Program-made: the position numbers and the translations under genes
The notes under the pieces: generated by a model
What the model saw: only the letters and a program-made list of their open reading frames with translations
What the model was told of the DNA's origin: nothing
Databases searched by the model: none
Shown here: positions 1-64,000 of the stretch, piece by piece
How positions within the stretch are numbered: position 1 is the stretch's first letter
Layout of the letters: every line of letters begins with the position of its first letter
Virus record (IMG/VR): IMGVR_UViG_2773857716_000001
Location: 1 to 64,000 of that record
Source: a virus
Taxonomy: Duplodnaviria > Caudoviricetes
DNA: 64,000 nucleotides
Strand: one strand, 5' to 3'

Positions 1-60
1 CAGCGCAGCGACGTCGAGGCTGGCCTCCAGGAGATCCTCGACCGCGCCAAGGAGGCGTGA
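1..60 (+). CDS. 3' end of a hypothetical protein (partial), ending ...DVEAGLQEILDRAKEA*
   Basis: Open frame 1 to TGA at 58-60, GTGA-overlapping the next start; near-identical to the end of the 7212-7382 gene. Confidence 0.6.
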   Translation, partial: QRSDVEAGLQEILDRAKEA

Positions 61-62
61 TG
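9..62 (+). repeat. 54-bp direct repeat, copy 1
   Basis: 52/54 identical to 7331-7384. Confidence 0.9.
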
Positions 63-797
63 TCCCTTCCGGCCAGCTACCTGCACCGGTGGCGCCCCGA
101 GCAGCACCACAAGACCGGCCACATGCCCAGCACGATGCCTGGCCTCAAGGAAACCAGCCTGCGGGACACCCGCATCCGCCCCGGCTCGATCATCGTCTGG
201 AGTGACCGTAGGGCCTACGAGGTAATCGAGATCACCGAACGCCCCCTCGACCTGTGGCCCCAGCGCTTCTGCGACGAGTGGGACCGGTACTGCAAATGGC
301 GCGCCGAGCACATCGCCGCCGGCCGCCTGTCGGGACCCGGTCCTGATCGCGCCACGTGGGAGCACCGGCCCGTCGTTCTTGTCATCCGGCCCGCTGACAG
401 GCCCACTACGAAGGCCAAGCACTACGCTGTGCGCGTCTCCCACACCTACTTCGTCCTCCCCGAGCACTACAGCGTCTGCCGCCTGTGCAACGAGGTCCCT
501 CCCTGCAACCACGCCACCCTGGAAGCGACCATCGACCGCGAGATGGCCCACACGGACCGCCTCATGGCCATTCCGCGGGGCGCGTGCCTGGGGTGCGGTG
601 AGACGATCACGTCTCGTATGAAGGCCACCTGCTTTCCCGGCCCGAACCTGTGGCGTCCCGACTGGGGCCAGGACTCCGCCGTGTTCCACACGCGGCAGCG
701 CGACGAGTGCTCGAACGGGCTGTGGCGGTATGAGCAGCAGTGGAAGCAGCAGGGCTTGGACGTTCTCAACCCGCAGTCGCCCGCCGAGGAGGCGTGA
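57..797 (+). CDS. Hypothetical protein with CxxC/His zinc-binding motifs
   Basis: AGGAG RBS, GTGA overlap; motifs CRLCNEVPPC and CLGCGE...FH...C. Confidence 0.75.
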   Translation: MMSLPASYLHRWRPEQHHKTGHMPSTMPGLKETSLRDTRIRPGSIIVWSDRRAYEVIEITERPLDLWPQRFCDEWDRYCKWRAEHIAAGRLSGPGPDRATWEHRPVVLVIRPADRPTTKAKHYAVRVSHTYFVLPEHYSVCRLCNEVPPCNHATLEATIDREMAHTDRLMAIPRGACLGCGETITSRMKATCFPGPNLWRPDWGQDSAVFHTRQRDECSNGLWRYEQQWKQQGLDVLNPQSPAEEA

Positions 798-826
798 TCC
801 CTGGCTTCGGCTGGGGGCACTCCTCG

Positions 827-991
827 TTAGTCGGCTGGTGTCCACGGCCCGTCAGGGGTGGTGTTCGTCCCGTCGCACCACCAGCAGTCCCACTCCCCAG
901 GGAGCCGGTACTGCTCCGTCCAAAACCCGGTCGGCTCGCCGTAGACGACGCACTCCGTATCGCACCATCCGCACACGAACTCGAAGTTCAC
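827..991 (-). CDS. Small Cys-rich (zinc-ribbon-like) hypothetical protein
   Basis: GTG start with GGGGAG RBS; CGWC...CWWC motifs. Confidence 0.55.
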   Translation of the reverse strand: MNFEFVCGWCDTECVVYGEPTGFWTEQYRLPGEWDCWWCDGTNTTPDGPWTPAD

Positions 992-1198
992 CTGCCGCTC
1001 CCCTGTAGGTCTCCCCTTGGTAGCAGCCGAGGCGCGTGGCGGGGGCCGAAGCGAGCAAGACCCCCTGTTCCGGCGGCCGGGTTTCGGCCGGGCCGCCGCT
1101 TTCACGACAACCCGCGCCTGTTCGACTGACACCTCAGCCCCGGCGGCGGTACACCATCCCCAGACCGCCACCCGGCGGACGTGGGAGGGGACCGCTGG

Positions 1199-1408
1199 AT
1201 GCTCACGATCAACGTGGCCGTGCTGCTCGCCATCATCGTCTTCGTGCGGCTCCGGCGGCCTGTCGAGCCCCGCACCCGCCTCGACCAAATGTTCGGGATC
1301 ACGGTGATCCTCGTCCTCGGGCTGCTCCTCGCGCCCACCGCGTTCGGGCACAGCGTCCTCGGCGCGGTGCAGCAACTGGTGGAGGGCATCGCGAAGGCGG
1401 CTCACTGA
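1199..1408 (+). CDS. Small membrane protein (2 TM segments)
   Basis: GGAGGG RBS; two hydrophobic stretches. Confidence 0.7.
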   Translation: MLTINVAVLLAIIVFVRLRRPVEPRTRLDQMFGITVILVLGLLLAPTAFGHSVLGAVQQLVEGIAKAAH

Positions 1409-1447
1409 CCAGGCCCGGCCGCGCAGTCGCGCTTGTGGCTCGGCATC

Positions 1448-1482
<35 letters not shown>

Positions 1483-1554
1483 GTACGTGGGCGTCATATG
1501 GCTGGTGTCCAGCGCGTTCTGACGGGGTGAGCAGGGCCTCGCTAGGCTCCCCTC

Positions 1555-1938
1555 ATGACCGACACCAGCCCCGTCGAGAACCTGTCGAGCGCCGCCGAGC
1601 AGATCCGCGCCTTCAACCACGCCAGCCGCCACGCCAGCGACGAGTGGACCTTCCCCAGTCACAGCTACGGCGCCCTCGGCAACCTGACCCACCTCGCCCA
1701 GATGCTGGGCCAGGCCATCGACCAGGCCACCCGGCCCGCCATGCGCACCTACGAGCAAGGGCGGCTGCTCATCGACGGCCAGGGCGACCCGGACGCCGCC
1801 ATCGTGCAGATGCTGGCCGCCAGCGAGGATGCGGTTCAGCACGCGCAGGAACTCGCGGCCGCCCTCGGCCGGATGCACTCCGCCACCTCAGCCATGGGCG
1901 TCGACACCAAGGGGCTGCCGGGGCTCGCGGAGGACTGA
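1555..1938 (+). CDS. Hypothetical helical protein
   Basis: Strong GC3 codon bias; followed by a terminator hairpin. Confidence 0.75.
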   Translation: MTDTSPVENLSSAAEQIRAFNHASRHASDEWTFPSHSYGALGNLTHLAQMLGQAIDQATRPAMRTYEQGRLLIDGQGDPDAAIVQMLAASEDAVQHAQELAAALGRMHSATSAMGVDTKGLPGLAED

Positions 1939-1960
1939 CCTCGCCCTGCCTGTGATGACC

Positions 1961-1992
1961 GCCCCCGGCCCTCAAGCCGGGGGCCGCTTTCG
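1961..1992 (+). terminator. Intrinsic terminator-like hairpin
   Basis: GCCCCCGGC-cctcaa-GCCGGGGGC followed by cgctttcg. Confidence 0.6.
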
Positions 1993-2007
1993 TGCTCCAG
2001 CGGCAGG

Positions 2008-2037
2008 GGCAATGCCCGCCCGGATCCGCGCCAGCAT
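2008..2037 (+). promoter_or_regulatory. Putative phage-specific promoter GGCAAT-N18-CAGCAT (leaderless)
   Basis: Same motif and spacing recurs at 9749-9778 and 4967-4997; ATG lies 6 nt after the -10 box. Confidence 0.55.
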
Positions 2038-2043
2038 GGACGG

Positions 2044-2778
2044 ATGCCAACTCTCCCCGCGCACCTCTCCGCCGCCCACACCGCAGGCCTCCCCGCCACC
2101 GCCACGCTGCCGGCCCCGCGGACCGCGACCACCGGAACCGGCGGGCTCGTCGCCACCGGGCCCGTCTTCGCCGGTACCGGATGGCGGATCACCACCCAGT
2201 GCCGCACCTACTGCCTCAGCCCCAGCCAGCAGTACACGGTCACGTTCCCCACGCAGGCCCTCAAGGACCGCTACGTCCCCTACCTGACCACCGCGGTCGG
2301 CCAGCTCGTCGGCGTCGGCGTGAACATCGCCATCGGCGGCATCGAGACGCCCGACTACTCCACCGTCCCCCCGCAGGGGCACATCCAGTACGGCGAGGCG
2401 TACAGGCCCGTCGGCACCGCGGGCTACTCCCAGGGCCTGCCCTGCTACAACACCGCCGACAACAGCGTCTGGGGCGGGTACGTGCTCATCGACTCGGAGT
2501 ACTGGGACGGCACCTGGACCATCACCGACACCGTCCGCAAGAACACCCTCGTCCACGAGCTGTGCCACGCCCTGGGCCTCGACCATTGCAACTCGGATAT
2601 GAACAACGACGGCAAGGTCACCAGCTACGAAACCGTCAAGGACACCACTGGCGTCACGCCGCTCATGACCAGCCCCAACGGGGGCTACCAGGACTCCCGC
2701 GCCGGCACCCTCACCCCCTACGACCTCAACGGCATCAAGCAGCTCCTCGCCAACGCCGCCGCCCTCGGCGTCGCCTGA
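2044..2778 (+). CDS. Zinc metallopeptidase (metzincin/matrixin-like)
   Basis: HELCHALGLDH matches HExxHxxGxxH; downstream Met-turn-like PLMTSP. Confidence 0.8.
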   Translation: MPTLPAHLSAAHTAGLPATATLPAPRTATTGTGGLVATGPVFAGTGWRITTQCRTYCLSPSQQYTVTFPTQALKDRYVPYLTTAVGQLVGVGVNIAIGGIETPDYSTVPPQGHIQYGEAYRPVGTAGYSQGLPCYNTADNSVWGGYVLIDSEYWDGTWTITDTVRKNTLVHELCHALGLDHCNSDMNNDGKVTSYETVKDTTGVTPLMTSPNGGYQDSRAGTLTPYDLNGIKQLLANAAALGVA

Positions 2779-2805
2779 CCCCTCCCCGGCCCCAAACCGC
2801 ACCCG

Positions 2806-2828
2806 TTGTCAGTGCCTGCTGTCACACT
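2806..2828 (+). promoter_or_regulatory. RecA-NDp/PafBC-type DNA-damage promoter
   Basis: TTGTCAGTG-N8-CACACT versus the actinobacterial consensus tTGTCRgtg-N8-TAnnnT, upstream of the 2861 ORF. Confidence 0.55.
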
Positions 2829-2860
2829 CCCGGACAAACACCCCAACCCGGGAGAACGCC

Positions 2861-3253
2861 ATGCGCATCGACCGCGACCCCGCGCTCATTGCCTACCAGG
2901 CCGCGGAAGAATGCCGCGCCCTCGTCACAGCCACGGCCAAGCCCGCGCAGCTCGGCACGGTCGAGGAGGTGCGGGATGTCACCGAGGGCCTGCACCTGGC
3001 CGTGAACCAGCTCCCACAGGCCGCCCGGCAGACCGCGGCCGCGCTGCGGGCCCTCGAGGAGCAGCAGACGGTCAGCGTGGCCGGGGCCGGGGATCCGGGC
3101 GAGGACGTGTCCCTGGCCCTGCGGGCGCTCCTCAACGCCGAAGTCGGGCTCACCGTCGCCCGCGCCGCCCTGCGTGAGGCCATGGCCTCCCTCTCCCGCC
3201 TGAACGATGCCAGCACCGTTACCCCAGATCCGGGCGCAACCGCCGCACCGTGA
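2861..3253 (+). CDS. Hypothetical helical protein (possible distant paralogue of 1555-1938)
   Basis: GGAG RBS, GC3 bias, similar length and helical pattern. Confidence 0.7.
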   Translation: MRIDRDPALIAYQAAEECRALVTATAKPAQLGTVEEVRDVTEGLHLAVNQLPQAARQTAAALRALEEQQTVSVAGAGDPGEDVSLALRALLNAEVGLTVARAALREAMASLSRLNDASTVTPDPGATAAP

Positions 3254-4145
3254 CATGCCGATGCCGCGTCGTCCCCACCTCCACCTCCACCGGCATCACC
3301 TGCCGCAGCACATGAAACTGCGTCCCATCCCGCATCCACTCCACCCCGCCCACCGCGTCACCTGCGACCTCCAGGGCCTGCGCCAGCAGCCCCGACAACG
3401 CCACATCCAGCGGCGTCGACAGCAACAGCCGGCCGCCTCCCACATCCACGACGGCGCGCTTCGGCCGGGACGCCGCACCGGTGAAGCCGACGGCCACCGC
3501 GTCCTGCGCCCGCGCGTGCCGGACCTTCACCCACGCCCGCCGGCCCGCCGCATACCGTCCGCTGGTCCGCTTCGCGACGATCCCCTCAATGCCCTGCCCG
3601 CGCAGGGCCTCCAGCCACTCCAGGGCCTCGCCCCGGTCGGTGGTGGACGGCACGGCCTGGAGGGGCGGCCCCAGTGGCCCCAGGACAGCCAGGAGCCGTT
3701 CGCGGCGCTCCTCGTACGGCCGCGCCCGCAAATCCTCACCCTCCACCGCCAGAGCATCGAACGCCGCGTACGAGGCGGGCAGTTGCGAGGCCAGAAGCCG
3801 GGCCCGCAGCGGTGACGACAGGGCCCGCTGCTGCACCGCGGTGAAGTCCACGTGGCCTTCCTGGTAGATGACGGCCTCCCCGTCGAGGACCGTGCCCGGC
3901 GGTAGCTGCTCGGCGGCCTGTGCGAGGTCGGGGAAGTGGGCGGTCACTGAGCGGTGGGAGCGGCCGGCCTGGAGTCGTGCGCGGCCTTCCTGGGGGCGGG
4001 CCACGATGACGCGGTGCCCGTCGAACTTCGGCTCGTATGCCCAGCCGGGCCCGGACGGTAGGTCGGTGGCGGCTTCGGCGAGGGCGACGGTCGCGGGCAG
4101 TCGGAGTGGCATGCCAGGGCAACGAGGGCCGGTGGTGGTCGTCAC
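3219..4145 (-). CDS. ATP-dependent DNA ligase (LigC/LigD ligase-domain type)
   Basis: Motif I YEPKFDGHR, LDGE, AFDAL, EGIVAK, WVKVR; true start may be at MPLRLP. Confidence 0.88.
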   Translation of the reverse strand: MTTTTGPRCPGMPLRLPATVALAEAATDLPSGPGWAYEPKFDGHRVIVARPQEGRARLQAGRSHRSVTAHFPDLAQAAEQLPPGTVLDGEAVIYQEGHVDFTAVQQRALSSPLRARLLASQLPASYAAFDALAVEGEDLRARPYEERRERLLAVLGPLGPPLQAVPSTTDRGEALEWLEALRGQGIEGIVAKRTSGRYAAGRRAWVKVRHARAQDAVAVGFTGAASRPKRAVVDVGGGRLLLSTPLDVALSGLLAQALEVAGDAVGGVEWMRDGTQFHVLRQVMPVEVEVGTTRHRHVTVRRLRPDLG

Positions 4146-4167
4146 CGTGGCGTGGGCCGTACGAACA

Positions 4168-4210
4168 CTTCACTGAACCTGTTGTGCAGACCCTCGAAAT
4201 CTGTCATGCT
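4168..4210 (+). promoter_or_regulatory. 43-bp conserved promoter/operator module, copy 1
   Basis: CTTCACTGAACCTGTTGTG-nnn-ACCCTCGAAATCTGTCATGCT-type motif containing TTGTGn-N17-CATGCT; also at 17734-17776 and 23702-23744. Confidence 0.8.
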
Positions 4211-4240
4211 GTTCTCAAGCAGACAACAGGGGAGCCCCGC

Positions 4241-4603
4241 ATGGACACCACCCGCTACTCCGTCACCCTCACCCGCCCCGGCTACACCACCATCGCCCTC
4301 GGCCCCTACTCCATCCGCGGCGTCGCCGACCTGACCGCCTGGAACCTCACCCACCACCTCCGCGACCAGGCCGACGCCCAGGTCGACGTCGAGCCCCACG
4401 ACGAAACGCTGGAACACCTCCCCGAGCTGCCCACCACCCCGCAGGAACTCGCCACGGTCCTGGCCAACGAACCCGCCACCACCGACCGGCTCGACATCTA
4501 CGCCCGCCTCGCCGCCCAAGTCGGCGGCCCCGAGTCCCGCAAGCTGCTGGCCGACGCCTACATGCGATGCGCAGTCGCCCTCTGGCCCGAAATCGCCGGC
4601 TGA
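4241..4603 (+). CDS. Hypothetical protein
   Basis: GGGGAG RBS just downstream of the conserved promoter. Confidence 0.7.
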   Translation: MDTTRYSVTLTRPGYTTIALGPYSIRGVADLTAWNLTHHLRDQADAQVDVEPHDETLEHLPELPTTPQELATVLANEPATTDRLDIYARLAAQVGGPESRKLLADAYMRCAVALWPEIAG

Positions 4604-4683
4604 CCACCACCGACCGCGGCCCGCGCCCTCACCCCCAGGCGCGGGCCGCCCCAATCCTTGCAACACCAGCAGGAGGCAGCGTC

Positions 4684-4956
4684 ATGACACACAAGCTCTC
4701 CAGCCAAGTCCTCACCGCCCTCTTCGGCCACATCCCCCAGCACGTCACCGAAGCCCGCGACGACTTCCTCACCGCCAAGAACCGCTGGCGCTGGGCTCAA
4801 GAAGAACTCCGCCGCAACAACGGCGAGGACCCTGAGTGGACGCAGGCACTCCACGAGGAGCGCACCGAGGCCTTCCGCGACATGCGGACCGCGGGCGACG
4901 TCGTTACCGCGTTCAGCCCGAGCCTCGCGCGCTCCCTCTTCAACGCCTCGCACTGA
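4684..4956 (+). CDS. Hypothetical protein
   Basis: AGGAGG RBS, GC3 bias. Confidence 0.7.
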   Translation: MTHKLSSQVLTALFGHIPQHVTEARDDFLTAKNRWRWAQEELRRNNGEDPEWTQALHEERTEAFRDMRTAGDVVTAFSPSLARSLFNASH

Positions 4957-5021
4957 CCCACGCCGGGGCAACGCCCCGCACCAAACCGCGACAGCATGGA
5001 CACCCGCCCAAGGAGCCCCGC

Positions 5022-5519
5022 ATGACCGCCGCTACCTGGCCGTTCGGAACCGACGCCGACCGCGACGACCCACTCACCGCCCTGCGCATCCCCGTCACTG
5101 GTACCCACCCCAAGTGGCACTACATCGCCACCTTCGACCGCGGCTCCGAGGCCCGCCCCACCGACGCCGAGGCAAGGATGCTCGCCAGCTTCATTGAGGA
5201 GTACAAGGAGTACTTCTTCAACGACTCCTACAAGGCCAAGCTGCTGAAACGTCCGCTCGACGTCGACGCCGTCACCAAGATCTTCCACAAGTGGGGTGAC
5301 AGTGACTGGTCATACCGCGTCGTCACCTGGCAGTACGGCCCCTTCTGGGTCCCGGTCTCCCCGCGGCTTCGAGGCGGAGAGTTCGAGTACGACCTGCTGC
5401 CCGCGCACACGCTGGAGCAGGTCATGGACCGCTGCCACAGCATGCACACCGAATACCCCAGCAAGCACTGGGCGGAGTGGAAGGCCAGCCACCCCGAGAC
5501 CTTCGGGGATGACCAGTGA
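5022..5519 (+). CDS. Hypothetical phage protein
   Basis: AGGAG RBS before MTAATWP; GC3 bias. Confidence 0.75.
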   Translation: MTAATWPFGTDADRDDPLTALRIPVTGTHPKWHYIATFDRGSEARPTDAEARMLASFIEEYKEYFFNDSYKAKLLKRPLDVDAVTKIFHKWGDSDWSYRVVTWQYGPFWVPVSPRLRGGEFEYDLLPAHTLEQVMDRCHSMHTEYPSKHWAEWKASHPETFGDDQ

Positions 5520-5749
5520 CCAGCCACGCCCTCGACGCCGCCGGCGGCCCCACGCTCACCGACTGGCTCGACACCGACGAGCACCGCGACCAGGCCTGGA
5601 ACCTCCACCAGCACATCGCCGACCGCGAAGGCCCGTACGCCGCGGCCGCGTGGCTCATCGGCGCCAGCACCCGCCCCACCCGCAACGGGCACAGCACAGA
5701 CGCCCGCGCAGCCGCACACGCCCACATCAACGCCCGGGAGCAGCAGTGA
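5516..5749 (+). CDS. Hypothetical protein
   Basis: GTGA-coupled; ends EQQ*. Confidence 0.65.
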   Translation: MTSHALDAAGGPTLTDWLDTDEHRDQAWNLHQHIADREGPYAAAAWLIGASTRPTRNGHSTDARAAAHAHINAREQQ

Positions 5750-5931
5750 CCAGCACCCACCCCGAGCAGGCCACCGACGAGCAGGTAGAACAGCTCGCCC
5801 GCGGCCTCGCCGGCGCAGCCCACATCAACCCGCAGCGCACCGCGCCGCCATGGGACCAGCTCACCCCCGAACAGCAGGACCAGCACCGGTCAGAAGCACG
5901 ACGCAGCAGCAGCGCTGAGGAGGAGCGGTGA
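5746..5931 (+). CDS. Hypothetical protein
   Basis: GTGA-coupled at both ends. Confidence 0.55.
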   Translation: MTSTHPEQATDEQVEQLARGLAGAAHINPQRTAPPWDQLTPEQQDQHRSEARRSSSAEEER

Positions 5932-6245
5932 TTGTCACGCTGGCCGTGATCGCCGCCCTGGCCGTCGGGTACCTCGCTGGCCGCACCCGCCCGATCGAAG
6001 CCCTCGACAACCGCCTCAATCCCTGGATCTGGAAGCAGGCCCGCCACGCCAGCGCCAAGCGGCACCCCGGTTGGTGGATCGCTCAGATCTACTTCCTCGG
6101 CTTCATCCTCATCCACCCGATCCAGGCCATGAGTAACCGCCGGGAAAACCAGCGTCGGCGTGCTGAATCGGCCCAAACGCCATGTTTCAAGCCTGCCTTC
6201 GACCCGAACTGGGCCGTCAACCGGACCAAGAAGGAGCAGCAGTGA
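5928..6245 (+). CDS. Membrane protein
   Basis: N-terminal and central hydrophobic segments; ends EQQ*. Confidence 0.65.
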   Translation: MIVTLAVIAALAVGYLAGRTRPIEALDNRLNPWIWKQARHASAKRHPGWWIAQIYFLGFILIHPIQAMSNRRENQRRRAESAQTPCFKPAFDPNWAVNRTKKEQQ

Positions 6246-6727
6246 CCAACACCATCCCTGACTCCCTCGCCAGCTACCTGCAGCAGCGACAGGCCGCCCA
6301 CGCCGACAGGGTCCGCGCCGTTCTCGCCGCCCTCACCGGCTGGGAGCAGGCGCTGGTCCATGACGCAGCCGTCATGGGCTACGTCCAGGGCATGCGGCAC
6401 CCCGAGGGCGAGCCCATCGGCAAGGACCGGCAGACCATCGCCCACGTCATCGACGCCTGCTTGGCGTTCCCCGACCTCTACCCGGCGATCAAATCTCTCG
6501 AGGCTTCCACGGAACGGCGGGAGACTGTCGAGTATTTCGTCCAGTGCCAGCAGCCCGACGGCACGTGGGAGCAGGCCGGCGGCACGACCCAGAACCCCGC
6601 CCTCGTCCTCCAGCGACTCGCCGCGCGCCGCCGGGCGCAGCCGGACTTCGAGTACCGCATCGCCCGGCGCACCACTACAGCCCGCGTCGTGACGTTCGAT
6701 GTGGCCGACAGCGAGGAGCAGCAGTGA
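6242..6727 (+). CDS. Hypothetical protein
   Basis: GTGA-coupled; ends EQQ*. Confidence 0.7.
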   Translation: MTNTIPDSLASYLQQRQAAHADRVRAVLAALTGWEQALVHDAAVMGYVQGMRHPEGEPIGKDRQTIAHVIDACLAFPDLYPAIKSLEASTERRETVEYFVQCQQPDGTWEQAGGTTQNPALVLQRLAARRRAQPDFEYRIARRTTTARVVTFDVADSEEQQ

Positions 6728-7215
6728 CCGACGACCTGCGGCAGCGCATCGCCTCCGCCATGGCGGAGGCTGCCGGAAGCCGCGCGTTCCGCAACACCGA
6801 CCCGGCATGGAACCACATGCGGTCCATCTGGCTCGCCCACGCCGACGCCGCCCTCGGCTCCCTCCGCCCCGAGCTGAAGCAGCTGCGGACCCGCGCCTGG
6901 AAGGCGGAACGTGCCGTCAACCTCCTCGCTGGCTCCCACCGCCGAGCCGAACAAGCCGAGGCGACCATCGCCCGCGCTGCGGAACGCCTGGCTGTATGGG
7001 AGCAGCGACTCCCCGAGACCGTGAAGCTCGCGCCCATCATCGAGACGGTCCGCCGCGACCTCGGCATCGAGGAGGCGTCGTGCGCCGAGTGCGGGCATCC
7101 CAAAGACCAGCACCAGGACGCGGACGAGCCCGTATCTGTCGGCCTGTGCACCGTGTGCGACCAGGCTGGCAGCGACGACGCCTGGCACAACTACGAACCC
7201 CAGGAGCAGCAGTGA
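6724..7215 (+). CDS. Hypothetical protein with C-terminal CxxCxH zinc motif
   Basis: CAECGHPKDQH...CTVC; ends EQQ*. Confidence 0.7.
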   Translation: MTDDLRQRIASAMAEAAGSRAFRNTDPAWNHMRSIWLAHADAALGSLRPELKQLRTRAWKAERAVNLLAGSHRRAEQAEATIARAAERLAVWEQRLPETVKLAPIIETVRRDLGIEEASCAECGHPKDQHQDADEPVSVGLCTVCDQAGSDDAWHNYEPQEQQ

Positions 7216-7382
7216 CCGACCCTATCGACCAGCACCTCGCGGACAGCGCCGCCCGCACCGAGACCGACCACGTGCTGGACCGGCTCACCGCCGACAACGA
7301 CCGGATGCTCGCCGCCCTCGACGAGGTCATCGACGTCGAGGCCGGCCTCCAGCAGATCCTCGACCGCGCCAAGGAGGCGTGA
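7212..7382 (+). CDS. Small acidic hypothetical protein
   Basis: GTGA-coupled; C-terminus duplicated at the window start. Confidence 0.65.
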   Translation: MTDPIDQHLADSAARTETDHVLDRLTADNDRMLAALDEVIDVEAGLQQILDRAKEA

Positions 7383-7384
7383 TG
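7331..7384 (+). repeat. 54-bp direct repeat, copy 2
   Basis: 52/54 identical to 9-62. Confidence 0.9.
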
Positions 7385-7762
7385 CCCGCGACGCGTCGAA
7401 CGGGGCGTGACCGGCGTGACGGCCGAGTGAGCGCTGGGTGAGGGTTCGATGACCGACAGCAATAGAATTCAGCCAGACGCGACAGCAGCAACACGGCCTG
7501 CTACACCTGACGTCAACACGCCCGTGGCATATGCACGCAACGCAAAAATCGACTGCCGCCCGACGGCCCAGCCACCGGCCAGCTGCGAATGACCGGAGCG
7601 GGCCGCCGGCGCTGACAGCCCAGACAAGCCCGCTCCACAACAGGCCCGCCCGTCACCCGCGTTACCGGCGACACCGCCATCATTGGCGAATATTCAACCG
7701 AATACATCAGCGAATCCTTCCTAGGAAGAACACCCCAACAAAGCCCCGCCCCAGGAGAACGC

Positions 7763-8599
7763 TTGGACAGCACCGCGCTCGCCGGCCTACTCGAGGCCCG
7801 CCGTGCCCTCATAGACCCGGCGACCGTCCCCGGCATCCAGGTCGCCCAAAACCCCGGACGCCGAGCCGCAGGCCGAGGCCTCACCCAGTCCCACGTCGAC
7901 CAAATGGCCGGCTACGACAACAACACCTACAACCGCCTCATCAACGGCAAAATCCACAACCCCAGCTTCAAGCTCCTCCGCGCCTACGCCAACGCACTCC
8001 GCCTTACCGAGCAAGAGTGGGTGGCCATGTGCCGCTACGCCCGCGGCGACGACCCCAACAGCCGCCTCCACCCCCGCTCAGGCCTCGAAGTGCCCGGCAT
8101 GTGGAAGGACGTCATCGACGGCAGCCGGCACATGGCGTACATCACCGACCAGTCGTACAACCTCCTCGCCCACAACGAGCCTTTCGTCAGCCTGTTCGCC
8201 CACCAGCAACCGCCGCCGAACATGATGGAGTGGATGTTGCTGTCCGATGAGGCACGCACCACCCTCACGGGCTGGAAGACCGTCTGGACGCCGTACGTCC
8301 TGCCACAGCTACGCGGAGCGCGCGCCATCCTGCCCGACGACGAAACCCTCGCCCGCATCGAGGACGCCGTCATCAAGGACACCGAATGCGGACCGCTGTA
8401 CGAGGAGCGCTCCACCGCCCAGGTCCACCCCGACGGGCAGGAACGCCCCCTCCTCCACCCCACGCTCGGGCCGTGCTGGGTGCAGATCTGCGCGGCAGAG
8501 CCCCTGTCCAGCCCCAACGCCCGGGTCATGTTCGTGAAGCTGAACCCCGGCGCCGACCCCTCACAGATACGCCGCCCCTACCTACGAGCCGCGGCTTGA
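7763..8599 (+). CDS. MmyB-family transcriptional regulator (XRE HTH plus PAS-like ligand-binding domain)
   Basis: LLEARRALIDP...GRR..RGLTQ..V N-terminus, HTH, then AYITDQSYNLLAHN, NMMEWML and HPTLG, typical of the MmyB/MltR LBD; TTG start with AGGAG. Confidence 0.88.
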   Translation: MDSTALAGLLEARRALIDPATVPGIQVAQNPGRRAAGRGLTQSHVDQMAGYDNNTYNRLINGKIHNPSFKLLRAYANALRLTEQEWVAMCRYARGDDPNSRLHPRSGLEVPGMWKDVIDGSRHMAYITDQSYNLLAHNEPFVSLFAHQQPPPNMMEWMLLSDEARTTLTGWKTVWTPYVLPQLRGARAILPDDETLARIEDAVIKDTECGPLYEERSTAQVHPDGQERPLLHPTLGPCWVQICAAEPLSSPNARVMFVKLNPGADPSQIRRPYLRAAA

Positions 8600-8669
8600 T
8601 CACGGCCCGCCCGAGGCACACCGGGCGGGCCATCGCCGTATCGTGAAGGCTTCACCAGGGGGAGGCCTC

Positions 8670-9719
8670 ATGCCCGTGCACGTCACCCGCCCCACCATCG
8701 ACCATCCCAACCACTGGGCCACGACCGACGACATCTGCGACAACATCACCCAGCACCACCCCGACCACCCCAAACTCGGGACCGTGCTGCGCGTCATCCG
8801 CAACACCGGCGTCCAACGCCGTGCACTCCACCACCCCCTGGAATCCGAGCAGATATCCGGCAGCCTGGGTGTCGCCGACCGCAACCAGCAGGCGTGGGAC
8901 GACGCATCGAGCCTCGCCGAAACCGCCGCCGAGAGGGCCCTCGAGGAAGCCGGCCTCCAGCCGAGCGACATCACCGCGATCGTCACCAGCAACACCACCA
9001 GCTGGGCCGCCCCCGGCCTCGACGTCCACCTCGTCGAGCAGCTGCGCCTGCGCCCCGACGCCCGCCGCATCGCCCTCGCCACCGTCGGCTGTATTGGCGG
9101 CGCCCAGGCCCTCACCCGCGCCGCGGACCTCGTCGCCGCGCACCCGGGCGCCCGCGTCCTTGTCGTCGTGTCCGAGGCCCTGTCCACGATCTACCACCAC
9201 GGGGACACGTCGATGGAGTCGATGATCTACAAGGCGTTGTTCGGAGACGCCGCCTCTGCCTGCATCGTCACCGCCGACCAGCTCCAGCCGGGCATGCGCA
9301 TCGACGACACCTGGGAATATCTCCTCCCCCACTCCCGCGAACGCTACTGGGGCCGCATCGACGAGGCGGGCATTCACTTCGACTCCACCCGCGCCGCGAC
9401 CACCGCACCCACTGACGCCATGCCCGCCCTGCGTGACTGGCTCAAGCAGCACGACGGCCTCGCCCCGGCCTTCGCGGTCATCCACGCCGGCGGACCCGCC
9501 ATCCTCAACGCCGCCCAGAAAGGCCTCGGCCTCACCGCGGCACAGCTCACCCACTCCTGGGCCAGCCTCGCGCAGGTGGGCAACCTCGGCGGCGCCTCCG
9601 TCCTCGACGTGCTGCGCCGCACCCACGACACCCCACCAGCCGACGGGGACCGCGGCGTCACGCTCGCCTACGGGCCAGGGTTCGCCACCACCGCACTCAC
9701 CGGCACCTGGGTCAGCTGA
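8670..9719 (+). CDS. Type III polyketide synthase (RppA/PhlD-like chalcone synthase family)
   Basis: Catalytic triad motifs GCIGG (Cys), HAGG (His), GNLGG (Asn); LFGDAA and YGPGF; N-terminal HPDHP..LRVIRNTGV as in RppA; GGAGG RBS. Confidence 0.93.
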   Translation: MPVHVTRPTIDHPNHWATTDDICDNITQHHPDHPKLGTVLRVIRNTGVQRRALHHPLESEQISGSLGVADRNQQAWDDASSLAETAAERALEEAGLQPSDITAIVTSNTTSWAAPGLDVHLVEQLRLRPDARRIALATVGCIGGAQALTRAADLVAAHPGARVLVVVSEALSTIYHHGDTSMESMIYKALFGDAASACIVTADQLQPGMRIDDTWEYLLPHSRERYWGRIDEAGIHFDSTRAATTAPTDAMPALRDWLKQHDGLAPAFAVIHAGGPAILNAAQKGLGLTAAQLTHSWASLAQVGNLGGASVLDVLRRTHDTPPADGDRGVTLAYGPGFATTALTGTWVS

Positions 9720-9748
9720 CCGCCCCCTTCCGACCGCGCCCTGGTAGG

Positions 9749-9778
9749 GGCAATGAATCCGGCGAACCGCGCCAGCAT
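9749..9778 (+). promoter_or_regulatory. Putative promoter GGCAAT-N18-CAGCAT (leaderless)
   Basis: Matches 2008-2037 in sequence and spacing; ATG at 9785 lies 6 nt downstream. Confidence 0.55.
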
Positions 9779-9784
9779 GGGGAC

Positions 9785-10105
9785 ATGGCCCCTTCCCCTG
9801 AACCCCAGCCCGACCGCATCGTCCTCAACGACGCCACCATCTGGCCCACCATCGCCGAGACACCCCGACGCCAACAGCTCTGCGACTGGCTCACCGCCAA
9901 CGGCATCGACTACCAGAACGTCGCCGTGCCCGACCCGCTGACCGTGGAAACCGTCCCGGACGGCCAGCGCATCATCCGGCACACCGTCTACCTGCTCACC
10001 GATGACGGTTACCGGTACACCGACCCCAACGACCCCAACCAGGCCGCCCGCGAGGAACGCACGGCGCCCCTTCTCGTCGAGCCGCCAGCCGAGGAGCAGC
10101 AGTGA
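9785..10105 (+). CDS. Hypothetical phage protein
   Basis: GC3 bias; ends EQQ*. Confidence 0.7.
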   Translation: MAPSPEPQPDRIVLNDATIWPTIAETPRRQQLCDWLTANGIDYQNVAVPDPLTVETVPDGQRIIRHTVYLLTDDGYRYTDPNDPNQAAREERTAPLLVEPPAEEQQ

Positions 10106-10671
10106 CGCAGCACCACGCGCCCGCCTGGGCGATCGACCTCGTCATAGCCCTCCAGCAGCACGAAGACGAGCACCCCGACAACGGCACCACCTGCCTCATC
10201 GACCCGCTGAACGCCGTCCCCGAAGACGCCCGGAACGCCGCGCAGATCATCGCCGCCTACCGCCAGCAGAGCCCACCACCCGACCTGAAGAAGCAACTCG
10301 ACGAGGCCGAGAACCAGGCCCGCGGATGGGAGCAGAAGTACTTCGAGCTGGGCGAGAAGCGCTCCGAGGCCCTGGCCGCCATCGACCGGGTGCAGAACGT
10401 CTCCACCGCACCTGAGGCCATGGACGCCAACGAGCCTGACCGTGGCAGCTACCTTCGTGGCTACAAGCATGGCGTGCTCGCCGCCAAGTCCGCGCTTCGC
10501 TCCCCGACCGAGCCGTCCGCCACGTCCGCCAATCACCCGTGCACGCACTGCACTCACCCAAAGAGCGCGCACATCGCCGACCCGGTCTGGTGCCGCCACT
10601 GCCCACCCGATACCAGCTACGTCGCCGCCCCGGGCTGGCATCAGTACGATCCAGTCGAGGAGCAACGGTAA
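10102..10671 (+). CDS. Hypothetical protein with coiled coil and CxxCxH motif
   Basis: GTGA-coupled; CTHCTHPKSAH...CRHC. Confidence 0.7.
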   Translation: MTQHHAPAWAIDLVIALQQHEDEHPDNGTTCLIDPLNAVPEDARNAAQIIAAYRQQSPPPDLKKQLDEAENQARGWEQKYFELGEKRSEALAAIDRVQNVSTAPEAMDANEPDRGSYLRGYKHGVLAAKSALRSPTEPSATSANHPCTHCTHPKSAHIADPVWCRHCPPDTSYVAAPGWHQYDPVEEQR

Positions 10672-10805
10672 GCGACCGGGCCAGCAGCATCATCGGCGCG
10701 GTCCTGGGCGTGGCTGTCGGCGGCATCCTCACCGTGTACGGGGTGCGTGTCGCCATCGACTGGGCCATCGCGCGAGCCGTGCAGGCTGGCTGAGACACTG
10801 CCGGG

Positions 10806-11105
10806 GTGCCGGCCCCACCCGAGCCCCACGAGGCCGTCGAAGCCACACCCTGGGCGCCCGGCCAGGGCCCTTCGCCCACCGTGCAGACGTGGCCGCGGAC
10901 GAGCCGGCCCGCGCTCCGCGTCTTCATCCGCGGCCAGTGGCGACGCTGCCCCGTCATCGCCGTGCACCGGTACCGGGACGGCCGGACCGCGGTGCAGGTC
11001 GACGTGCACCTGGACAGTGACACCAGCTATCAGGCCCGCACCTACCGCTGGGACCCCGACGCCATGCGCATCGCCGCCGCTGGGGACCCGCCGCTCGAGC
11101 CGTGA
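10806..11105 (+). CDS. Hypothetical protein
   Basis: GC3 bias; beta-rich small domain. Confidence 0.6.
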   Translation: MPAPPEPHEAVEATPWAPGQGPSPTVQTWPRTSRPALRVFIRGQWRRCPVIAVHRYRDGRTAVQVDVHLDSDTSYQARTYRWDPDAMRIAAAGDPPLEP

Positions 11106-11192
11106 ACGTGGGGCGCCACACCGTCCGAGGAAGAAAGCGCCGCGGCACGACGAAGCCCCACCCAGTTCGGGCGGTGCGTCTCGGTACGTGGA

Positions 11193-12425
11193 TCAATCCG
11201 ACGGCTCCCTGCCAGGGTGGTGGTTTGAGCGATGCGGCAACCCGAGAGCCCTCTTCCAGTTCTCCACCGTCCCCAGGCTCACCCCCAGCTCCGCGGCGAT
11301 CTGCGTCGCCGTGAAACTGGGACTGGCCCACAGTTCCCGAAGCTGGCGCTCCACTTCGGGGTCAGAGATCTGAGGGCGAGCAGCATACGGGCGCCTGGGC
11401 TGCGTAAGCAGGCCCCGCTTCCGCGCCGCCACGCGCTCACGAACTTCGCGCCGCATGCGCTCAAGACACTCACGTCGAGCCTCATCCAGCCTCGCCCTAA
11501 ACTCAGGGTCAGCTCTCAATCTCTTCAGGCGACCAAGGGGTAACCCGCATCGCCTGGCAGCCTCGGCGAACGCCACGGGCTCCTGCTCGAAGATCTCCAC
11601 CAGCTGGGCGACGAAGCTCTCGTCTGTGCGCGCCGCCGCGTCGCCGCCTGTCCGACGGCTCGGGAGATCGAGCTTCCTGCGCCACCTGCTGATGGTCTGC
11701 GGGTGGACGCTGAACCGTTCTGCGATCTCGGAGATCGGGACTGAGGGGTCAGACCATGCGGCACGCAGGCTAGCCACCTCCTCTGCCGTCAGCTGCGAGA
11801 GCGGGGTCTGGTCCTGCCATCGCGCCGCGATGAACGCCGCATTCAGGTCCGGATGTTCCCGCCGCCATTTGTCGACCTTGAAGCGGCTAACGTCCGGGCC
11901 TGCCGCCTCCAGAGCATCCGGGATGGAACACCCCTGCTTCAGCAGCGCAGTGAAGCGATCCGGGGGAGACATGGAAGCGAGCTTGAAATGCCGCTCCAGA
12001 GCCACGAATGACGGGCAGTGCCGCCACTCGGAGGGCCCTGCGGGTGCCTGCTCAGGGCTGGCGGACCCCTTGAGCGCGAGAAGGTATGCGCACGCCGCCT
12101 CCACGGCCTCGATCAAGTCGCCGCCGCCGTCCGGGGTGTCTTCGTGGCGGGCGATGGCGGCAGCGAGACGCGGATGTCCAGGCGCCGAGGCCCGCACCCG
12201 CTTCGGCGGCACCCCGACTGAACGCGACGCCTCGGGCAGGGTCATCCCCAGGTCCATCTGCTCCGCGACACGGTCGAGCAGGGCGGATGGCGGGGCGTTC
12301 TTGCGGCGGCGCGCCTCCTTGGTCTCGTCGTTGTGCGCCCGCCGGCAGTCAACGCACCGCCCGCCGAGCCGCCAACCGTAAGGGGTCCCGCAGTGCTTCG
12401 TAGGCGCCTCGCACGACCCCGCCAC
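11193..12425 (-). CDS. Multi-HTH DNA-binding protein with N-terminal zinc finger
   Basis: HCGTPYGW...RCVDCR motif and several HTH repeats (ISEIAERFSVHPQTISRW, ATQIAAELGVSLGTVENW); GTG overlaps the upstream TAG. Confidence 0.75.
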   Translation of the reverse strand: MAGSCEAPTKHCGTPYGWRLGGRCVDCRRAHNDETKEARRRKNAPPSALLDRVAEQMDLGMTLPEASRSVGVPPKRVRASAPGHPRLAAAIARHEDTPDGGGDLIEAVEAACAYLLALKGSASPEQAPAGPSEWRHCPSFVALERHFKLASMSPPDRFTALLKQGCSIPDALEAAGPDVSRFKVDKWRREHPDLNAAFIAARWQDQTPLSQLTAEEVASLRAAWSDPSVPISEIAERFSVHPQTISRWRRKLDLPSRRTGGDAAARTDESFVAQLVEIFEQEPVAFAEAARRCGLPLGRLKRLRADPEFRARLDEARRECLERMRREVRERVAARKRGLLTQPRRPYAARPQISDPEVERQLRELWASPSFTATQIAAELGVSLGTVENWKRALGLPHRSNHHPGREPSD

Positions 12426-12895
12426 TAGACGGCTCCGTTGCGCAGTTCTCGTCCGCGCGCCGCCTGTGGCGCCGAGCCGGACGCCACTTCCACGTCGGAC
12501 GCGTAGGCGATGCGCAGCGCCGGCACCTCCTGGGCGACGCGGGCCACCACCGCCCGGTGCCACGCCGCGGGAAACGGGACCTCCGGATGCGCGGCGTGGT
12601 ACTCCTCATCCGTCCGGTAGGTCACTGCCCCCGGTTCCGGCGTGTCCATCAACTGGTCGACGATGCCGCCCACGAACTCGCCGGTGCGCCGCTCCAGATC
12701 CTCCACCTCAAGTCGGACGCCGTCGGGGATGGCGTACTTGCCAGCCTCCCAGTGCCGCACGGTGCGGGCGGACACGCCCAGGTGCTGTCCGAGCCACTCC
12801 GGGGTGACGTTCAGGTACTCGCGGACCACGCGCAGTTCGGCGTCCGTCATCCGCTCGTCCTCCGGCATGCCGGGCGGGTCGGTGTAGTCGGTCAT
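12425..12895 (-). CDS. DUF1870 / Aca2-YdiL-like HTH regulator
   Basis: MTDAELRVVREYLNVTPEWLGQHLGVSARTVRHWEAGKYAIP plus C-terminal TYRTDEEY...WHRAVVARV, resembling DUF1870/Aca2. Confidence 0.7.
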   Translation of the reverse strand: MTDYTDPPGMPEDERMTDAELRVVREYLNVTPEWLGQHLGVSARTVRHWEAGKYAIPDGVRLEVEDLERRTGEFVGGIVDQLMDTPEPGAVTYRTDEEYHAAHPEVPFPAAWHRAVVARVAQEVPALRIAYASDVEVASGSAPQAARGRELRNGAV

Positions 12896-12951
12896 TGGGT
12901 CCTCCATGCGAAGGCGGCCCCAGGGGGCACCTGGGGCCGCGGGCGGTTCGG

Positions 12952-13257
12952 TCAGTTGGTGGCGCGGGAGACGGTGACGACGCCGCCCGTGGGGACGGGC
13001 TCCCAGTCGCCTTCAACGGTCCAGCCGGCAGCCTCCAGGAGGCTCTGCGCTTCCTTCTCGGCGCGGCCGGTACTGCTGTCAGCGGCGGGAACTCCGGTCA
13101 CCGCGTGGAACAGCGGGTCGCCCTGGGAGGACCAAGCGCCGTCGTTCGCAGGGTTGTCGCCGATGAGTTCGTCCTCCAGGACGGTGACGTCGATGTTGGG
13201 CTGGTCCAGGCAGGAGGCGTCGGTGGTGAGCCAGGCGGTGAAGTGAGTGGTGGTCAT
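12952..13257 (-). CDS. Small acidic hypothetical protein (candidate anti-defence protein)
   Basis: GGAAGGA RBS, about 101 aa, D/E-rich, immediately upstream of the Aca2-like gene. Confidence 0.7.
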   Translation of the reverse strand: MTTTHFTAWLTTDASCLDQPNIDVTVLEDELIGDNPANDGAWSSQGDPLFHAVTGVPAADSSTGRAEKEAQSLLEAAGWTVEGDWEPVPTGGVVTVSRATN

Positions 13258-13318
13258 GTCCGGGTCCTTCCGGTTGCGGCCTGGGGCTTCTCCCCGGGCC
13301 GGGATTGGTGAGAGGGGT

Positions 13319-13849
13319 TCAGAGGGCGGCGATGGCGGTGCGGATGCCGGCGACCGTGCGGGCGACGAGGTTGATGGTGTCGCGCTCGCCGTTGAGGTAG
13401 CGGATCTCGAACTCATCGGCGCCGCGGTGCTGGGCGTAGAGCTGACCGTCGGCCGCGTCGAAGTAGATCTTGTCGATGGCGCCAAGCAGCTGACCGGCGC
13501 GGTTGTTGGCGATGCCGCGGCCGCCGAGGGATGCGGAGGAGATGCTGCCGGAGCCGTAGCGCTCGACCTCGATGCCCGCGAACTGGGCCCAGTCGTTGAG
13601 GTAGACGCGGTCCATGGTGCCGCGCTGCCAGCGGTTGCCGCCGATAGCGGTCATCGTCTCGATGGTGAAGGCGACGGCCTTCTTTGCGGGACGCTTGAGG
13701 GCACCGATGGTGATGCGGTGGGCGAGGGAGGCGGTGTCGATGATCCAGCGGCCGGCCTGCTTGGTGGCGGCGACGACGCCCTTGCGGCACCAGGTGCGGA
13801 TGGTGGCGACGGTGACGTGGGCTTCAAGTGCGGCGGCGGTGGTGTTCAT
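13319..13849 (-). CDS. Protein with N-terminal HTH_17/MerR-like domain and unknown C-terminal domain
   Basis: TTAAALEAHVTVATIRTWCRKGVV...GRWII; RVYLND motif. Confidence 0.8.
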   Translation of the reverse strand: MNTTAAALEAHVTVATIRTWCRKGVVAATKQAGRWIIDTASLAHRITIGALKRPAKKAVAFTIETMTAIGGNRWQRGTMDRVYLNDWAQFAGIEVERYGSGSISSASLGGRGIANNRAGQLLGAIDKIYFDAADGQLYAQHRGADEFEIRYLNGERDTINLVARTVAGIRTAIAAL

Positions 13850-13902
13850 CGACCGGTTCCTTCCGGCGGGGTCTGGGGCTTTCCCCTGACCTCATAACGA
13901 CA

Positions 13903-13931
13903 ACTTTAGCTTCCAGATCTGGAAGCCGCAA
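13903..13931 (-). promoter_or_regulatory. Housekeeping-type promoter with a perfect palindromic operator in the spacer
   Basis: TTGCGG-N17-TAAAGT; GCTTCCAGATCTGGAAGC at 13909-13926 is a perfect 18-bp palindrome. Confidence 0.75.
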
Positions 13932-13984
13932 GGGGTGGTGGCGAATCAGATTTGCACCACCTGCAAAACCCCAGCCCAGACGCA

Positions 13985-14021
13985 CGAAAGAGCCCCACCG
14001 CCCGAAGGCAGTGGGGCTCTC
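13985..14021 (-). terminator. Intrinsic terminator
   Basis: AGAGCCCCAC...GTGGGGCTCT stem followed by TTCG on the minus strand, after the NERD gene. Confidence 0.65.
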
Positions 14022-14038
14022 GAGGGTGGCCCCCTCGG

Positions 14039-14665
14039 TTACGTGTACGACGGTAGCCGGATCGCCGCCAACCTGGCCAGGAGTTCCGCCCCGGCCGGAT
14101 CCGCCGGTCCGACGTTGGCCCGCAGCAGCTCCAGCAGCCGGTCCGCGGGAAACAGGGCGACGCCGCGCACGCGGAACCCTGCGCCGTCTACCGGGGCGTT
14201 GTGCACCACGATCAGCGGCGTCACCGGCACACCACCCAGCGCCTTCGACACCTCCCTCGTCTCCCACAGCGCCGTATCGACCTGCCGGTCCCGGTCGGCG
14301 CCGCCGTGCATCAGCCGGCCACCGACGAGGCGCACCACCCGCGGCTGACCTTCTTCGTCCCGCGCAGCCCACAGCTTCGAGTCCAGCGTGAACACCTGCC
14401 CGTCCCGCCCGACCAGCACGTGGTCGACGTTCGCCGACCGCCCCACGCGCCGGTCCGGCAGCACATGCCAGCCCTCGCGCAGCAGCGGTTGGAGCATGGC
14501 GTGGGTGCGCTTCTCCCCGACCGAGCCCGCTGCGCAGCGCTCCCTGTGGCGGCGCTTGCGGCCCATCTCCGGCGTCTCCACACCCACCGCGGCCACCAGG
14601 TGCTGCCACCACCGCAGACGCCCCTGCTCGCGGCCCCACGCGGCCGCAGACTGTCCCGCGATCAC
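14039..14665 (-). CDS. NERD-domain (PD-D/ExK) nuclease
   Basis: GSVGEKRT...ANVDHVLVGRDGQVFTLDSKLW. Confidence 0.85.
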   Translation of the reverse strand: MIAGQSAAAWGREQGRLRWWQHLVAAVGVETPEMGRKRRHRERCAAGSVGEKRTHAMLQPLLREGWHVLPDRRVGRSANVDHVLVGRDGQVFTLDSKLWAARDEEGQPRVVRLVGGRLMHGGADRDRQVDTALWETREVSKALGGVPVTPLIVVHNAPVDGAGFRVRGVALFPADRLLELLRANVGPADPAGAELLARLAAIRLPSYT

Positions 14666-15126
14666 CGCCTACCTCCCGCAGCAACGACGCCCGCGGCGAT
14701 GGCGATCCAGCCCTTATGCCACGCCTGGTCGATCCGGTAGCCGGCCTGTGGGTCCCGGGTGAGCCAGCCGCCCTTCCTCGCCCGGTGCGCGGCGCGGACC
14801 ATCCGCGTCGTCGGCTGCTTCTCGGGGTCTTCGGCCCAGCGTCCGCCGGAGCGATCCGCGGCGTAGTGCGTGACGGCGGAGACGAGGAGCCCGGCCGTGG
14901 CGTAGCGCCAGTTGAGGCGCAGCCCCAGGCCGCGGTCCGCGGCCACGAGTGCGAGGGCCTGCGTGGCGGTGTACGAGGCGACGTGGCGCAGGCACGCGAC
15001 GCGGCCCTTGGCGCCCTCCTTCCCTTTGTCGACGGCATCCTCATCGACCTGCACGATGTGGTCGGCGACCTCATGCGCGGCCGTCAGGGCGGCGTACGCG
15101 GCGGAGAACTGTACGGCGCGATTCAC
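14662..15126 (-). CDS. Membrane protein (DUF3307-like)
   Basis: HEVADHIVQ, HVASY, THYAADR, DQAWH motifs with TM segments. Confidence 0.7.
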   Translation of the reverse strand: MNRAVQFSAAYAALTAAHEVADHIVQVDEDAVDKGKEGAKGRVACLRHVASYTATQALALVAADRGLGLRLNWRYATAGLLVSAVTHYAADRSGGRWAEDPEKQPTTRMVRAAHRARKGGWLTRDPQAGYRIDQAWHKGWIAIAAGVVAAGGRR

Positions 15127-15320
15127 CGGTGGTCCTCCGGTCGGTCCATGGAGTACGTGGCGAGGAGAGTCAGACCTGCCGCGGCGGCGAGCACCACGAC
15201 GAAGGCGATCGGGAACGGCAGCTGGTCACCGATGAGGTAGGCGCCGGTCATGACGATTGCGGCTATCACGACCGCGACGACAAGCTCGGCGCGCTCGTGG
15301 CGGCGCGTGGTTTCAGGCAT
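15123..15320 (-). CDS. Small membrane protein
   Basis: Two hydrophobic helices; coupled to the next gene. Confidence 0.65.
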   Translation of the reverse strand: MPETTRRHERAELVVAVVIAAIVMTGAYLIGDQLPFPIAFVVVLAAAAGLTLLATYSMDRPEDHR

Positions 15321-15433
15321 GGCGATTAGACCCCTTCCAGGGCTGGTGTGACTGTGAGTGGTGACGGGCGGGACGCTTTGGGTCTCCGCCCGGTGATGGT
15401 GTCTAAGATGTCCGGTTCATCGCGGCGAACTGG

Positions 15434-15781
15434 TCACGCTGCGTGGACCGACATCCGGCCCGGCAGCATCTGCACGCCAGCAACATCCTTCGGCTCAATC
15501 AGCCCCCGGATCAGGGCGATTGCCACAGCGTGGGTGCGGTCCCGGGCTCCGAGCTTCAGGTACGACTTGCGCAGCGTCCCGTTGACGGTGTCCTTCGTGA
15601 TGCCCAGGTGCCGGGCGATCATCTCGTTGGTGTTGCCGTTCGCGGCGAGGCGCAGAAGCTCCAGCTCACGACGGGTTATCGGGAAACGGGAGTCGAGAGG
15701 CCGGTGACGGCATCCCCTGGCCTTGTGGGGTGCGGGCCCGCCGCTGGTCGGCGACGGACCCACCTGCACAGGAACAGTCAC
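15434..15781 (-). CDS. LuxR-type HTH transcriptional regulator
   Basis: ITRRELELLRLAANGNTNEMIARHLGITKDTV...KLGARDRTHAV. Confidence 0.88.
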   Translation of the reverse strand: MTVPVQVGPSPTSGGPAPHKARGCRHRPLDSRFPITRRELELLRLAANGNTNEMIARHLGITKDTVNGTLRKSYLKLGARDRTHAVAIALIRGLIEPKDVAGVQMLPGRMSVHAA

Positions 15782-16116
15782 ACGGTCCTCCCCGACCGGC
15801 GGTCCAAGTCCAGCACCCACGCGGCAATCACCGCGGCACACTGCACCAGTTCCTCACGCAACTTCTCCGGGTCGCTCTCCGCGAACGCTTCCTGGACCTC
15901 CTCGTTCAGGATGTCCCGCCACGTGACCTCTCCCAGATCGGCCATGGCCTGGCAGGCGTGCCGGGCTCGGTTGGCCCGCTCCTCGTCACCAGTGATGGCC
16001 GTCCCGTTGGGGTGCGCCTGCTCTCCCCACTTGGCGAGCTGTCGCTGACGCTCGGCGTCAACGTCCTCGGCAAGAACCTTTACTCCAGGGCTTGCGAACA
16101 TCGTGATCCGTGACAT
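15778..16116 (-). CDS. MazG-like nucleotide pyrophosphohydrolase-fold protein
   Basis: ERQRQLAKWG, ILNEEVQEA...LREELVQCAAV (EExxE...ExxQ all-alpha NTP-PPase pattern). Confidence 0.7.
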   Translation of the reverse strand: MSRITMFASPGVKVLAEDVDAERQRQLAKWGEQAHPNGTAITGDEERANRARHACQAMADLGEVTWRDILNEEVQEAFAESDPEKLREELVQCAAVIAAWVLDLDRRSGRTV

Positions 16117-16118
16117 GG

Positions 16119-16583
16119 TCAGTTCTCCTCGGTGTAGTTGCGGCTGGTGTCGCAGGTGGTGGTGTTGCGGCGGTACGGGAGGCGGCCGGACGGCAGGGGC
16201 GCCACCCGGGCCGGCATGACGAGCGGTGTCGGGGCCGGGGCAGCAGCGGTGTCGACCGCCCACAGGCGCACCCACACCCCGCCACGGCGCCACGAGCAGG
16301 CGACGACACCGGGCTCCGAGTAGTCGACCTGCGGTCGCAGCTCGGCCGACGCGGTCACCGGCTCGAGGCCGTTCGCGAACTCGCACATGGCTTGCTCAGC
16401 GTGCGGGCCGGTCACGCGGGCCGTGACCATCGGCGAACCATCAGCGGCCATCTCCGTCGACCAGGGTGCGAGCAACGCCCCGTACTTCTTGCACGGGCCC
16501 GCGAACTTCCAGGCGTCGGCGGCCTGGCGCTGCACCTCGGCGGTAGTCGGCTGCAACGTCTTGGGCAGGGTGGGCAGAGGCAT
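16119..16583 (-). CDS. Hypothetical protein
   Basis: GAGGAG RBS; operon position. Confidence 0.6.
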   Translation of the reverse strand: MPLPTLPKTLQPTTAEVQRQAADAWKFAGPCKKYGALLAPWSTEMAADGSPMVTARVTGPHAEQAMCEFANGLEPVTASAELRPQVDYSEPGVVACSWRRGGVWVRLWAVDTAAAPAPTPLVMPARVAPLPSGRLPYRRNTTTCDTSRNYTEEN

Positions 16584-16596
16584 CGGGTCTCCTCGG

Positions 16597-17004
16597 TCAG
16601 GCGGCGGTCTGGTGGGTGCGGGCGGTGCGGGCGCGGACGCGGGGGTGGAGAGCGTCGCGGCTGGCGGGGTCGAACCCGATGGCGATGGCCAGCGCCCGGT
16701 AGTGGTCTTCCTGCTGCTCGGCGGTCCACGGGCCGCGGGGAGCCGTCCAGTCCTGCACGCGGCCGGTCGGCACGTCCTCGGCGGGAGCGGGGCAGGCGCG
16801 CAGTGCGGTCAGCTCGGCCTGCGTTTTGCGGGCCTTGTCGACGCGGCGCTGGCAGGCCTGCCGGGCACTGCACACGTGCACCTCCGGGCCGCCGATCCCG
16901 TCGGTGGGCACGGCAATGAAGTAGCGGTCGCCGATACGTCCGCACTGGGAGCAGCGCTTCAGGTTGAGGTCGAGGGTGGTTGCGTCGGGAAGGGTGACGA
17001 GCAC
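16597..17004 (-). CDS. Hypothetical protein with CxxC motif
   Basis: AGGAGG RBS before GTG; CSQC...CSARQAC. Confidence 0.55.
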   Translation of the reverse strand: MLVTLPDATTLDLNLKRCSQCGRIGDRYFIAVPTDGIGGPEVHVCSARQACQRRVDKARKTQAELTALRACPAPAEDVPTGRVQDWTAPRGPWTAEQQEDHYRALAIAIGFDPASRDALHPRVRARTARTHQTAA

Positions 17005-17107
17005 GACGGGCCTCCTGGGCGGTGTCGGCGGGGCCGGAAGAGGGCCGCCCCGCGCTGGGGGCTTGGGGCGGCCGTGGAGCCCAGGGGGACGGGCTCCGGA
17101 CTGTGGG

Positions 17108-17422
17108 TCAGGGGGAATCACTTCCGGCGTCACCGATGCGGCCCAGATGGATGCGGATGGAGTCCGCCACCATCCACGCGCCGTGGCCGGTGTCGTAGTT
17201 GCCGAACTTGAAGTGCTTCTCCTTGCTCCGCTCGGCGATGACCTCCGCCTCGCGCAGCCCCTCACGCCGTGCCTCAGCGCGAACCTCATCGAGCAGTGCC
17301 TGCGCCTCCGCGTGGGTGTGCGTGGCGTGCAGCATGTTCGCGATCCGCTCACTGGCCGGAAGGGCCTTCTCTGCGGCGACCTTCGCTCGAACTCGGGCCT
17401 TCGCGGCTTCCCTGCTGTCCAC
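17108..17422 (-). CDS. Hypothetical protein
   Basis: AAGGAG RBS; GC3 bias. Confidence 0.65.
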   Translation of the reverse strand: MDSREAAKARVRAKVAAEKALPASERIANMLHATHTHAEAQALLDEVRAEARREGLREAEVIAERSKEKHFKFGNYDTGHGAWMVADSIRIHLGRIGDAGSDSP

Positions 17423-17454
17423 GGCGATCTCCTTCAGTGCAGGTGGATGGTGGG

Positions 17455-17685
17455 TCAGGCGGCTTTGGCGAGGACTGCGCCGACCGTCATGGGCACGACG
17501 CGGGTGCGGTACTCCGACGCGTAGACCCGGCGGCCGGCGTACGCGGACTGGTCTGCGACGTCCTTCGGGGCGGTGTCGGCGAGGAGCCGGGCTTCGACTG
17601 CGGGGACGTTGGCGTCGGGCACGCAGTACTGGGTGGCGGTGGCGACGACGTAGCCGTTGGCGTCGAGGAGTTCGACCTGGTTCAT
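17455..17685 (-). CDS. Small hypothetical protein
   Basis: GAGGAG RBS, first gene downstream of conserved promoter copy 2. Confidence 0.65.
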   Translation of the reverse strand: MNQVELLDANGYVVATATQYCVPDANVPAVEARLLADTAPKDVADQSAYAGRRVYASEYRTRVVPMTVGAVLAKAA

Positions 17686-17733
17686 GGGGTGCTCCTCACG
17701 CTTCGGGCTGTCGCCGTGTGGCCTGACATGTGA

Positions 17734-17776
17734 AGCATGACAGATTTCGAGGGTCCACACAACAGGTTCAGTGAAG
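17734..17776 (-). promoter_or_regulatory. 43-bp conserved promoter/operator module, copy 2
   Basis: 41/43 identical to 4168-4210 (reverse complement). Confidence 0.8.
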
Positions 17777-17796
17777 GTGGAGACGAACGGGCAACA

Positions 17797-17828
17797 GAAA
17801 GGCCCGCCCCCAACCGGGAACGGGCCTG
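17797..17828 (-). terminator. Intrinsic terminator after ssb
   Basis: AGGCCCG...CGGGCCT stem with a TTTC tail on the minus strand. Confidence 0.55.
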
Positions 17829-17841
17829 CCACCAGCGGCGA

Positions 17842-18330
17842 CTAGAACGGCGGATCGTCGTTCCAGCCGCCGGCCTGCGACTGACCAGACGCCGACGACG
17901 CCCACGGATCCTCAACGCTCGCCGAACCCGGCGCCTGCCGCGCCTGCTGGAACTCCTGCCGGTCCTGGCCCTGGCCGCCCGACTTCTCCACCTGCGCAGT
18001 GGCGAACCGCAGCGACGGACCGATGCTGTCCACCAACAAGGCAGCCTCCGAACGCTTCTCGCCGTTCTTCTCCCACGACTCCGTCTTCATCCGGCCGACC
18101 ACCATCACCTCCATCCCGCGCTGCAACGAGGCGGCAACGTTCTCCGCGGCCTGGCCGAACGCCGTGCCACGCACGAAGAACGTCGCGTCGTCGACCCACT
18201 GGCCAGACTGATCCTTCTTCCGGGAGTTGAACGCCAGGCGGACCTTCACGACCGCGCTTCCCGAGGCGCTGAACCTAAGTTCCGGATCTTCGATGAGTCG
18301 GGCAATGCCGCTCAACTGGGGCAGGGACAT
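17842..18330 (-). CDS. ssb: Single-stranded DNA-binding protein
   Basis: DPELRF..SG.AV, AENVAASLQRG.EV.V.GR, acidic C-terminus DDPPF. Confidence 0.93.
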   Translation of the reverse strand: MSLPQLSGIARLIEDPELRFSASGSAVVKVRLAFNSRKKDQSGQWVDDATFFVRGTAFGQAAENVAASLQRGMEVMVVGRMKTESWEKNGEKRSEAALLVDSIGPSLRFATAQVEKSGGQGQDRQEFQQARQAPGSASVEDPWASSASGQSQAGGWNDDPPF

Positions 18331-18341
18331 GGCGATCTCCT

Positions 18342-19136
18342 TTAGCTTGCCTGCGCTGCGGCAGGGGTTCCGCCGGCGAACTCCACACGCTGCCTCGCGG
18401 TGGGCCGGGAAGTCTTCTTCGGGCGAATCGGGCCGCCGAACTGGCGGTAGGTGTCACCGACCGCGATGGCGCTGATGGTCTTGCGGGTCACGCCGAACGA
18501 GAGACTGATCGCCTCATCCGTCTCCGTGCGCGTCGCCGCACGCCGCCGGATCTCGAGGACCTGCTCCTCCGACAGGGACACCGCGGCGTTCCCGTGCTGC
18601 GGGATCGGGAATTCCTCGCCCCGCGCCTCGGCCGCCTTGCGGGCCAGGGACACGAACTTCGACGTGGTGTTCTTCGGCAGCCGCTGGAGCTGGTCCAGCT
18701 GCAGGTAGGTGATGCCGCGCCGGGTTGCCTCCGCGATGGCCGCAATCCGCTCCGCGTCCGTCACGGTGACCGGCTTGCCGGCCAGGTACTGCTGTACGGC
18801 CGCGTCGTCGATGAAGTCGCCCTCCGCTGCGGCCTCGTCCCACACCTCCTCGGCCAGGTCTCGCAGCGTCGCGTCCGTGGCCACCTCGGGCTTCACGGGG
18901 TTGCCGTGCTCGTCGAACGTCAGCCACCCCAGCAGGGCACTCATCGGCACGTCCGGGTTCACCAGGCCCGCCAGGACCACCAGGAGGTTGTCCCGCTCGT
19001 CGGCGGTGAGGCGGGCAATGACCTGGTGAATGTCGCGCTGTCCGCCGTCGCCGTGCACCAGGGTCGTCAGCTGCCCGGCGATCGGCAGGAGCCGCTGCAC
19101 CAGGTCACCGCGCTCCTCAGCGCTCAACCCACTCAC
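18342..19136 (-). CDS. HTH DNA-binding protein
   Basis: C-terminal LSEEQVLEIRRR...ISLSFGVTRKTISAIAVG. Confidence 0.75.
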   Translation of the reverse strand: MSGLSAEERGDLVQRLLPIAGQLTTLVHGDGGQRDIHQVIARLTADERDNLLVVLAGLVNPDVPMSALLGWLTFDEHGNPVKPEVATDATLRDLAEEVWDEAAAEGDFIDDAAVQQYLAGKPVTVTDAERIAAIAEATRRGITYLQLDQLQRLPKNTTSKFVSLARKAAEARGEEFPIPQHGNAAVSLSEEQVLEIRRRAATRTETDEAISLSFGVTRKTISAIAVGDTYRQFGGPIRPKKTSRPTARQRVEFAGGTPAAAQAS

Positions 19137-19927
19137 ACCGCCACCGCCTCAGAAACGCTCGAACGGATCGGGCCGCCAACGTCGCGGTACGACACACCCG
19201 TAGCGATCGCACTGATCGTCCTACGGCAGACCCCGAGCTCCTTGGCCAGCGAGTAATCACTCGCACCAGCAGCCGATCGCCGACGGATCGCGACAACCTG
19301 CTCATCCGTGAACGGGCGCCGCTTCACCAGCAGCTCCTCCGGAACCGTCTCGCCGCGCTTGACGGCGGAGTGACGCCACTTCGCGACGTAGTCGAGCGTC
19401 GTCCGGGAAGCGAGCCCCATCTGCACGTCGATCGCGGCCCAGCCCAGGCCTTGTCTGCGGTACGCCGCGATCTGCTCGATGCGGGAATCCGGCCTCTTCG
19501 GCAGGATCCGCGACGCAAGCTTCAACGTCACGCCACCTACACCCTCACGCTCGGCGATCTCAGTCAGCGGCCGCCCCGACAGCACAGACTCCAAAGCCAG
19601 CAGCCGGGCCTCCTCGGCGTCGTACGGCCCGTACCGGCGCGACGAACGCTGCAACCAGGAACGGTCCCCCGCACCCAGGCCGGCCTTCATGCTGCTGCGC
19701 GACACGTTCCCCTGCTCCGACGTCATCGCAGACGAAAGGCACTGGGTGAACAGTGGGCATTCCAGGCAGTAGCCCCGGGCTTCCTCCTGATCGCTCGCGG
19801 AGGCTTCGTCGTCCCACAGTTGCGGGGGCTGGCGGAGGCAGTCTGGCCGGAAGGGCTTGGTGGCATCGGTTCGGGGGTGTGCGGCCTGTCCCGTAGTGCG
19901 GCCGGTGTAGACGGTCGGGGTGCTCAT
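19133..19927 (-). CDS. WhiB-like Fe-S protein fused to HTH domains
   Basis: C...EARGYCLECPLFTQC WhiB pattern; C-terminal FTDEQVVAIRRR...LAKELGVCRRTISAI. Confidence 0.75.
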   Translation of the reverse strand: MSTPTVYTGRTTGQAAHPRTDATKPFRPDCLRQPPQLWDDEASASDQEEARGYCLECPLFTQCLSSAMTSEQGNVSRSSMKAGLGAGDRSWLQRSSRRYGPYDAEEARLLALESVLSGRPLTEIAEREGVGGVTLKLASRILPKRPDSRIEQIAAYRRQGLGWAAIDVQMGLASRTTLDYVAKWRHSAVKRGETVPEELLVKRRPFTDEQVVAIRRRSAAGASDYSLAKELGVCRRTISAIATGVSYRDVGGPIRSSVSEAVAV

Positions 19928-20466
19928 TCGGGGGCTCCTGCGAGGGTGTAGAGGCGGATGATCGCGCCCGGCTGGTCGAGGGCTTCGGGGTGTTCGCCGG
20001 GGTAGACCTTGCGGATGGCGAGTTCGGTGATCTGGGAGTCGTCGCGGATGACGCCGGCTTCGGAGAGGGAGTCGAGGCAGGCGCGGGCGTGGTGGTCGAT
20101 GTCGCTGGATGATCGGGTGATGGGCCAGGTGCGGCGCCGCTTCGGTGCGCTCTTCGGCTTGGGGACGGTGATGGTGATCTCTACGGCGGTGGGGGTGTTG
20201 GCGTAGAGGCCGTGTTGGTCTTTGGCTACTCGGCAGGTGAGGCAGATGCCGCCCCAGTCGGTGTAGCCGTGGCATCCGGTGGTGTCGCGGGTGGCGAGGA
20301 TGATTGCTCGGCGCCAGGGCTTGAGGCGTTTTTCGTTGGTGTGGCGGGCTCCGCGGCCTTTGCCGTTGAAGCTGATGGCTCCTTGGCCGGCGGGTTCGCC
20401 GTGGATGACGATGGCGGCTCGGTGGTCCCAGGTGGGTGCCGTGGGCTCGGGGGCGGTGAGGGTCAC
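19924..20466 (-). CDS. rusA: RusA-like Holliday junction resolvase
   Basis: GEPAGQG, DIDHHARACLDSL...IRDDSQI. Confidence 0.82.
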   Translation of the reverse strand: MTLTAPEPTAPTWDHRAAIVIHGEPAGQGAISFNGKGRGARHTNEKRLKPWRRAIILATRDTTGCHGYTDWGGICLTCRVAKDQHGLYANTPTAVEITITVPKPKSAPKRRRTWPITRSSSDIDHHARACLDSLSEAGVIRDDSQITELAIRKVYPGEHPEALDQPGAIIRLYTLAGAPE

Positions 20467-20801
20467 TGGTCGGTCCCGAGGATCTGGCAAGCGACGGCCA
20501 GTGCGTGATGGTTGGCCCCGATCTGTTCGGCGTCCTCGGCGGCACTGGCAAGCCAGTCGGCGAGCGCCAAGCCGAGAGCAGGCCCCATGGTGGCGATGTA
20601 CTGGTTGACGTCTTCGAGGTGGGAGGCCCAGGTTTCAATCAGGACGCCGGGTCGCTCGGGGTGGTCGAGGACGACTGCGGAGAGGCTTCCCTTGGTGTGG
20701 CCGGGTGCCCAGGTGGTCCGGTCTTCGTAGGTGGCACCGTTTGCGAGGGCGCGGAGCTTGTCGGCTGCGGCGCGGAGAGTGTCGGCAGGGTTGGTGGTCA
20801 T
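20463..20801 (-). CDS. Hypothetical phage protein
   Basis: PADTLRAAADKLR...YIATMGPALGLALADWL. Confidence 0.7.
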   Translation of the reverse strand: MTTNPADTLRAAADKLRALANGATYEDRTTWAPGHTKGSLSAVVLDHPERPGVLIETWASHLEDVNQYIATMGPALGLALADWLASAAEDAEQIGANHHALAVACQILGTDQ

Positions 20802-21031
20802 GGGGTGCGCTCCTGGATGTATTGGTGGAGGGGTACGGGGCCGTGGGGTCCGGCGCGGAGGTGGGTGGCGTGGCCGCGGGCGTGGCCTATGTGAACGGCG
20901 CCGCAAAAGTCGCAGCGGTATTCGTCGAAGGGGCCAGCGCCTTCTCCGCGGAGTTGGCGGGCGCGGCGGCGGCCTGTTCGCCTGCTGGGGAATTCGGTCT
21001 TGAGGTAGCAGGCCACCAGGTAGGCGTTCAT
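20798..21031 (-). CDS. Small zinc-finger protein
   Basis: CYLK..F...YRCDFCGAVHIGH. Confidence 0.65.
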   Translation of the reverse strand: MNAYLVACYLKTEFPSRRTGRRRARQLRGEGAGPFDEYRCDFCGAVHIGHARGHATHLRAGPHGPVPLHQYIQERTP

Positions 21032-21219
21032 CGCGGGGCCAACCCGAGGATGATGACGGAGGTGCAGGGCCAGATGACGGGGCCGGGCCAGTCGCGCCCT
21101 TTGGTGTCGTACCTGTAGCAGCGGGCGCAGATGGCGGGGCCGGTCTGGGTGTCGCGCGGCTCATGGCCGAAGGTCTCTCCAGATGGCTTCATGCTGCGCG
21201 GGTTGTTGGCGGCGGACAC
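21028..21219 (-). CDS. Small Cys-containing hypothetical protein
   Basis: HEP...ICARC...WPCTS; coupled to neighbours. Confidence 0.6.
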   Translation of the reverse strand: MSAANNPRSMKPSGETFGHEPRDTQTGPAICARCYRYDTKGRDWPGPVIWPCTSVIILGLAPR

Positions 21220-21383
21220 GCTGCCTCCTTGGTGGGTGCGGGTAGGCCGGCGGCTTGGGCGCAGGCGATACGTGCGTCTCGGTCGTAGGCGGGGTTGTGG
21301 ATGAAGGCCGCGATGGCTGCGATGGTGTGGCGGGCGGCGGCGAGTTGGTCTTCGGTGGCGCGGAGGGCCGCGCGGTCAGTCAC
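21189..21383 (-). CDS. Small hypothetical protein
   Basis: GTG overlapping the upstream stop; GC3 bias. Confidence 0.5.
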   Translation of the reverse strand: MTDRAALRATEDQLAAARHTIAAIAAFIHNPAYDRDARIACAQAAGLPAPTKEAACPPPTTRAA

Positions 21384-21729
21384 CGCGGGCTGCCAGGGCG
21401 TGTGCTGCGGGGCCGCTCTTGCGGTAGAGGAACCGGCCGCCCTGGTCGTGGATGGCGTCGTGGAGTTCGTACACGAAGACGGCGGTGTCGATGCGGAGCT
21501 GCTCGGCGGTGCGGGTCCAGTCGGTGAGGTGCCTGATGGCCTTGGCTGCGTTGTGGGCGTGGGGCTCGTAGGTGAAGGAGCCGAGGATGAGTCCGGAGTG
21601 GTGGGAGAGAACCCAGGCGTCGCTGTCGTGGGCGCGGTGGACGTAGAGGCCGTCGGTGTCGGTGGGGTGGGCTTGGACGGGGATGGGGCCGGCGCTGGTC
21701 TGGAGGACGAGGGTGTGGGTGTCGGCCAT
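21376..21729 (-). CDS. Hypothetical protein
   Basis: AGGAG RBS; GC3 bias. Confidence 0.7.
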   Translation of the reverse strand: MADTHTLVLQTSAGPIPVQAHPTDTDGLYVHRAHDSDAWVLSHHSGLILGSFTYEPHAHNAAKAIRHLTDWTRTAEQLRIDTAVFVYELHDAIHDQGGRFLYRKSGPAAHALAARGD

Positions 21730-21793
21730 GCGGGCTCCTGGTGGCTGTGTGGGGTGCCGGGCGGTGGTGGCCGCCCGGCGGGTGGGGCTCGGG

Positions 21794-22189
21794 TCACGCG
21801 GCCGGCTCGGGCGGGCAGGCGCAGATGCAGCCGGGGAGGGTGAAGGCGGAGTCCACGTCGAGGTCGAGGTACTGGTGACGCTGCTCGGCGAGCTGGGCTT
21901 CCTTGAAGCGGAGGGCGGCCTGCTCTGCGGCCGTACGGACGGAGTAGGTGCCGTCCGGATGCCGGAGGATGGTGTCGCCGAACTTGGCGACGATCCGGGG
22001 TTGCCGGGTCTCTCCGGTTCCGATGCGGAGGCCGACGACCTGGAGATTGCCGTCGACGGTCTGCCAGTAGCCCTTGGCGTAGATGCCGTCGCGGTCGATC
22101 TGGTCGTCGATCTGGTTGAGGTTGTAGCGGCTGAGCTGCCACTCGGTGGCGACGGGGGCGGGGCGGTCGAGGGTGGTCATCACAGTCAT
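21794..22189 (-). CDS. Hypothetical protein
   Basis: GC3 bias; GGAG RBS. Confidence 0.7.
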   Translation of the reverse strand: MTVMTTLDRPAPVATEWQLSRYNLNQIDDQIDRDGIYAKGYWQTVDGNLQVVGLRIGTGETRQPRIVAKFGDTILRHPDGTYSVRTAAEQAALRFKEAQLAEQRHQYLDLDVDSAFTLPGCICACPPEPAA

Positions 22190-22226
22190 CTCCGTTGATC
22201 ACTGAGGGGTGGGTGGTGGTGCGGGT

Positions 22227-22424
22227 TCAGCGGGCGCTGTCGCGGAGGGCGGCGTTGACGGCGGTGGTGTTGAGGTAGCCGTCGGAGTAGCCCTGGGCAT
22301 AGAGCGGGTCGTACTGCTCAGCCATGGCGATGCGGGCGTGGGCTCGGCGGGAGGGGAGGCCGGTGAGGGCGGCGAGTCCGCCGTCGAGGTATCCGTCCTC
22401 GAAGGAGTTGTCGGGGGCGTTCAT
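22227..22424 (-). CDS. Small hypothetical protein
   Basis: AAGGAG RBS; FEDGYLDG / YAQGYSDGY internal repeat. Confidence 0.65.
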   Translation of the reverse strand: MNAPDNSFEDGYLDGGLAALTGLPSRRAHARIAMAEQYDPLYAQGYSDGYLNTTAVNAALRDSAR

Positions 22425-22467
22425 GTGGGGCTCCTTGGTCAGTGGAGTCATGGCAGGGCAGGGCAGG

Positions 22468-22695
22468 TCAGGTGAGGTGGTGCAGAGCCATCTGGAGCGG
22501 GCACTTGCCAGTGGGCTGGCAGCCGTCGGGCAGGTCGCTGGAATGTCTGGCGATGGCCTCAAGGTCCGGGTTGTCTTCGAGGAGCTTCTCGGCGGTGCTG
22601 TCCCCGGCGGACTGGGCCAGTCGGAACAGGAAGTCCTGGAGGATGTTGGCGCGGTAGGCGTGCAGTAGGCCGCCGTTGCAGGGCTCGTTGGTCAT
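22468..22695 (-). CDS. Small hypothetical protein
   Basis: AAGGA RBS; GC3 bias. Confidence 0.55.
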   Translation of the reverse strand: MTNEPCNGGLLHAYRANILQDFLFRLAQSAGDSTAEKLLEDNPDLEAIARHSSDLPDGCQPTGKCPLQMALHHLT

Positions 22696-22719
22696 GGGGT
22701 TCCTTGGGCCGGGGCGGGG

Positions 22720-23142
22720 TCAGGCGGCGAGGGCGGTGGCCGCGTCGAGGGTGTCGGCGGTGCGGAGGATGCGGCCGATGACCTCGTCGGTGGTGAGCAG
22801 TCGGGTCCCGAAGACCGGGATGGTGGCGGCCCAGTTGGAGACGTGCTCGATGTAGTCGGACACCACGACGCCGGGGGCGATGGGGGTGAAGCATGGGGCG
22901 CTGTCGAGGTGGTCGGACATTGCGCGGATCGCGGCCATCGCGGGGGCCGAGCACTCGATGAAGCCGATGGAGTAGTCCTCGTCGAAGGCGAAGACCTTCA
23001 GTTCCTTGCCGTGGGCGGCGACGTAGATGGCGGCGCAGATGTCGAGGCTGCCGTCGGGGGCGGCGAACTGGTCGCCGGTGTGAAGGCCGCGTTCGGTGAG
23101 GATGCGGGCGGCGTAGCGGAGGATGGCGGCGGTTTCGAGCAT
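22720..23142 (-). CDS. Hypothetical protein (DUF6197-like)
   Basis: ILRYAARILTERGL...DICAAI...W...DEVIGRILRTA. Confidence 0.7.
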   Translation of the reverse strand: MLETAAILRYAARILTERGLHTGDQFAAPDGSLDICAAIYVAAHGKELKVFAFDEDYSIGFIECSAPAMAAIRAMSDHLDSAPCFTPIAPGVVVSDYIEHVSNWAATIPVFGTRLLTTDEVIGRILRTADTLDAATALAA

Positions 23143-23276
23143 GGCTGAGCTCCTTGCGGTGTCGCGGGGTGGTGTCCGGCCCGGCCGGGGGAGCTACTGC
23201 CGCCGGGTTGGTGAGGTGGGGGCCGCCGGGTGTTCGACCGGGGCCGGGCCGGAGATGGTGGGGAGCGCCGCGCTGG

Positions 23277-23642
23277 CTAGTCGCCGAGGCTGCGGTGCTC
23301 GTCGGTGCAGGTGCCGCACTGGATGACCGGCCCGTATCCGGAATGGTCCTCGGAGCACAGGGTGGCGGCGGTGATGCGGTCGCAGTCCTCGGGGCAGTTC
23401 TCGCAGGTGCAGGCGACGAGGGTGTCGCCGGCGGGGAGCTGGATGCCGAGGAAGAGGGCGGCGGTGGCGTGGGCCAGGAGCAGTTCGGCTACGACGTTGG
23501 CGCCTTGCTCAGCAGCCGCTTCGAGGTCGGTGCTGAGGGTTTCGAGGCTGTGCCAGCCGTTCTGCTGCTGGGGGGTGAGGTCTCGGTAGGAGATCGCGGT
23601 GGCGGTGCTGGTGTGCACGGGCCTGTCCAGCGTGATGGTCAT
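23277..23642 (-). CDS. Cys-rich hypothetical protein
   Basis: First gene after promoter copy 3; CTCENCPEDC...C...CGTC. Confidence 0.7.
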   Translation of the reverse strand: MTITLDRPVHTSTATAISYRDLTPQQQNGWHSLETLSTDLEAAAEQGANVVAELLLAHATAALFLGIQLPAGDTLVACTCENCPEDCDRITAATLCSEDHSGYGPVIQCGTCTDEHRSLGD

Positions 23643-23701
23643 GTCAGCTCCAGGAGCTTGTACTCGGAGGGGCTTTGGGGCCTCTCCTTGTCGGCTCTAC
23701 G

Positions 23702-23744
23702 AGCATGACAGATTTCGAGGGTTAACACAACAGGTTCAGTGAAG
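23702..23744 (-). promoter_or_regulatory. 43-bp conserved promoter/operator module, copy 3
   Basis: 40/43 identical to 4168-4210 (reverse complement), differing only in the central 3 nt. Confidence 0.8.
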
Positions 23745-23764
23745 TTAATGTGCGCGGGCATGGC

Positions 23765-23801
23765 ACAGCCCCCGCCCTCCGAATGGAGAACAGGGGCTGT
23801 G
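23765..23801 (-). terminator. Terminator-like hairpin
   Basis: ACAGCCCC...GGGGCTGT stem just upstream of promoter copy 3. Confidence 0.5.
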
Positions 23802-23818
23802 GTGTGGCGTATTGGCTG

Positions 23819-24046
23819 CTAGGGGGCTGCGTGCAGGCGATCAGCCTCGTCCCGCTGCGCTTCGAGAATGTCGGTGAAGCTCACGTAGTCCCTCCCTCGC
23901 CTGCGGGCCACTGGGATGCCGTACCGCTTGATCCAGCGCCTCACCTTGGTCTCCGACACGGGGTGGGGCGTGGGCCTCAGGAGCTGGACTATCTCCTTCA
24001 GGGTCACGAGGTCAGCGGCGTCTACGGCGGGGAGTGGGGTTGCCAT
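23819..24046 (-). CDS. Small HTH (excisionase/MerR-like) DNA-binding protein
   Basis: LVTLKEIVQLL...VSETKVRRWIKRYGI...DYVSFTDI. Confidence 0.7.
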   Translation of the reverse strand: MATPLPAVDAADLVTLKEIVQLLRPTPHPVSETKVRRWIKRYGIPVARRRGRDYVSFTDILEAQRDEADRLHAAP

Positions 24047-24177
24047 GGCCACGAGGGGCTCCCGGTTTCGGATGGGCCGTGCGGTCGCAGCGCCGACCGG
24101 CCGAAGCGGGGTATCTCTGGTGTGGTGCGCCGCGGTTGTGGAGTCCGCGGATCGTGCGGGTGGTGCGGGCCAGCGCG

Positions 24178-24735
24178 TCAGGTGGCGGTGCGCTGGAGTG
24201 CGGCGACGCGGGCGACGTGGCGCTCGCAGATCTGCTGGAGGGACCAACGCGACGGGAGGCCCACCGTGTCGTGGCAACGCCTGTTGGCGCACAGGACGAC
24301 CCAGTCGGCGCGGCTCCACATGAGGCCCCAGCAGCGGCAGGTGGGACACGACTCGAACCGGACCACGGCGGTCACGGGGGCTGTGTCGCCCGCGTGGAGG
24401 GAGTGTTCCAGGCTCTGGCGGAGCATCAGGGCGTCGCGGACTTGCTGTTTTTCGGCGGGCAGGTGCGCGGTGACTTCCTCGGACCAGGCGTAGAAGGCCT
24501 CAGGGGTCCGGGGCGCGGGCCCGGCGGTCGGGACGGCCGTGTAGGTGTGGGCGGCCATCTCATGCACGGCGACTTCGATGTGGTCGAGGACGTCGAGGTC
24601 GATGAGCGCCGGCGAATGTGACTGAGTGGCGCGGCGTGTACTGCTGGATGGCCGTTTCGTCGGCGTGAGGTGCTCGACGCGTAGGGTGCGCAGTCGCTGT
24701 GCGGCTGTGGTGCTGTAGCTGTCGTCTCCGCCCAT
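24178..24735 (-). CDS. Hypothetical protein with CxxC zinc ribbon
   Basis: CPTCRCWGL...CANRRC. Confidence 0.7.
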   Translation of the reverse strand: MGGDDSYSTTAAQRLRTLRVEHLTPTKRPSSSTRRATQSHSPALIDLDVLDHIEVAVHEMAAHTYTAVPTAGPAPRTPEAFYAWSEEVTAHLPAEKQQVRDALMLRQSLEHSLHAGDTAPVTAVVRFESCPTCRCWGLMWSRADWVVLCANRRCHDTVGLPSRWSLQQICERHVARVAALQRTAT

Positions 24736-24951
24736 GGTCTCCCCGATCCGCAGGCGGTCCGTGTGCTGCGCTGTGGGGTGGGGGGCACCATGCGGGCGCG
24801 CGGACCGGAATGTCTCACTCCCGGCTATTTCCGGACGCCCAATAATGGCATGACTTTGTCTCGCATTGAACAAGTTGCGACTAACGATCTACGTAGCGTG
24901 GTGGGCGTTTCCGATTCGTCACAGGTGACGGCCCGCCCGGCGACTGTGCCG

Positions 24952-25227
24952 CTACAGACTGTGATTCCCCGTCAGGTGGGCGGGCACGAGAGCAGCCGCG
25001 TCGAGATAGGCCCGAAGACGACGGTGCTCCTCCTCCCCCAGCTTCCCGGTCTTGAAGGTGCCGTCCACGATGATCCGCGCTACGGCATCGACGGCCACCT
25101 CGTAGGCCGCGGCGGTCGCCGGGTCCGAAAGAGACATGCCGCGGGAGAGGTAGAGGGACTGGATGGCGATGGCGAGCCGGTCGTCGGGGCTGCCGGCCGC
25201 GGGTGGGGTGGGGGTGGCGCTGGTCAT
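24952..25227 (-). CDS. Hypothetical protein
   Basis: GAGGAGG RBS; GC3 bias. Confidence 0.6.
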   Translation of the reverse strand: MTSATPTPPAAGSPDDRLAIAIQSLYLSRGMSLSDPATAAAYEVAVDAVARIIVDGTFKTGKLGEEEHRRLRAYLDAAALVPAHLTGNHSL

Positions 25228-25707
25228 GGGCGCCTCCTCCACTGCTCGCAGGTGGCCGCGTCGGCTGGGCGGGGTGGTGAGGGCTTGGGCTGGCGGTGTG
25301 GTGCCTGCCGGCTGGCGTCCGGGCATGGGCTCTCCACTCGGGGTCCGGCGGTGGGAAGGAGGGCGCTGTGGTCGTGGAGAGGCGGGGCCGCCGGTGATCC
25401 CTGCCTGGACAAAGAGTGCCATTGGAACCCGCAGGGCGGTAAGGCAAGCCCAAGTATTGATACGGAAGTGACGAAGCACGGGGGGCGTTTCAGCCCCGTT
25501 CTGGGGGCGCACGCCTGTCGCGGCATGGGTCGGGCCCGGTCGGTGTCTAGTCGACCGGGCCCGGTGCCTCTGTACCCGCGGGACGGAGTTTTGCCGACAA
25601 CATCCCGCGGCCGCCAGAAGCGGAGACCTCACGAGCACGCGGCCCGCCAGATGCGGACAGCATAGCCCCAGACCTCTCCACGCAGGCCAGGGCATTGCCC
25701 CGAAACG

Positions 25708-25757
25708 CAAAAAGCAGCCCCGCTCCCCCACCGTGAAAGTGAGGGAACGGGGCCGCT
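25708..25757 (-). terminator. Intrinsic terminator after parB
   Basis: GCCCCG...CGGGGC stem with a T-rich tail (CTTTTTG) on the minus strand. Confidence 0.6.
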
Positions 25758-25771
25758 GGCAACCGCTTCGT

Positions 25772-26779
25772 TCAGATGAGCTTCTGACCTTCCTGCATCA
25801 GCCGCTCGAACTCTTCCGGCGTCATCCGCGCGCGCAGGATCCGCAGTACGTCTGACCAACTGTGAAACGGCATCGACTCCACCGGCGCCTCCTCCGGGTG
25901 GACGTCTACTCCCTCGGAAGTGATAACGGCGTTATCACTCGGCGCCGACGGTGGTGCTGACGAAGCCTCTGGCAAGGTCCGGGGGGTGACGGTGATAACG
26001 GCGTTATCACCCGCAGCCTCAGGGGTCCCCTCTTGCCGGTCCTTGCGCTTCTCCGCCTTCTTCGTGGCCTCCGCGGCCCGCTCGTCGGCCTTCTCCCTCT
26101 GCTGCTGCGGCGGCAGCTTGCTGAGGCCCCGTACGTGCTCAACCTTCCGAGCGCCGGCATCCAGGTCCGCCTGGAGCGTGGGGTCCAGCTGGAGCAGGGA
26201 GAGGCGTTGCGAGATGAACGCCTGGGTGATGCCCAGGCGCTGGGCGGCCTTGCGCTGCGATCCGTAGAACGCGACGAGTTTCTCGAGGGCGGCAGCCTCT
26301 TCCAGCTCACTCATGTTCTCGCGGTGCGCGTTGGCAACGTATGCGGCCTCGAGGAGCTTCTCGTCGGAGACAGCGAAGGCGTCATCGAGGCTGTACTTGA
26401 TCTCCTTCAAGCCGGCTTCGCGCGCCGCGGCAAGGCGCCGGTGTCCGTCAACAACGACGTACTGTGCGCCTCCCTCGAGCTCGCCGGAACGGTCGGGACG
26501 CTCGGCAAGGTAGGCATCGACGGTGACGACGCTAATGGGGTTGACCAGGCCCACCTCGAGGAGAGTCTGCGCAAGGTCGGAGACGTCCCCGAGGGCTTCA
26601 CGCGGGTTGTCCGGGTTCTCGCTGATCAGGTGCGTGGGCAGCTTTGAGTTGGGCCGGCCGCCGGCTCCCTCAGTGGGGGCTTCGGTGGCAGCAGCCATGG
26701 CGGCTCGGCGAGCGCTCACCGCAGGAGCGGCGTGGGAGAACGACGTGGAAGCCGCCAGCCTAGAGGTCCTGCTGCTCAC
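25772..26779 (-). CDS. parB: ParB/RepB/Spo0J partition protein
   Basis: NPDNPR, VVVDGHRRLAAA CTPase box, ANAHRENMSELEEA, HTH SQRKAAQRLGITQAFISQRL. Confidence 0.93.
   Translation of the reverse strand: MSSRTSRLAASTSFSHAAPAVSARRAAMAAATEAPTEGAGGRPNSKLPTHLISENPDNPREALGDVSDLAQTLLEVGLVNPISVVTVDAYLAERPDRSGELEGGAQYVVVDGHRRLAAAREAGLKEIKYSLDDAFAVSDEKLLEAAYVANAHRENMSELEEAAALEKLVAFYGSQRKAAQRLGITQAFISQRLSLLQLDPTLQADLDAGARKVEHVRGLSKLPPQQQREKADERAAEATKKAEKRKDRQEGTPEAAGDNAVITVTPRTLPEASSAPPSAPSDNAVITSEGVDVHPEEAPVESMPFHSWSDVLRILRARMTPEEFERLMQEGQKLI
25920..25938. promoter_or_regulatory. parS-like palindrome 1
   Basis: GTGATAACG-G-CGTTATCAC perfect 9-1-9 palindrome inside parB. Confidence 0.75.
25992..26010. 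promoter_or_regulatory. parS-like palindrome 2
   Basis: Identical 19-mer inside parB. Confidence 0.75.
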
Positions 26780-27996
26780 GAGATCTCCCTTGCCAGCGCC
26801 CGCATGTTGGCGGCCTGTTCACTGTTCGACGCGTACACCAGGAGGGGTTCCTTCATGCGGACGGCTTCGCGCTGCTCGCGGCGGTCGGGGATGACTGCGA
26901 CGACGCGGGGATCCTTTATGGCCTTCCACTGCTCGAGGCTGCTGGTCGCGATGAAACCGCGGCGCCCGTCGTAGAGGTTGACGATGAGGCCGAGGTAGTC
27001 GACTTCGACGCCCATGTCGGTGCGCAGGTCCTCGATCTGGGAGACGAGGAGGCTGTAGGCGTCGGCGCTGCTGTCTTCGGCTTGAACGACGATGCCGACG
27101 CCGGACTTGCCGGGCTTCTCTCCGTCGCGGCGCCGGCCGTAGTAGACGGCGGCGTCCATCGACATCCCGAGGCTGGGCGGGCAGTCGACGACGATGACGT
27201 CGTAGAGGTCTTCGATGGGGGCCAGGGCTCGTTCGAGGGCCGCTTCGCGGAACCGGACGCCGGACAGGCGCACGTCGAGGAGGAATGCGTCCTGGCAGGC
27301 GGGGAGAAGATCGATCCTGCCGCCGAACTGGTCGCCGGCGATGGGGACGATCAGGTCCCGCAGTTCGCCGCGGTCCTTGTCTGCTGACATGTGCTTGGCG
27401 AGGGTGTCGCCCTGCATGTCCAGGGGCTCGTGGCCGAGTTGCTTGGTGAGGTGACCCTGGGGGTCGAAGTCGACGAGGAGGACGCGGAGGCCGAGTCCGG
27501 GCAGGTCGGCGGTTTCAGCCTCGAGGCCGTTGTCGGTCATCTGTTTGGAGACGCGGACGGGGTAGAGCTGGTCAGGGTTTTCGGCGTATGCCTGGCCGAT
27601 GCCGGCGGTGACGGTGGTCTTGCCTACACCGCCTTTCTGGTTGCAGATGACCTTTCGGCGGGGGTGTTCTGGGCGTTCCTCGGTCGGGGCGGGGTTGGTG
27701 TCGAGCCAGAGTTGTACGGCCTGTGCGAGGCCTTGGATGAGGGAGACGCCGCGGGCTGAGGCGTCGGTGCGGAATTGGTCCCACTGGCCTTCGGGGAGCC
27801 AGGTGGAGAACGACTCGGCGCCGGCGGTGTCGATGGCGGCGAGGTTGGATCCGAGGGCGCGCCAGGCGGTGATGCCTTCAGCGACGGCGTCTTGGAGGGC
27901 GATGCCGAGCTGCGCGGTGCGGACCTTGAGGGGTTGCCGGAGCGCGGCGGGGAGCTTGGAGACGACCTTCTCACGGTCGCTTTGCGGACTCGTCAT
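26776..27996 (-). CDS. parA: ParA family ATPase with N-terminal duplicated DNA-binding (RHH-like) extension
   Basis: Deviant Walker A NQKGGVGKTT, LLVDFDPQG, VVDCPPSLG. Confidence 0.93.
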   Translation of the reverse strand: MTSPQSDREKVVSKLPAALRQPLKVRTAQLGIALQDAVAEGITAWRALGSNLAAIDTAGAESFSTWLPEGQWDQFRTDASARGVSLIQGLAQAVQLWLDTNPAPTEERPEHPRRKVICNQKGGVGKTTVTAGIGQAYAENPDQLYPVRVSKQMTDNGLEAETADLPGLGLRVLLVDFDPQGHLTKQLGHEPLDMQGDTLAKHMSADKDRGELRDLIVPIAGDQFGGRIDLLPACQDAFLLDVRLSGVRFREAALERALAPIEDLYDVIVVDCPPSLGMSMDAAVYYGRRRDGEKPGKSGVGIVVQAEDSSADAYSLLVSQIEDLRTDMGVEVDYLGLIVNLYDGRRGFIATSSLEQWKAIKDPRVVAVIPDRREQREAVRMKEPLLVYASNSEQAANMRALAREIS

Positions 27997-28002
27997 GAGG
28001 GC

Positions 28003-28046
28003 ACCTTACTAACGCGAGAGATCATTTCAAGCATCCGGGCGTTAGT
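28003..28046 (-). promoter_or_regulatory. parA promoter with inverted-repeat operator
   Basis: TTGAAA-N16-TAAGGT 6 nt before the ATG; ACTAACGC (28008-28015) and GCGTTAGT (28039-28046) are inverted. Confidence 0.5.
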
Positions 28047-28069
28047 GTCTACCTCCTGAGGGTCGGAAG

Positions 28070-28088
28070 GTGATAACGGCGTTATCAC
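28070..28088. promoter_or_regulatory. parS-like palindrome 3
   Basis: Identical 19-mer, intergenic upstream of parA. Confidence 0.75.
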
Positions 28089-28101
28089 CCAGCACTCTGG
28101 T

Positions 28102-28899
28102 TCAGGCGGTGCGTTGGAAGGCGGTTCGCACCTCAGGCGCGAGGCCGGCTCGCTCGCCGCGGGCGCGGCGGATGGCGGCCTGCCGGGTCTGCTCGCGTTC
28201 GGCAGCAGCCTTCTCCTCGAGGTCGTTGACGAACCACGCGGCGTCGCGGTGCCCTTCGGGGTCCTCGCGGTGGGCGCGCATGGCCGCGGTCTGGCGGTCG
28301 GCGGCGGCGCGGGCGCGCTGCTGGATGTCAGTCTCGGTGCGGTCGGCGGCGTGGGCCTGGTGCGCGGCGAGCGCGGCCCGGTAGCCGGGGGAAGCCTGCG
28401 CGCGGGTCTTCTCCGGAGCCGGTTCCGCTGGCCGCTCGGTACGGTCCTCGGCCGCGGGGTCGGACGGCGCGGCTATGTGGCCGGGGCGCAGCGGCCGGAT
28501 GGAGCGTACGGGCACGCCCTTGGCTTGGAGACGGCCGACGAGCTGGGCGCCGAGGATGCGGAGGTGGGCGGCGTAGGCGGGGGAGGTGGGCTGGACGGTG
28601 AGGCAGCCGGTGGCGTCGAGGGAGACGGGCTGGACCTTGCCGACGAGCTCGGGGCACAGGGTGTGCCATTGGTCGACGATGTTGCCGCCGGCCATGCCGG
28701 TCTTCCAGTCCTGCTCGGCCTCGATGCGCTTGATGACGTTGCCGAGCCCGACGGGGTCGCGGCCGTCGCCTGGTCGCGCACGCACGGTCTTGCTCTTGCG
28801 CTTGGTGGGGTCGTTGCCGGGGATGGCCCAGCTGCGGTTTTTGTAGGCGGCGAGGGCTTCGCGGCAGATGTCTTTGCCGGACGGCTGGGGCTCAGTCAT
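28102..28899 (-). CDS. DciA/DUF721-family protein
   Basis: RDPVGLGNVI...W...IVDQW...CLTVQPTSPAYAAHLRILGAQLVGRL, typical of actinobacterial DciA. Confidence 0.75.
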   Translation of the reverse strand: MTEPQPSGKDICREALAAYKNRSWAIPGNDPTKRKSKTVRARPGDGRDPVGLGNVIKRIEAEQDWKTGMAGGNIVDQWHTLCPELVGKVQPVSLDATGCLTVQPTSPAYAAHLRILGAQLVGRLQAKGVPVRSIRPLRPGHIAAPSDPAAEDRTERPAEPAPEKTRAQASPGYRAALAAHQAHAADRTETDIQQRARAAADRQTAAMRAHREDPEGHRDAAWFVNDLEEKAAAEREQTRQAAIRRARGERAGLAPEVRTAFQRTA

Positions 28900-29597
28900 C
28901 GGGTCACCTCTCGGACGGGAATGCCGGCGGCGCGGGCGAGCTTCATGCAGTTGCGGGTGCCGTAGGACCGGCCGAGGGGAAATCCGAGACAGAGGTACGC
29001 TCCGCGGCGCACGAGTTCGGCGTTCCGGCGGGGACCGGCCGAGGGGCAGAAGTCATCCAGTTTGCCGGGGTGAGCGGTGTCGCCAGGCTTCTTTCGGCGG
29101 CGGTGCCCAGGGCCGGGCGGACAGTTGGGAGCACAGTGATCCCAGTCGGCTTCCAGGCGCTCGGAGACGATGCCGTACGCCTCATGGGTCCGTGCCCAGC
29201 GATGAACGATGGGATCAGCTCCGTCGGGGCAAGCCCCCTCCACGAAGGCGACGCGCACGCCGTGGCCATAGATCTGCACCGCGTCGTGCCAGGAGTCCAG
29301 GAGCGCGTCCTCGATGAGCTGGGTGTCCCGGTGTTCGCGGGAGCCAGTGGTCAGGATGCGCACGGTGCGGAGGGTGAGTGTCACCGACCGGATGATCGGC
29401 GCTGGCAGCGTGGCGTTGAGTCGTTCGATCAGGTTGGGACCGGCCAGACGCAAGAGGCTGTGGGCCGCGGGGTTGTCGCAGCGCACGGTCAGCTTCTGCG
29501 TCTCTTCGTCGTAACCGACCGGTGCGATGTTGCTGGTCGTCACCACCTCTTTCCACGCCTCTCGCAATTCGGAGGCGAGGTTGATCTCGCGGCTCAT
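28896..29597 (-). CDS. DciA-like domain fused to a SLOG (DUF2493/YspA-like) domain
   Basis: N-terminal LREAWKEVV...LTVRCDNPAAHSLLRL; C-terminal RILTTGSR, VEGACPDGAD, AGPRRNAEL, FPLGRSYGTRNC. Confidence 0.72.
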   Translation of the reverse strand: MSREINLASELREAWKEVVTTSNIAPVGYDEETQKLTVRCDNPAAHSLLRLAGPNLIERLNATLPAPIIRSVTLTLRTVRILTTGSREHRDTQLIEDALLDSWHDAVQIYGHGVRVAFVEGACPDGADPIVHRWARTHEAYGIVSERLEADWDHCAPNCPPGPGHRRRKKPGDTAHPGKLDDFCPSAGPRRNAELVRRGAYLCLGFPLGRSYGTRNCMKLARAAGIPVREVTR

Positions 29598-31075
29598 GCG
29601 TAGACCTCCTGGTCGGCGAGGTAGCGGTTGACGGCGGCGTTGGTGTAAACGCGGCGGGCGTCGGCCTCACCCATCCAAGAGATGGCGATTCCGATGATGG
29701 CCGGGTCCTTGGCGGCCGCGGCGCGCTGATCGATGACCTCGGCGCGGGACAGGGATGCCGGGTCGAAGGTTGTGGTTGCGGCGGTGTACTCGGTGCAGCC
29801 CTCCTCCGCGACCGGGGCCTGCTGGACGCGGGTGAAGGCTTCGGCAACCAGGCGCTGGACGTGGGCGCTGGACGGGCCGGGTCCGAACGTCTCGTACTGC
29901 GTGCGGTCGTGCTCGCTTCGGGCGGCCTGCCGGGAGTCACGCCACGCCTGGACGCACTCCTGCCGGGCCTGGGGGGTGCGGAGGATCCGGGTGGCGCCCT
30001 TGAGGCGGCGGGCGAGGACTCCGGACGGGCGGCGGATGCCCTGGTCGTCACCGATGGCGAACTGGGACAGGTAAGCGGCCACCTCGGTGACGGACCAGCC
30101 GGCGTCCGCGACTTCGCGGGCTACCCAGGCGATACGGGCGGGGCTGGCGCCGCCGAGCCACGGGACCTGGGCGACGAGCTCACGGCCGAGCTGATGGCGA
30201 CGGCCGACGCGGTTGAGGGCGCGACGGGCCCGCTGCTTGGGAATCTTCGGGGTGGGGCAATCGCTGGTCCCGCTGGCGAGCTTGCTCTCAGGGGGATAGG
30301 TAGTAGTTCCCGCAGATGTCGTCGTAGAGGTACCACCCTGCATTGGGGTGCAACGGGCCCTGCGCTGAGACGGCTTCCGGGAGCGGGTGCGGTGGACCTT
30401 CCGGGCGGCCTTCTTCGCGAGCTTCCCGATGGTGCTGCGGGACTCCTCGGCGATGCCGACGGGACGCCGTTGCACCCCTTCGCCGATGATGCGGATGCCG
30501 AGGGCCTCGTCGAACGCGACCGGGATGACCCGCTCGTACACGGATGCCTGCGCACCGACGCCGGAGACGCGGGTGCCCTTGGAGCGGTAGGCGAGGAGTC
30601 CGGCTTCGCGGAGCATGTCGAAGTGGTACTGCACGGCTCGCTCGGACAGCCCCAGCTTGCGCGCGAGGTAGGCGATCCCGGGGCGGCACTCGGTGAGCGC
30701 GGCGATCTCCTGGCAGATGCGGATGGTGGTCTGGTTCATGCCGCGAGGGCCGTGGGTGCGGCTGGGCTTGTAGAGGCCGGAGCTGTGGACCCAGTGGACG
30801 GACTGCATCCAGGAGTGGCCGCAGGTGGCGACACGTCCGGTGGTGGTGCCGATCCATTGGCCGTTGGGGGCGACACGGAGTGCCGTCTGAGCGCTGTGGT
30901 TGCGCTGCCCGGGGAGGGAAATCCGGGACGAATCGCCCAAGTCGGGGGCGTGAAGCTGACAAGCGGTGTCGACGTCGTGCAAGATAGGTCCCGTCGTCAG
31001 GCACGCCTGATGGCATGCGAAAGGCCTTCGGGTCGGTCGTTGCTTCTCGGCAGAAGCGGATTGCTCGGAGCGCAA
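29594..31075 (-). CDS. Putative replication initiator (winged-HTH) protein; start uncertain
   Basis: CRPGIAYLARKLGLSERAVQYHFDMLREAGLL wHTH; lies directly upstream of dciA-dciA-parA-parB. Confidence 0.6.
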   Translation of the reverse strand: MRSEQSASAEKQRPTRRPFACHQACLTTGPILHDVDTACQLHAPDLGDSSRISLPGQRNHSAQTALRVAPNGQWIGTTTGRVATCGHSWMQSVHWVHSSGLYKPSRTHGPRGMNQTTIRICQEIAALTECRPGIAYLARKLGLSERAVQYHFDMLREAGLLAYRSKGTRVSGVGAQASVYERVIPVAFDEALGIRIIGEGVQRRPVGIAEESRSTIGKLAKKAARKVHRTRSRKPSQRRARCTPMQGGTSTTTSAGTTTYPPESKLASGTSDCPTPKIPKQRARRALNRVGRRHQLGRELVAQVPWLGGASPARIAWVAREVADAGWSVTEVAAYLSQFAIGDDQGIRRPSGVLARRLKGATRILRTPQARQECVQAWRDSRQAARSEHDRTQYETFGPGPSSAHVQRLVAEAFTRVQQAPVAEEGCTEYTAATTTFDPASLSRAEVIDQRAAAAKDPAIIGIAISWMGEADARRVYTNAAVNRYLADQEVYA

Positions 31076-31217
31076 CCGGGGTGGTACTCGGGGCGGTCCG
31101 AACGCTGGAGGGCTGGTAACCCGTCCAGCAGCAGAGGGGCCGTAGTCCGGCCGGTGCTGGTAACACCGGTTGGCGGAGGCGGCCCGGGGCGGTCGAGGAA
31201 TCTCCCGCCGGATATGG

Positions 31218-31577
31218 CTACGTCATCTGATCCCCTTCAGTGGGTGGGGTCTGTGCCCGTTGCTCGACAATGTCGAAGCGAACCGGGCTCGGCAGTTCGT
31301 GGGCTCCCGTCCGTCTCGTGTCGAAGTAGAGGCAGTCGAGCAGGACGGCCAGCCTCGCCTCCAGCTGGTCCGGTCGGTCGCCCAGCCGCGTGCCGGACAC
31401 TTCCGTGCGGAGGCGAACCGTGCGCGAGGTCAGATCGAGTGAACTCCCGGGCGCGAAGAACGTATCGACGCTCCTCTGGATCCTCTCGGGAGTCAGGTGC
31501 CATTCCTGCTGCTGGACAGATACGCGCGGCTTCGGGCGTGGGCAGGAGACTGCGATGTTCCAGGTGCGGGCGCTCAT
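31218..31577 (-). CDS. Hypothetical protein
   Basis: ATGA-coupled with the upstream gene. Confidence 0.55.
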   Translation of the reverse strand: MSARTWNIAVSCPRPKPRVSVQQQEWHLTPERIQRSVDTFFAPGSSLDLTSRTVRLRTEVSGTRLGDRPDQLEARLAVLLDCLYFDTRRTGAHELPSPVRFDIVEQRAQTPPTEGDQMT

Positions 31578-31948
31578 CGCTCGCCCTCCACCCAGAACTT
31601 GCGGCACGCGGGGCGCTGGCATCGACCGGAGGCGTCAACCTTTGAGGCCGGGACCAGATCCGCCAGATCGCTTTCCTCGCCGAGTTCCACGCTTCCGTTG
31701 CATGCGGCTACGGAAGCCCCGTACACGTATCCGGATCCGGTGACGGCGATGTGCACGACGCCCCGGGAGTTCCAGTTGTTGCGGCCTTCGCCGTTGCGAG
31801 TGCCGGCGAGGACTGACCCGCGGTACGTCAGTACCCGGCGAGGCTCTTGGGCTTTCGCGGGGTGGTAGTCGTCGGGTCGGTTGGTCCGATGGTGCAGGAC
31901 CTCGGCCTGGTAGTCGTGGACCTCAATGCGGCCCACCGCGGCGCTCAT
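31574..31948 (-). CDS. Hypothetical protein
   Basis: ATGA-coupled; C-terminal RCQRPAC. Confidence 0.6.
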   Translation of the reverse strand: MSAAVGRIEVHDYQAEVLHHRTNRPDDYHPAKAQEPRRVLTYRGSVLAGTRNGEGRNNWNSRGVVHIAVTGSGYVYGASVAACNGSVELGEESDLADLVPASKVDASGRCQRPACRKFWVEGER

Positions 31949-32064
31949 CGTGCGCTGTGGGTAGTGGTGACAGGGTCTCCGCTCTGCGTCGCCGGTGTGA
32001 TCTTCACGGCGGTGGCTGGAGTCCCACTGTCTGATAGCCCGGGTGTCCGGGTACTCTGAGCCAT
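31945..32064 (-). CDS. Small leader-like peptide (39 aa)
   Basis: GAAAGG RBS; ATGA overlap with the next gene. Confidence 0.35.
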   Translation of the reverse strand: MAQSTRTPGLSDSGTPATAVKITPATQSGDPVTTTHSAR

Positions 32065-32328
32065 ATCGCTGGCCTTTCTACGTTGTGGCTGGCGGTGGCC
32101 GGGTTGACTGCCCGGCAACGGCCCCGCCACGATCCCGGTTACCAGCCGGGGGAGCGGGGCCGCTCCATTTGTAGTTTGAGTGGCCGTCAGAAGCTGAATG
32201 CTCGTCTGGCGCAGGCCCCAGCCTAGCGGTTTACCTCGCCACCCCTCTACCTCCCTTGCATACGTGTCGATAACTGTTGATTCATCAATACGACCAGCTC
32301 ATCGGGTCATCGGCGCCCTCCCGTCCGC

Positions 32329-32355
32329 GTCCTATAGTTTTGGGAAGTAAATAAC
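32329..32355 (+). repeat. 27-bp inverted repeat, left copy
   Basis: GTCCTATAGTTTTGGGAAGTAAATAAC; exact reverse complement at 46586-46612. Confidence 0.92.
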
Positions 32356-32391
32356 GGGAGTCAGCACAGGTCAGGCGCCTGCGGCTTTGAA

Positions 32392-32802
32392 CTACCCGAC
32401 ATCGGCCAGCACGGCGAACTTGGTTGTTGCGGTGTGTGGTTGGGGGATCGGCAGCGGGTGGACTTGTGCGGTTCTGTCGGGGCCGTCGTGCTGGACGGTG
32501 GCCTGCCGGTGTCGGGTGCGGGCTGCTGTGGCGGCGGCGGTGCAGCGGGGGCCGCGGCAGCCGTGGTTGTTGTAGCCGCCCGCGGTGCCGTGCGGGATGC
32601 GGTTGTCGCGGCCTGCGGCTTTTGCCGCGGCCAGGCGTTGGGCGAAGCCGGGGTTGCGGGCTGCCAGTTGTGTGGGGGTCCTGCGGCTGATGCCGAGCTT
32701 GTCGGCGGCGTCGCCGATGCGGACGCCCGAGGCGACGAGGCGCAGGAACTCGACCTGGGCGGCCTGGTCGAAGGTGACGGGGCGGCCGCGGCCGGCGGTC
32801 AC
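32392..32802 (-). CDS. HTH protein with HGT...GCR zinc motif
   Basis: GRPVTF..FLRLVASGVRIGDAADKLGIS; PHGTAGGYNNHGCRGPRC. Confidence 0.7.
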   Translation of the reverse strand: MTAGRGRPVTFDQAAQVEFLRLVASGVRIGDAADKLGISRRTPTQLAARNPGFAQRLAAAKAAGRDNRIPHGTAGGYNNHGCRGPRCTAAATAARTRHRQATVQHDGPDRTAQVHPLPIPQPHTATTKFAVLADVG

Positions 32803-33197
32803 TCGTGGTCTCCGCGCGCGATGTCCTGCTCAGTGTTGGCGCGGTGCCGGCCGTGGGATGCGGTGACGGCGACCCGGCGGGCCATGGCCTGGTATCCGGC
32901 GTCGACGAGGGCCGTGCGCAGCCGGTCCAGGGCCTGCGGCTCCCAGGTGGGTGCGGAGACGATGCGGCCGGCGCGGTAGCCGACTCTCAGGCCGTGCTCG
33001 TATATCGCCGTCACCACCTCCTCCGGCACGTCCGGCCACAGCACGGTGGGGAGCTTCGTGGGCTGACCGAGGACGTCGAGGGTGGCGGCGGCGAGGACGC
33101 CGGTGAGCATGTCGGCGGAGGTGACGGCTCGCTGCTCGTGGGAGTGGTCGGCGGCTGCGACGTCCAGGGCGGCGGGGAGTTCGGGGGTGGTGGTCAT
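32799..33197 (-). CDS. Hypothetical protein
   Basis: Coupled at both ends. Confidence 0.65.
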   Translation of the reverse strand: MTTTPELPAALDVAAADHSHEQRAVTSADMLTGVLAAATLDVLGQPTKLPTVLWPDVPEEVVTAIYEHGLRVGYRAGRIVSAPTWEPQALDRLRTALVDAGYQAMARRVAVTASHGRHRANTEQDIARGDHE

Positions 33198-34048
33198 GCG
33201 GCGGGCTCCAGGACGGTGGTGATGGGGAGGGTGAGGGGCTGGACGGTGCGGACGATCCGCAGCCGCGGCCGGCGGGCGCCGCTGGTAGTGGGGGCGGCGG
33301 GTGTGCGGCGGCCGCGGGCGAGGTGCGGGAACCCGGGCAGGACCAGCTGCACGGGCCGGGCCGGCGCGATCCGCCGCTGCCGGGAGCCGTCCGTGTTCGG
33401 GGCCGCGGCTATGGGCCAGCGCCCGTCCGGGGCGATCCGAACTCCCGCGGGGAGGACGCCGAGTTCCCGGGCCCGCTCCAGGAGCTGCTGCCTGCTCGCG
33501 GTCTCCTTGTCCAGGCCGAGGAGGCCGCACAGGAGGCTGCGGTGCCAGTTGCTGGTGCGGACGTCCATGCCCGCCCGATACGCGACCAGTTCCTCGTCTG
33601 TCTCACGCGCCAACGACTTCAGGAGGGCCTGCTTCTGGGCGGTGCGTGCCTCGTCGAGCCGGGCGTCGTCCGCTGCAGGTGCCGCGGGTACGCCGGCCTC
33701 GCGGCGGCGGGCGATCAGCGCCTTGTGGCGGTCCAGGCTCCGCATCCCGCCGAGGACGCCCTCGGGTTCGGCGAGCTTGCCATCGGAGGTCTCGGTGAGG
33801 CCGTAGGTGCGGCACACGGCCAGGACCGGGCAGGTGCCGCACACGGCCTCGGCCGCCTCCAGCCGCAGGTTGCGCACCGACGGGCCCTCGCCGCCCTCCT
33901 CCGTGTACGGCCCCCATGCGTCCAGGCTCAGGTCCGGGTTGCCCTGGGCGCGGCCGGGCTGGTCCGGGTCGGGCGCGCACCCGCGGTAGCGCCAGTGGCG
34001 GTGGTCTTCGAGCTGTTGGCGTGCCGTCTCCGGCGTGAGGGTGGTCAT
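33194..34048 (-). CDS. WhiB-like protein with C-terminal HTH-like region
   Basis: YRGC...AEAVCGTCPVLAVC...EGVLGG WhiB signature. Confidence 0.8.
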   Translation of the reverse strand: MTTLTPETARQQLEDHRHWRYRGCAPDPDQPGRAQGNPDLSLDAWGPYTEEGGEGPSVRNLRLEAAEAVCGTCPVLAVCRTYGLTETSDGKLAEPEGVLGGMRSLDRHKALIARRREAGVPAAPAADDARLDEARTAQKQALLKSLARETDEELVAYRAGMDVRTSNWHRSLLCGLLGLDKETASRQQLLERARELGVLPAGVRIAPDGRWPIAAAPNTDGSRQRRIAPARPVQLVLPGFPHLARGRRTPAAPTTSGARRPRLRIVRTVQPLTLPITTVLEPAA

Positions 34049-34323
34049 GAGGGGTCCCCGCTTCCGTGCTGCGTGCTGTGCTGGGTGAGGGCGTGGGTGA
34101 CGATGGCGGTCGCGGCCGCGAGGACGTCCTGCTCGACGCGGTATTGGCGGGCGCCGGCGACGAGCCGGGCGACGTTCGCGGAGTGGTCCCGGGCTACGGC
34201 GGCGTCGGTGATGCGGCGCTCCGCCTGGACGGCGGTCAGGGCGCGGCGCATCCGCCACCAGGCCACAGTGAGGCCGGCGGTGGAGAGGAGCGCCACGATC
34301 AACGCGGTGAGCATGGCGCTCAC
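34045..34323 (-). CDS. Membrane-anchored hypothetical protein
   Basis: N-terminal TM helix; GGAG RBS. Confidence 0.65.
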   Translation of the reverse strand: MSAMLTALIVALLSTAGLTVAWWRMRRALTAVQAERRITDAAVARDHSANVARLVAGARQYRVEQDVLAAATAIVTHALTQHSTQHGSGDPS

Positions 34324-34326
34324 CTC

Positions 34327-34569
34327 CTATTCGGTGGTGGGGTCAGTGCGGGCTGCGTAGTCGGCGACGATCTGCTCGGCCGCGCGGACGACGAGGAGCT
34401 CGGAGCGGACGCGTTCAAGCTCTTGCCGGACATACGAAGCGCGCTGGCCCCGGATGAGGCGCAGCGCGCGGTGGTAGATGAAGCGGGCCCCGGCCCAGAC
34501 CGCCGCCGGTAGACCGGCGGCAGCCAGGCGCAGGGCCACGGCCTCAGAAGAGGGTGGCCGTTGGGTCAT
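34327..34569 (-). CDS. Small membrane protein
   Basis: GAGG RBS; one hydrophobic segment. Confidence 0.55.
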   Translation of the reverse strand: MTQRPPSSEAVALRLAAAGLPAAVWAGARFIYHRALRLIRGQRASYVRQELERVRSELLVVRAAEQIVADYAARTDPTTE

Positions 34570-34610
34570 GACTAGACACCTCGGGAATGAGGGAGTGCTG
34601 TGGATGTGAA

Positions 34611-34644
34611 GCGGGGCCGCACCGGACTGCCGGTGCGGCCCCGC
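34611..34644 (-). terminator. Strong 15-bp hairpin (terminator or processing site)
   Basis: GCGGGGCCGCACCGG-ACTG-CCGGTGCGGCCCCGC. Confidence 0.6.
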
Positions 34645-34671
34645 GGGACGGTTGGGGTTAGGGGTGGCGGG

Positions 34672-36135
34672 TCACGCCGCAGACCGGGACTGGACGGTCA
34701 GCAGTCCGCCCTGCTGGCCGCCGGAGGGGCAGCCGAACGGGGAGCAGCCCTGCACCTCGTCCTCCTCTTCCTCCAGCTCCAGCTCCCCTTCGAAGGCCAG
34801 GTCGAGGAGGTCGCCCTGTTCGAACTCTCGGCGCTGTATGCGGTCGATGGGGGCCTGGTCCAGCGGCAGAGCCGAGATGTGTAGGAAGCGTTCGCCGTCC
34901 AGGCCTGGGCCGGTACGGAAGCGGTGGTCGAAGTCGACGGCGCGCTGCCACTCGGCGGGATTGGTGTCCCGCATGCGGCGCCAGGAGGCGTTGGAGCGGT
35001 ACGGGCAGAAGTAGCAAGCGGACTTCGGGGTGGAGGCCCAGCCGCGGGAGGCGAGGTATGCCCGGCACTGGGTGCGGGTCATGTTCAGTTCCAGCAGCGG
35101 GTGCCGGCTACGGCTGTAGCGGGAGTCCTTGATGTCGGAGGCTCGGTCGATTTCGTCGGTGGAGAACCCGACCCACTGCTCGACCCACTTTCCGGCCGGG
35201 GGCTGGCCGATGCGGCTGAGGCTTCCCAAGCCGCCGCAGACCGAGCACTCGCCGGTCTCGTCCTCACCGCGCTTGGCGCGCCAGGGAGCGACGCGCTGCC
35301 CGGCGCCGTCGCACTTGTTGCAGGGGCGCTCGGCGCCGGCCTTGGCGCCGAGGAGGAGGCGGACCTGCTCCATGATTCCGCGGATCTTGTATTTCTGGGT
35401 GCAGAAGCGTCGGATCATGCCCAGGTCGCGTTCCTGGACCATCTGCCAGGCCACCGGGATCCGTCCGCTGGAGTTGCAGCTCGCGCACGGGGCCGGCATC
35501 ACGTCGAGTCCCAGTCGCTTCATAGCTCGGGCCACGGTAGCTTCCGGGACCGGCGCATAGCCATCCTCCGGACCCATCGTGGGGTTCTCGGCGGCGGCCT
35601 GCTCCAACTCGGCCAGCGTCACCCGGCCGTTCTCGCGACGCCTGGCAGCCATAGGAAGCTCATCGAAGAGCCCCCTCCATGCCTTCTGGTCGGCCAGGAC
35701 CCGGAAGCGAGCCCACCCGCAGCCTTCGCCGGCGCCGTCCAAGCCGTCATCGGATGTCGTGGTCTGGCCGCACAGCTTCCACGCGGCGACCCGCTTGACC
35801 GTGCGCCACTTCGAAGCGGTGAATGCCGGGATGGACGACATCTTGTTCGGGTCGAACAAGTCGTTGTCGAGGTTGCCGTACTGGACGCGGATGATGGGGA
35901 TGCCGGCCGGGCGGGCAATCTCCCGCTCCAGGCGGTCGAGGTGGTCGTACACCTCCTGCGGCTCTGCGCCGGTGTCAGCGAAGATCGCGTAGTCCAGCTT
36001 GGGGAGCACGCCCTCTGCGGACAGCATCAGTAGCGTCGTGGACTGCACCCCTGCCCCTAGGGACAGGACCCGCAGTGTTGGGGTGTCGGTGACGTCGCCC
36101 TCAATGACTCGCTTGGCGACGGTGGAGATGGTCAT
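34672..36135 (-). CDS. Phage PAPS-reductase-like (PP-loop adenine nucleotide alpha-hydrolase) protein with Cys-rich insertions; alternative start at 36270
   Basis: LSLGAGVQST, IFADTGAE, RFCTQKYKI, VGFSTDE, HPLLE, KSACYFCPY. Confidence 0.78.
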   Translation of the reverse strand: MTISTVAKRVIEGDVTDTPTLRVLSLGAGVQSTTLLMLSAEGVLPKLDYAIFADTGAEPQEVYDHLDRLEREIARPAGIPIIRVQYGNLDNDLFDPNKMSSIPAFTASKWRTVKRVAAWKLCGQTTTSDDGLDGAGEGCGWARFRVLADQKAWRGLFDELPMAARRRENGRVTLAELEQAAAENPTMGPEDGYAPVPEATVARAMKRLGLDVMPAPCASCNSSGRIPVAWQMVQERDLGMIRRFCTQKYKIRGIMEQVRLLLGAKAGAERPCNKCDGAGQRVAPWRAKRGEDETGECSVCGGLGSLSRIGQPPAGKWVEQWVGFSTDEIDRASDIKDSRYSRSRHPLLELNMTRTQCRAYLASRGWASTPKSACYFCPYRSNASWRRMRDTNPAEWQRAVDFDHRFRTGPGLDGERFLHISALPLDQAPIDRIQRREFEQGDLLDLAFEGELELEEEEDEVQGCSPFGCPSGGQQGGLLTVQSRSAA

Positions 36136-36269
36136 GCGGAGGTCCTTTCCGTGAGCAGGGTCTGTGGGCCGCGTGGGTGGCGCGGCAACGGGTGAGGCCG
36201 GGAGGGCCGGAGCGACGACCGCTTCGGCCGGCACTTCCCGCCCCTCCACATCCAGCTGCGCACCTGTCA

Positions 36270-37895
36270 TCAGGCGGCGACCGCCAACTTCGCGGCGCCG
36301 CCCTGCTCCTCGTAACGAGACAGTTCCTCGCCGCTGATGGCCTCGACCAGCGCGCACAGCAGCACCTCGGCGGCGTTCGGCGTGACGGCGTTCCCGTACT
36401 GGCGCACCCGCTCCCGCTTCGAGCCGAGGACCGTGTAGTCGTCAGCAAAGGACATCGCGCGGCCGATCTCGTGCGGCTCAAGCATGCGGAACCGCACATC
36501 TTCGATGGCCGGCTGGCCGTTCACCAGGGCGTACCGGTCCCGAGTCGTCAGGGCACCCACAGGGGCGGTGACGGGCCGGGCGGCGCCGTTGCCGTAGTAC
36601 GGGACCAGGAGGTGCTCGGTGATGCTGTCCGGAGTGACCAGGCCGTGATGGTTGCCAGAGGCGCACACGGTGGCGAGGGCCTCGGAGACGGAGCGGGCGA
36701 CTGATCCGCCGCCGCGCAACTCTGCGACGAACGGCAACCAGGCCAATCCCGTTTCGTTGCGGGTGGTCTGCGCTCGCAAAGGCAGGGCCGCCGAGGTCGC
36801 AGACTTCCCGTCTCGTCCTTCGACGGGCACCATCAGCGGCGGCACCGCGAGCGCGTCGTTCTCGCGGGTGGTGCGGGTCGGCATGGGATCCAGCACGCTT
36901 GACGCGTCGTTGCGCCATGTCCCGCCCGCGGGAACCATCATCGGCACCGGGGTGGCGAACCGCTCCAGTCCGGCCTTGATCCGGGCGAGGGTCTTGTCCG
37001 CCAGGGGCCGGGCCCGGTCGCCGATGCGCTGGCCGGGGATCGACCAGTCGATCGCAGCCAGCGCGGGCAGCGCATCCGGCTCCACCACGCTGTTGCGGCA
37101 CGTGGTGTGAGGGCAGCGGTAGACGTACTGCTGGCGGTAACGACCCATGTCGACGCCAGGGCGCTTCCACGACTGCACGGCCCGCACCCACTCGTCGCAC
37201 GTCTCGCACCAGGCCCGCGGCCGCAGCCACTTGTCCCAGTCAGGCGTGCGGCCCAGCGACTCGTGCCAGTAGCCGACGTACAGCCGGTCACGGGACTGCG
37301 GGGCCCGGTGAACGGTGCGGGGGTCGGCGTGCATGCTGTTCAGGGCGATGATGTGGGTGCGGTAGCCCATCTTGTGGATCTCGCCGATCCACCGGTCCCA
37401 CTGGTCCCACGACCGCACGTCCACGACGTTCTCGACGATGCCGGCCTTGACCAGGCCGCCGCGTTCTATGACACCCCGCAGGTACAGCGGCACCTCCTCC
37501 ATCAGCGCCCGGGACTCTTCCTCCAGCGTCGGGCCGCCCTCGTCGTCGGCCTCGAACTTGCTCTGCTCGATCGCGGCGTACAGGTCGAGGAGATCGCCCT
37601 GCATCGCGTTGACGAAGTCCCGCTTCTTGCCCTTGGCCACGCTCCAGTTGGTGCACTCCGGAGACGCCCAGAAGATGTCGGTGACCGGCCACGCCCACAC
37701 CGGCGCCTTGCGGATGTCGCCGCGGTAGTGGTCGGCGTCCGGGAAGTTCGCGGCGTGCGACTCGATCGCCCGCTCCCAGTGGTTCGCCGCTCGGGCCACC
37801 CTCAGGCCAGGCACGGCGTGCGCGCCCTGGGAGGAGCCGCCGGCCCCGCAGAACCAGTCCATGACGGTCAAAGCGTCGTTGTCGTTGCGGTACAT
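36270..37895 (-). CDS. DNA (cytosine-5) methyltransferase
   Basis: Motif I FCGAGG, IV SPEC, VI ENV, VIII QSRDR, X QYGNAV. Confidence 0.92.
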   Translation of the reverse strand: MYRNDNDALTVMDWFCGAGGSSQGAHAVPGLRVARAANHWERAIESHAANFPDADHYRGDIRKAPVWAWPVTDIFWASPECTNWSVAKGKKRDFVNAMQGDLLDLYAAIEQSKFEADDEGGPTLEEESRALMEEVPLYLRGVIERGGLVKAGIVENVVDVRSWDQWDRWIGEIHKMGYRTHIIALNSMHADPRTVHRAPQSRDRLYVGYWHESLGRTPDWDKWLRPRAWCETCDEWVRAVQSWKRPGVDMGRYRQQYVYRCPHTTCRNSVVEPDALPALAAIDWSIPGQRIGDRARPLADKTLARIKAGLERFATPVPMMVPAGGTWRNDASSVLDPMPTRTTRENDALAVPPLMVPVEGRDGKSATSAALPLRAQTTRNETGLAWLPFVAELRGGGSVARSVSEALATVCASGNHHGLVTPDSITEHLLVPYYGNGAARPVTAPVGALTTRDRYALVNGQPAIEDVRFRMLEPHEIGRAMSFADDYTVLGSKRERVRQYGNAVTPNAAEVLLCALVEAISGEELSRYEEQGGAAKLAVAA

Positions 37896-38791
37896 CAGGC
37901 GGCGTTCCTTTCGCGGTTGGCGGCAGTCGCGCGGGCGATGAGCGCGTCAAGGAAGTGCTCGAACGGCATCGGCTTCCGCTCCGGCGCCAGCCCCGGGACC
38001 TCCATGCCGAGGACACCCTTCTGCCGGGCGCCCTCCTTGATCTGCGTGAGGACGTCGGGGCGTTGCCAGTTCTCCTTGGCCTGCTCGTAGAACTTGGCGA
38101 GGATCGCGCCGGCCACCGGATCCGGCGACTCGCTGGCTGGCGGCGCCTGCTCGGCACCGCGACCTTCGGCAGGGACGGACGCGTCCTGAGTTGCGTCCGG
38201 CTCCGGCTCGGGCTGGACGGGCGGATCGACCGGCTCGGGCTGCGGTTCCGTGTCCTTCTGCCATTCGTTCGGCGGGTGCGGTGCCGAGAAGTGCACCACC
38301 GCGTCCGACTTCCCGCCGTTGTACAGGCCCAGGCCGAACTGGTCGCCGAGGTTGACCGCGCACCGCTTGAGGGCCTGGGACAGGGCCGTCTTCATCGCCA
38401 TGTCGTGGGCGTCGCCCAGCTTCGGCTGGTTGATGGCGTCGCCGGCCGCGCCGTCTTCGAAGTGGGTGATCTCGCGGCCATCGGCGGCGTACACAGTGAG
38501 GCGGACCTGGGCGCGGTAGACGACGGTCCAGCGGCCCGGCTTGATCTCCTGCTGGGACACCAGGTCCAGGGAAAGCGTCTCGATGGAGAAGCCGCCGAAG
38601 CCGAAGATGCGGATCAGGTGACGGCGGACGTCCCAGGCTTCGACGTAGGACTGTCCTTGCGTATGGCAGACGCGGTTGCCGGCGATGCCCTTGTGCAGCA
38701 TGCGGAGCTGGACGGGGGTGAAGCGGGGGGCCTGGTTTTGGGTGTGCTGGGTGGGGCCCTCCGCGGTTGCGGGGGCCTGCGTGTTCGCCAT
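37895..38791 (-). CDS. Rad52/Rad22-family (Sak-like) single-strand annealing protein
   Basis: SYVEAWDVRRHLIRIFGFGG...HDMAMKTALSQALKRCAVNLGDQFGLGLY. Confidence 0.88.
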   Translation of the reverse strand: MANTQAPATAEGPTQHTQNQAPRFTPVQLRMLHKGIAGNRVCHTQGQSYVEAWDVRRHLIRIFGFGGFSIETLSLDLVSQQEIKPGRWTVVYRAQVRLTVYAADGREITHFEDGAAGDAINQPKLGDAHDMAMKTALSQALKRCAVNLGDQFGLGLYNGGKSDAVVHFSAPHPPNEWQKDTEPQPEPVDPPVQPEPEPDATQDASVPAEGRGAEQAPPASESPDPVAGAILAKFYEQAKENWQRPDVLTQIKEGARQKGVLGMEVPGLAPERKPMPFEHFLDALIARATAANRERNAA

Positions 38792-38871
38792 GTGAGGTTC
38801 TCCAGGTATCAGGTTGTGAAGTGCGGGGCGCGTCTGGTGTCGGCGTCCAGGCCGCGCCCCGCAGGGAGCGG

Positions 38872-39717
38872 CTAGCTGCTCGGCGAGTCCTTACCGCGCT
38901 TGGAGCTGAGCCGGTTCAGCAGGCGAGTCACCGTCACGTAATGGACGCCGAACTCCTGGGACAGCGCCCACGGGACGATCGCCTGCGGGTCCGCGTCATA
39001 GCGGCGGACGATCTCCGCCTCATCCACCGGCGACAGACCCTGGCGCGGCTCAACGAGGAGTTCCACGGCGCCCTGGTTGAGACCGAACCGCTCGGTGATC
39101 TCCTCCACCGACGCGCCGGCCTCGTGCGCCTTGTACACCTCGGCCGGGTCGACGTCCCCGAACATCGGGTACTGCTGCTGGAGGAAGAGCCGCACCACCA
39201 TGGCGGCGCCGCGGGGCTTCCATCCGAGCTCGCGAACGAAGTCCGGGTTCTTGATGAGGTTGGTGGCCTCGTCCTTGAGGCGCTTGTCGACGGTGAGGCT
39301 GAGGGTGCGTTCGTCGCCGGCGGAGGTGACTCGGGCTGCCGCCCTGGCGTAGGGGCCGGGGCGGAACTTGCCGTGGATGAACTCGTACAGGCCCTGGTCG
39401 CCGAGGGCGCTGACGTTGTCGCCAGCCTCTTCGGCTGCCTTGCGGACGTGGTCGCGTTCGACCTCCGGCATGTAGACGTTCATGGGGGTGGGGACGCGTT
39501 CGGCGTAGAGGCGCTTGATGAACGCTGCGCCGCTGGGGGTGAGGAGGCCGTCGACGGTGTCGGCGTATTCGGGTTCTCCTGCCGCGCGGAGGGCGTCTGC
39601 GGCGGCTTGAATATTGGCTTTGGTGCGTTGGTCGTTGCGGTGCAGTGGCACAGGGCGTGGTCCTCTCGGTGGCGCGGTCCGGCCGGTGCGGCCGGGCGGG
39701 CGCTTGTCTCGTGCCAC
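38872..39717 (-). CDS. Multi-domain DNA-binding regulator (two RHH-like plus two HTH motifs); candidate repressor
   Basis: PMNVYMPEVERDHVRKAA...VSALG and TLSLTVDKRLKDEA (RHH-like); GASVEEITERFGL and WALSQEFGVHYVTVTRLL (HTH); AGGAGG RBS. Confidence 0.7.
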   Translation of the reverse strand: MARDKRPPGRTGRTAPPRGPRPVPLHRNDQRTKANIQAAADALRAAGEPEYADTVDGLLTPSGAAFIKRLYAERVPTPMNVYMPEVERDHVRKAAEEAGDNVSALGDQGLYEFIHGKFRPGPYARAAARVTSAGDERTLSLTVDKRLKDEATNLIKNPDFVRELGWKPRGAAMVVRLFLQQQYPMFGDVDPAEVYKAHEAGASVEEITERFGLNQGAVELLVEPRQGLSPVDEAEIVRRYDADPQAIVPWALSQEFGVHYVTVTRLLNRLSSKRGKDSPSS

Positions 39718-39783
39718 CAGTTTCCTCCTTCTACCTTGGGTTGGGCTAACAGGTTGGTGCGGTGTTCTGGAACCACAGTACAC

Positions 39784-39810
39784 GAACCTGTTTGCTTAAC
39801 ACCAGGTTCA
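39784..39810. promoter_or_regulatory. Inverted GAACCTG operator pair in a divergent promoter region
   Basis: GAACCTG-N12-CAGGTTC; the same core sits in the 43-bp promoter modules. Confidence 0.5.
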
Positions 39811-39848
39811 ATGTAGTGTGGGGTTACGTCCTACCGAGGAGCGCCCCA

Positions 39849-40133
39849 ATGCGACACACCCGCCGCGCCATCCGAGCCGCACACGCCACAGGCCACGCCC
39901 TCCTGGCAGCCGCCTGCGGACTCGTTGGCCTCCTCCGCTACGCCGCCGACACCGGCCGCACCGTCCGCATCGCCTACGTCAAGGAAGACGGCACCGCGTC
40001 GATCCGGGACATCCGCCCCGAGCAGGTCCGACGCAGCAAGGCCGGCTACCTGTACGTCCGCGCCCACGACTTCCTCCGCGACGCGGCCCGCTCCTTCCGC
40101 CTCGACCGCATCACCGCCCTGGAGACCGCCTGA
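39849..40133 (+). CDS. Stand-alone WYL-domain protein
   Basis: VRIAYVKEDG...RDIRP...YLYVRAHDFLRDAARSFRLDRI. Confidence 0.88.
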   Translation: MRHTRRAIRAAHATGHALLAAACGLVGLLRYAADTGRTVRIAYVKEDGTASIRDIRPEQVRRSKAGYLYVRAHDFLRDAARSFRLDRITALETA

Positions 40134-40194
40134 CAGGCAACACCCGCCCCGAACCGCGACACCATCAAAGAACAGCCCCCAAAGGAGAATCCGC

Positions 40195-40635
40195 ATGGCC
40201 ACAACCTCCCAGCCCAAGACCCTGGACCTACTCCGCATTGCCACGAGCCTGGTTACCGAGAACATTCGGCACGGCTCCCCGTCGATGTTGATGCGCCGCA
40301 TCAACCAGGACCACGGCATCAGCATCGGCTTCGAAACCGCCCGAGCTCTGCTGATCGACCTGTACGCAGCAGGAATCGTCGCCGCCGTGGATCGAAAGAC
40401 CCACGCCTACCCGGTGTTGCTGGAGCGTCAGGCCGCCCTGACTGCCCTGGAGAGCTACGTCGGCAGCGGAACCACGGACCGGCAGACGCTGTATGAGTGC
40501 CCCCAGTGCTCCCGCGTCGCCGCGTGGACCGACGGTCGCAAGGTCTCCGCTGGCGACGAGGTCGACGAGTTCTGGTGCCAGACGTGCGGGGCGGAGGTGC
40601 CGCTGAGCGGCTGCACCATCGTTTCCACTGCCTGA
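40195..40635 (+). CDS. FtsK-gamma-like winged helix plus zinc ribbon
   Basis: GSPSMLMRRI...IGFETARALLIDLYAAGIV resembles FtsK gamma; CPQC...CQTC. Confidence 0.65.
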   Translation: MATTSQPKTLDLLRIATSLVTENIRHGSPSMLMRRINQDHGISIGFETARALLIDLYAAGIVAAVDRKTHAYPVLLERQAALTALESYVGSGTTDRQTLYECPQCSRVAAWTDGRKVSAGDEVDEFWCQTCGAEVPLSGCTIVSTA

Positions 40636-40747
40636 CCCCAGGAACGACGAAGGCCACCGCCCCGAACCGGGTGGTGGCCTGAACACGCGCCGCGTACAAC
40701 GCGGACAGTGTACCCGCGGACCTCACCACCCCACAAGGAGAAGGCAC

Positions 40748-41080
40748 ATGACCGCACACCCCACCGCTGGATCGAGGGTCCGCATCGTCATCGAGGACAC
40801 CATCGAGTCCTTCGACTCCGGCACCCTCCGCACCACCGGAGGTGTCTACATCGAATCCCTCGGCGAGCCGGGAGCCCTCACCCTCCAGGTCCTGGAGCCC
40901 GGCTGGCAGCTCGGCGACATCGTTCACGACGGCCGCGACCAGCTCGTCCGCATCAACAAGGGCGACGGCGTCCACGTCTGGCAGCGGCCCAACGGCTACG
41001 TCACCTACGACGACGAGACCAACCTCGCCAGCCTCCGAGTCATTCGTACCGCCTCCACCCGAGTCGGCAAGGAGAACTGA
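40748..41080 (+). CDS. Hypothetical protein
   Basis: AAGGAG RBS; GC3 bias. Confidence 0.7.
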   Translation: MTAHPTAGSRVRIVIEDTIESFDSGTLRTTGGVYIESLGEPGALTLQVLEPGWQLGDIVHDGRDQLVRINKGDGVHVWQRPNGYVTYDDETNLASLRVIRTASTRVGKEN

Positions 41081-41082
41081 CC

Positions 41083-41352
41083 ATGGGCGCCTACGCCACC
41101 GTCTTCGTCCTGAGCATTGTCAGCATCGGCACCGACATCACGCTCTACCTGAAACGGCGCATCAACCTGAAGGGTGCGGCCGCCTGGTTCGCCCTCACCA
41201 TGCTGACGCTCGCCCTCGCCGCCGGATTCGCAGGCTTCACCCGAACCGCGCTTCTGGCCACCATCTCAGCAGTCGGCATGTCCTTCACGTGGTGGGGGCT
41301 CGTCCAACAGAAGGCCCCCCAGACGCGATCGTCGGGGCGGACCGCCCCGTGA
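41083..41352 (+). CDS. Membrane protein (3 TM)
   Basis: Hydrophobic; AGGAG RBS. Confidence 0.65.
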   Translation: MGAYATVFVLSIVSIGTDITLYLKRRINLKGAAAWFALTMLTLALAAGFAGFTRTALLATISAVGMSFTWWGLVQQKAPQTRSSGRTAP

Positions 41353-41552
41353 CGTCCCGCCCGCAGCAACCGTCCCTGCCCATCCCCGAGCAGGGACGCA
41401 GCCGCATCTGGTGCCGCGGCGCAGGCTGCCACCACGAACTCACCGACCCGGAATCCCGCAAGCGCGGATACGGGCCCGTCTGTGACCCCGAGACCCGCAA
41501 CCGCGACCCGCGCACCGAGCACGTCGACCAGGACACCATCCCCGGCACGTGA
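41349..41552 (+). CDS. DUF6011-like zinc-binding protein
   Basis: C....CHHELTDPESRKRGYGPVC. Confidence 0.75.
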   Translation: MTSRPQQPSLPIPEQGRSRIWCRGAGCHHELTDPESRKRGYGPVCDPETRNRDPRTEHVDQDTIPGT

Positions 41553-41562
41553 GGAGCCAACC

Positions 41563-41766
41563 TTGACCAGCCCCGCGTACTACGACCAGGACAAAGACCC
41601 CTTCGGCCCCTTCGAATACGTTGAACCCGGCGACCGGTGCCAGGGTGCAGAAGGGGATTGTGACGGCATCCGAAGTCGATGCACGGGGCGCGCCAGCACC
41701 TGCCGCTGCATGTGCCCGGCGTGCTGCGGCGATACCCCAGACGTGTGGGGCGCCCCGGTCTACTGA
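41563..41766 (+). CDS. Small Cys-rich protein
   Basis: GAGGAG RBS before TTG; 8 Cys in the C-terminal half. Confidence 0.55.
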   Translation: MTSPAYYDQDKDPFGPFEYVEPGDRCQGAEGDCDGIRSRCTGRASTCRCMCPACCGDTPDVWGAPVY

Positions 41767-42764
41767 CGCCCGGCCGCCTGCTCCTGCGCCCACTCCACCC
41801 CGCGGCGCCACTGCTCCACCCTCAGCGGCAAAGGAGACCACGGACCCGGCCCCTTCCACCGCGCCGCCAACACCCCGTTCAGCCGCGCCATGCCCGCACT
41901 GAACCCCATCCGCAGGCCCTGCGCCCTCAACGGCATGCCCGCCTCGTACGTCTGCCCCACACCCCCAACCAGGCGGCCCATCCTCTGCACCGTCACCCAC
42001 AACATGCCGTGATCCGACCCCTCCAGTCCAGCCACCAGCTCGTCACGGAACCGCAGCCACCGCCCCAACGCCGCTACCGTCCCGGGCGACAACACCGCCG
42101 GCTCCGCACGGGCCCGGCCCCAGCCCTGCGGAGTCCACACCCCCTCCACCCACGGATCGCCCTCGTCGAGGTGCACATGCTCCACCCGGCGAGTAGCCAG
42201 GTCACCCGAGCGCATCCGCGAATCCAGCACCAGCCCGGCACACGCCAACGACCGCGCCATCAAGGCGTCCACCGGGGCGTCACCCGACAGCCACACCAGC
42301 CGCTCGTACACCGCCTCCAGCTGCGCAGCCTCCGCCACCGGCGCCAGGTCCAGCCGCTCCCGGTACACCCGCGGCGCCACCACCTGCACCCCGACCTCCT
42401 CGCCGAGGATGACGATGCAGTCCCGCAGCATCGCCCGGGTCGACCACGGCAGCGGCTTTCCCAACAGCTTCGCCTTGTCCGGGTCCCGGAACGCGCCCTC
42501 GCTGGCCAACTCCAAGAACACGTCCACCGACTCCGCGGCCAGCAGCCGCTTCACCGACCGGCCGCAGCCCTCCGGCATCCCCTCATGCCCCACCGCCAAG
42601 CCCAGCTGCCGCACCGTCGCCCGCAACTGCCGCGCCCGCGAAGGGGACACCAGCCGGCCACGCTTCAACGCCGGCCGCGCCTCCCACCGGTCCGGGTCCC
42701 GCGGCGCCACCCGCTCCACCACGCTCTCCAGCCGTCGGATCGCCGGTGGTCCCTGCTCTGCCAC
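41760..42764 (-). CDS. Degenerate tyrosine-recombinase-like protein
   Basis: LVLDSRMRSGDL box-I-like motif and LSPGTVAALGRWL patch; no HxxR or catalytic Tyr visible. Confidence 0.6.
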   Translation of the reverse strand: MAEQGPPAIRRLESVVERVAPRDPDRWEARPALKRGRLVSPSRARQLRATVRQLGLAVGHEGMPEGCGRSVKRLLAAESVDVFLELASEGAFRDPDKAKLLGKPLPWSTRAMLRDCIVILGEEVGVQVVAPRVYRERLDLAPVAEAAQLEAVYERLVWLSGDAPVDALMARSLACAGLVLDSRMRSGDLATRRVEHVHLDEGDPWVEGVWTPQGWGRARAEPAVLSPGTVAALGRWLRFRDELVAGLEGSDHGMLWVTVQRMGRLVGGVGQTYEAGMPLRAQGLRMGFSAGMARLNGVLAARWKGPGPWSPLPLRVEQWRRGVEWAQEQAAGRQ

Positions 42765-42766
42765 GC

Positions 42767-43873
42767 CTACTCCCCTCTCTGCTGCTGCGCCATCACCCGC
42801 GCCACCGCCGCCGGGTCCACCGACGACGGATCAGCACCCAGCGCGGCCGCCACCGCCCGCACCAGGGCAGCATCGACCTCGGGCACAGTCTCCCCTGACA
42901 GGGCCGTTGCCAGGGCCTCAACCGTCGCCCGCCGGCCACGTCCCCGGTCGTAGCGTTTCGTGGTGTTGAGGCTGGCGTGCCCGACCAGGTCAGCGACGTC
43001 CTCGATGTCCTGCCCGGCGTCCCGCAGCAAAGTGACCGCGGTGTGCCGCAGGCCGTGCGGCGTCACCCCCGTATCCAGGCCGGCGGAGGCAAGGAGTGTC
43101 TTGAGGAGGTAGGCGACCTGCTGACGGGTTATGCGGGCGCCCTTGTCGCCGAGGAACAGGGGCCCGCGCCGTTCGCCGCGGTAGTCCTTGAGGGCAGTGT
43201 CTACCTGGTCGGGCAGGTCGATGTTCTGCTTCTTGCCGCCCTTGCGCTTCACCCGGATCGCGGGGCCGTCGTTCTTGCGGACGAGGTCGGTGCAGTCGGC
43301 GGCGCACACCTCGGAAACCCGCAGACCGCAGTGGAGCAGCACGGCGATCAGCGCGTAGGCCCGCAGCCCGGACGCCTCCGCCACGTCGAGGAGCCTGCGG
43401 GCCTCGTCGAGGTTGAGGCTCTGCGTCGCCGACTCGTCATCGACCATGGGCCGTTCGACGTACTGGAAGGGGTTCTCGTCCACCAGGGCGCGGTGCTTGC
43501 GCACGCAGTACGTGTAGAAGGAGGACACCCCCGACATACGGCGGGCGACAGTGGTGGGCGGGAAGCCGTCCTTGATGCCGTACCGGGTGTGGTGCCGGCC
43601 GTGGAGGAGGTGCTCGCGCCACAGGTCGCAGTGGTGCTGCTCAGCCGCGAGAGGGTCGCCGCCGAGGGTGGCGCAGAACGTGAACCACTCGCCGAGGTCG
43701 CGGCGGTAGGCGTCGCGGGTGTTGGTGTTGGCCTTGGACAGGAGGAAGAGATCGCGGAGTTGCTCGTGTGGGAGCGGTGCGCGCTGCTGGACGCCTGTGT
43801 CGGTGGCTACGGCGGGGAGGCGATCGTCGTCCACCAGCTCGGCGTCGACCACCTCCAGATCGGTCCCGGTCAC
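42767..43873 (-). CDS. Tyrosine recombinase (XerC/D-like resolvase/integrase)
   Basis: NTRDAYRRDL, CGLRVSEV, RKGGK, TPHGLRHT, VGHASLNTTKRY: full R-K-H-R-H-Y set. Confidence 0.93.
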   Translation of the reverse strand: MTGTDLEVVDAELVDDDRLPAVATDTGVQQRAPLPHEQLRDLFLLSKANTNTRDAYRRDLGEWFTFCATLGGDPLAAEQHHCDLWREHLLHGRHHTRYGIKDGFPPTTVARRMSGVSSFYTYCVRKHRALVDENPFQYVERPMVDDESATQSLNLDEARRLLDVAEASGLRAYALIAVLLHCGLRVSEVCAADCTDLVRKNDGPAIRVKRKGGKKQNIDLPDQVDTALKDYRGERRGPLFLGDKGARITRQQVAYLLKTLLASAGLDTGVTPHGLRHTAVTLLRDAGQDIEDVADLVGHASLNTTKRYDRGRGRRATVEALATALSGETVPEVDAALVRAVAAALGADPSSVDPAAVARVMAQQQRGE

Positions 43874-43889
43874 GGCTGCATCCGGTTGG

Positions 43890-44219
43890 TCATGCTGCGA
43901 ACTCCTGACGGAAGGAGTGACCGCATGGGCTCATGCTGATGAGCTGCGCAACCCCTGCGGCTTCCCGGATGTGGGTGAAGTCGGCGTCCTCGTAGGCGAG
44001 GATCGACTCCGTCTCGACCGTGGACACTTCGGCGTGACAGTGGGGACAGCGGTAGTCCATGCGCGCAATGACCGGGCCCCGCCGCTCGGCGGCCGCGAAG
44101 GCTGAGCGGAGGTTCTGGCTCATCTGCGACGTCCAGTCGCCGGTTGCGAGCTTGTACGCGGCGATGGGGCCCTCGAACTCTCGGTACCTCGCGTGCAGAG
44201 GAAGCTGTTGAGTGCTCAT
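43890..44219 (-). CDS. Hypothetical zinc-ribbon protein
   Basis: CPHCH...PCGH; upstream of the recombinase in the same direction. Confidence 0.65.
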   Translation of the reverse strand: MSTQQLPLHARYREFEGPIAAYKLATGDWTSQMSQNLRSAFAAAERRGPVIARMDYRCPHCHAEVSTVETESILAYEDADFTHIREAAGVAQLISMSPCGHSFRQEFAA

Positions 44220-44230
44220 GACCTTGACGC

Positions 44231-44258
44231 TAACAGCGATTCTCCATAATCGCTGTTA
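44231..44258. other. Putative tyrosine recombinase recombination site (11-6-11, dif-like architecture)
   Basis: TAACAGCGATT-CTCCAT-AATCGCTGTTA: perfect 11-bp arms with an asymmetric 6-bp spacer. Confidence 0.7.
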
Positions 44259-44296
44259 TGGAATCCCCGGATACGGAGGACGTGTCCGAATCTTCG

Positions 44297-44548
44297 TCAG
44301 GAGCGATTCTCCGCCGAGGCGTTCCAAGCGGCACCGGCGCGAGCTTCCGCCCGAGCCGCACTCCGCGCGTTGCAGCCATAGCACCCTAGGGCAGCGAAAG
44401 CCGGCAGCCCCTCGGGATCAGGGTTGGCCGCCGCCTTGGTGAAAGGGAGGTACCAGCCGTCCGGGGTGCCGCACTCCTTGCACCACCTCTGCTGCAACTG
44501 CCCTGGCACGTATCCGTCAATGGTCACCGGCAGGCGCTGTTCTCTCAT
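44297..44548 (-). CDS. Small zinc-ribbon protein
   Basis: WCKECG...GCYGC. Confidence 0.5.
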   Translation of the reverse strand: MREQRLPVTIDGYVPGQLQQRWCKECGTPDGWYLPFTKAAANPDPEGLPAFAALGCYGCNARSAARAEARAGAAWNASAENRS

Positions 44549-44614
44549 GAGACGGAGCGTACGGGGGAGGCAGTGTCTGCCGTGGAAGGCAATGCTAGCT
44601 ACGGGTCAGGAACA

Positions 44615-44842
44615 TTAACCGGAGCCAGACGGATCGGTGCCCCAGTGAGCGACCTCTTCGGGCGGGACCACGCGATGGTCGGCTTCCTCCAGGTGCACCC
44701 AGCCCCACGGCGCCCAGTCGGACGGCTCACCGGGCTCGGCGTTGTCGATGCTCAGGAACTCCGCATCCTTGAAGCAGGCTTGGCATCTGAAGACGTCGAC
44801 CCACTCCAAGTCACCTATCGGCTCATTCGGCTTGAAGGGCAT
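44615..44842 (-). CDS. Small acidic hypothetical protein
   Basis: CQAC, WVH; 75 aa. Confidence 0.5.
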   Translation of the reverse strand: MPFKPNEPIGDLEWVDVFRCQACFKDAEFLSIDNAEPGEPSDWAPWGWVHLEEADHRVVPPEEVAHWGTDPSGSG

Positions 44843-45327
44843 ATGTGAGCTTATCGGGAATCAGAGGCAAGATCAGGTAGGTGTTCCCCCCGACAAGAAG
44901 CCGGCGAAGGCTTCAGGACCTCCCACTCACCCGACGCCCCAAGCACCAACCCGCGATCACAGCCGGCGCACCGGGCGAACCGCACAGGAACGCAATCGAT
45001 GTCAGCAACTGGCTGATGGGCGAAGCAGGTTCCGGCACGCCGGATCTGCACAGCCATCGCGGCAGCCGAACCAGCAGGCGGAGCGATACCGAGGAGAAGG
45101 TGCTCAAGGACAGTGACGAGTGTTCGGCTGGGACGCGGCACGGATGCTCCTCTTCGACGGCCGGGATATCAGGAGAGTATCTGGGGCGAGGCGAGTTGGT
45201 GTCCCGACACCGCCAACCGGAGGCGCACTGCCGTTTCTTCGCCTGGATCGATCCTAAGCTCGGCGGTCGTTGGCGCCAGATCGCCATCTAGCCTCCCCAC
45301 GTCGAACTGAATCCTTGGATTGAACCC

Positions 45328-45355
45328 TTGACATACATCTTTGCCTTGGTACCTT
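45328..45355 (+). promoter_or_regulatory. Sigma70/HrdB-type promoter
   Basis: TTGACA-N16-TACCTT with flanking CCTTGR direct repeats. Confidence 0.55.
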
Positions 45356-45389
45356 GGGTGTACGAGATAGGCAGACCGAAGGAGCAGTC

Positions 45390-45533
45390 ATGAAGGTGTA
45401 CACGCTCGTCATGCAGATCGAGACCGAGGATGACGACCAGCTCTCCGCCAAGGACGTCAAGGCGATGGTCTACGACGCCGGGAGCGACCTCCCGTTCGGC
45501 TTCGAGATCACGAAGGTCGAAGAGGCGAACTGA
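45390..45533 (+). CDS. 47-aa acidic protein (below ORF-track cutoff)
   Basis: AAGGAG RBS; MKVYTLVMQIETEDDDQLSAKDVKAMVYDAGSDLPFGFEITKVEEAN*. Confidence 0.65.
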   Translation: MKVYTLVMQIETEDDDQLSAKDVKAMVYDAGSDLPFGFEITKVEEAN

Positions 45534-45536
45534 CCG

Positions 45537-45845
45537 ATGAGCGGCAAGAAGCCCCGCCTGATCCCCACCGGCAACTGCTGGTGCGGCTGCGGCAAAGAAG
45601 TCGGCCTCGGCAAGTTCTTCGCCGCCGGCCACGACAAGGCCGCCGAATCCGCCCTCATCGCCCTCAAATACGGCGGCTCCGTACCCGAGTTCCTCCACGC
45701 CCACGGCTACGGCCCCCAGCACTCCGTCAGCCACGCCGCCGTCGAAGCGGGAGCCTGGACGACGTGCGCGCACTGCGACTACATGGGAGCCCCGGCCAGC
45801 GTCCGCAACCACACCCGCAAGAACCACCCCGACAAGGAGAACTGA
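45537..45845 (+). CDS. Zinc-binding hypothetical protein
   Basis: CWCGCG...FAAGHD and C-terminal CAHC...H....H. Confidence 0.75.
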   Translation: MSGKKPRLIPTGNCWCGCGKEVGLGKFFAAGHDKAAESALIALKYGGSVPEFLHAHGYGPQHSVSHAAVEAGAWTTCAHCDYMGAPASVRNHTRKNHPDKEN

Positions 45846-45847
45846 CC

Positions 45848-45998
45848 ATGCCCGAGCAGCGCCGCTACGACGTCGACTGGACCGACGAGAACAACCCGCA
45901 GATCGTCCACGCCCAGCCCGGCGACGACGCCATGACACTGACCGAGGCCCCAGCAGGCCATCAACGACGAGTTGGCCGACCGCACCACCGAGCAGTGA
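45848..45998 (+). pseudogene. Small gene with an apparent +1 frameshift at a C4 run (45948-45951)
   Basis: Removing one C gives the GC3-rich frame ...EAQQAINDELADRTTEQ*. Confidence 0.45.
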
Positions 45999-46009
45999 GG
46001 ACACCGACC

Positions 46010-46408
46010 ATGGTGATCACCAGCACGTCGGTCTGGCGCGTGCAGCGGTTCGACCAGACGCTGAACACGTACTCCAACCTCGACGCCGCCAAGGCGCACG
46101 GCGAGCACGTCATCCACGCCCACTACCAGGACGTGATGACCCGCCGTCGGGTCCCCACCGAACACCGCGTCATTGACTGGCGCATCTGGTGCTGCGGTCA
46201 CCTGTACGGACCCGGGAACTTCAACCACACTGCGTACCCCGAGACGCATGCAGAAGGATGCTGGCGTCCGACGTCGGAGATGCTGGGCTTGCGCCCCTTC
46301 TGGGCCGCCAGTGGGACATCGGCTGGTACCGGCCACACCAGCACCGCCTGGGAGATCTGGCAGGTACTGGCCCATGACCGGTTCGATCCCGGCACAGTGC
46401 TCGTATAG
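46010..46408 (+). CDS. Hypothetical protein
   Basis: GAGGA RBS before MVITSTS. Confidence 0.55.
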   Translation: MVITSTSVWRVQRFDQTLNTYSNLDAAKAHGEHVIHAHYQDVMTRRRVPTEHRVIDWRIWCCGHLYGPGNFNHTAYPETHAEGCWRPTSEMLGLRPFWAASGTSAGTGHTSTAWEIWQVLAHDRFDPGTVLV

Positions 46409-46484
46409 GGCCGCCGCACCAACCGACAAAGTAGCCATGCCCTCCCGGGTCTAGCGGGAGGGCATCTGCCGTACAGGGCAGATC

Positions 46485-46525
46485 ACGAAGGCCCCCGCGC
46501 CAGCCAGGCGTTGGGGCCTTCCGTG
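46485..46525. terminator. Bidirectional terminator between convergent operons
   Basis: GAAGGCCCC...GGGGCCTTC stem. Confidence 0.6.
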
Positions 46526-46585
46526 TTGCGTGCGGGCCGCAAAGCGGCAGGTCAGGAGGTGAAGCAAGCGGAAGCGCTTAGTCCT

Positions 46586-46612
46586 GTTATTTACTTCCCA
46601 AAACTATAGGAC
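46586..46612 (-). repeat. 27-bp inverted repeat, right copy
   Basis: GTTATTTACTTCCCAAAACTATAGGAC, the reverse complement of 32329-32355. Confidence 0.92.
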
Positions 46613-46617
46613 ACCGG

Positions 46618-48561
46618 TCACGGGGCCAGAACCTCCCGCCACGCAGCCACAATCCGCCGCGACAGATACACATGGCCCGCATCCGTCGGATGCACGTTGT
46701 CGCCACCCACGTAGGACGCTGCGTTCCCCGACGTGATCCACGCCCCCTGCGTCGTGATCAACGTGCCCGTCGCGTCGTACACGCTGCCCGTGATCGGCGA
46801 CACGAACGGGAACCCCGCCGCGGCCGCCTGCGTCCGCAACGTCGCGTCCGTGTTAGTGATCGACCCAGCCGGACTCGCCGTCGGCGCCCAACACCCAATC
46901 ACCAGCACCTGGCACGCGGGCAGACCGCTCTTCACCGCGGAGAACAGCGACGCTGCCGCAGTGCCGATCGACGACTGGCTGCCCGTGTTGTCGTTGTACC
47001 CACCCCAGATCACCAGGCGCGTCGGGGCCCACGCCACCACGTCCGCGGCCACACGATCCCCGAACGTCGCATACGAGCCGGGCGTGATGTAGCCGGTCCC
47101 GCCCCTCCCCTGCTCCCACGCATCCGTCGCGCCCAGCAGCCGGGCCGCCCGTGCGAACCACGTGCCCGCGCCCGCCCCGGTGTTCTGCGCCGAGCCGTCG
47201 CTGATGGAGTCGCCGAGGACCATCAGCCGGCCCCCCTGCAGCGGCACCCTCCACATCGTCGCCGACGGAGGCAGGTACACCCCGCCGAACGGCATCGTGT
47301 AGAAGTCCAGGCGGACCCTGCGCGGCGCAGCGCTACCAAGGTCGACGGTGAGCATGTGCCCGGAGCCCGCCGTCGTCCCGCCACTGGACTGCATCAGGTC
47401 GGTAACCTTCCGACCATCGATCGACAGCCGGTACATCGTCGAGCTGGAGATGTACTTGAACCGCAGCTGGAAGACCTGGGCGTCCGTCCCGAACTCCACC
47501 GACCAGATTCCTTGGCCGCTGCTGTAGGTGTTCGGGTACTTGCTGGTCGGGAGGACGTAGTTGGTGTCGGGGCTGGACGCGCCGATCGCGAAGTTGCCCG
47601 CGCCCGCGTAGGCGTACGGGCCGGTCACGTCCGAGCCGGACAGGGCCACCAGCGGAGGCGCGTACTTGATGTAGCCGGTGGTCGGCGTCGTCGTCTGCGC
47701 GGTGCTGATGGTCGGGGCGCTGCCGGTGTACAGGCTGTCGGCCACCACCGGGTCCGGCAGGTCGCGGCGGCGCCACAGTGTGGCCGGGTCGCCCGGATCG
47801 CCCTTGTCGCCCTTCGGGCCTGTCGCCCCGGTCGGCCCGGTTGCTCCCGTCGGGCCCGTACTGCCCGTCGCACCCTGGGGCCCTGCAGGGCCGACGTCGC
47901 CTTGGTCACCCTTGGGGCCCTGGGCGCCAGCGGCTCCCGCTGGCCCTGCAGGACCGGTGTCTCCGGTGTCGCCCTTCGGCCCGGCAGGACCCGTCGCGCC
48001 GGTGGCCCCCTGCAGGCCGGTTGCTCCCGCGGGGCCCGGATCGCCCTGGGGGCCGGCATCCCCTGTTGCTCCCGGCTCGCCCTGCAGGCCCTGCTCGCCT
48101 TGCGGTCCCTGTGCCCCTGTGGCGCCGGTCGGCCCGGCGGGGCCCGTGGCTCCCGTCGGGCCGACCTCGCCCTGCGGGCCCTCGGGGCCCGGCACGTACA
48201 CGATCGTCCCCGCGCCCAACGGCGCGCCCGACAGCGCGATCCGCACGTCGCCGAGCCACCACGGCTCGTCGGACTCCGGCACCACCACGTACGTCGTGTT
48301 CGGGGTGCCATCCAGTGCCCGGCCCTCGGTTATCGCCCAGGCCGTGTCGCCAGCATCCGCGGTGATCTGCGCGTTCGGCGTCAGGTCCAGCTCCCACAGC
48401 CCATCCTCGTCGGGGGTGGCCGTGTCCTGCCCTGTGACCTCCCCCTGCGCGGTGGCGACGTATCCGACGGCCCTCTCCCCCGCCAGGTCGACGAGGACCG
48501 CGGTGATCTGCACCCGCGTCGGGTCCGGTAGATCGAGGAGCTTGCCCCGAACGATGGTCAT
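46618..48561 (-). CDS. Collagen-like repeat protein with C-terminal SGNH/GDSL hydrolase (virion appendage/esterase)
   Basis: Long G-X-Y tract; LGDSI, GGTGY, GGYND, DNVHP blocks. Confidence 0.87.
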
Positions 48562-48573
48562 CGCATTCTCCTG

Positions 48574-49251
48574 TCAGTACCTTCTACGATCCGGCGCCAA
48601 GCCGAGCAGCCTGTCGCCCGCGCCCTTGTTGGTCGGGGTGGGTTCCGGCGTCGGGTCAGGCGCGCCATCTCGGCGGCACACCAGCGCGTCCGGGTCGTAG
48701 CTGGGCACTTGCGGTGAATAGCCGTCCGGGCACGAAGCCCCTGCCTCGCCCGGATCGCCCTTTTCGCCTTTCTCGCCGCGCTCCCCCTGTGGGCCGGCTG
48801 GCCCTGGAGGTCCTGTCGGGCCGGGTGCCCCATCGGATCCGTCGGCGCCCTTCGCTCCGTCCGAGCCATCTGATCCATCCACGCCTGCGGGGCCTGGGGG
48901 CCCGTCGGATCCGTCGCTGCCAGGAGGTCCCGTGGCGCCTGGCCGCCCGTCCTGGCCATCCGTCCCGTCATCACCCGCCTTGCCAGGGCGCCCGCTTGGC
49001 CCGGGTGGGCCCGAGGGGCCGATGTCTCCCGGTCCTCCCCGTGACCCTGGTGGGCCCGCAACCGGCGTAGCTCCCAGTGCCTGCACCTGAGCGGCCAGTT
49101 GATCCCGGGCCTGATTCGCCGCCGTCAACTGACGGGACAAGACCAGAAATCCCGTCACTATGGCGGCCAGCGCAACGGCGGCGGCTATCGCTCCAGCCGC
49201 CGCCAGGTAGTCGCCTCGGCGCCGCTCCTTGCGTGCCTGTGCCCGGCTCAT
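48574..49251 (-). CDS. Membrane-anchored collagen-like protein (lysis-cassette associated)
   Basis: TM helix, coiled coil, G-X-Y repeats, CPDGY...LVC. Confidence 0.8.
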   Translation of the reverse strand: MSRAQARKERRRGDYLAAAGAIAAAVALAAIVTGFLVLSRQLTAANQARDQLAAQVQALGATPVAGPPGSRGGPGDIGPSGPPGPSGRPGKAGDDGTDGQDGRPGATGPPGSDGSDGPPGPAGVDGSDGSDGAKGADGSDGAPGPTGPPGPAGPQGERGEKGEKGDPGEAGASCPDGYSPQVPSYDPDALVCRRDGAPDPTPEPTPTNKGAGDRLLGLAPDRRRY

Positions 49252-49562
49252 GCTCCGGCTCCTCGCAGCATCATGATCAGTGGGAGCACGATGCCGATCA
49301 GGGGGATGATGACAGAAGCGACCATCCACCGGCGGGTCTGCGTGACCCGCTCAGCGTCCTGACTCCGCTGCGCCGCAAGGCCTTCGACGTCCTTGGCCAG
49401 GTCGGCGATCTCTTTGACCAGCCCGGCCTTTTCGACCGTGTAGACGTCGGTGGAAACCATGCGGTCCAGCCGGGCGTTGATCTGCGCCATGTCATCGCGG
49501 ATATCACCCCGAAGGGCCTGGATGAGCCGCCCCAGCTCTCCCAGAGACGGCTCATCGGCCAT
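49248..49562 (-). CDS. Coiled-coil membrane protein (lysis cassette)
   Basis: EPSLGELGR..., C-terminal TM helix. Confidence 0.75.
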   Translation of the reverse strand: MADEPSLGELGRLIQALRGDIRDDMAQINARLDRMVSTDVYTVEKAGLVKEIADLAKDVEGLAAQRSQDAERVTQTRRWMVASVIIPLIGIVLPLIMMLRGAGA

Positions 49563-49590
49563 GTCGTGCTCCGAAGGGTGTGTAAGTGGG

Positions 49591-49953
49591 TCAGGAGACC
49601 GGGGTGACAGGCCGCTTGAGGGCGGCAGCGGATACCGGCGCGGTCACCTGGGTGCGGTCCCACATCGCGACGACGGCGGCCGCAACGGACAGGACGACGG
49701 CCTGCTTCTCAGCGGACCAGTCGAGTCCGAAGCCCACAGCGAGGGCGACGACTGCCTGGACGAAGCCGAGGAGTGCGGCGCCCAGCCCGTCGTGCACCGT
49801 GTACGCGACGGCGACGCCGACAGCTGCTGCGGCGACCGCGTTGACGACGGCCTGCTGTTCAGAGGACACATCCATGCCGAACGCGGCGAGCATCTTGACT
49901 AGGACAGCCACCAGCGTGAGAAGCGCCGCTGGCTCTCTTCCGAAGATCTTCAT
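49591..49953 (-). CDS. Holin
   Basis: MKIFGREPA, four TM segments, RTQVTAP; directly downstream of the endolysin. Confidence 0.8.
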   Translation of the reverse strand: MKIFGREPAALLTLVAVLVKMLAAFGMDVSSEQQAVVNAVAAAAVGVAVAYTVHDGLGAALLGFVQAVVALAVGFGLDWSAEKQAVVLSVAAAVVAMWDRTQVTAPVSAAALKRPVTPVS

Positions 49954-49990
49954 GAGGGTTCCTTTGCGAGGAGGATGGGTCGTGCAGGGT

Positions 49991-50977
49991 TCAGACGTTC
50001 GGGATGTGGAGCTTGTCCCAGCTGGCCTTTCCGGGCGGCCACTTGGCGGCGGCCCCGCTGTAGCCACATTTCCGCTGCCAGGCCTCGTAGGAGGCGATGT
50101 CGCCGGAGCCGATGACGTCGGTGTTCTTGCTGGACTTGTAGTGGTTGCAGCCCATGGCGACGAGGCGCTTGTGCATCGCGGCGACGATCGGGGACTTCCG
50201 GCCGAGCTTGAACCAGGAGGCGCCGGGGAACGGCTCGTACGTGGGCTTCGGGGTCGGCTTGGTTGGCTTGGAGGACTCCCCGCCGGCCCACTCACGCAGC
50301 GCGGACGCGGACAGGTAGCAGATGGAGCGGTCCATGGGCTGGCTGGTGAACTGCCAGATCATCGGCGACCAGCCGGACGGCTTCGGCTTCGCAGCGGCCT
50401 CCGCCTTGGAGTACGCAGCCGCGCCCCACGGGTACGCCGGGTACCACAGCGGCGTTCCGGCCGGGATGTGCCCGTTCTTCAGGTCATCCGCGGACGTGTA
50501 GACGCCGACACGCTGCCCAGGAAACGCGGTCTGCACCAGGGACAGCCAGGTCTGCACCCACGTCTTGATCTGCGCCGCGGTCTTCCCGCGGTAGTTGCGG
50601 CCGTCGGAGTAGCGCTCCAAGTCCAGCCAGTGCGTGAAGCCCTTTCCCGCGTACGGCTTGACCGCGGCTATATAGTTCGCGGCCTCCAGCTTCGGGTCCT
50701 GATTGGGCCACGCGAAGTGATACCCACCCGGCACCAGGCCCGCGGCCTTGATGCCCTTGATGTGCGTGGCGAACCGCGCGTCGCGGCCCTTCTGTCCCTC
50801 GGAAGCCTTGGCGAAGGCGAAGGCGATCCCGTCCGCCTTGAGGGCGGTCCAGTTCTGGGTGCCCTGGTAGGCGGAGACGTCGATTCCTCTACAGGTGGCC
50901 ATCATCTGTCCTTGGTGCTGGGCGGAAAGAGGGACGTACGTCTCTCCGGGTGTGAAGGTGACGCCGTGTCCGGTCAT
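49991..50977 (-). CDS. Endolysin, GH25 muramidase plus peptidoglycan-binding domain (start may be 50902/50905)
   Basis: GIDVSAYQG, AKASEG, GGYHFA, LDLE, IWQFTS. Confidence 0.92.
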   Translation of the reverse strand: MTGHGVTFTPGETYVPLSAQHQGQMMATCRGIDVSAYQGTQNWTALKADGIAFAFAKASEGQKGRDARFATHIKGIKAAGLVPGGYHFAWPNQDPKLEAANYIAAVKPYAGKGFTHWLDLERYSDGRNYRGKTAAQIKTWVQTWLSLVQTAFPGQRVGVYTSADDLKNGHIPAGTPLWYPAYPWGAAAYSKAEAAAKPKPSGWSPMIWQFTSQPMDRSICYLSASALREWAGGESSKPTKPTPKPTYEPFPGASWFKLGRKSPIVAAMHKRLVAMGCNHYKSSKNTDVIGSGDIASYEAWQRKCGYSGAAAKWPPGKASWDKLHIPNV

Positions 50978-51357
50978 CGCGGGCTTACTCGGGGAACCCG
51001 GAGCGCCCGCCAGGCGACCTCGTCTGGGATGCCGGAGACGTCGCCGCCCTCCTTGGGGCGCAGCGTGTGCTGGTGGGCGGCGAAGGCCCGCTTGTGGGCG
51101 TTCGTCCAGTCCTGGCCGAGGCGGACGCCTTCGGGGGCGTGGCCTTCCTGCTCGAGGCGGCGGCCCATCGCACCGACGATTTCGCTGCTGCGGCCGCCGT
51201 GGAAGAAGGCGGATCCGGGGAACGGCTCGTACAGGTCGTCGTTGTCCGCGTCCGGCTCGGTGGCCTGGGGCTGCTCGGGCTCCGGTGCTTCTTCTGGGGC
51301 TTCAGCTGTGTCCGTGGCGGTGTGTTCTTCGTCGGGCTCGTGCTTTGCGCGCGGCAT
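50974..51357 (-). CDS. Stand-alone peptidoglycan-binding domain protein with acidic N-terminus
   Basis: YEPFPGSAFFHGGRSSEIVGAMGRRL parallels the endolysin C-terminus YEPFPGASWFKLGRKSPIVAAMHKRL. Confidence 0.75.
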   Translation of the reverse strand: MPRAKHEPDEEHTATDTAEAPEEAPEPEQPQATEPDADNDDLYEPFPGSAFFHGGRSSEIVGAMGRRLEQEGHAPEGVRLGQDWTNAHKRAFAAHQHTLRPKEGGDVSGIPDEVAWRALRVPRVSPR

Positions 51358-52178
51358 CACTGGCTCCTGGAGTCGAGGCGCGGCTGGATGAGGTCGATTT
51401 CGGAGCGAAGGGCCTGGTAGACGGCCAGGGACATGCGGAAGGAACCGTTGTCGCCCCAGGACCCCCAGGAATTTCTGACGCGGAGGACGGTGTGCTCGTA
51501 GGCGATGTCGCCCTCGACCTCGGCGACGGACTCGATGGCGGTGATGCAGACCTCGTGACCGCCAGCGACCGGGGAGTCCTGCCAGTGAGGGATCTCGTCC
51601 AGCAGCGCGAGGGAGGAGACCGGTTCGAAAAACGCCTGATGCCAGGGCATGCCCATCAGGACCGGGCCGGTCTGGAGCAGTGCACACAGCTCTTCTGCGG
51701 TCTTGGCGTGGCCGTACTGGTCGATGAGCCCGCGTCGGCGGAGTGCCTTGGCGACGCCGAGGCCGGAGGATCCGCAGTCATCCGAGGGCCAGGTGTAGTC
51801 GAGCCACTGGTCGGCCTTGGTGGCGTCGGCGTATAGCTGGATGGCGAAGCGCTCGGCGGCGACGGCGTCGGTGGTGTCCAGGCCTGCCTTGGCGCATGCG
51901 TCGTGGCTGAGGAGGACGGACAGGCAGGCGGTGGCAGCATTGGCGGTGCAGCTGCCGAGCGCGTCCACGTCCTGGACCCCGTCGAACATCTGTGAGGTGT
52001 GGATGCGCTGCGCGAGGAGATTCTGTTGGTCGAGCACGGGAACCCGAGGTGCCCACTCCACTGTGCGGATAGTCGCGCCGGCGTACGGGCGGCGGTAGGC
52101 AAGGCTGCGGGGGTCCAGCACGCGGTGCCGGCCCAATGAGCCGGTTACGTCGTACTGGGTGATGTCGAGGTCGGGCAA
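51357..52178 (-). CDS. Papain-like (C1) cysteine peptidase
   Basis: LDQ...LGSCTANA (Cys), GGHEV (His), VRNSWGSWGDNG (Asn). Confidence 0.85.
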   Translation of the reverse strand: MPDLDITQYDVTGSLGRHRVLDPRSLAYRRPYAGATIRTVEWAPRVPVLDQQNLLAQRIHTSQMFDGVQDVDALGSCTANAATACLSVLLSHDACAKAGLDTTDAVAAERFAIQLYADATKADQWLDYTWPSDDCGSSGLGVAKALRRRGLIDQYGHAKTAEELCALLQTGPVLMGMPWHQAFFEPVSSLALLDEIPHWQDSPVAGGHEVCITAIESVAEVEGDIAYEHTVLRVRNSWGSWGDNGSFRMSLAVYQALRSEIDLIQPRLDSRSQ

Positions 52179-52284
52179 TGCCCCGAGCTCCTGCACTCCC
52201 CGCGCCTGAGCTGATGTGGTGTCTGACTGGGCGCCACGGGCGCGGTCAGTCCCTCGGGGTGCGGCGGAGGGTCGCCTACAGATG

Positions 52285-52314
52285 AGAGTACGGGCGATCA
52301 GCCCCGGCATTGCC
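52285..52314 (-). promoter_or_regulatory. Putative promoter GGCAAT-N18-TACTCT for the lysis cassette
   Basis: Same -35 and spacing as 2008 and 9749; intergenic upstream of the peptidase. Confidence 0.45.
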
Positions 52315-52323
52315 CCTGATGTG

Positions 52324-54201
52324 TCAGGCGATGCGGACGGCTCGCATCCATGAGCCGAGGCCCATGCGGTTGAAGGTGGTGCTGGAGGTTGACTGGGCCC
52401 ATCCGAGGGCGAGCGTTCCGGCGCTGGTGGTGGTGACCGTGCCGGTCTCGATCGCGTAAACCAGGTTGGTGTTCACGTTGCGGCGGCCGTATGTGACGGT
52501 CGTACTGAACCCGTGACTGCCCGATCGCATGGCGATGCCGTCGGCGTTGTTGTTGCCCGCGGTCGTCTCTGTAGCCGACGAGGCCGGGCCCATAGCGCCC
52601 TTCAGGCCGGTAGCGCCACTGGGCACCAGCCACTCCGTCACCGTCAACGCGAACGACGAACCGCCGGTGTACAGGTGGAACTCGACGATGTACGTCGCGT
52701 TCGCGAGGAGGGACACCGTCAGGTGCGGGTCCGCAGTGCGGGTCGTGGTGCTGATGCGGTCGGTGTTGATGGGCTTGCTGACCAGGTACGGGGTGTTCTG
52801 GGCCATGACGCTGCCGGTGACCTGGATCCCGGACGAAGTGAACGTGTGATCGGCGCCGTTGGCGGTGATGTTGACGTAGTCGCCGGTGATGTAGACCGAG
52901 GAGTGCTTGCCGGTGATGTTGCCGTCCTTGGCGTAGATGTTGCAGCTGGAGGCCCCGCTGGTTGTCGTGGCGGTGGTAGCGCTGATCCCTGCGTACCCGA
53001 TTTCGCTGGTCGCGGTGGGGGCGCCCGTGGCGCAGGTGAAGTTTCCCGAGTACGAGCCGGCCTTGGGTGAGCTGAGGGACAGGAAGGTTTGGGAGTAGTT
53101 GCCGCTGCTGTCTTGGGCTACGACGGGCGCGCCGATGACGGTCGTGGGTTGTGCCGAGTTGGTGACGTTCGGCCCGGAGTTGAGGGCTGCTGGGAAGATT
53201 TCGCCGGTGACTCCGGAGTAGAGGAGAACCGTCGGCCTGGTGACCATGCCTGCGGGCGGGGTGGGGGTGACGACGACGCGGGAGCCGGAGGTGTTGGTCT
53301 GGAGGACGCCGCCGGTGACGGTGGCGCCGATGATGTCCGTGCCGGTGATGGTGCCCCCGGTGATCGTCTTGCCGGTGATGGCGTCCGCTTTCAGGGCGGT
53401 CGCGTCCACCGATCCGGCGGACAGCTTGGCTGTGGTGACCGCGTTGGCGTCGAGCTTGTCGGTGGTGATCGCCAGGGAGGCGATTTTGGCGGCGGTGACG
53501 GCTTCCGCGGCAAGCTTGTCGGTGAGGACGGCCCCGGCGGCTATCTGACCGGCGAGGATCGCCCCGGCCACGATCTTCTGTGTGGTGACGGCGTTATCGG
53601 TGATCTCTGTGGTGCCGATCGCTCCTGCGGCGACCTTGGCCGCGGTCACTGCGTCGTCGGCGAGCTTGACGGTGGTGATGATGCCGTCGAGGACGTCGGA
53701 GGCGACCACGGGCGTCGGTCCGAACGGGCCCACTTCGGCCGAGGGGGTTGAGGCGGCGCCGGACGTGTTGCGGGCTAGCAGTTGTACGTACACCGGGTCG
53801 TCCGTCACTACGACGACGGTGGCGCCCTGCGCCGTCTCGATCGTGGACTGTAGCGTCGCCGCAGTCGGCGTGAAACCGGGGCTGGTGGAGGCGTGGACCT
53901 CGATCCGGGCCCAGTCCAGCGGGATCACCGCGCCGTCGACGAACTGCCCGTCCCACGAAACGGTGACCCCGCCCAGGACGGACACCGCGATCGGTGCGGA
54001 CGGTGCGGGCGGGGGCGGTCCGTTGACGACCTGTATGCCGGACGTGCCATCAGCCTGCTGGCCGACGATGGCGCGCAGGCCTCCCGTATCGTCTCGCGCG
54101 ACGAGCGAGGTCCCGTCCAGGGATGCGGACGACAGACGTGAAGATCGTTCGACCTTCGTGAGCCGGGCCTCTAGCCGGGCGAGCTGGGCTCCGATGTCCA
54201 T
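52324..54201 (-). CDS. Tail fibre / minor tail protein
   Basis: FN3-like region, [AV]T[AT].K[LI]A..A repeats, variable C-terminus. Confidence 0.8.
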   Translation of the reverse strand: MDIGAQLARLEARLTKVERSSRLSSASLDGTSLVARDDTGGLRAIVGQQADGTSGIQVVNGPPPPAPSAPIAVSVLGGVTVSWDGQFVDGAVIPLDWARIEVHASTSPGFTPTAATLQSTIETAQGATVVVVTDDPVYVQLLARNTSGAASTPSAEVGPFGPTPVVASDVLDGIITTVKLADDAVTAAKVAAGAIGTTEITDNAVTTQKIVAGAILAGQIAAGAVLTDKLAAEAVTAAKIASLAITTDKLDANAVTTAKLSAGSVDATALKADAITGKTITGGTITGTDIIGATVTGGVLQTNTSGSRVVVTPTPPAGMVTRPTVLLYSGVTGEIFPAALNSGPNVTNSAQPTTVIGAPVVAQDSSGNYSQTFLSLSSPKAGSYSGNFTCATGAPTATSEIGYAGISATTATTTSGASSCNIYAKDGNITGKHSSVYITGDYVNITANGADHTFTSSGIQVTGSVMAQNTPYLVSKPINTDRISTTTRTADPHLTVSLLANATYIVEFHLYTGGSSFALTVTEWLVPSGATGLKGAMGPASSATETTAGNNNADGIAMRSGSHGFSTTVTYGRRNVNTNLVYAIETGTVTTTSAGTLALGWAQSTSSTTFNRMGLGSWMRAVRIA

Positions 54202-55295
54202 CAGACGCCTCCGTAGACGTACGACTCTGCGGGCTTGAGCTGCAGGGTGGCCTGCTCGCCGCCCTGTGCGGTGGGTTTCACGGTCCAGCCGGTGATGCGG
54301 CACCAGCCCACGAAGCTGGTCCAGGGGTTGTTGACGCGGACGGGGACGTCATCGCCGACCTGCCAGGAGCCGATGGGGGCCGCGGGGTGGTTGCGGACGG
54401 TGATCTCTGCGACCGAGCCGAGGGTCTGGCGCCACTTCGATTCGGCGGCGGCGCGCCTGGCGAGGAGGTCGGTGCCGTTGACGTCGGGCAGGTCGAGGAT
54501 CGCTTCAAGGCGCAGGCGGCCGTTGCGGACGGCGCTGATGGATCGCTTCTTCGCGGATCCATCTCCGGCGCCGGCGGCGACGACGACCTGCGCGTACTCG
54601 TCGCCGGCCTGCGGTACTTCGGGGTCTTCGATGATGTTGACGCCGGTCGCGAAGCTGATGTCGGTGCGGCGGGCGCCGAGTCGTGGCCAGCCGAGGCGGA
54701 CGCGGCGCACGGGCGCGGTGCGGCCGGTGTTCCAGGCGACGTCGCAGGCGTAGTCGGGGGTGGCGTCGCCGGAGACGAGGTTGTCGATGGCGTCGCCAAG
54801 GACTGGTGACTCCCACCAGTTGAATTTGAGGGGTTCGGTGGTGGTGCCGACCTTCGCGGTGCTGGTCGTCGCGTCCACCGTCACGCCGAGGTTCCCGTCG
54901 GCGATCGACTGGGCGTACGCCCAAATGTCGCGGATGACTGTGCAGGGGTCGGCGTAGGCGTAGGGGCCGCGGCCGCCGAGGTTGCCGTCCAGGTCGTGGC
55001 GGTGCTGGAGGTAGGAGGACCAGCCGGCGGCTTCGATGGCGTACTCGGAGCCTTGGGGTCGGGCGTCCCAGACCAGGCCGCCCCAGCGCAGCAGCCCGTC
55101 CCGCTCCACGTAGATCAGCGTGGTGCCGGGGTCGGTGAGGGTGGTGTTGGACGCCAGGAGGTGCGGGGAGAGCGTGCCGGACAGGGAGCCAGGGCCGTTC
55201 AGCTCGGATCCGTACTCCAGGCCGGTCATGGGCAGGGCCTTGGACAGCCACTGACCGGTGAGGGCGTGCTGGGTCAGCACCCGGTAGTCGGCCAT
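54201..55295 (-). CDS. Minor tail / baseplate hub protein
   Basis: ELNGPGSLSGT, IYVERDG..RWGG, WQVGDDV; TGATG-coupled. Confidence 0.8.
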   Translation of the reverse strand: MADYRVLTQHALTGQWLSKALPMTGLEYGSELNGPGSLSGTLSPHLLASNTTLTDPGTTLIYVERDGLLRWGGLVWDARPQGSEYAIEAAGWSSYLQHRHDLDGNLGGRGPYAYADPCTVIRDIWAYAQSIADGNLGVTVDATTSTAKVGTTTEPLKFNWWESPVLGDAIDNLVSGDATPDYACDVAWNTGRTAPVRRVRLGWPRLGARRTDISFATGVNIIEDPEVPQAGDEYAQVVVAAGAGDGSAKKRSISAVRNGRLRLEAILDLPDVNGTDLLARRAAAESKWRQTLGSVAEITVRNHPAAPIGSWQVGDDVPVRVNNPWTSFVGWCRITGWTVKPTAQGGEQATLQLKPAESYVYGGV

Positions 55296-56236
55296 CAGTA
55301 CGGCGCCTCGAAGAATTCGACGTCCGCAATGATCGTGGTGCTGGAGTCGACGGAGAACTTGCCGGCGTTGCCGGAGAATCCGGCGACCTGGAGGCGCAGG
55401 AGCTGGCTGGTGCCGCGGTAGGTGTCGGGGATGAGGAGGTTGTCGCCGAGGACGACGGTGGCGCGGCGGACGCCGGTGCCCTGGTTGTCGTCGAGGATGA
55501 CCTGCTGGACGGTGAGGGATGCTCCGAAGGTGGCGCGGAGCTGTCCGAAGATGGTGCCGGTGCTGTAGCGGATCTGGCCCACGTCGATCTTGATTTTGAC
55601 GCGGGCTGCCCAGGTGGGGATGGCGAAGTTCCAGCCCGCGGCGGTGCTGAAGTACGAGTAGGTGCCGCTGCTCCCGGAGATTTCGGTGGACAGGGAGCCC
55701 GGGGACTGGAGCTGCATCTGCCGGTCGCGGCGAGGGTTGGCGATGCTCCGCAGGTCCGTGATCATCGCGTTGGTGATGATCGACGTGGAGGCCGGTATGT
55801 CGATGCGGGCCAGCGGGATCGCCGTACGCGCATCCGGGATGACGGTGGCGGTGCTGGTGACGTTGGAGATGACCTGGAAGTACTCGATCTGATCGACGAG
55901 TGGGTCGAGACTGCTGCCGCCGTATTCGGGGTCTTCGACACGCAACACGATCATGTCGGAGCGTGGGCTCCCGCCCGTCGGGGCGATGTCCATCGTCTCG
56001 GTGCCGACGTTGCACACTGCGTAGGAGCCCTGGAAGGTGTTGTCGCGGCCGCGGATGATGCCGGATCCGTCAGATATCTGCACCTGGCTGCCGGGCGTGG
56101 ACAGGGCGGTGACCTTCAGGTCGTCGCCTTCGGTGATGCCCTCGGAGCCGCGGGCCAGGTCTCGCACGAGCATGCGGAACTGCTGTGCTGAGTGGTACGC
56201 GCCATCGGTCATGATCGGCGCTTGGAACAGGGCCAT
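55295..56236 (-). CDS. Minor tail protein
   Basis: GDDLKVTA...PRSDMIVLRVED...IPLARIDIPA...ITNAMITDLR. Confidence 0.8.
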   Translation of the reverse strand: MALFQAPIMTDGAYHSAQQFRMLVRDLARGSEGITEGDDLKVTALSTPGSQVQISDGSGIIRGRDNTFQGSYAVCNVGTETMDIAPTGGSPRSDMIVLRVEDPEYGGSSLDPLVDQIEYFQVISNVTSTATVIPDARTAIPLARIDIPASTSIITNAMITDLRSIANPRRDRQMQLQSPGSLSTEISGSSGTYSYFSTAAGWNFAIPTWAARVKIKIDVGQIRYSTGTIFGQLRATFGASLTVQQVILDDNQGTGVRRATVVLGDNLLIPDTYRGTSQLLRLQVAGFSGNAGKFSVDSSTTIIADVEFFEAPY

Positions 56237-56244
56237 TGGTGCTC

Positions 56245-57147
56245 CTAGAGGGCGGTGTAGGCGTCGCGCCAGGTGACGCTGAGGCGGGCTGAGTTGGTCG
56301 GGTCGACAGCCGTCCACCGCATCTCGGACTGGCCAGGCGGTAGCGAGAACTGATCGAGGCGCGATGCCGGGGACAGGTACGTCTCGGCGTTGCCGCCGTT
56401 CTCCCGCACCACCGACAGACGGCCGGGACGGGTATCGAGCTCCACCCACTGCTCCGCGGTCAGCGTCAGCGTCGGCAGCGTCAGCGTGCGGCCGGATGCG
56501 ACGTGCGTAATGGTGACGTTGCTGCACGGCCCCTGGATGCGCAGCACAGGCCAGGTGCTGCGGGTGCCCGCGTTGGTGACCCACCCGGGGCGTACCGCTG
56601 CCTCGGTGGCGGAGGTGACGAAGATCGGCGCGAAGACGGGTGCGGTGAAGCCGCCGCCAGTCATCCACCCCAAGGGGATGTCGACCGTTTGCTCGGCGTC
56701 CCCGTACCAGGTCGGGTCGGTGGCCTCGAAGGCCATGTCGACGGGGATGAAGCCGTGGATGGCTGTGGCCATTTCCGGGGCGAGGCGGCGCAGGCGGCCG
56801 TTGACGCGGCGGGTGTCGCTGCCTGGCCGGCGGACGCGCAGCGGCATGGTGGCGCCGCCGACGAGCCGGATCGTGGGGTCGTCGGCGGCTGCCTGCATCT
56901 GCGCGAGGATCGCCTCACAGGCCGGGCCGTTCCCGGGGACGCGGATATTGGCGTCGAACTCGATGGTGCGGGCCGTGTAGTAGTCCGGGCCCGGGAACGC
57001 GCCGTCGGCGGACGGCTGGTCGACGTCGCTGTCGCGTGTACCCGGCCAGCCCAGGCCGGTGATCTCTTTGAACCGGACCGGCGTGCCGGTGCCCATGAGG
57101 ATTCCGCCGAGGTCCCACTGTCCTTCTTCCAGGTCAATGTCCGGCAC
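56245..57147 (-). CDS. Distal tail (Dit-like) protein
   Basis: Immediately follows the tape measure gene; DGAFPGPDYY..R, FEATDP.WYG, WPVLRIQGP. Confidence 0.85.
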   Translation of the reverse strand: MPDIDLEEGQWDLGGILMGTGTPVRFKEITGLGWPGTRDSDVDQPSADGAFPGPDYYTARTIEFDANIRVPGNGPACEAILAQMQAAADDPTIRLVGGATMPLRVRRPGSDTRRVNGRLRRLAPEMATAIHGFIPVDMAFEATDPTWYGDAEQTVDIPLGWMTGGGFTAPVFAPIFVTSATEAAVRPGWVTNAGTRSTWPVLRIQGPCSNVTITHVASGRTLTLPTLTLTAEQWVELDTRPGRLSVVRENGGNAETYLSPASRLDQFSLPPGQSEMRWTAVDPTNSARLSVTWRDAYTAL

Positions 57148-60100
57148 GGGCTGCCACCCCTCCCCGCTTGGCGCGCCGCATCTGACGGCCGACCTGGTGG
57201 CCGATGTCGTAGGCGGAGGCGTTGGTCTTGGTCACCGGGACGTTCACAGTGGTGGGGCCTTCCTGGCTGATGACGACGATGCGGCCGGCGTTGGCGTCGG
57301 TGAGGCCGACGCCGAAGCGGTGGGCGACGTCGCCGAGGACCGCGGTGGCGGAGGCGCGCTTGTTGGCGCCGAGGGGGATGTACGCCTCGCCGCCGGTGGA
57401 GGGTTCGGCGAACGTGACGGCGCCGGTGCGGGTGCCGTAGATACCGGGGCGGATGCCGCCGTTGGCGTAGCTCAAGCCCTTCTGCGCGCGGGCCAGGTCG
57501 ACGAGGAATTTCGTCGAGCGGGAGCCGAGGCTGCTCTTGATCTGGGCACTGGCCTTGGTGGCGACAGTAACGATGTCGTCCTCGCCCAGGCCCGTGGCTG
57601 CGGCGACGTCGTGGATGCCGGTCTTGCTGGTCTTGACCGCGGCGATGATCTGCACGAGCTGCGCGATCTGCTCGGAGGAGAGCGCATTGTTTGCCGCGGT
57701 AGCGGCCCTGTTCGCCGAGGACGCCTTTCCCTTGTCCTTGACCGCGGCGGCCGCCAGGGCTTCAGCGTCCTGGTCGTTCTGCGAGGCGAGACGCGTAGCG
57801 AGAGCCCCGTAGCCGCCGGCGGCGAGCTTGGTGAGGTTCGCCTGGAAGGTGGCCTGGTCCTTGACGGCGGCGTTCAGCTGGGAGGTGTACTCGCCCAGGG
57901 AGGCCCCTGGCGGAGGCGGCCAAATTCCGCAGCTGGGATGCCATGTCTTTCAAGTACTTCGACGAGCCGTGGGCCATGTTCTTCGTGAGGGCGATGCCTT
58001 CGTCGCCCATCTCGGCGAGGGCGTCGGCTACGTCCTGGCCGGCGCGGGATGCGACGGTGGCGAGGTCCTTGCGCCAGGCGTCGAGGGAGTTGTTCGAGGC
58101 TCGCAGTTTGCTGTTGAAGATGGAGAGGTTGAAGTTGCCTTTCTTGTCGTTCGAGGCGCTGATGAGCCCGGACAGGGTGTATCGCTGGGCTCCGGCTCCG
58201 GTGCCGGAGTAGGTGAAGTCGAGGCCGCCGCCGTCCGCGAACTGGGTGACGCTTCCCGCGGCGTTCCAGGCGATGCCCTTGCCGCCGAGTCGGCGCACGG
58301 TCTCCTCGGCTATCTTCCGAGACCGTGGGCGCTTCGACCTGGCCAAAGGGATGTAGCTCTCGCCCTGAGTTTCGTCCTCCGCCCACACTCGCCATTCGCC
58401 AGCGCGGGCGATCTGTGCGACGTGGTTCTCACGCCGCATGCCGCCGCCGGCGAAGCGGCTGACCTGGACGGAGCCGTCGGCCTGGTACCCGGAGGCGTAG
58501 GGGCCCGGGTTGGACTTGCGGACGATGGTGTCGATGAACGTCTTCTTGTAGACGCTGATGGTCGCCGAGCTTCCGTGGACGCTGTTGATCGCGGATTGGA
58601 TTGCTGCGACTTGAGACCTGGGCGTCCCCGTCGGCACGCTGACGACCACGGTTTTCCCGTTCGTCGACTGGATTTTGAAGCCGAGGAGTTCCAGCTGTCG
58701 GCGGCCCTCGGCGGTGGGGACGTTCATGGTGATGGTCTTGCCGTGCTGCTTCTCGACTGCAGCCTTGAGGTTTTGCAGATCGCGGAGCGCTCCAGCGGTC
58801 TTGGCGCTCATGCTGATGTTTTTGCCGCCCGGCACGGCCTGCATCTGCTTGAGCAGGTTCGCGAGGTCGGCTTTGGCCTGCCCGGTCTTGGCGGTGACCT
58901 TGTATTCGCGGGTGCCGGGGATCAGCTTGACGGTGTAGCCGAGTTCCTCGAGCTTCTTCTTCGCGTCGTCGGAGAGGGTGTCGACCTTGACGGTCTTCGA
59001 CTTGGGGACCTTTGCGAACTCGGCCTGGACGGCGAGGAGCTCGGCGAGGGTGGAGTCGACGCCCTTCGTCTGGAGCAGGATGCTGACTTGGCCGGGGATG
59101 AGGCCCATGGCGTCGGCAACGCCTTGCGCCTGCTTCGTCGACAGGCCGTAGCCCTCACCCAGCTTGATGGCCGCATCGCGGGCCTTTTGCATCTCTGCCT
59201 GGGAGGCCTTGAGCTTTTCCGGGAGCCCTTTGCCCTGGGACTCCGCGAAGTCGTAGGCAGCAATCGCGGCGTCAGCGCTGCCGCTGGCAATGTTGTTGAG
59301 GGTGTTGAAGAGGCCCTGGCCGTTCTTCGTGGTGGTGTCGATCGTGCCGTTGGTCTTGACGAGTGCCTTGCCCCAGCCGTCGGACTTCTTGACGCCGGTG
59401 GCCATCGCCTCGTTGGCCTGGGTGATGGCCTCGTTGACGCGGGCTTGGGCTGCCTGGAGGCTGATGCTGCCGCCGGAGAGCAGGTCGAGGCTCGCGCGCA
59501 GGGCGCGGGTGCGGGAGTCGGCGTCCCCGGTCTTGTCGGCGAGGGCCGCGACGCTGTCCTTCAGCTGCTGGTAGGCCGAGACTCCCTCGCCTGAGCCCTT
59601 CTGTGCTGCGGCGAGCTCCTTCGCGGACTGCACCGAGTCCTTCATCTCTCCCTTCATGCCGGAGAGGGCTTCGGCCGCGTCCTTCGCGGACTTACCTACG
59701 GGGTCGATGTCGGTTGCCACGCCACCGCCGGAGCTGACGGTGACCTTGGTGTGGGCCTCGGCGACCGCTTCCAGCTGCTTTTGGAGACTGCCGAGGCTTT
59801 TGCCTTCGCCCAGGTAGGAGCTGGTCAGGTCTTTCAGCGTGACGCCGGAGCGGCGCATCACGTCGACGAGTTTTTGGCGGCCGCCGCCGACCTTCATGTC
59901 CTGGATCTGCTGGGCGGCGACGGCGCGGACGTTGTCGTCGACGGCGCCCTTGGACTCGCGCAGGGCCTGGGAGAGGTTCGCGATCCGCTGGTCGTGCTCT
60001 GCGGCGGCCTGGGCTGCTTTCTGCTGTGCGCTGGCGAGGAAGCCCAGGGCGACGGTTGCGCCGGCGATGGCTACGCCCCAGGGGCCGCCCATAGCGGCGG

Positions 60101-62339
60101 TGAGGCCGGACATTGCTCCGCGCAAGCCGGTACCTGCTGCGGCAGCGACGCCGCGGAGTGTGCCGGTGAACCCGGATCCGGCGGCGGCCGCGGTCCGGAA
60201 GCTGCCAGCCATCCGGCCGATGATCGGCACCCGGTCTTGGAGGACAGCGAATGCCGCACCGTAGCGGGAGAGGGACTGGCCGGCTGCACCAGCCAGGGTT
60301 CGCTGGTAGGCCATCTGCTGTGACAGGGACTGGAAGGCTCCGGTGACACGGCCGCGGACGGTGTTGGCGATGTTGGACAGGGGGCCCTGGACGCGGCGGA
60401 AGAGGAACATTGCGGCGACGGCTGCCTGTACTGGTCCGGGGAGGGAACCGAAGGCCGAGACGATGCCACCAACGAGGTGGCCGATGGGCCCGAGGACTCC
60501 GGAGAGCCAGCCCAGTACGGAGAGGATCGCGTCGAGAGCCATGGTGGCGATGTCGATAGCGGAGCCCAGGCCGGACGATCCGTGGGCGAGGGAGGAGAAG
60601 CCGCTCACGACGGGCTGGATGAAGGAAACGACGTTGTCGAACACTTGACCGGCGGTGTCGCCGATGGACAGAAGAACGTGCAGGACCTGGGCGAGGGCGT
60701 GCTCACCGAAGTCCTTGAGGGGGCCGACCATTCCGGACACGCTCTTGCCGATGGCGGAGAACTTGCTGGACAGGGCGGCGCCGACCTCCGGGCCGAAGAG
60801 CGTGGCGGCGCTGTTGAGGTACTGGAAGAACTTTTCGATCTTCGGGGTGGCGGCGGACAGTCCCTTGGTGATGCCGCGGGTCATCCACTCCATCCCGGGG
60901 GCCATGCCCTGGTAGATGGCGAGTCCGGTCTGGCGTGCCTGGGTTTTGAGGCCGAGCATGGCGCCGGCGAGACCCTTGCCCTTGGCGGCGGCGATGTCGG
61001 CGGCCGATCCGGTGCCCTTTACGGCGGCCATGAGGTTATCGAAGCTGTCGACGCCCTGGTGGGCCATGGCGATCGCGCCGGACATCGCGGGCTTGCCCAT
61101 GGACTTCTTGACGGCGGCCGCGAAATCCTGCTGCGTCATCTTGTGCTGGGCCTTGGACAGGCCGTCGATGACGTAACGCAGGCCCTTGAACTGCCCGGAG
61201 GCGTCCCACGCCTCGATACCCATGGCCTTGAGGCCTTCGATCATCTGCGGGGTGGGCGCAGCCAAGTTGGCCATCATGCCGCGGAGCGTCGTACCGGCGG
61301 TCTGACCGAGGATGCCCGCCTTGCCGAGCATGCCGACCGCGGAGGCGGTCTCCTCGATGCTGACGCCGAGCCCGTGCGCGACCGGCCCGGCGTATTTCAT
61401 CGCGTAGTAGATGTCTTTGATGTCACCGGACGCGGCGTTGGCGGTGGAGGCCAGGGTGTCGGCGGCGCGGGAGGCCTGGTCGGCACCCATGCCGAACTGG
61501 TCCATGATGTCGCCGAGGTATTTTGCGCTGTCGGCGGCGTTGACCTGCGCTGCGGACGCCAGACGCAGGGATGCGCCGGTCGCCGAGATGGCCTGATCGG
61601 TGCGGAAGCCGGCCTTCGCGAGCTCGACCATGGCCTCGGCGGCGTCGCCGGCGGTGGCACCGGGCAGGGACAGGTCGTTGCCGAGCTGGTTGGCAGTCGC
61701 GGCGGCCCGCTTCATCTGCATCTGCGTGGCACCGGTCACCGCGCCGAACGCGTTCATCTGCTGCTGGTATTCGTTGCCCTCTTTGACCATCCCGGCCAGG
61801 CCCATGACCAGCGCCCCGCCGGACAGGAGCGCGGCCATGCTGCGGAGCTGGCCGTGGGCGCGGCCGGTCTCGCCGGCGAAGCGGCGCATGGAGGAGATGC
61901 CTCGGGAGCCGACCCGGTCGGTTTGGGTGGCGGCAGTGCGGGCGGCGACGGTGAGGCGCTGGAGGTCGCGGACGGCGGTGGTGAGCTGGCTGCGCATGCG
62001 GGCGATGTCGCGGGCCGCGTTGCGGCTGTTGGAGCCGAGACGGTCCATGTTGCGCTGTGCGGTGCGGGCGGCGTCGCCGTAACGGCCCAGGTTGCGGGCG
62101 GTGGTGCGGGCGTTGTTGCCGAGGCGCTGGATGTCGCGGGCCGCGTTGCGGGCCTCGCGGCCGAGGGAGCGGAGGTTGCCGCGGGCGGACCGTGCGGCGG
62201 TGTCGAGTTCGCGGACGCCGGTGCGGGCGCGGGTGAGGGACTGGTCGAGGGTTCGGGCGTGGGTGGCGGACTCGCGGAGGGCGCGGGCCAGTGACGTGCC
62301 GTTGCCCCGCAGGTCAACGGACAGGTTCCAGTTCGCCAC
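57134..62339 (-). CDS. Tape measure protein with an apparent +1 frameshift near 57904-57907
   Basis: TP901-type TMP core (ELAKAGF, YAMKYAGPVA, GQTAGTTLRG); the GC3-rich frame switches at ASAR and continues ASLGEYTSQLN... into ORF 57134-57655. Confidence 0.88.
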
Positions 62340-62354
62340 CGGGCCCGCTCCCTT

Positions 62355-62768
62355 CTATTCGTCGTCTTCGAACTTGCGGCGCTGCTTGGCTTGGAGCTGC
62401 TTCATCGCTTCGGTCGCGGCGTGCACCGAAGCCGGGATGAGCAGGACTTTCTTGCCGTGGCTGCTGGAGTCGTCGGTCTTGAGGGAGTCCTGTTTGTCGG
62501 CGATGGTCTGGCAGCCGATGCACAGGTGGGTGATGGCGACGTAGGCGTCCTCGGTGTCGTCGTCGCCGCCCTGGTCCCAGTCCTCTGCTCGGGTGCCGCA
62601 CTGCGAGCACACCGAGCGTTGGTAGTCGCGGTAGGCGAGGGCCTTGGCGCGGTCGCGGGATGTCCAGGTGCCGTCGCCGATGCCGCGGAACTGGCTGTGC
62701 GGGATGCCCCACCGGTCGCACAGTTCGAGCTCGCCGCGTAGTCGCGCATCGGCGATCAGCCTTTTCCC
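62355..62768 (-). CDS. Tail assembly chaperone, frameshifted extension (gpT-like)
   Basis: -1 frame after the slippery site: KRLIADARLRGELELCDRWGIPHSQF...CSQC...CIGC. Confidence 0.75.
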   Translation of the reverse strand, partial: GKRLIADARLRGELELCDRWGIPHSQFRGIGDGTWTSRDRAKALAYRDYQRSVCSQCGTRAEDWDQGGDDDTEDAYVAITHLCIGCQTIADKQDSLKTDDSSSHGKKVLLIPASVHAATEAMKQLQAKQRRKFEDDE

Positions 62769-63301
62769 AGGTCCAGGCGCGACTCCAACTGCACGTTCCA
62801 GGCAGTGGAGAACAGGGCGCCGGCCTCGGCGTCGGACCAGGTGTCGAGGAATTCGCGGGCCTGCTCCTCGGTCATGCCGTCGAGGTTGGAGGCCGCGACG
62901 AGGGCGGGGCCGAGGGTGTTGGCGTTGATTTCGAAGCCGTCCTCGGCCTGCTCCTCGGTTGGTGGGTGGGCCTTCTTCAGCGCGTCGAGGGCGGCGCGCT
63001 CCAGTGCCCGAAACGTCAGGACGATGGAGGCCTCGTCGACGGCGGCCTGCGCCTTGGCGACCGCAGCGTCGGCCGTCTTGACGGCCTTCTTCGCTTCGGG
63101 CGAGGTGTCGTCCTCGGCGAGGCGCTTGGCGTTGCGCTGCTCGTACTGCGCGAGACCGAGGGCGGTCTTGGCGGCCTGGTCGTCGCAGATGGTGAGCGTG
63201 GCGGTGGGGCGCTGCCGGTTGCGCAGGCGCTCCAGGGTGGTGGCCCAGTGGGCGTCCTTGGCGACGGCGTCGGCCGGGGGCTGGGGCAGGGTGGTGGTCA
63301 T
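62756..63301 (-). CDS. Tail assembly chaperone (gpG-like)
   Basis: Between the major tail and tape measure genes; ends LGKG* at the slippery site. Confidence 0.82.
   Translation of the reverse strand: MTTTLPQPPADAVAKDAHWATTLERLRNRQRPTATLTICDDQAAKTALGLAQYEQRNAKRLAEDDTSPEAKKAVKTADAAVAKAQAAVDEASIVLTFRALERAALDALKKAHPPTEEQAEDGFEINANTLGPALVAASNLDGMTEEQAREFLDTWSDAEAGALFSTAWNVQLESRLDLGKG
62762..62768 (-). other. Programmed -1 ribosomal frameshift slippery site
   Basis: G GGA AAA heptamer just before the chaperone stop codon. Confidence 0.8.
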
Positions 63302-63385
63302 GGTGTTCTCCAGTGGGAAGGGGCCCGGCCGGCACCGCGGCGCCCCTTCCCAAAAGCGGAGGGCGCCGGCCGGGGGCTGGGTGGG

Positions 63386-63859
63386 TCAGGTGGCGGCCGG
63401 GACGGCTGCGCCCTGTACCGGGGTGTCGGTGATGCTGAACTTCGCCGTCCACTTGGCGGCCTCGTTGTCGGCGGTGATTTCCGAGCTGCGGGAGGCGACA
63501 CGCACCGGGTAGACGTCCATGGACATGCTGGCGGGGACGTCGCCCTTGCGGAGGATGATGATGAAGCCGACGGTGCCCTTTGCCAGGGCTTCTTCGAGGT
63601 CGCTGTCGGTGTCGTCCTCGTAGAACGTCAGCGACGAGTCGGCGGCCTGGTCGGAGCCGGGGATCTTGGAGTCGAAGGTGGACTCCATGTCGGGGGTTTC
63701 GATCTCCTGGTTTTCCAGGGAGAACCCGTCGACAGCGGCGATGGCCTTGGTCAGCTTGGTGGCGCCGGTGATCTCGGCGCGGGTGGGGATGTAGCTGGTG
63801 GAGGTGATGGTTTCGGCGAACAGGATCTTCGTTACGCCCTTGCGGGAAAACCTGGCCAT
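63386..63859 (-). CDS. Major tail (tube) protein
   Basis: PTRAEI..., IETPDMESTFDSKIPG, DSSLTFYED, DVYPVRV. Confidence 0.88.
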   Translation of the reverse strand: MARFSRKGVTKILFAETITSTSYIPTRAEITGATKLTKAIAAVDGFSLENQEIETPDMESTFDSKIPGSDQAADSSLTFYEDDTDSDLEEALAKGTVGFIIILRKGDVPASMSMDVYPVRVASRSSEITADNEAAKWTAKFSITDTPVQGAAVPAAT

Positions 63860-64000
63860 GAGGTGGGCCCCTTGTCCCGGGGCCGGTCGTGGCCCCTTCA
63901 CGTGATGTGTGGGTGTTCGGCCACTGGGTGGCGCGTCCGCGAAAGGGGCCGCCGCGGTGCGGTGAAGTGCCTGACCGTGGGTCAGGCGGCGGTCAGGTCG

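Follow-up and report, generated by a model that had tools for sequence, protein, structure and literature searches.

[quoted passage not shown] Biosynthetic genes are rare on phages. Judged by its protein sequences, the pair appears to be a diverged copy of vioB/vioA and optional cargo on a Streptomyces plasmid-phage, and not a new kind of system. This reading ties violapyrone chemistry to the pZL12 plasmid-phage family, and presents the cassette as a free-moving two-gene unit of chromosomes, other plasmids and phage-plasmids.

The synthase and the regulator

The reported PKS open reading frame covers 8643-9719 on the plus strand, and its likeliest start is the ATG at 8670, 27 nt inside the frame and preceded by a ribosome-binding site, GGGGGAGG (8658-8665). 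Translated from this codon, the vioA-like product has 349 residues and corresponds to database protein P0001; its homologues have 349-350 residues. Pfam searches identify Chal_sti_synt_N (PF00195, 91.5 bits) and Chal_sti_synt_C (PF02797, 42.6 bits), each against a cut-off of 27 bits. Cys141, His272 and Asn305 are invariant in all 47 of the 47 aligned homologues, and fall on the corresponding Cys, His and Asn motifs in the alignments to PDB entries 1u0m and 3v7i. The two domains and the Cys-His-Asn triad place the protein in the chalcone/stilbene synthase superfamily, and the intact type III PKS that a sequence-only reading of this DNA had described is borne out.

Searches against PDB sequences gave equally strong matches to 1u0m and 3v7i, at about 173 bits each (E = 1.3e-49 for 3v7i), whereas the protein pCQ3.110c aligns with the PKS at 50% identity over 351 columns and 324 bits; these are pairwise scores. 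The pCQ3.110c protein is reported to be 95% identical to VioA, and pCQ4.19c 95% identical to VioB (PMC4924298, Table 1), and pCQ3.110c serves here as a proxy for VioA. In this alignment I174, L190, Y226 and S239 of the PKS correspond to I174, L190, Y229 and S242 of VioA; mutagenesis is reported to show that I174, Y229 and S242 matter, and L190 was also probed (PMC5898002). S239 is invariant among the aligned family homologues. The best NCBIfam model, DpgA, reaches 106 bits where the cut-off is 425, the NCBIfam PhlD model has no match to the PKS, and none of the PHROG families matched it. A tree of 88 family members, built without the characterized outgroup enzymes Gcs, RppA, Cpz6 and DpyA and without a pCQ3 entry, places the window PKS in a clade of nine members with 100% support, eight of which are phage-plasmid-borne.

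The regulator gene starts with TTG, has AGGAG 8 nt upstream, contains no TTA codon, and encodes a vioB-like protein of 278 residues. Pfam matches to HTH_3 (31.1 bits, cut-off 23) and MLTR_LBD (PF17765; 39.9 bits, cut-off 26.3) show that this protein is a member of the MmyB family, with an XRE-type helix-turn-helix and a PAS-like ligand-binding domain. A sequence-level search of the PDB gave no match to the regulator. The AlphaFold2 model (pLDDT 88.6), used in a Foldseek search of the PDB, returned MltR (3pxp) as the top hit (E = 6.5e-10, probability 1.00, 287 columns), with PAS domains next; the domain and fold matches agree with the earlier description of an MmyB-family regulator with a PAS-like domain. 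The protein is 49% identical to pCQ4.19c. Its two domains are equally diverged, with a mean identity of 58.3% for the DNA-binding part and 59.3% for the ligand-binding part. Pairwise dN/dS values lie between 0.39 and 0.92 for the regulator, and between 0.25 and 0.48 for the PKS (six comparisons); the high values for the regulator could reflect relaxed constraint.

Layout and candidate control regions

The two genes are co-oriented, with 70 bp between the regulator stop codon and the ATG at 8670. Four open reading frames near the pair were searched and matched no Pfam family, and the region from about 4.8 to 11.1 kb shows no P450, tailoring or transporter genes, in keeping with the minimal two-gene layout noted previously.

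Upstream of the regulator gene lies an AT-rich island (7677-7730, plus strand), one of 20 stretches in the 92.5-kb element with a GC content of 40% or less per 30 nt. It contains two palindromes, GAATATTC (7688-7695) and TTCCTAGGAA (7718-7727), neither of which has a second copy in the 92.5-kb element. An AT-rich inverted repeat of the TTTTC...GAAAA or CTTT...AAAG type occupies the same relative position in most of the relatives listed, as judged by eye and without a count, and the island is a candidate promoter/operator region. Immediately after the regulator stop codon there is a GC-rich hairpin (8604-8631, plus strand) with a perfect 10-bp stem and an 8-nt loop. Its folding energy is -25.9 kcal/mol (z = -2.97), and one of 200 shuffled sequences folds equally well. 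The hairpin has no T tract, went undetected in a simple scan for terminators, and is not conserved in sequence among relatives; it is possibly a terminator or insulator between the regulator and PKS genes.

The putative control region of the PKS (8639-8665, plus strand) combines a -10-like TATCGT (8639-8644), the palindrome GTGAAGgCTTCAC (8643-8655) and the ribosome-binding site. Most of the relatives listed have, by eye, a TAnnnT hexamer 35-50 nt before the PKS start; these include pCQ4, where two small genes lie between regulator and PKS. The exact palindrome occurs once in the window. A search for GTGAAGNCTTCAC with up to two mismatches found four matches against 1.89 expected, a count reached by 15 of 100 shuffles; there is thus no significant enrichment, and the palindrome is retained as a candidate site only. 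A simple sigma-70 scan of 7200-9900 found no promoter-like sites. The element also carries a three-copy promoter module (4171-4210, 17734-17773 and 23702-23741). A phage promoter module common to the pair was considered and rejected, as the module gives no alignment with the region upstream of the regulator; no copy of it lies near 7383-8670 at three or fewer mismatches.

Distribution of the pair and its host element

The host element, of 92,558 bp, is by its gene content a Streptomyces plasmid-phage of the pZL12 family. It is colinear with the plasmid-phage ZL12, with matches for 46 of 108 heuristically predicted genes in the same order. The window encodes a tape-measure protein, tail fibers, a minor tail protein, ParA and an integrase, and the remainder of the record contains portal, major head and large terminase genes. 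This combination of phage and partition genes, together with the colinearity, confirms the phage-plasmid setting suspected from the sequence. The relationship to ZL12 was found at the protein level only, and a megablast search of positions 5000-13000 against INPHARED phages gave no match. A plasmid/lytic cycle has reportedly been published for pZL12-type elements.

The pair itself is far more widely distributed than this element family. In 76 of 80 genome loci the regulator is directly upstream of the PKS on the same strand, at a distance of 62-384 bp; among the matches listed for plasmids it lies within 1.3 kb upstream on the same strand in 36 of 60, the plasmid tallies having been made by hand from the best 60 of 88 PKS records and the best 60 of 69 regulator records. 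Only 10 of the 80 loci have a pZL12-type portal on the same contig as the PKS, as deduced from matching contig numbers. As a count of phage-plasmid loci this figure is a lower bound, because CP109332 carries genes for a holin, ERF, RusA, WhiB and ParAB and has no match to a pZL12-type portal or terminase. A pZL12-type portal is absent at E ≤ 1e-20 from 62 of the 78 genomes, and the four loci sampled for their surroundings lie among ordinary chromosomal genes.

Plasmids with a pZL12-type portal carry both genes in 26 of 34 cases and lack the pair in eight, among the matches listed. Direct checks of two of these eight, pSAM1 and CP109172, confirmed that both genes are absent; the other six could hold weaker matches, because only the best 60 of the 88 and 69 records were used. 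The flanking protein encoded at 14662-15126 on the minus strand has no match in pSAM1 or CP109172 in a search for the syntenic site. The presence or absence of the two genes as a unit, and their spread over chromosomes, other plasmids and phage-plasmids, point to a mobile, self-contained accessory cassette.

Parts of this distribution have been reported. The PKS genes of pZL12 and of pSLE1 from S. leeuwenhoekii are already in print (PMC4487206), the available text of a survey of actinobacterial prophages describes type III PKSs in plasmid prophages only (PMC10023795), and 21 genomes with vioAB loci have been tabulated (PMC5898002, Table S3). This table, and Table S9 of PMC10023795, may already list relatives of the window element. 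A literature search for violapyrone and phage, and for phage-plasmid and PKS in Streptomyces, gave nothing on this link by title or abstract.

Possible function and comparison with known systems

The vioB/vioA genes of S. somaliensis SCSIO ZH66 form a two-gene cluster for violapyrones, which are alkyl-α-pyrones, on a circular plasmid of about 85 kb (PMC4924298; PMC5898002). The same papers report that VioA is by itself sufficient for violapyrone production. Knockout of vioA is described as abolishing violapyrone B, and knockout of vioB as giving about eightfold more; in the available text, pyrone yield is the only reported effect of VioB (PMC4924298). By homology with this cluster, the window PKS would take CoA- or ACP-bound β-ketoacyl starters from host fatty-acid metabolism, perform one extension with methylmalonyl- or ethylmalonyl-CoA, and lactonize the chain to give 3-alkyl-4-hydroxy-6-alkyl-2-pyrones. 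The small pyrone product expected from the sequence is upheld by this analogy, and the choice of starter and extender may differ from that of VioA, given 50% identity.

The regulator would, in dimeric form, contact DNA close to its own promoter, to that of the PKS or to both, with each gene probably having a separate promoter, and would hold down transcription of the PKS until a lipid-like ligand fills its PAS-like pocket. The negative sign of this regulation is an extrapolation from one knockout, because members of the MmyB family are described as activators switched on by a ligand (PMC3406030), and VioB is a negative regulator. The pay-off is the weakest step of the proposal. It might be a form of lysogenic conversion, in which a diffusible antibacterial or allelopathic pyrone released from the carrier mycelium would aid the persistence of both host and element.

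Germicidin inhibits spore germination, and a product acting in the same way could allow the element to hold back the germination or growth of its carrier or of neighboring streptomycetes. The germicidin synthase Gcs is reported to make 3,6-dialkyl-4-hydroxy-2-pyrones from β-ketoacyl starters, and VioA clusters with Gcs and follows the same substrate logic (PMC5898002). The window PKS also matches the Gcs chain, 3v7i, and the vio cluster is reported to stay silent unless the developmental regulator wblA has been removed (PMC4924298). However, VioA and the window PKS carry Tyr and Ser at two compared positions that are His261 and Met274 in Gcs (PMC5898002), and the wide chromosomal spread of the pair offers no phage-specific reason for such a role, which we consider unlikely.

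It is doubtful, to a somewhat greater degree, that the adjacent regulator has the alkyl-pyrone as its ligand, in a portable autoinducer loop that would report carrier density or keep neighboring spores dormant and would tune the timing of plasmid maintenance versus spread. If such a loop did exist, the fast-evolving regulator would mark diverging signal specificities among phage-plasmid lineages.

α-Pyrones act as bacterial signals in Photorhabdus. The sequence-only reading had proposed that the PKS makes a diffusible signal and that the MmyB-type regulator, on sensing it, decides between lytic growth and plasmid maintenance by the logic of arbitrium or LuxI/LuxR. The tight linkage of a synthase to a ligand-binding regulator in 76 of 80 loci is consistent with this idea, as are the predicted PAS-like pocket, of the kind reported to hold a fatty acid in MltR (PMC3406030), the predominance of phage-plasmid-borne members in the window PKS clade, and the faster evolution of the regulator than of the synthase, as can be seen for receptors of diversifying signals. 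Against it, most of the 78 genomes lack a pZL12-type portal, the sampled chromosomal loci have ordinary flanks, and portal-bearing plasmids without the pair occur among the matches listed, two of them confirmed. The candidate operator palindromes lie beside the pair only, the three-copy promoter module of the element was not found near it, and the regulator of the tested homologue is reported, in the text available, to affect pyrone yield only (PMC4924298). A communication system would be expected to belong to the phage lineage alone and to be kept throughout it; the pair occurs beyond that lineage and, among the matches listed, is missing from some portal-bearing plasmids. Nothing supports a circuit controlling lysis versus plasmid state, the spread beyond pZL12-type elements weakens the proposal, and we regard it as very improbable; more generally, the spread of the cassette sets a sober prior for the idea of small-molecule communication by phages.

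Least likely of all is a PKS of another class, making phloroglucinol or tetrahydroxynaphthalene (THN) from malonyl-CoA alone: database names such as 'PhlD', 'THN synthase' and 'naringenin-chalcone synthase', and the equal match to 1u0m ('putative polyketide synthase', the THN synthase RppA), would fit it, but the far better match to the VioA proxy, the low DpgA score, the lack of a PhlD match and the retention of all four VioA-probed residues stand against it.

The vioB/vioA reading can be set against four known systems. The MltR/MmyB family, exemplified by 3pxp (PMC3406030), shares with the regulator an N-terminal XRE helix-turn-helix, a C-terminal PAS-like domain and, according to the predicted model, the full-length fold; the identity to MltR is only 20%, and the family's reported activator function differs from the negative role of VioB, the tested relative of the window regulator. 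Gcs (3v7i) and S. coelicolor 1u0m have the superfamily and triad of the window PKS in common with it, but are far more distant than the VioA proxy. The pZL12 element, or phage ZL12 (GQ919031), belongs to the same element family and carries a corresponding pair, pZL12.99 and pZL12.100, at the matching relative place. The PKS proteins of pZL12-type pairs are 50-51% and the regulators 46-47% identical to those of the window, and the surrounding small genes are different; the clade of the window PKS contains neither ZL12 nor pCQ4. The vio papers, in the text available, call the carrier a plasmid and make no mention of a phage (PMC4924298; PMC5898002). The genes neighboring vioB/vioA on that plasmid are reported to match those of pCQ3/pCQ4, and the window pair is likewise plasmid-borne. 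In both systems a type III PKS of about 350 residues directly follows an XRE/MmyB-type regulator. The identity is about 50% for each protein, a value obtained by way of the pCQ3/pCQ4 proteins with their 95% identity to VioA and VioB, and the PKSs have in common the catalytic triad and the four positions examined by mutagenesis in VioA.

The regulator and synthase genes

The regulator is encoded on the plus strand (7763-8599; 278 amino acids) from a TTG start codon with AGGAG upstream. The protein matches the Pfam family MLTR_LBD with 39.9 bits (cut-off 26.3), together with HTH_3. No sequence-level relative was found in the PDB. A Foldseek search with an AlphaFold2 model built from 30 homologues (pLDDT 88.6) ranked MltR (3pxp) first, aligned along the whole protein (E 6.5e-10, probability 1.00), ahead of plain PAS domains. 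Domain and fold thus bear out the sequence-only reading of this protein as an MmyB-family XRE-LBD regulator.

The type III PKS (349 amino acids, plus strand) most likely starts at the ATG at 8670, which is preceded by GGGGGAGG and lies seventy bases downstream of the regulator; the GTG at 8643, the start given by the ORF tool, would add nine residues that are absent from the homologues. Cys141, His272, and Asn305 are invariant in 47/47 homologues, confirming the intact Cys-His-Asn triad claimed earlier. Neither gene contains a TTA codon, and the four neighbouring ORFs tested gave no match to a Pfam or PHROG family.

Upstream of the regulator is a 380-bp non-coding stretch. An AT-rich island at 7677-7730, one of 20 in the element, holds the palindromes GAATATTC and TTCCTAGGAA, both unique in the element. 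Inspection by eye places an AT-rich inverted repeat at the matching relative position in relatives of all contexts, with a TAGnnT-like hexamer on its 3' side in many of them. A strong hairpin follows the regulator stop codon (8604-8631; -25.9 kcal/mol, z -2.97), and a -10-like TATCGT is found between this hairpin and the PKS start. The TAnnnT form of this motif is seen by eye 35-50 nt upstream of the PKS start across the family, and is kept in pCQ4 even though two genes separate regulator and PKS there; from this pattern we infer that each gene would have its own promoter. The palindrome GTGAAGgCTTCAC (8643-8655) also lies between the two genes; enrichment of this palindrome was tested and not found.

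The host element

The 92,558 bp virus record is rated complete, and its first 64 kb, the window, is about 69% G+C. Tail genes in the window specify a tape-measure protein, tail fibres, and a minor tail protein, and further genes there a ParA-like protein, a tyrosine recombinase, and DNA methyltransferases; those for the portal, the major head protein, and the large terminase lie beyond it. By tblastn, 46 of the element's 108 heuristically called genes have colinear matches in Streptomyces phage ZL12 (pZL12), whose genes pZL12.99 and pZL12.100 are the same regulator-PKS pair in the corresponding position. DNA-level matches were to five circular Streptomyces plasmids of around 90 kb, all five of which carry the pair.

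The 14-nt junction GGAGCAGCAGTGAC recurs at boundaries of the small-gene array (5738-5751, 6234-6247, 6716-6729, 7204-7217, and 10094-10107). At each of these repeated translational-coupling joints the upstream gene ends in ...EQQ*, and its TGA stop overlaps the GTG that opens the gene after it. A promoter-like module of about 40 nt (CACTGAACCTGTTGTG ... CGAAATCTGTCATGCT) occurs in three exact copies, at 4171-4210 (+), 17734-17773 (-), and 23702-23741 (-), with a weaker copy at 39798-39813 (-); 0/100 shuffles reach the observed match count. The copy at 4171-4210 faces into the plus-strand gene array, which ends 380 bp upstream of the regulator.

Distribution and evolution of the pair

Conservation of the regulator-PKS adjacency, a check proposed with the sequence-only reading, was found. 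A PKS relative is encoded by 171 stretches of species-representative genomes, and in 76 of the best 80 loci the regulator is directly upstream and co-oriented, 62-384 bp away. The four exceptions include Actinomadura barringtoniae (L039) and Lentzea californiensis (L056), both outside Streptomycetaceae, where no vioB-like regulator adjoins the PKS relative. In PLSDB, 88 plasmid records have a PKS relative and 69 a regulator relative; by hand tabulation of the matches listed, in at least 36 the regulator precedes the PKS on the same strand by no more than 1.3 kb. Conversely, linear plasmids with parAB carry a regulator homologue and no PKS: Streptomyces melanogenes NZ_CP108296 (linear, 92.6 kb; L013 3935-4771; 48% identical to the window's) and NZ_CP109039 (linear, 223 kb; L014 3935-4771). 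Members of the regulator family can thus occur apart from the synthase. On both plasmids a 76-residue ORF follows the regulator, with parA-parB 0.8-1.9 kb on.

The pZL12-type portal was found in 34 plasmids, of which 26 have both pair genes and 8 lack them among the matches listed; a direct check of the portal-bearing pSAM1 and CP109172 found neither gene. The portal shares a contig with the pair at 10/80 genome loci and was not found at E <= 1e-20 in 62/78 genomes, although as a marker it undercounts phage-like carriers such as CP109332. This 102-kb circular plasmid (NZ_CP109332.1, L100) has the pair with a holin, ERF, RusA, WhiB, HNH, ParAB, and a tyrosine recombinase. Neither the portal nor the large terminase of the pZL12 type was matched in this plasmid, which may be a mosaic phage-plasmid with another head module, or a decayed one. 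The 467,688-bp contig of Streptomyces sp. NPDC005898 (L097), apparently one large contig, has its PKS locus (179,518-192,555) about 80 kb from a pZL12-type portal (272,610-274,271); a phage-plasmid may have integrated here or been co-assembled. Chromosomal flanks at four sampled loci are ordinary and differ from locus to locus (among them TetR regulators, a LytR-family protein, a CLC channel, asparaginase, acyl-CoA dehydrogenase, and alpha-galactosidase). In Streptomyces sp. CA-181903 (L029) a second MmyB-type regulator (7068-7934, minus strand; MLTR_LBD 39.8 bits) lies convergently just 3' of the chromosomal PKS copy.

A quick maximum-likelihood tree was built from 88 PKSs. Being phage-plasmid-borne requires 8 changes on it, at least 6 of them forced; the PKSs with this label are clustered without forming one clade. 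The window PKS falls in a 100%-supported group of nine, eight of them phage-plasmid-borne. The Actinomadura barringtoniae PKS is nested in the window's otherwise phage-plasmid-borne clade (99% support), which hints at transfer across families. When 7763-9719 was compared pairwise with six close relatives (L001, L019, L020, L004, L021, and L002), the PKS gave dN/dS values of 0.25-0.48 and the regulator 0.39-0.92; both ranges are inflated by strong GC3 bias. Over the same set dN was 0.18-0.49 for the regulator versus 0.09-0.24 for the PKS, amino-acid change being about twofold faster in the regulator, whose two domains have diverged equally.

Comparison with the violapyrone pair

The findings are in keeping with a mobile, self-contained cassette for an alpha-pyrone, of the vioBA kind, that a plasmid-phage of the pZL12 family carries as optional cargo. 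Signalling may still be involved, a lipid-binding regulator beside an alkyl-pyrone synthase being a plausible sensor-producer pair. The proposal that it controls the element's life-cycle switch is argued against by three observations: the cassette is widespread in non-phage settings, some of the element's close relatives lack it, and a search of the rest of the element found no motif linked to the regulator.

The PKSs of pZL12 and pSLE1 had already been noted, and were described there as outside any cluster (PMC4487206); among prophages, type III PKSs are reported only in plasmid-located ones (Sharma et al., 2023; PMC10023795). VioA is reported to be the type III PKS needed for violapyrone B in Streptomyces somaliensis SCSIO ZH66, encoded on a circular plasmid of about 85 kb (Huang et al., 2016; PMC4924298). 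According to the same report, deletion of the adjoining XRE-family gene vioB raises the yield about eightfold, which makes it a negative regulator, and the flanking ORFs are dispensable, so that the cluster consists of two genes. VioA was grouped with Cpz6, DpyA, and Gcs, with beta-keto-acyl starters and methyl- or ethylmalonyl-CoA extension suggested as its substrates, and vioAB loci were reported in 21 further genomes (Hou et al., 2018; PMC5898002). According to Table 1 of the violapyrone report, pCQ3.110c shares 95% identity with VioA, and pCQ4.19c 95% with VioB (PMC4924298); these served as proxies. Identity of the window PKS to pCQ3.110c is 50% across 351 columns, and that of the regulator to pCQ4.19c is 49%. 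VioA activity is reported to depend on I174, Y229, and S242 (PMC5898002); VioA I174, L190, Y229, and S242 are all kept in the window PKS.

Follow-up and report, generated by a model that had tools for sequence, protein, structure and literature searches.

We describe a four-gene block on a ~90-kb Streptomyces phage-plasmid that we interpret, with a probability of roughly 65%, as a self-contained accessory operon under the control of its own Aca2-family repressor. The block lies on the minus strand of the window (the whole 64,000-nt stretch of DNA analyzed, part of a 92,558-bp record), where genes A, B, C and D follow one another behind a promoter-like element and a palindrome. Gene A (13849-13319, 176 aa, pI 9.9) combines an N-terminal MerR/Xis-like HTH with a C-terminal domain, gene B (13257-12952, 101 aa) is acidic (pI 4.05; 16 D+E vs 3 K+R), gene C (12895-12425, 156 aa) is the predicted autorepressor, an HTH protein assigned to the Aca2 family, and gene D (12425-11193, 410 aa, pI 9.3) contains several HTH units. 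The original prediction had called a promoter, a palindrome, an HTH-fusion gene, a 101-aa acidic protein and two further HTH genes, and we found all of these where it had placed them on this strand. It had also proposed that D is translationally coupled to C; the overlap between the TAG stop of C and the GTG start of D (TAGTG) agrees with this. The correct start of D is the GTG at 12425 and not 12428, where the codon is CTA.

Comparison with related sequences shows a presence/absence polymorphism of the whole cassette (11109..13979, 2,871 bp). Window positions 10673-11108 align to positions 3245-3680 of the related locus L109 (88%) and positions 13980-15369 align to 3678-5076 (76%), and the intervening 2,871-bp operon is absent from the closest plasmid, that of S. 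platensis (NZ_CP108975). The cassette lies in a variable region and adjoins a NERD-domain gene. Upstream of the operon, an intrinsic-terminator-like hairpin (13983..14019, minus strand) has its stem at 13990-14019 and a TTTCGTG tail; the terminator scan places its core at 14009-13992, in keeping with the earlier claim of an insulating terminator. The hairpin at 13990-14019 is also present in the cassette-less plasmid, where it directly follows gene G's stop codon, and we conclude that it ends the NERD-gene transcript and insulates the operon. Another terminator-like hairpin, with a CTTTCTTCCT tail, lies 3' of D (11128..11152, minus strand). The terminator scan returned 2 sites against 1.3 in shuffles, and it is the position of this hairpin alone that is suggestive.

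The promoter-like element (13903..13931, minus strand) consists of a -35 box, TTGCGG (13931-13926), a 17-nt spacer and a -10 box, TAAAGT (13908-13903), and its spacer is filled by a perfect 18-bp palindrome, GCTTCCAGATCTGGAAGC (13909..13926), the predicted operator. This arrangement is as previously described, but the accompanying claim that the promoter is strong was not borne out. A promoter scan of 11000-14200 with an E. coli-type consensus returned 0 promoter-like sites because TTGCGG shares only 3 of 6 positions with TTGACA, and by that consensus the promoter is weak. Searching the record for further copies of the operator with up to 3 mismatches yielded none. Two perfect 18-bp palindromes occur in the record (at 13909 and 6752) against an expectation of 0.96 ± 1.0 from 100 first-order Markov simulations of it, so the palindrome taken alone is not beyond chance. 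With about one such palindrome expected per record and a negative consensus scan, one might read it as a coincidence and the genes as an ordinary unregulated cluster. That reading is contradicted by palindromes in the same spacer of ~60 distinct cassettes, with symmetric changes in their half-sites, and we give it a negligible probability. We count the promoter-palindrome element as real because of where it lies and because related loci have kept it.

This conservation extends to the whole unit of promoter, palindrome and 5'UTR, which precedes Aca2 genes in ~60 distinct actinobacterial loci; the palindrome keeps its position in the promoter spacer, and half-site variants preserve its symmetry. 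Starting from the protein, a search of viral contigs gave 18 loci, all 18 of which have a leader and a promoter with a palindrome 435-1270 nt upstream of aca2. The same search of genome contigs recovered the unit in 31 of 39 loci, and 3 of the 8 misses had ≤416 nt of upstream sequence. A DNA pattern scan starting from the leader gave 32 matches, 30 of which were such cassettes; 25 of these 30 had a downstream Aca2 gene, and the other 5 had ≤539 nt of downstream sequence. Of 59 distinct related cassettes, which had been selected in part for having TTG and TAnnnT, 38 have a TTGnnn-TAnnnT spacing of 17 nt and 19 a spacing of 18 nt.

On sequence grounds, gene C belongs to the Aca2 family. As had been suggested, its product matches the Pfam family PF08965 (Aca2_YdiL/DUF1870; 31.0 bits vs a cut-off of 23.8, residues 16-105). 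BLASTP against ZF40 gp30 gave 34% identity over 113 aa (E = 2 × 10−17), tblastn with C reached ZF40 at the gp30 locus, and a C-family profile found 8w35, 7vjo, 7ezy and 7b5j in the PDB (E 1.6 × 10−11 to 3.5 × 10−10, chain residues 4-98 of 120), with membership holding over the HTH and dimerisation part. Arg44 of C, nearly invariant in 33 family members, aligns with Arg30 of ZF40 Aca2, the DNA-contact arginine of the recognition helix (PMC8633003, excerpts). Two residues that make base-specific contacts in the Aca2-DNA structure, Tyr34 and Arg39 (PMC8633003, excerpts), are not kept; C has His48 and Lys53 instead, which is consistent with an altered specificity and does not weaken the Aca2 assignment.

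Positions 42, 48 and 53 of the C family, which align with Ser28, Tyr34 and Arg39 of ZF40 Aca2, were compared with operator sequence across 49 distinct operons. Operators of the form CTTCC..GGAAG were accompanied by His48 in 35/37 and by Lys53 in 35/37 operons, whereas those of the form CACCC..GGGTG were accompanied by Ser or Ala48 (11/11) and never His48, by Arg53 (11/11) and by Asn42 (10/11). L011 and L075, with Ala48 and a CTTCC operator, were exceptions. On a protein tree that included the HTH columns, the operator classes need only two changes, with one independent pair on well-supported branches, and an independent-pairs test had too few independent events for the sign test to reach significance; one or two evolutionary events thus underlie the whole correlation between operator and residues. 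Since the operator is found in all 49 operons while 32 lack A and most lack D, C is the only constant candidate binder. A itself was rejected as the operator binder: its HTH hardly changes between loci with very different palindromes, and A is therefore probably not an operator-specific repressor. From these comparisons, C is predicted very probably to bind DNA and to repress; RNA binding by C, predicted by analogy, is an evenly balanced call.

A two-hairpin RNA motif follows the promoter in the 5'UTR (copy 1, 13850..13891, minus strand) and recurs between A and B (copy 2, 13260..13301, minus strand). In copy 1, the stem of hairpin 1 (13891-13870) is 4+4 bp around an A/A mismatch, and hairpin 2 (13868-13850) carries the Shine-Dalgarno sequence AAGGA in its loop, directly 5' of the ATG of A; the fold reaches -21.8 kcal/mol (z -2.91), and 0 of 200 shuffles were as stable. 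Copy 2 (hairpin 1' 13301-13277, hairpin 2' 13273-13260; -24.3 kcal/mol, z -2.63) has a Shine-Dalgarno sequence in the loop of hairpin 2', ahead of the ATG of B. An RNA model with both copies in its training set scored them at 70.3 and 66.2 bits, respectively, and placed the motif nowhere else in the 92.5-kb record, the next match reaching 15.5 bits. Because neither the operator nor the RNA motif has a convincing extra copy in the record, nothing points to a wider regulon. Analogous second leader copies are found in L008, L010 and L087.

The two leader hairpins are supported by covariation. Changes on both sides were seen in 8 of 12 pairs against 2.5 ± 1.1 in shuffles (0/500 reached 8), and 89.4% of the leader alignment cells were paired against 54-58% with the partner slid by 1. 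No Rfam family matched the leader; the best matches had E ≥ 0.53 and were located elsewhere. Hairpin 1 hardly varies, even between loci that differ in operator and Aca2 recognition helix, and may therefore be read by something besides the Aca2 specificity residues. We rejected the idea that hairpin 2 mimics an operator half-site, since in L018, L055 and L086 it fails to track the operator class. A third structure, a G+C-rich 11-bp hairpin between B and aca2 (12914..12940, minus strand), folds at -26.9 kcal/mol (z -3.88). Hairpins ahead of aca2 in related loci have a median of -26.4 kcal/mol compared to -20.7 kcal/mol in control segments, and 73% of these loci reach -24 kcal/mol or lower, compared to 23% of the controls. 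This hairpin is possibly an attenuator or an RNA-stabilising element.

B sits directly upstream of aca2 in a slot whose content is variable. As the guilt-by-association check put forward earlier would have it, aca2 is conserved in homologous loci and the genes upstream vary: between promoter and aca2, the 49 operons hold 17 gene arrangements, made up of members of at least 11 families that are unrelated in sequence, and this turnover extends to loci with Aca2 proteins as similar as 75-85% identity. Cargo families other than A mostly have a pI of 4.1-4.5, with exceptions in single families (6.3 and 8.1) and in an Aca-like paralogue (5.3-5.8). B has 13 relatives besides itself. Its structure model (pLDDT 86.9) had no match in the PDB by fold (E ≤ 0.001), nor did its sequence; in BFVD it matched two unnamed phage proteins (TM 0.78-0.79), and in the ESM Atlas it reached only unnamed actinobacterial clusters. 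PADLOC gave no match for B or for the other proteins of the slot, and searches of the cargo proteins against NCBIfam, Pfam and PADLOC gave generic HTH matches only.

Gene A has a winged HTH of the MerR/Xis type at about residues 1-52, followed by a C-terminal alpha/beta domain. Its match to Pfam HTH_17 (19.5 bits) is below the cut-off. In Foldseek searches of the PDB with the AlphaFold model (pLDDT 92.5), nothing was found at E ≤ 0.001 and only the HTH part matched (RacA, BldC, Xis); by sequence, too, only the HTH matched known folds in the PDB, and the ESM Atlas held no usable match for the C-terminal part. One search yielded 664 relatives of A (E ≤ 0.001), many on contigs of 87-95 kb. A-family genes also recur in first position behind other palindrome-bearing promoters that have no Aca2, as in L024 and L029, where the A-family gene is again followed by an acidic protein of the TT family. 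Being large, well conserved and present without Aca2, A fits a typical Acr less well. D relatives lie 3' of aca2 in only some loci (L014, L015, L017, L049, L056 and L065). We rejected D as a small terminase subunit, since the large subunit at 72762-74294 has its own upstream partner gene; its small-terminase matches are short HTH-sized stretches, save one longer match to phrog_57. The PADLOC matches to mad1 (D, E = 7.9 × 10−13; A, E = 0.0024) are generic HTH matches.

The conserved aca gene, the variable small genes upstream of it and the mobile element are the arrangement of an acr-aca locus. Neither A nor B is a known or demonstrated Acr, and searches of Pfam, NCBIfam, the PDB and BFVD gave no family, sequence or solved-fold match to known Acr or anti-defence proteins for either. 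As the original prediction proposed, B and A's C-terminal domain are candidate Acr-like proteins. That the cargo inhibits host defence of some kind is possible, though we hold it with less than even confidence; that it inhibits CRISPR-Cas specifically is doubtful.

One of the closest known counterparts is the acrIF8-aca2 operon of the Pectobacterium phage ZF40 (PDB 7B5J, 7VJO-Q). Besides having homologous regulators (the 34% identity given above), the two operons are alike in that an inverted repeat overlaps their own promoter, the expected transcript start is followed immediately by a structured 5'UTR, and one small gene immediately precedes aca2 (PMC13551039 and PMC8633003, excerpts). They differ in the half-site (GCTTCC here, GTTC in ZF40), in the His48/Lys53 of C against Tyr34/Arg39 and in the length of the regulator (156 aa against 116 aa). 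In contrast to ZF40, the present operon has two cargo genes, both preceded by a copy of the RNA motif and one of them encoding an HTH of its own, a multi-HTH gene translationally coupled downstream, no validated Acr and a host in the phylum Actinomycetota. Aca2 represses through a promoter inverted repeat and 5'UTR hairpins, including an "actino-motif" (PMC13551039, excerpts). Actinobacterial Aca2 loci with both a DNA and an RNA motif have been published before. Those with the actino-motif (Birkholz et al. 2024 Nature, as cited in Feussner et al. 2026, PMC13551039, excerpts) resemble this one: the promoter has a DNA motif, an RNA motif begins shortly downstream of the transcript start, further RNA motifs can separate genes within an operon, and the cargo, mostly unannotated, has been proposed to be anti-defence. 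The leader motif is likely the published actino-motif, a putative match by description. The available excerpts of PMC13551039 contained neither the cargo families, nor the indel, nor the operator and recognition-helix classes.

Acr proteins fused to an HTH include AcrIIA1 and AcrIF24 (PMC9410906, excerpts, and general knowledge). A resembles these in placing an N-terminal HTH before a second domain and in being the first gene of an aca-type operon, but differs in that no Acr activity is known for it. The same cassette is found in the cultured, lytic Streptomyces phage Gilgamesh (MN234216), where TTGTGG, GCTTCCAAATTTGGAAGC, TAGCGT and a leader precede gp86, a 107-aa acidic protein, followed by a hairpin and gp87 (73% identical to C). 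Unlike the present operon, the Gilgamesh cassette lies between the genes for the small terminase subunit and lysin A, lacks A and D, and carries just one cargo gene, whose product is from a different family and is a relative of the L023 slot protein.

In the mechanism that we propose, host RNA polymerase would start at TTGCGG-N17-TAAAGT, and the mRNA would begin a few bases before the two-hairpin leader, hairpin 2 of which would hold the RBS of A. With the second leader copy preceding B, A and B would be produced first, and the strong hairpin after B would probably lower or shape the expression of C and D downstream. As C (Aca2) accumulated, its dimer would occupy the 18-bp palindrome in the spacer and switch transcription off. 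By analogy with ZF40 Aca2, C would probably also bind the leader RNA and block translation of A and B.

The circuit could be of this Aca2 type and yet have cargo that serves the element itself, in establishment, host takeover or the control of replication or transfer, and not in counter-defence; A would then be a DNA-binding factor and the acidic proteins its partners or modulators. The DNA-binding HTH of A, the conservation and abundance of its family, with many members on the 87-95-kb contigs noted above, and its lead position behind palindrome promoters without Aca2, with a TT-family protein next in line, all speak for such a role. A known acr gene lies upstream of only 35 of 1223 Aca2-like genes (3%), so most are unlinked to known acr genes (PMC9410906, excerpts). 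Against this stand the dispensability of the whole cassette in a close relative and the turnover of the slot, which is typical of arms-race genes, and we regard cargo serving the element as somewhat unlikely.

Prophage accessory modules often encode defence functions. The cargo might accordingly be a prophage-encoded defence or superinfection-exclusion function whose expression the HTH protein controls, a view that the location in a variable region beside a NERD-domain gene would favor. The PADLOC results described above do not agree with it; moreover, the acidic proteins (60-190 aa) lack an enzymatic or sensor domain, unlike known defence effectors, and the lytic phage Gilgamesh has the same cassette, all of which makes a defence system very unlikely. 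Toxin genes come first in HigBA systems, and B and C could by their order be a toxin and a HigA/MqsA-like antitoxin. The C profile does match HigA-2 antitoxins in the PDB weakly (E ~9 × 10−5), and C has a sub-threshold match to NCBIfam MqsA. Aca2 structures match the same profile far better (1 × 10−11), however, B and its slot-mates are mostly acidic and belong to many unrelated families, unlike HigB/MqsR, and none matched a toxin family in Pfam or NCBIfam; a toxin-antitoxin pair is thus still less probable than a defence system. We retain the reading as an accessory operon under its own Aca2-family repressor.

At title and abstract level, the literature contained no validated anti-defence protein of Streptomyces phages or plasmids behind an Aca2 regulator. 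The cassette provides a short, ordered list of candidates, namely B, the C-terminal domain of A, and the TT, MN, gp86-like, F3 and F4 families, and tractable systems are at hand in phage Gilgamesh on S. lividans and in the ~90-kb plasmids carried by strains of the NBC collection. The two operator classes, with matching changes in base-contact residues, are a ready-made test of how Aca2 reads DNA. More tentatively, the slot, with its small and mostly acidic families, B included, may hold a pool of new proteins that inhibit the immunity of actinobacteria; the A family may be a modular effector that joins a nearly invariant HTH to interchangeable C-terminal domains behind several operator and regulator systems; and the near-invariant hairpin 1 may be a translational control element that is read independently of the operator code. 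In practice, an Acr against actinobacterial type I-E systems, or an anti-restriction protein, could ease Streptomyces genetics.

All of the elements named in the original prediction (promoter, palindrome and genes A to D) were found on the minus strand. The perfect 18-bp palindrome GCTTCCAGATCTGGAAGC (13926-13909) lies in the promoter spacer, between the -35 element TTGCGG (13931-13926) and the -10 element TAAAGT (13908-13903), and is followed by genes A (13849-13319), encoding an HTH-fusion protein, B (13257-12952), encoding an acidic protein with a pI of 4.05, C (12895-12425), encoding the putative regulator, and D, encoding a multi-HTH protein. The proposed coupling of D to C held in that the D start overlaps the TAG stop of C, though this start is a GTG at 12425 rather than at 12428. 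Upstream of the promoter, a hairpin (13990-14019) followed by a T-rich tail resembles a terminator, the element noted as insulating the operon. A simple sigma-70 consensus scan did not call the operon promoter. The record contains 2 perfect 18-bp palindromes against 0.96 ± 1.0 in simulations; about one is expected by chance in a record of such size and composition. The second (6752-6769, core CTCCGCCATGGCGGAG), 25 nt past the stop of the gene at 6182-6727, may be a terminator stem or such a chance occurrence.

The assignment of C to the Aca2/DUF1870 family was borne out by an HMM search (Pfam Aca2_YdiL, 31.0 bits; cut-off 23.8). Using tblastn against phage records, C matched Pectobacterium phage ZF40 at gp30, which we take to be Aca2, with gp31 as AcrIF8, in agreement with gene order and sizes. 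BLASTP of C against gp30 gave 34% identity over 113 residues (E = 2e-17); the acrIF8-aca2 operon comes from ZF40 (PMC13551039). A profile built from 33 family members matched four solved Aca2 structures over nearly the full length of these structures (E = 1.6e-11 to 3.5e-10) and scored far worse against YdiL and HigA-2 structures. Homologues of C on Streptomyces plasmids are named "DUF1870 family protein" by PGAP.

To assess the conservation of the promoter, operator and leader, the two-hairpin RNA motif directly before the ATG of A (13891-13850), we used three starting points (a viral protein search, a leader pattern and a protein alignment of genome contigs), and these concurred. Starting from proteins, 18/18 viral loci had a TTGnnn promoter, a spacer palindrome and then the conserved leader, 435-1270 nt upstream of aca2, with CTTCC..GGAAG arms in 17 and CACCC-type arms in one (L018). 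Scanning viral contigs with the leader pattern alone (GGTCAGGGGA-N2-5-GCCCCAGAC) gave 32 matches, 30 of which were palindrome-promoter-leader cassettes, the remaining 2 being one identical unrelated sequence; an Aca2 gene lay downstream in 25 of these 30, and the other 5 end within 539 nt. Among genome contigs, the unit was present in 31 of 39 loci (3 of the 8 misses have ≤416 nt of upstream sequence), the loci coming from genera that include Streptomyces, Actinoplanes, Streptosporangium, Amycolatopsis, Micromonospora, Microbispora, Mycobacterium and Nocardiopsis. Across 59 distinct cassettes, which had been selected for containing TTG and TAnnnT, TTGnnn-TAnnnT spacing was 17 nt in 38 and 18 nt in 19, and the leader began 9-11 nt past the -10 element in 55. 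Three viral contigs (L021, L061, L064) carry two units in tandem and two Aca2 paralogues, one without the recognition-helix motif, and the first hairpin is duplicated in each leader. Another locus (L028:4890-4950) has two CACCC-type palindromes in tandem, placed ahead of the -35 and within the spacer, an arrangement reminiscent of IR1/IR2 at other Aca2 promoters.

Which protein reads the operator can be judged from the operator arms, which differ among loci yet remain symmetric (GCTTCC, CACCC, CCTCC, CCCCAC and TGTCC classes). C was the only protein found in all 49 distinct operons compared; A was absent from 32, and D-like genes were detected in few loci. With CTTCC operators, C has His48 in 35/37 and Lys53 in 35/37; with CACCC operators, a class to which L018 was moved by eye, it has His48 in 0/11 (Ser48 in 9, Ala48 in 2), Arg53 in 11/11 and Asn42 in 10/11. 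Two exceptions (L011, L075) pair Ala48 with a CTTCC operator. By BLASTP alignment, residues 42, 48 and 53 correspond to Ser28, Tyr34 and Arg39 of ZF40 Aca2, and the conserved Arg44 to Arg30. The crystal structure of Aca2 on DNA shows base-specific contacts of Arg30, Tyr34 and Arg39 with the GTTC half-site and a phosphate contact of Ser28 (PMC8633003). A quick maximum-likelihood tree needs only 2 changes to account for the two main operator classes, and its well-supported branches contain 1 independent pair; the operator-residue correlation therefore rests on one or two evolutionary events and is statistically non-independent. A was also considered as an operator-specific binder, and its N-terminal 50 residues do resemble the winged HTH of RacA, BldC and Xis. 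This is ruled out because the same HTH stands behind quite different palindromes: A-family genes that combine this HTH with different C-terminal domains are also found in the absence of Aca2 and, in most loci examined, come first behind TTGnnn promoters with such palindromes. Taken together, homology, position and comparative data give good support, at a probability of roughly 85%, to C as the predicted autorepressor of the operon.

A search for relatives of A itself (model pLDDT 92.5) gave 664 at E ≤ 0.001, many from 87-95 kb contigs, and the C-terminal domain of A had no match among solved structures. In the viral contigs L024 and L029-L035, Aca2-less A genes come first after TTGnnn promoter-like sites, mostly some 130 nt ahead of position 5001; most have a spacer palindrome, different per lineage, and the C-terminal domain is swapped among at least 4 types while the HTH stays ~80% identical. 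A behaves as a putative modular payload or element-maintenance factor.

In the leader, hairpin 1 is GGUC-A-GGGG...CCCC-A-GACC, and the loop of hairpin 2 contains the Shine-Dalgarno, a few nucleotides upstream of the start codon. Two-sided changes occurred in 8/12 pairs of a 41-leader alignment versus 2.5 ± 1.1 after shuffling (0/500 shuffles attained 8). Roughly half of the aligned rows had been found with the leader pattern, by which most of hairpin 1 is predetermined, and hairpin 2 is misaligned in some divergent rows. Sliding the 3' partners by one column lowered pairing in these leaders from 89.4% to 54-58%. A second copy lies between A and B (13301-13260), with comparable second copies in three other loci (L008, L010, L087); a covariance model found no convincing further copy in the record, and no Rfam family corresponds to the motif. 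Feussner et al. 2026 (PMC13551039) describe Aca2 operons as having a promoter DNA motif, a transcript start just downstream, a 5'-end RNA motif and intergenic RNA motifs, four features that match the layout here, and credit Birkholz et al. 2024 with first reporting their "actino-motif". The leader is probably this motif. Whether C also binds RNA, as the analogy with ZF40 would suggest, is an even bet, weakened by the near invariance of hairpin 1 across Aca2 lineages with different DNA specificities. Most loci also have a strong G+C-rich hairpin between the last cargo gene (cargo being the genes between leader and aca2) and aca2, with a median of -26.4 versus -20.7 kcal/mol in control segments (Mann-Whitney p = 5e-10), among loci that are related to one another and differ in stem sequence.

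The full record (92,558 bp, G+C 69%; the window is its first 64 kb) encodes a terminase large subunit, tail fibre proteins, a tyrosine integrase-like protein, a ParA-like protein, a PAPS reductase and a DNA methyltransferase. Among named sequences, it is most closely related to non-mobilizable Streptomyces plasmids (86-94 kb), above all S. platensis NZ_CP108975 (83% identity across 39% of a 12-kb query), and on these grounds we read it as a putative Streptomyces phage-plasmid. The window segments 10673-11108 and 13980-15369 are collinear with adjoining sequence of the S. platensis plasmid, which lacks the 2,871 bp between them, from D to the promoter, and in which the same terminator hairpin comes immediately after the stop codon of the convergent gene. 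The operon therefore represents a discrete insertion/deletion between two convergent genes and is, judged from this alignment, dispensable for the element. One-cargo versions occur in the same NERD-to-PhlD region of the S. anulatus plasmid CP109516 and in the lytic phage Gilgamesh (gp86-gp87). Directly upstream of the cassette, genes for a NERD-domain protein (phrog_38277, E = 3e-47) and a membrane protein (14039-15126) are kept in related plasmids with or without it. Elsewhere in the window, an MmyB-like HTH regulator gene (7763-8599) adjoins a type III polyketide synthase gene (8643-9719; region 7763-9719) with chalcone/stilbene synthase domains, a biosynthetic gene unusual on a phage-like element; the syntenic gene of related plasmids carries the annotation PhlD. 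Two overlapping genes (34672-37895) encode a PAPS reductase-like protein (DndC/SspD-like according to its PHROG name) and a DNA methyltransferase; Feussner et al. name such reductases among possible counter-defence genes (PMC13551039).

The guilt-by-association comparison called for in the original prediction showed variable genes upstream of a conserved aca2: when the leader-to-aca2 stretch was typed with 12 tblastn seeds, the 49 operons fell into 17 cargo arrangements. By cargo family, these were TT (10), B (7), A with unmatched sequence (5), MN-B (4), A-B (3; the window, L008, L015), an Aca-like paralogue (3), no seed match (3), A-TT, A-F4, MN and F3 (2 each) and gp86-like, F6, F7-F3, F4, A-F8 and F9 (1 each). 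A TT-family protein also follows an Aca2-less A-family gene in two loci. Most non-A families have a pI of 4.1-4.5, the exceptions being F7 (8.1), F9 (6.3) and the Aca-like paralogue (5.3-5.8). For B, a large protein database yielded 13 relatives other than B itself; its confident model (pLDDT 86.9) matched no PDB fold at E ≤ 0.001 and shares its fold with two unnamed phage proteins in BFVD (TM 0.78-0.79).

An Aca2-controlled operon is of a kind already known, and the IMG/VR hit lists of the 2024 and 2026 Aca2 papers may already include this record. At title and abstract level, we found nothing specific on Aca2 or anti-CRISPRs in Streptomyces, and the accessible portions of the published text on Aca2 operons do not mention the cargo families, the modularity of the A family, the operator/recognition-helix classes, the exact indel or the duplicated leader. 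According to PMC9410906, known acr genes lie upstream of just 35/1223 Aca2-like genes, which counts against a counter-defence role for the cargo. By association, from the variable acidic slot, the mobile accessory cassette and published precedent, we tentatively suggest that the cargo could serve in counter-defence against a defence system of whatever kind; on the same associative basis, a role against CRISPR-Cas in particular would be unlikely.
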